A stretch of DNA of 5,592 bases from Octopus sinensis (taxonomy: Eukaryota), in NCBI RefSeq assembly GCF_006345805.1, contig NW_021829989.1, forward strand, positions 1 to 5,592. The letters are read 5' to 3'. The stretch's first letter is position 1, and every line of letters begins with the position of its first letter. The notes beneath the pieces were generated by a model, which was given only the letters and a program-made list of their open reading frames with translations, was not told the origin of the DNA and ran no database searches. Both the position numbers and the translations under genes were made by a program. Positions 1 through 5,592 of this stretch are shown piece by piece.

Positions 1-120
1 GAGGCAAAGTTGCGTCTTCACTAACATCTGTTTGCGTTGAGGAGTCAAAACAGCGGGAAATTGTGGGTTTTCGCCATACAGATTCAACGGCCTCCGCTTT
101 TGACCATACAGTTTCTTGGA

Positions 121-583
121 GAAGCATCTCTTGGAGAAGTTATCATGCGAATTGAAAGGTTAGCAAATACAAAACTGAACGGAGTTAACCTGTTCAAAGT
201 AATTAGCGCTCTCTAATTGTACAACTATTAGATCGGATTAGTCGATATCGATCTATTTGAATATGAAATGGTGAATGATACGATTCGGGCAGAATTAACA
301 AAATACATCTTCGACTGGCGAACAAATAAAGATTATACCTCCCCCGTAACAATCTTGGAAGAGGATTTAACTCAATTTCTTTTCTAAATGAACGCATGCT
401 TTTTGGATTCCTTACGGACTAAAAAACCGAAGTGGTTTCTGCAAAAGAAACTTTTCGATTCTTCAGGCCGAAATGCTGGAACAAACTTATCTAGCCACTC
501 TTGAAAAGTACTTGAAGCATAAATATTTACTTAAGAATCAGTTTTACTTAAAAAAAACTGTTGGTCGGTGCCCAGAACAAGTA
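121..583 (+). pseudogene. Decayed RLE-type non-LTR retrotransposon (R4/Dong-like), 5' fragment: post-RT thumb/linker region
   Basis: Manual translation (absent from the ORF track): from 145 MRIERLANTKLNGVNLFKVISAL*LYNY*IGLVDID...IRAEL; after a frameshift HLRLANK*RLYLPRNNLGRGF (RLYLPR starts at 330), matching the RLYLPRxxGGRGL motif of R4/Dong-like elements; then ...SILQAEMLEQTYLATLEKYL...LVGAQNK. Several stops and frameshifts. The 5' boundary is approximate. Confidence 0.8.
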
Positions 584-704
584 CAGTGAAACCTCTCGAA
601 TCCGCTGCTTCTCGAATCCGCCGCTTCTCGAATCCGCTTATTTTAATCAAAAATTTGAAATTTCCTATGAATGATTCTTGAATCCGCTTGTTTCTCGAAT
701 CCGC
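584..704 (+). repeat. Left TIR plus subterminal direct repeats of CTCGAATCCGC
   Basis: CTCGAATCCGC at 595-605, 611-621 and 627-637 (16-bp period), variant CTTGAATCCGC at 677-687, and another copy at 694-704. Confidence 0.93.
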
Positions 705-780
705 TCCTCAAGTATTATGAAAAATAATTTTTTAATTAACATTTTAAAATTTTCATTACACGTTAAATTGTATTTTTGTG

Positions 781-1616
781 ATGCGTCGTTGTGTTAGACT
801 TTCTATCAACGAAAAAATTTCTATACTACGTTATATTTCTGACAACCCATTTGTTTCTGCACCTCAAATTTCCAGGATTTTTTCTTCACGATAAAAAAAA
901 ATTTTAACGAGAACTATAAACGACCTTAAATCAATATCGGACCTTTTGAATAGGACTGATATCAAAAAATTAAACATAATGAGAATTCCAAAACTCAAAT
1001 TTAATGAAATTGATGTAGCGATGATAACATGGATTGACTTAATGGAATCTAGTGAAAGCTCTTAAATTTGGAAAAATGATCCAGAATTTAAAGCAAGTCG
1101 TGGGTGGCTAGAAAAGTTTAAATTACGAAATGGTATCAAGTTAAGAAAATTTCATGGAGACAGTGGATCAGTAAATCATGATGAAAAATCTATTGCTGAT
1201 TTTAATGAAACAATCAGTTTAAAAATTGAACAATATGGATTGGACAATGTTTATAATTCAGATGAAACTGGTGTTTGTTACAAGGCGATTTCTTCTAAAA
1301 GTGTGTGCACTAAATCAAGGCCTGGAATAAAGTTGTCGAAAGATCGATTTTCTTTACTATTATGCACAAATTGTTCTGGTTCCGATAAAAAAAGGCCTAT
1401 AATGATAGGAAGATTCAAAAGTGCAAGATGTTTTTAAAATTTCAACATTGAAAAATATTTTACCTACACCAAATCAATAAGACATCGATGAACCGTGAAA
1501 TTTTTAACAAGTGGCTCAGTTATTTTGATTGTGAACTTGCGAAGAAAAAAGAAAAAATCTACTTGAAATAGATAAATGATCTCGAAAATATTATGCGAAT
1601 TGAAGAAATGTTATAA
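781..1616 (+). pseudogene. pogo/Tigger (CENP-B/DDE_1-like) transposase pseudogene
   Basis: Frame from ATG 781: MRRCVRLSINEKISILRYI... (HTH-like), stop 892-894, ...KFNEIDVAMITWID..., stop 1063-1065, FKASRGWLEKFKLRNGI..FHGDSG (CENP-B-type HTH signature), VYNSDETG (first catalytic D), SKDRFSLLLCTNCSGSDK, stop 1435-1437, then frameshifted MNREIFNKWL and LLEID (second D region). The third-D region is missing. ORF 1240..1437 is a piece of this. Confidence 0.92.
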
Positions 1617-1733
1617 AATTTTTGATATTTTGAATATAAATAATTTTATGTATTCAGTCATTTGTATATAAAAAGAAATATTTAATCTATATTGTAAGCT
1701 CATGTTTCAACTATAAAATATTATTTTAATTGC

Positions 1734-1811
1734 CTCTCGAATCCGCCGATTTCTCGAATCCGCCGATTTTTTGGTCGGTCCCAAAATCGGCGGATTAGAG
1801 AGGTTTTACTG
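1734..1811. repeat. Right subterminal direct repeats plus right TIR, forming a local inverted repeat
   Basis: CTCGAATCCGCCGATTT at 1736-1752 and 1753-1769. Positions 1753-1770 pair with 1783-1800 (17/18) around a 12-nt loop TTGGTCGGTCCC. TIR at 1790-1811. Confidence 0.93.
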
Positions 1812-2161
1812 TACTTACTTTACCAGATTTTTTCAAAATGTCTTCACTCCATCTTATAAAAAATGCTACGGAGGATTTTGTGAATGTCAACAACTCTAGT
1901 CACTGATTGGCCAAAGGCAATAACTCACCACGATCTAAAGGCTTATTCTGTCTCGTGCAAGATATAAATTTATTCTTTGCAGAACATAACTCAATGTGTT
2001 CCCACTGCATGAAATAAAAGAAGACCGTCGATCACTGTGCCACTAGATGTGAGAAGATATTACATGGGGATTATGTCAGGAGGCACGATGAATTAGTGAG
2101 ATGCTTTCATTTTTGTCGAGAATTTGGACTCAAGAATGATAAAAAACTCAAAACACACTAG
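1812..2161 (+). pseudogene. Decayed RLE-type non-LTR retrotransposon, 3' fragment with CCHC zinc knuckle and RHD motif; endonuclease domain missing
   Basis: Continues the upstream fragment across the TA (AQNK-YLLYQIFSKCLHSIL*), then after a frameshift SSH*LAKGNNSPRSKGLFCLVQDINLFF..MCSHCMK*KKTVDHCATRCEKILHGDYVRRHDELVRCFHFCREFGLK..KLKTH*. The C-x2-C...H-x4-C knuckle is at 1997-2050 and RRHD at 2078-2089. No PD..D endonuclease motif follows. Confidence 0.88.
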
Positions 2162-2266
2162 ATGTAGCGATCAAAAGAAGTTTAATTAATATCTTGATTT
2201 GTATTAAATTATTAAACATTAGTCATTATTAAAATTAATTTTATTTGGAAAACCTAATGTATTAAT

Positions 2267-2283
2267 AATTACCAATAATTGTT
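2267..2283 (+). repeat. 5' target-site duplication of the CRE-like element
   Basis: AATTACCAATAATTGTT is identical to 5548-5564 (15 bp if the two leading A's are counted as tail). Confidence 0.93.
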
Positions 2284-2336
2284 CATTTTAACCAAAATTC
2301 AGAAAATTTTTCGGATTTTAGCACGCTGTGGTGTGT

Positions 2337-2512
2337 CCTTTTTTTCTATTATATTCATCCTTCGTATCTTTGTTCACTTTTTCTCATCTTTCCATCTCTT
2401 TATTACCTCTTACTCTCACTCTTAGCCCCTTTTCTATCTTTCCTATCCTCTCTTACTCTTTTTCTTTTTTCATTTCATTTCTTTTCACTCATTCTGTTTT
2501 TTTCTTATATCC
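2337..2512 (+). repeat. Pyrimidine-rich low-complexity tract in the 5' UTR of the retroelement
   Basis: About 175 bp of T/C runs with only a handful of G on the + strand. CTCTTACTCT occurs at 2407-2416 and 2450-2459. The tract ends immediately before ATG 2513. Confidence 0.85.
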
Positions 2513-4855
2513 ATGACACCCAAAACTTCACAACCACCCAGTTGTTTACTTCGTGAACCTACACTTTGCAGGCATTGCCTGTCTTCAGCCCCCAGAAAGA
2601 ACGCACTTCGCTGCTCCTCTTGCGACGAGTATTTCCACCTGTATTGCCTAAATATCCGTAAACGCGAGGCTATGGCACTAAAATGCTGGCTATGTCCCTC
2701 TTGCCTACCTCAGCCTCGCAGAAATCCAAAAATCCCCACCCGGAAACCCCCCGCGGACGCTATTTGCCTGGACGTATTTTCCGCAGAAGATGTCCTCCTC
2801 GCAATTTCCTCGCTCCGCCGCAGCCGCTTTGTGCTCGGAAAAATCCCTAAGGCCGCCCGGCCGCTGGCATCCGAATCTTTGGCCTCTCTAATAAATGACA
2901 TCTTTCTCTCTTCATCCAAATCCACTTGGGTCAGAATCTTCCTATTTCCTCTTCTTGCACTAGGTCTCAGTTACGACCACGAGAAATCAGATCGCTCTCT
3001 CGCCACATCCGTCAAAAACAACATCTCGGACTTTATGGAACAATCAGCTAAGGACGAGTTTCTAAGCTCGATCCTTGCCAGTCATGTCGAAGCCGCAAAG
3101 CGCTTCAATCCCGACGATAGTACAAACGCCGGTACTTCAGGCCTTGACACCGCCTCTCTTGGGCCTCGTATCTTGTCCAAATTGATCGAGGGCGACACCA
3201 GAGCTGCTATGAGAGTTCTGGCTTCCAATAGCGGAGTACTCCCATCGTCCAAAAACGTTATCAACACTTTGAAGTGCAAACACCCCCCCGCCCCTGTAGA
3301 CCTCAGGCCTTTTCCATCCGTCGATTCCACGCCCTCCCCCCCGATACTCACCAACGATGCGATCTTCCGCGCTCTCAAATCTTTTTCACCTAGCAGCAGT
3401 GCAGGCATTGAGGGGCTCCGCCCCAGTCACCTTCGCAACCTCATTTCTCCCTTGATCGGCCCAACAGGCTCGCTGCTCCTAACCTCGATCACGGAACTTG
3501 TCAACAACCTTTTATCTTCAAACTTGTCCGCATTCGCTCGTGGACTCATTTTCTCCGCCCATCTGCTTCCTTTTTCCAAAAAAGACGGCGGAGTTCGTCC
3601 TATCGCCGTCAGGAACATTTTCCGACGCCTGGCTTCAAAGCTCGCCTGCTGGTCGGTCTCCCCGGAACTTGCAAAAGCTTTCCTCCCGTTACAGCTAGGA
3701 GTTGGGGTTCCCTCAGGCTGCGAGGCAGCGGTGCATGCCGCCAGACGCTTTGTGACCGAGAGTTTACATCCCCGAATTCTAGTCAAACTAGACATTACCA
3801 ACGCATTTAACAGTGTCCGCCGCGACTCTGTGCTGGAATCTTGCTTTCTTCGTTGCCCATCCATTTATCGGTTCGTGCACCAAAGCTACGGCTCTCCTAC
3901 TCTTCTTATCTCCGGCTCTTCTACCATTATTTCCGCCACCGGTGTTCAACAGGGCGATCCTCTCGGCCCTCTCCTTTTTTCGCTGGCCATCGATGAAGCG
4001 GTCCGCTCGTGCACTTCTGAGCTCAACGTCTGGTACCTCGACGACGCCTCCATTGGAGGCCCGGCCGATAGTGTTGTAAATGACCTGAACAATGTGGCTC
4101 CGATACTGGCTTCTATAGGCCTTACCGTGAACCCACAAAAATCAGAGATTTTCAATATTGGATACGACCATGCACTCTTTACTCAGGAAATCCAGCCCCT
4201 GTTCGACCATCATCTCCCAGCCATACGCACCGTTCTGTCCGAAGAACTTACTCTTCTCGGTACGCCTCTATTCTCGTCCGGAATCCCATCTTTCCTCCGC
4301 GCTAAACTTCTTAATATGGAAAAATCATTCGACACTCTTAAATCCATCGACGCCCATGTGGCTTTCTTTCTACTGAGGAACTTTCTTGCTTTTCCTCGTT
4401 TGGAGTACGCACTTCGCACTTCTCCCTGTTTCCGATTCCCGGATGCAGTCGGAGAATTCGATTCGCTGCTCAGGAATACTCTCGTTCAAATCTCAAACGT
4501 ACATTTTGACGAAATGGGCTGGAAACAGGCTATCCTGCCTATCAGGCACGGGGGTCTCGGATTCCAAGCCCCCTCGGTCCTCTCCTTGCCATGCTTTCTT
4601 TCTTCCTCTCACCGATGCATGCCTCTCGTAGTCCAGATCCTTCCTCCTCCCTCTGGATCGCTCACGGACTCAGAGCTTTCATACGGCACATCGTTGTGGA
4701 CAGATTGCGGACTAAAAACTCCCGTTGACCTATGCCTTATGCGCGAGTGGACGGAGATCAGCAGCTCTCAGTCTTTCCGGTACTTACTGTCTCACGGAGA
4801 CCAACACCGGCGTGCTTGTCTGTTGTCCAGAGCATCCCCACGGACTGGCGCCTAG
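2513..4855 (+). CDS. Retrotransposon protein, N-terminal part: PHD finger plus non-LTR reverse transcriptase (780 aa, ends at a premature TAG)
   Basis: C4HC3 PHD pattern C19,C22,C34,C37,H42,C45,(W59),C61,C64 at 2567-2704. RT catalytic aspartates in KLD (GAC 3791-3793) and YLDD (4034-4045). QQGDPLGPLLF motif and thumb motif LPIRHGGLG present. Confidence 0.93.
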   Translation: MTPKTSQPPSCLLREPTLCRHCLSSAPRKNALRCSSCDEYFHLYCLNIRKREAMALKCWLCPSCLPQPRRNPKIPTRKPPADAICLDVFSAEDVLLAISSLRRSRFVLGKIPKAARPLASESLASLINDIFLSSSKSTWVRIFLFPLLALGLSYDHEKSDRSLATSVKNNISDFMEQSAKDEFLSSILASHVEAAKRFNPDDSTNAGTSGLDTASLGPRILSKLIEGDTRAAMRVLASNSGVLPSSKNVINTLKCKHPPAPVDLRPFPSVDSTPSPPILTNDAIFRALKSFSPSSSAGIEGLRPSHLRNLISPLIGPTGSLLLTSITELVNNLLSSNLSAFARGLIFSAHLLPFSKKDGGVRPIAVRNIFRRLASKLACWSVSPELAKAFLPLQLGVGVPSGCEAAVHAARRFVTESLHPRILVKLDITNAFNSVRRDSVLESCFLRCPSIYRFVHQSYGSPTLLISGSSTIISATGVQQGDPLGPLLFSLAIDEAVRSCTSELNVWYLDDASIGGPADSVVNDLNNVAPILASIGLTVNPQKSEIFNIGYDHALFTQEIQPLFDHHLPAIRTVLSEELTLLGTPLFSSGIPSFLRAKLLNMEKSFDTLKSIDAHVAFFLLRNFLAFPRLEYALRTSPCFRFPDAVGEFDSLLRNTLVQISNVHFDEMGWKQAILPIRHGGLGFQAPSVLSLPCFLSSSHRCMPLVVQILPPPSGSLTDSELSYGTSLWTDCGLKTPVDLCLMREWTEISSSQSFRYLLSHGDQHRRACLLSRASPRTGA

Positions 4856-5506
4856 ATCAACGCCTATCCTTCCCCTGCAGCTGGAACCTTCCTGGACCCA
4901 GACTGTTTAAGAATCGGAATATCTCTCCGACTCGGCTTGGACATTTGCCAGCCTCACCAATGCCGTTGCGGGGCTCATATAGACCGCAAAGGTCTACACC
5001 CGCTCTCCTGCCGCAAATGCCCTGGGAGGTTCCCCAGGTACGGACAGCTTAATTCCATAATAAAGCGTCTGCTCGAGGCAACCGGCATCCCGTGCCAGCT
5101 GGAGCCCTCTGGCCTTAACAGGGGCGATGGCAAGAGGCCGGACGGCGTCTCGCTCTTCCCGTTCAAGTGCGGCAAAGCGATCGTCTGGGACGCGACATGC
5201 TCTGACACTTTTGCGTCAACATGCCTTCTCGCGTCCGCGATCGAGGCTGGCACAGCGGCGAGGAGGGCAGAGACCCGGAAGAAAGACAAGTACGCCTCGC
5301 TCGCCGACAGATTCCTCTTTGTGCCTGTTTCAGTCGAAACATCAGGCACATTCGGCCCAGCCACGCTACGTTTTCTCACCGAGAGAGGCCGTCACCTCGG
5401 GAGGATTAGAAACGACCCCCGCGAGGTCAATCGGCTTTTTGAGCGCGTCTCAATAGCCGTACTCAGGGGGAACAGTTTCTCTATTCTCTCTGCGGCTAGT
5501 AGCTGA
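4856..5506 (+). pseudogene. Retrotransposon protein, C-terminal part (same frame, after the stop): CCHC knuckle plus restriction-like endonuclease
   Basis: In frame with 2513 ((4937-2513)/3 = 808). It reads [54 protein letters not shown] (4961-5011), KRPDG (D at 5141-5143), WDAT (D at 5189-5191), AETRKKDKY, FVPVSVETSG and RGNSFSIL. The ORF-track start at 4937 is an internal TTG (Leu) codon. Confidence 0.92.
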
Positions 5507-5538
5507 CTTCCTGTTCCATTTTCTTCTCTTTCGAAATT

Positions 5539-5549
5539 AAAAAAAAAAA
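5539..5549 (+). other. Poly(A) tail of the retroelement
   Basis: A11 run, 32 bp after the TGA stop and directly abutting the 3' TSD. Confidence 0.88.
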
Positions 5550-5564
5550 TTACCAATAATTGTT
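5548..5564 (+). repeat. 3' target-site duplication of the CRE-like element
   Basis: AATTACCAATAATTGTT is identical to 2267-2283. Confidence 0.93.
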
Positions 5565-5592
5565 AATTCATTTTGTTATTGGTGTCTGTTTT

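What the first reader, a model, noticed from the sequence alone, without database searches (positions are those of the whole stretch)
2567..2704. PHD finger at the N-terminus of a single-ORF RLE retrotransposon
Seen: a complete C4HC3 finger with the W two residues before the last Cys pair, in the same polypeptide as RT and RLE. No C2H2 finger or Myb domain is visible upstream of the RT. Established: single-ORF RLE elements (R2, trypanosomatid CRE, NeSL) typically use N-terminal C2H2/Myb domains for DNA targeting; PHD fingers in LINEs are best known from ORF1 of APE-type elements such as CR1/L2, and many PHD fingers read histone H3 tails. Inference: this element may choose targets through chromatin rather than DNA sequence, which would fit its landing in a TE graveyard. 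The finger has Y where H3K4me3 readers have a cage W (CDEYFH) and lacks the usual Met, so it may prefer unmethylated H3 or another ligand. I cannot say whether this architecture is already catalogued.
Basis: partly seen in the sequence, partly recalled or inferred. Interest (0 to 1): 0.75.

Follow-up and report, generated by a model that had tools for sequence, protein, structure and literature searches.

The report
Basic PHD finger on RLE retrotransposon
This is a broken copy of a scattered, R2-like jumping gene whose protein starts with a PHD zinc finger, a trait shared by a whole branch of such elements; the finger is positively charged and lacks the usual histone-mark pockets, so it likely grips DNA or RNA rather than reading histone tails.

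Summary
The PHD finger is real: C4HC3 at exactly 2567-2704, above Pfam's cut-off, and folding like solved PHDs. It heads a CRE-like RT-RLE LINE. This copy has a private stop before the RLE; sister families in the genome are intact. The architecture is not rare: it marks one well-supported branch of relatives and sits in the slot where the sister branch has a C2H2 finger. The chromatin-reader idea is poorly supported. In 62 such fingers the H3 arginine-pocket acid (9 of 62) and cage Trp (8 of 62) are mostly gone, the loop is basic (60 of 62), and median charge is +6 against -3 in controls. Insertions are scattered in AT-rich DNA with differing target duplications, and are not measurably enriched in repeats. 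Best reading: a flexible nucleic-acid tether (inferred, untested). The element lies only on small contigs that likely belong to a co-assembled, dicyemid-like parasite. Side finding: 18 of 210 relatives carry a C-terminal USP deubiquitinase box. Six full-text searches found no PHD-bearing CRE, but Repbase/Dfam were not searchable. The scan noted this architecture before on other DNA, with the same reading.

The parts
2267..2283 (+). Upstream copy of the 17-nt target-site duplication
   Evidence: identical 17-mer at 2267 and 5548
2284..2320 (+). About 36 nt of filler between the duplication and the element's 5' end; matches the unit of an abundant 94-bp tandem repeat; likely picked up by template switching
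   Evidence: mechanism inferred
2321..2512 (+). 5' UTR, pyrimidine-rich, with an internal deletion relative to copies L002 and L014
2513..5506 (+). Single PHD-RT-RLE reading frame of 997 codons, broken by one stop
2567..2704 (+). PHD finger (C4HC3), net charge +5, joined to the body by a low-confidence linker (aa 69-78)
3578..4156 (+). Reverse transcriptase core (Pfam RVT_1 aa 356-548; QGDP and YLDD motifs)
4853..4855 (+). Premature stop private to this copy
   Evidence: 22 of 22 other copies covering the place carry a sense codon
4961..5293 (+). CCHC zinc knuckle and PD..D..K restriction-like endonuclease motifs
   Evidence: motifs read from the translation; no Pfam family matched this part
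5507..5549 (+). Short 3' UTR and poly(A) tail
5548..5564 (+). Downstream copy of the target-site duplication

Best explanation
This is a copy of a recently spread, CRE-like RT-RLE LINE whose N-terminal PHD finger likely acts as a flexible, positively charged grip on nucleic acid (target DNA, possibly nucleosomal, or the element's own RNA) rather than as a histone-tail reader. Shown: PHD fold, basic loop, loss of the K4me3 cage and arginine-pocket acid, same slot as the C2H2 finger of the sister branch, scattered AT-rich insertions with poly(A), 5' truncation and variable target duplications. From established knowledge of RLE LINEs: the RLE nicks, the RT copies the RNA by target-primed reverse transcription. 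Inferred: the finger adds general affinity for DNA, and site choice is left to a loose A/T-rich preference of the endonuclease and RNA tail.
For: 62 family fingers (49 relatives, 13 own genome) against 138 control fingers from 66 non-CRE proteins: median net charge +6 vs -3; acid after Cys3 9 of 62 vs 99 of 138; two adjacent basic residues in loop 1 60 of 62 vs 21 of 138; loop-1 acids 0.3 vs 2.3. The 34 controls with the same helix-type second loop still keep the acid (23 of 34) and Trp (16 of 34). Tree on the RT region: 66 PHD rows in one 68-row branch, sister to a branch with 37 C2H2 of 38; core branch SH-aLRT 100 in a hand-picked 49-row IQ-TREE run. Other modules found in this N-terminal slot are DNA-binding types: C2H2, SAP, nuclear-receptor C4 finger. 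Linker aa 69-78 pLDDT under 50. Shared words of 10 nt or more at 14 of 30 junction pairs vs 3.3% of 870 mismatched pairs, all different, 85% A/T. No repeat enrichment in flanks. Precedent: BAZ1A PHD lacks cage and acids, bound no histone peptides and binds DNA; BRPF PHD2 and the piggyBac cross-brace finger bind DNA (PMC5636791, PMC5861402, passages).
Against: No binding was measured. In PMC5636791 a basic pair was not sufficient for DNA binding, and Drosophila Acf1 PHD1 has one yet binds histones. Acids just before Cys1, the mark of unmethylated-K4 readers (PMC3241642), are as common in the family as in controls (at least one: 41 of 62 vs 93 of 138; the window has one Glu). Eight of 62 keep the cage Trp. 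The nearest folds are H3K4me readers. A conserved T-x-x-Q-A helix (Thr 39, Gln 39, Ala 33 of 49) hints at a specific partner rather than plain charge. The controls are not verified histone binders. The repeat test used a 400-kb library and non-independent flanks, so it is weak.
Confidence: 0.55

Rival explanations
1. The finger reads a histone H3 tail (unmethylated K4 or another state) and steers insertion by chromatin.
For: True PHD fold, nearest to H3K4 readers; acids before Cys1 in 41 of 62; no fixed target sequence; the likely host's H3 keeps residues 1-12 unchanged; the same idea was proposed, untested, for CR1/L2 PHDs (PMC4120745, passages).
Against: Cage and arginine-pocket residues are lost and variable; loop 1 is basic where readers are acidic; flanks are not repeat-enriched.
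Confidence: 0.13
2. The finger binds an acidic host protein surface (for example the nucleosome acidic patch or a replication or repair factor) through its Arg-Lys loop and conserved helix.
For: Arg and Lys at fixed positions (Arg 34 of 49, Lys 39 of 49) and a conserved helix; members of the same branch add a USP deubiquitinase domain, pointing to work on host proteins.
Against: No partner identified; the slot is otherwise filled by DNA-binding modules.
Confidence: 0.2
3. The finger is mainly structural or a nuclear import signal carrier (stabilising the N-terminus or the RNP) and has no targeting role.
For: Basic clusters can serve as import signals (the piggyBac finger overlaps one; PMC5861402); one branch member has swapped the finger for another Cys-rich segment (P0297).
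Against: All eight zinc ligands and surface residues are kept across families only about 35-45% alike, more than an import signal needs.
Confidence: 0.12

Closest known systems
CRE clade of RLE non-LTR retrotransposons (SLACS, CZAR, CRE1/2)
   Same: Single ORF, RT, C-terminal RLE, poly(A) tail, variable target duplications (PMC12278014, PMC3636483, passages). Members of two relatives' 90% clusters are auto-named 'Retrotransposable element SLACS protein'.
   Different: PHD in place of the zinc-finger-like motifs; scattered insertion instead of spliced-leader genes; clade placement not tested against named CRE sequences.
R2 retrotransposons (R2Bm 8gh6, R2Tg 9nl3/9dou)
   Same: Best solved-structure matches of the 780-aa model (E 1e-15 to 1e-14); RT-knuckle-RLE order.
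   Different: Only 15-17% identity; no ZnF-Myb head; no rDNA target.
PHD-bearing CR1/L2 LINEs
   Same: PHD in a LINE; some L2/CR1 subgroups have a single ORF with an N-terminal PHD; function untested (PMC4120745, passages).
   Different: Those use an APE endonuclease; here the PHD is on an RT-RLE protein.
DNA-binding PHD or cross-brace fingers (BAZ1A PHD, BRPF1/2 PHD2, PHF6, piggyBac CRD)
   Same: Loss of cage and acids, basic surface (PMC5636791, PMC5861402, passages).
   Different: Binding is measured there and only inferred here; the basic patch lies in loop 1 here, and near the C-terminus in BAZ1A.
NeSL/Utopia with Ulp1-like protease; Dualen with Josephin-related protease
   Same: RLE LINEs that captured a ubiquitin-family protease (PMC4640811, PMC9977147, passages), as relatives of this element did.
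   Different: Here it is a USP-family domain at the C-terminus, in relatives only, not in the window's element.

Membership tests
PHD finger | C4HC3 zinc ligands with Trp before the last Cys pair | tested here: met
PHD finger | Pfam PF00628 above gathering score; PHD fold | tested here: met
   33.7 bits vs 24; Foldseek top hits all PHDs
H3K4me3-reading PHD | Aromatic cage with invariant Trp, and Met/Tyr before Cys3 | tested here: not met
   Tyr and Ala in the window; Trp in 8 of 62 family fingers (definition PMC3241642)
Unmethylated-H3K4-reading PHD | Acidic cluster before Cys1 | tested here: inconclusive
   one Glu in the window; two or more acids in 16 of 62 vs 40 of 138 controls
H3-reading PHD (both kinds) | Acidic residue lining the Arg2 pocket (taken here as the acid after Cys3; that position is recalled) | tested here: not met
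   Ser in the window; 9 of 62 vs 99 of 138
H3-reading PHD (both kinds) | Measured binding to H3 peptide | not testable with these tools
   needs a binding assay
RLE non-LTR retrotransposon | Single ORF with RT, CCHC knuckle and PD-(D/E)xK endonuclease | tested here: met
   motifs in the window; open frames in sister families; this copy has one stop
RLE non-LTR retrotransposon | Poly(A) tail, 5' truncation, no LTRs | tested here: met
CRE clade | RT groups with named CRE elements in a tree | not testable with these tools
   no named CRE, R4, NeSL or HERO sequence was available; indirect only: SLACS auto-names in relatives' clusters
CRE clade | Target-site duplications of variable size | tested here: met
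   14 of 30 junction pairs vs 3.3% of mismatched pairs
Trypanosomatid-type CRE | Insertion at a fixed site in spliced-leader genes | tested here: not met
   30 junctions share no target; two flank pairs are alike, one a duplicated locus and one a common repeat some way off
R2 clade | N-terminal C2H2 plus Myb and 28S rDNA target | tested here: not met

The most novel reading that the evidence does not exclude
A whole branch of CRE-like retrotransposons swapped its DNA-reading C2H2 finger for a rewired PHD that docks on nucleosomes (acidic patch or a non-canonical tail site), and several lineages in that branch then captured host USP deubiquitinases: a single-protein LINE that reads and edits chromatin at its landing site.
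Probability: 0.15. Interest if true: 0.8.

Novelty: new variant of a known kind. Interest (0 to 1): 0.45.

Why it matters
RLE retrotransposons are being engineered for gene insertion, and their N-terminal modules set where they land. A natural branch that traded the C2H2 finger for a PHD and inserts without a fixed target shows how site-specific elements relax, and offers a small domain on which the untested idea that LINE PHD fingers guide insertion can be tested directly. If the finger only grips DNA, it adds to the short list of nucleic-acid-binding PHDs. The USP fusions would be a new protease capture by LINEs.

Tried and rejected
RING or C1 identity: rejected. Complex prediction of the finger with the likely host's H3 residues 2-33: no verdict (score 0.00, mark 0.34, controls not folded, alignment not used); not used for or against. 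ESM Atlas: no result, sequences not held. Sequencing-run search: no RNA holder listed; contigs of two further studies cover pieces of the element, including the finger, but none spans it. Absence of the P-x-G-x-W motif (0 of 62 vs 47 of 138) was considered as evidence and set aside, because helix-type host PHDs also lack it. The 94-bp tandem repeat as a target or spliced-leader array: rejected; no Rfam match at gathering score, at least 2206 units genome-wide, present in 3 of 40 control windows, and only 3 of the first 30 loci besides the window lie near it. TE-density preference: not detected. The RTclass1 paper was not held under the id tried. The outgroup is a very long branch, so the root and the order C2H2-then-PHD are not established; no AU test was run.

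Full report
Observation. The frame from ATG 2513 encodes a C4HC3 finger at aa 19-64, exactly nt 2567-2704. It passes Pfam PHD (33.7 bits, cut-off 24), while C1_1 stays under its cut-off. By sequence its solved relatives are PHD fingers (45 matches at E up to 0.01), and an AlphaFold model of the finger (pLDDT 82.6) matches AL3, AL1, BPTF and TAF3 PHDs best. An RT follows (RVT_1, aa 356-548), then a stop at 4853-4855, then a CCHC knuckle and PD..D..K endonuclease motifs in the same frame. The stop is private: 22 of 22 other copies that cover it have a sense codon. The 780-aa model (pLDDT 92, linker aa 69-78 under 50) matches R2 proteins first and L1 ORF2p next.

The element in its genome. A DNA search gave 48 matches from 40 scored of 247 candidates, 88-99% alike apart from the window itself, mostly 5'-truncated and ending in poly(A); a 3'-end search gave 40 from 40 scored of 133. 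At 30 distinct junction pairs, 14 share a word of 10 nt or more between upstream and downstream flank, against 3.3% of 870 mismatched pairs; the words all differ and are 85% A/T (three known duplicate loci were dropped, one duplicate pair remained, and a few of the 14 are A/T-rich words that may be chance). The window's own duplication is 17 nt (2267, 5548). So insertion is scattered, with a loose A/T preference. To test the 'TE graveyard' idea I compared 49 flanks of 1.2 kb with 320 tiles from 40 random 10-kb windows on the same kind of contigs: repeat cover 0.242 vs 0.197 (p=0.20), G+C 0.342 vs 0.357 (p=0.04). The library was only 400 kb and two flanks of one insertion are not independent, so this is a weak negative. 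The neighbourhood is simply repeat-rich: CRE-like hits cover 35.8 of 400 kb, in 24 of 40 windows (the contigs were chosen because they carry the element or a PHD hit, so this overstates the genome share).

Which organism. All listed matches lie on small contigs (those checked are 6 kb to 1.3 Mb), none on the chromosome-scale contigs (C1 213 Mb), with the caveat that only the best candidates were scored. The small contigs carry a second, divergent histone H3 (one on C8311, which also holds a copy of the element) and H3 genes with introns of 26 and 29 nt. Among animals such introns are reported only for myxobolid myxozoans and dicyemids (PMC13644364, passages). The nearest named proteins are filed under Octopus sinensis, and Dicyema japonicum was isolated from octopuses and is 49% repeats with many LINE copies (PMC6736024, passages). 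I infer a co-assembled dicyemid-like parasite; this was not binned or confirmed.

How widespread. Of the best 120 relatives, 25 carry the same finger by a strict pattern. Pooling with own-genome frames gave 216 proteins: 59 PHD, 10 partial PHD, 39 C2H2, 9 with a CxxC-H-CxGS finger, 5 other, and 94 truncated or unplaced, which were left out. On the RT region (120 rows plus one long outgroup, FastTree), 66 of 67 PHD rows fall in one 68-row branch (support 92; inner 66-row branch 99), next to a 38-row branch with 37 C2H2. An IQ-TREE run on 49 hand-picked rows gives the core PHD branch 100, leaving two PHD rows unresolved. Exceptions: P0354 and P0076 sit among C2H2 elements with a different PHD in front of the C2H2; P0297 sits in the PHD branch with another Cys-rich segment. 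The root is unsure, so replacement of C2H2 by PHD is the simplest reading, not a shown order. In the own genome 13 distinct fingers of this type were found, with open frames of 964-997 aa in four loci. Named members of the wider group come from a barnacle and moths; most relatives are unnamed.

What the finger can bind. H3K4me3 readers need an aromatic cage with an invariant Trp and often an acidic Arg2 pocket; unmethylated-K4 readers have acids before Cys1 (PMC3241642, passages). I compared 62 family fingers with 138 fingers from 66 non-CRE proteins returned by a profile search (of 150 hits, 31 with a CRE body and 34 under 300 aa were dropped, and 19 gave no pattern match). Median net charge +6 vs -3; acid after Cys3 9 of 62 vs 99 of 138; adjacent basic pair in loop 1 60 of 62 vs 21 of 138; Trp two before His 8 of 62 vs 25 of 138. 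Against my reading: acids before Cys1 do not differ (41 of 62 vs 93 of 138), and the family keeps a T-x-x-Q-A helix that may meet a specific partner. BAZ1A PHD is a precedent for a cage-less, acid-less finger that binds DNA and no histone peptides, though the same paper shows that a basic pair is not enough (PMC5636791, passages); BRPF PHD2, PHF6 and the piggyBac finger also bind nucleic acid (PMC5861402, passages). With the slot otherwise held by C2H2, SAP and nuclear-receptor fingers, a nucleic-acid tether is the most likely role (0.55); an acidic protein partner (0.2), an H3 tail (0.13) and a structural role (0.12) remain.

Family and novelty. The element works like a CRE element: single ORF, RLE, poly(A), variable duplications (PMC12278014, PMC3636483, passages), and members of two relatives' clusters are auto-named SLACS proteins. 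It is not a spliced-leader-targeting CRE or an R2, and clade membership could not be tested against named sequences. Six full-text searches gave no paper describing a PHD on a CRE-like or other RLE-only element; passages read in PMC5678591, PMC4640811, PMC13708176, PMC13580325, PMC9977147 and PMC9940879 do not describe one; other papers were seen as listings only. PHDs in CR1/L2 elements, including single-ORF cases and the targeting idea, are in print (PMC4120745, passages). Repbase, Dfam, subscription reviews and the Fell et al. inventory mentioned in PMC13580325 were not seen, and no supplements were read; any of these may already list the architecture. Three earlier notes of this scan reached the same reading on other DNA (consulted after my reading was set); they are not independent support.

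Side finding. 18 of 210 relatives have a USP Cys box late in the protein, after the RLE where that motif was found, 10 of them with a His box too, in several dissimilar sequence groups; all those placed in the tree lie in the PHD branch. Barnacle members occur as several near-identical proteins annotated as host USP2 or USP38. One paper search and one look-up in the scan's notes found nothing on this. The window's element has no USP.

Verdict. A real, conserved, branch-defining domain swap in a known kind of retrotransposon; the chromatin-reading claim is unlikely on present evidence but cheap to test. New variant of a known kind; interest 0.45.

Noticed in passing
P0293, P0314, P0320, P0330, P0332, P0333, P0355, P0465 and others: USP-family deubiquitinase domain fused after the RLE in 18 of 210 relatives (10 with Cys and His boxes), several dissimilar types, suggesting repeated capture; barnacle copies are annotated as host USP2/USP38.
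   Followed up: partly
L077-L080 (G000 C1, C3, C13, C5): On chromosome-scale contigs, basic PHD-like fingers (net +7 to +10) lie inside an RT, just after the YADD motif region, in an RTE-like LINE (type label recalled); many similar 132-bp hits.
   Followed up: partly
L181-L184, L047, L034 (small contigs of G000): Second set of housekeeping genes: divergent histone H3, introns of 26 and 29 nt, separate PHD chromatin genes; likely a co-assembled dicyemid-like parasite rich in CRE-like LINEs.
   Followed up: partly
window 584-1811: Decayed Tc5/pogo-like DNA transposon with terminal inverted repeats, TA flanks, 16-17 bp subterminal repeats and HTH_Tnp_Tc5 and DDE_1 remnants.
   Followed up: partly
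window about 1955-2160: Fragment of a second RLE element (CCHC knuckle region with stops); R4-like by recall only.
   Followed up: no
window 2284-2320; L026, L005, L013: 94-bp tandem repeat with at least 2206 units, preceded by a (GTCT)n microsatellite in L005 and L013; a piece of it is captured at the element's 5' junction.
   Followed up: partly
P0060, P0348, P0069, P0076, P0354, P0297: Further N-terminal captures in relatives: nuclear-receptor C4 finger ahead of the PHD, SAP domain, an unrelated PHD ahead of C2H2 fingers, and another Cys-rich segment.
   Followed up: no
L008, L010: 5' junctions carry short extra pieces copied from elsewhere in the element, consistent with template switching at the end of reverse transcription.
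   Followed up: no
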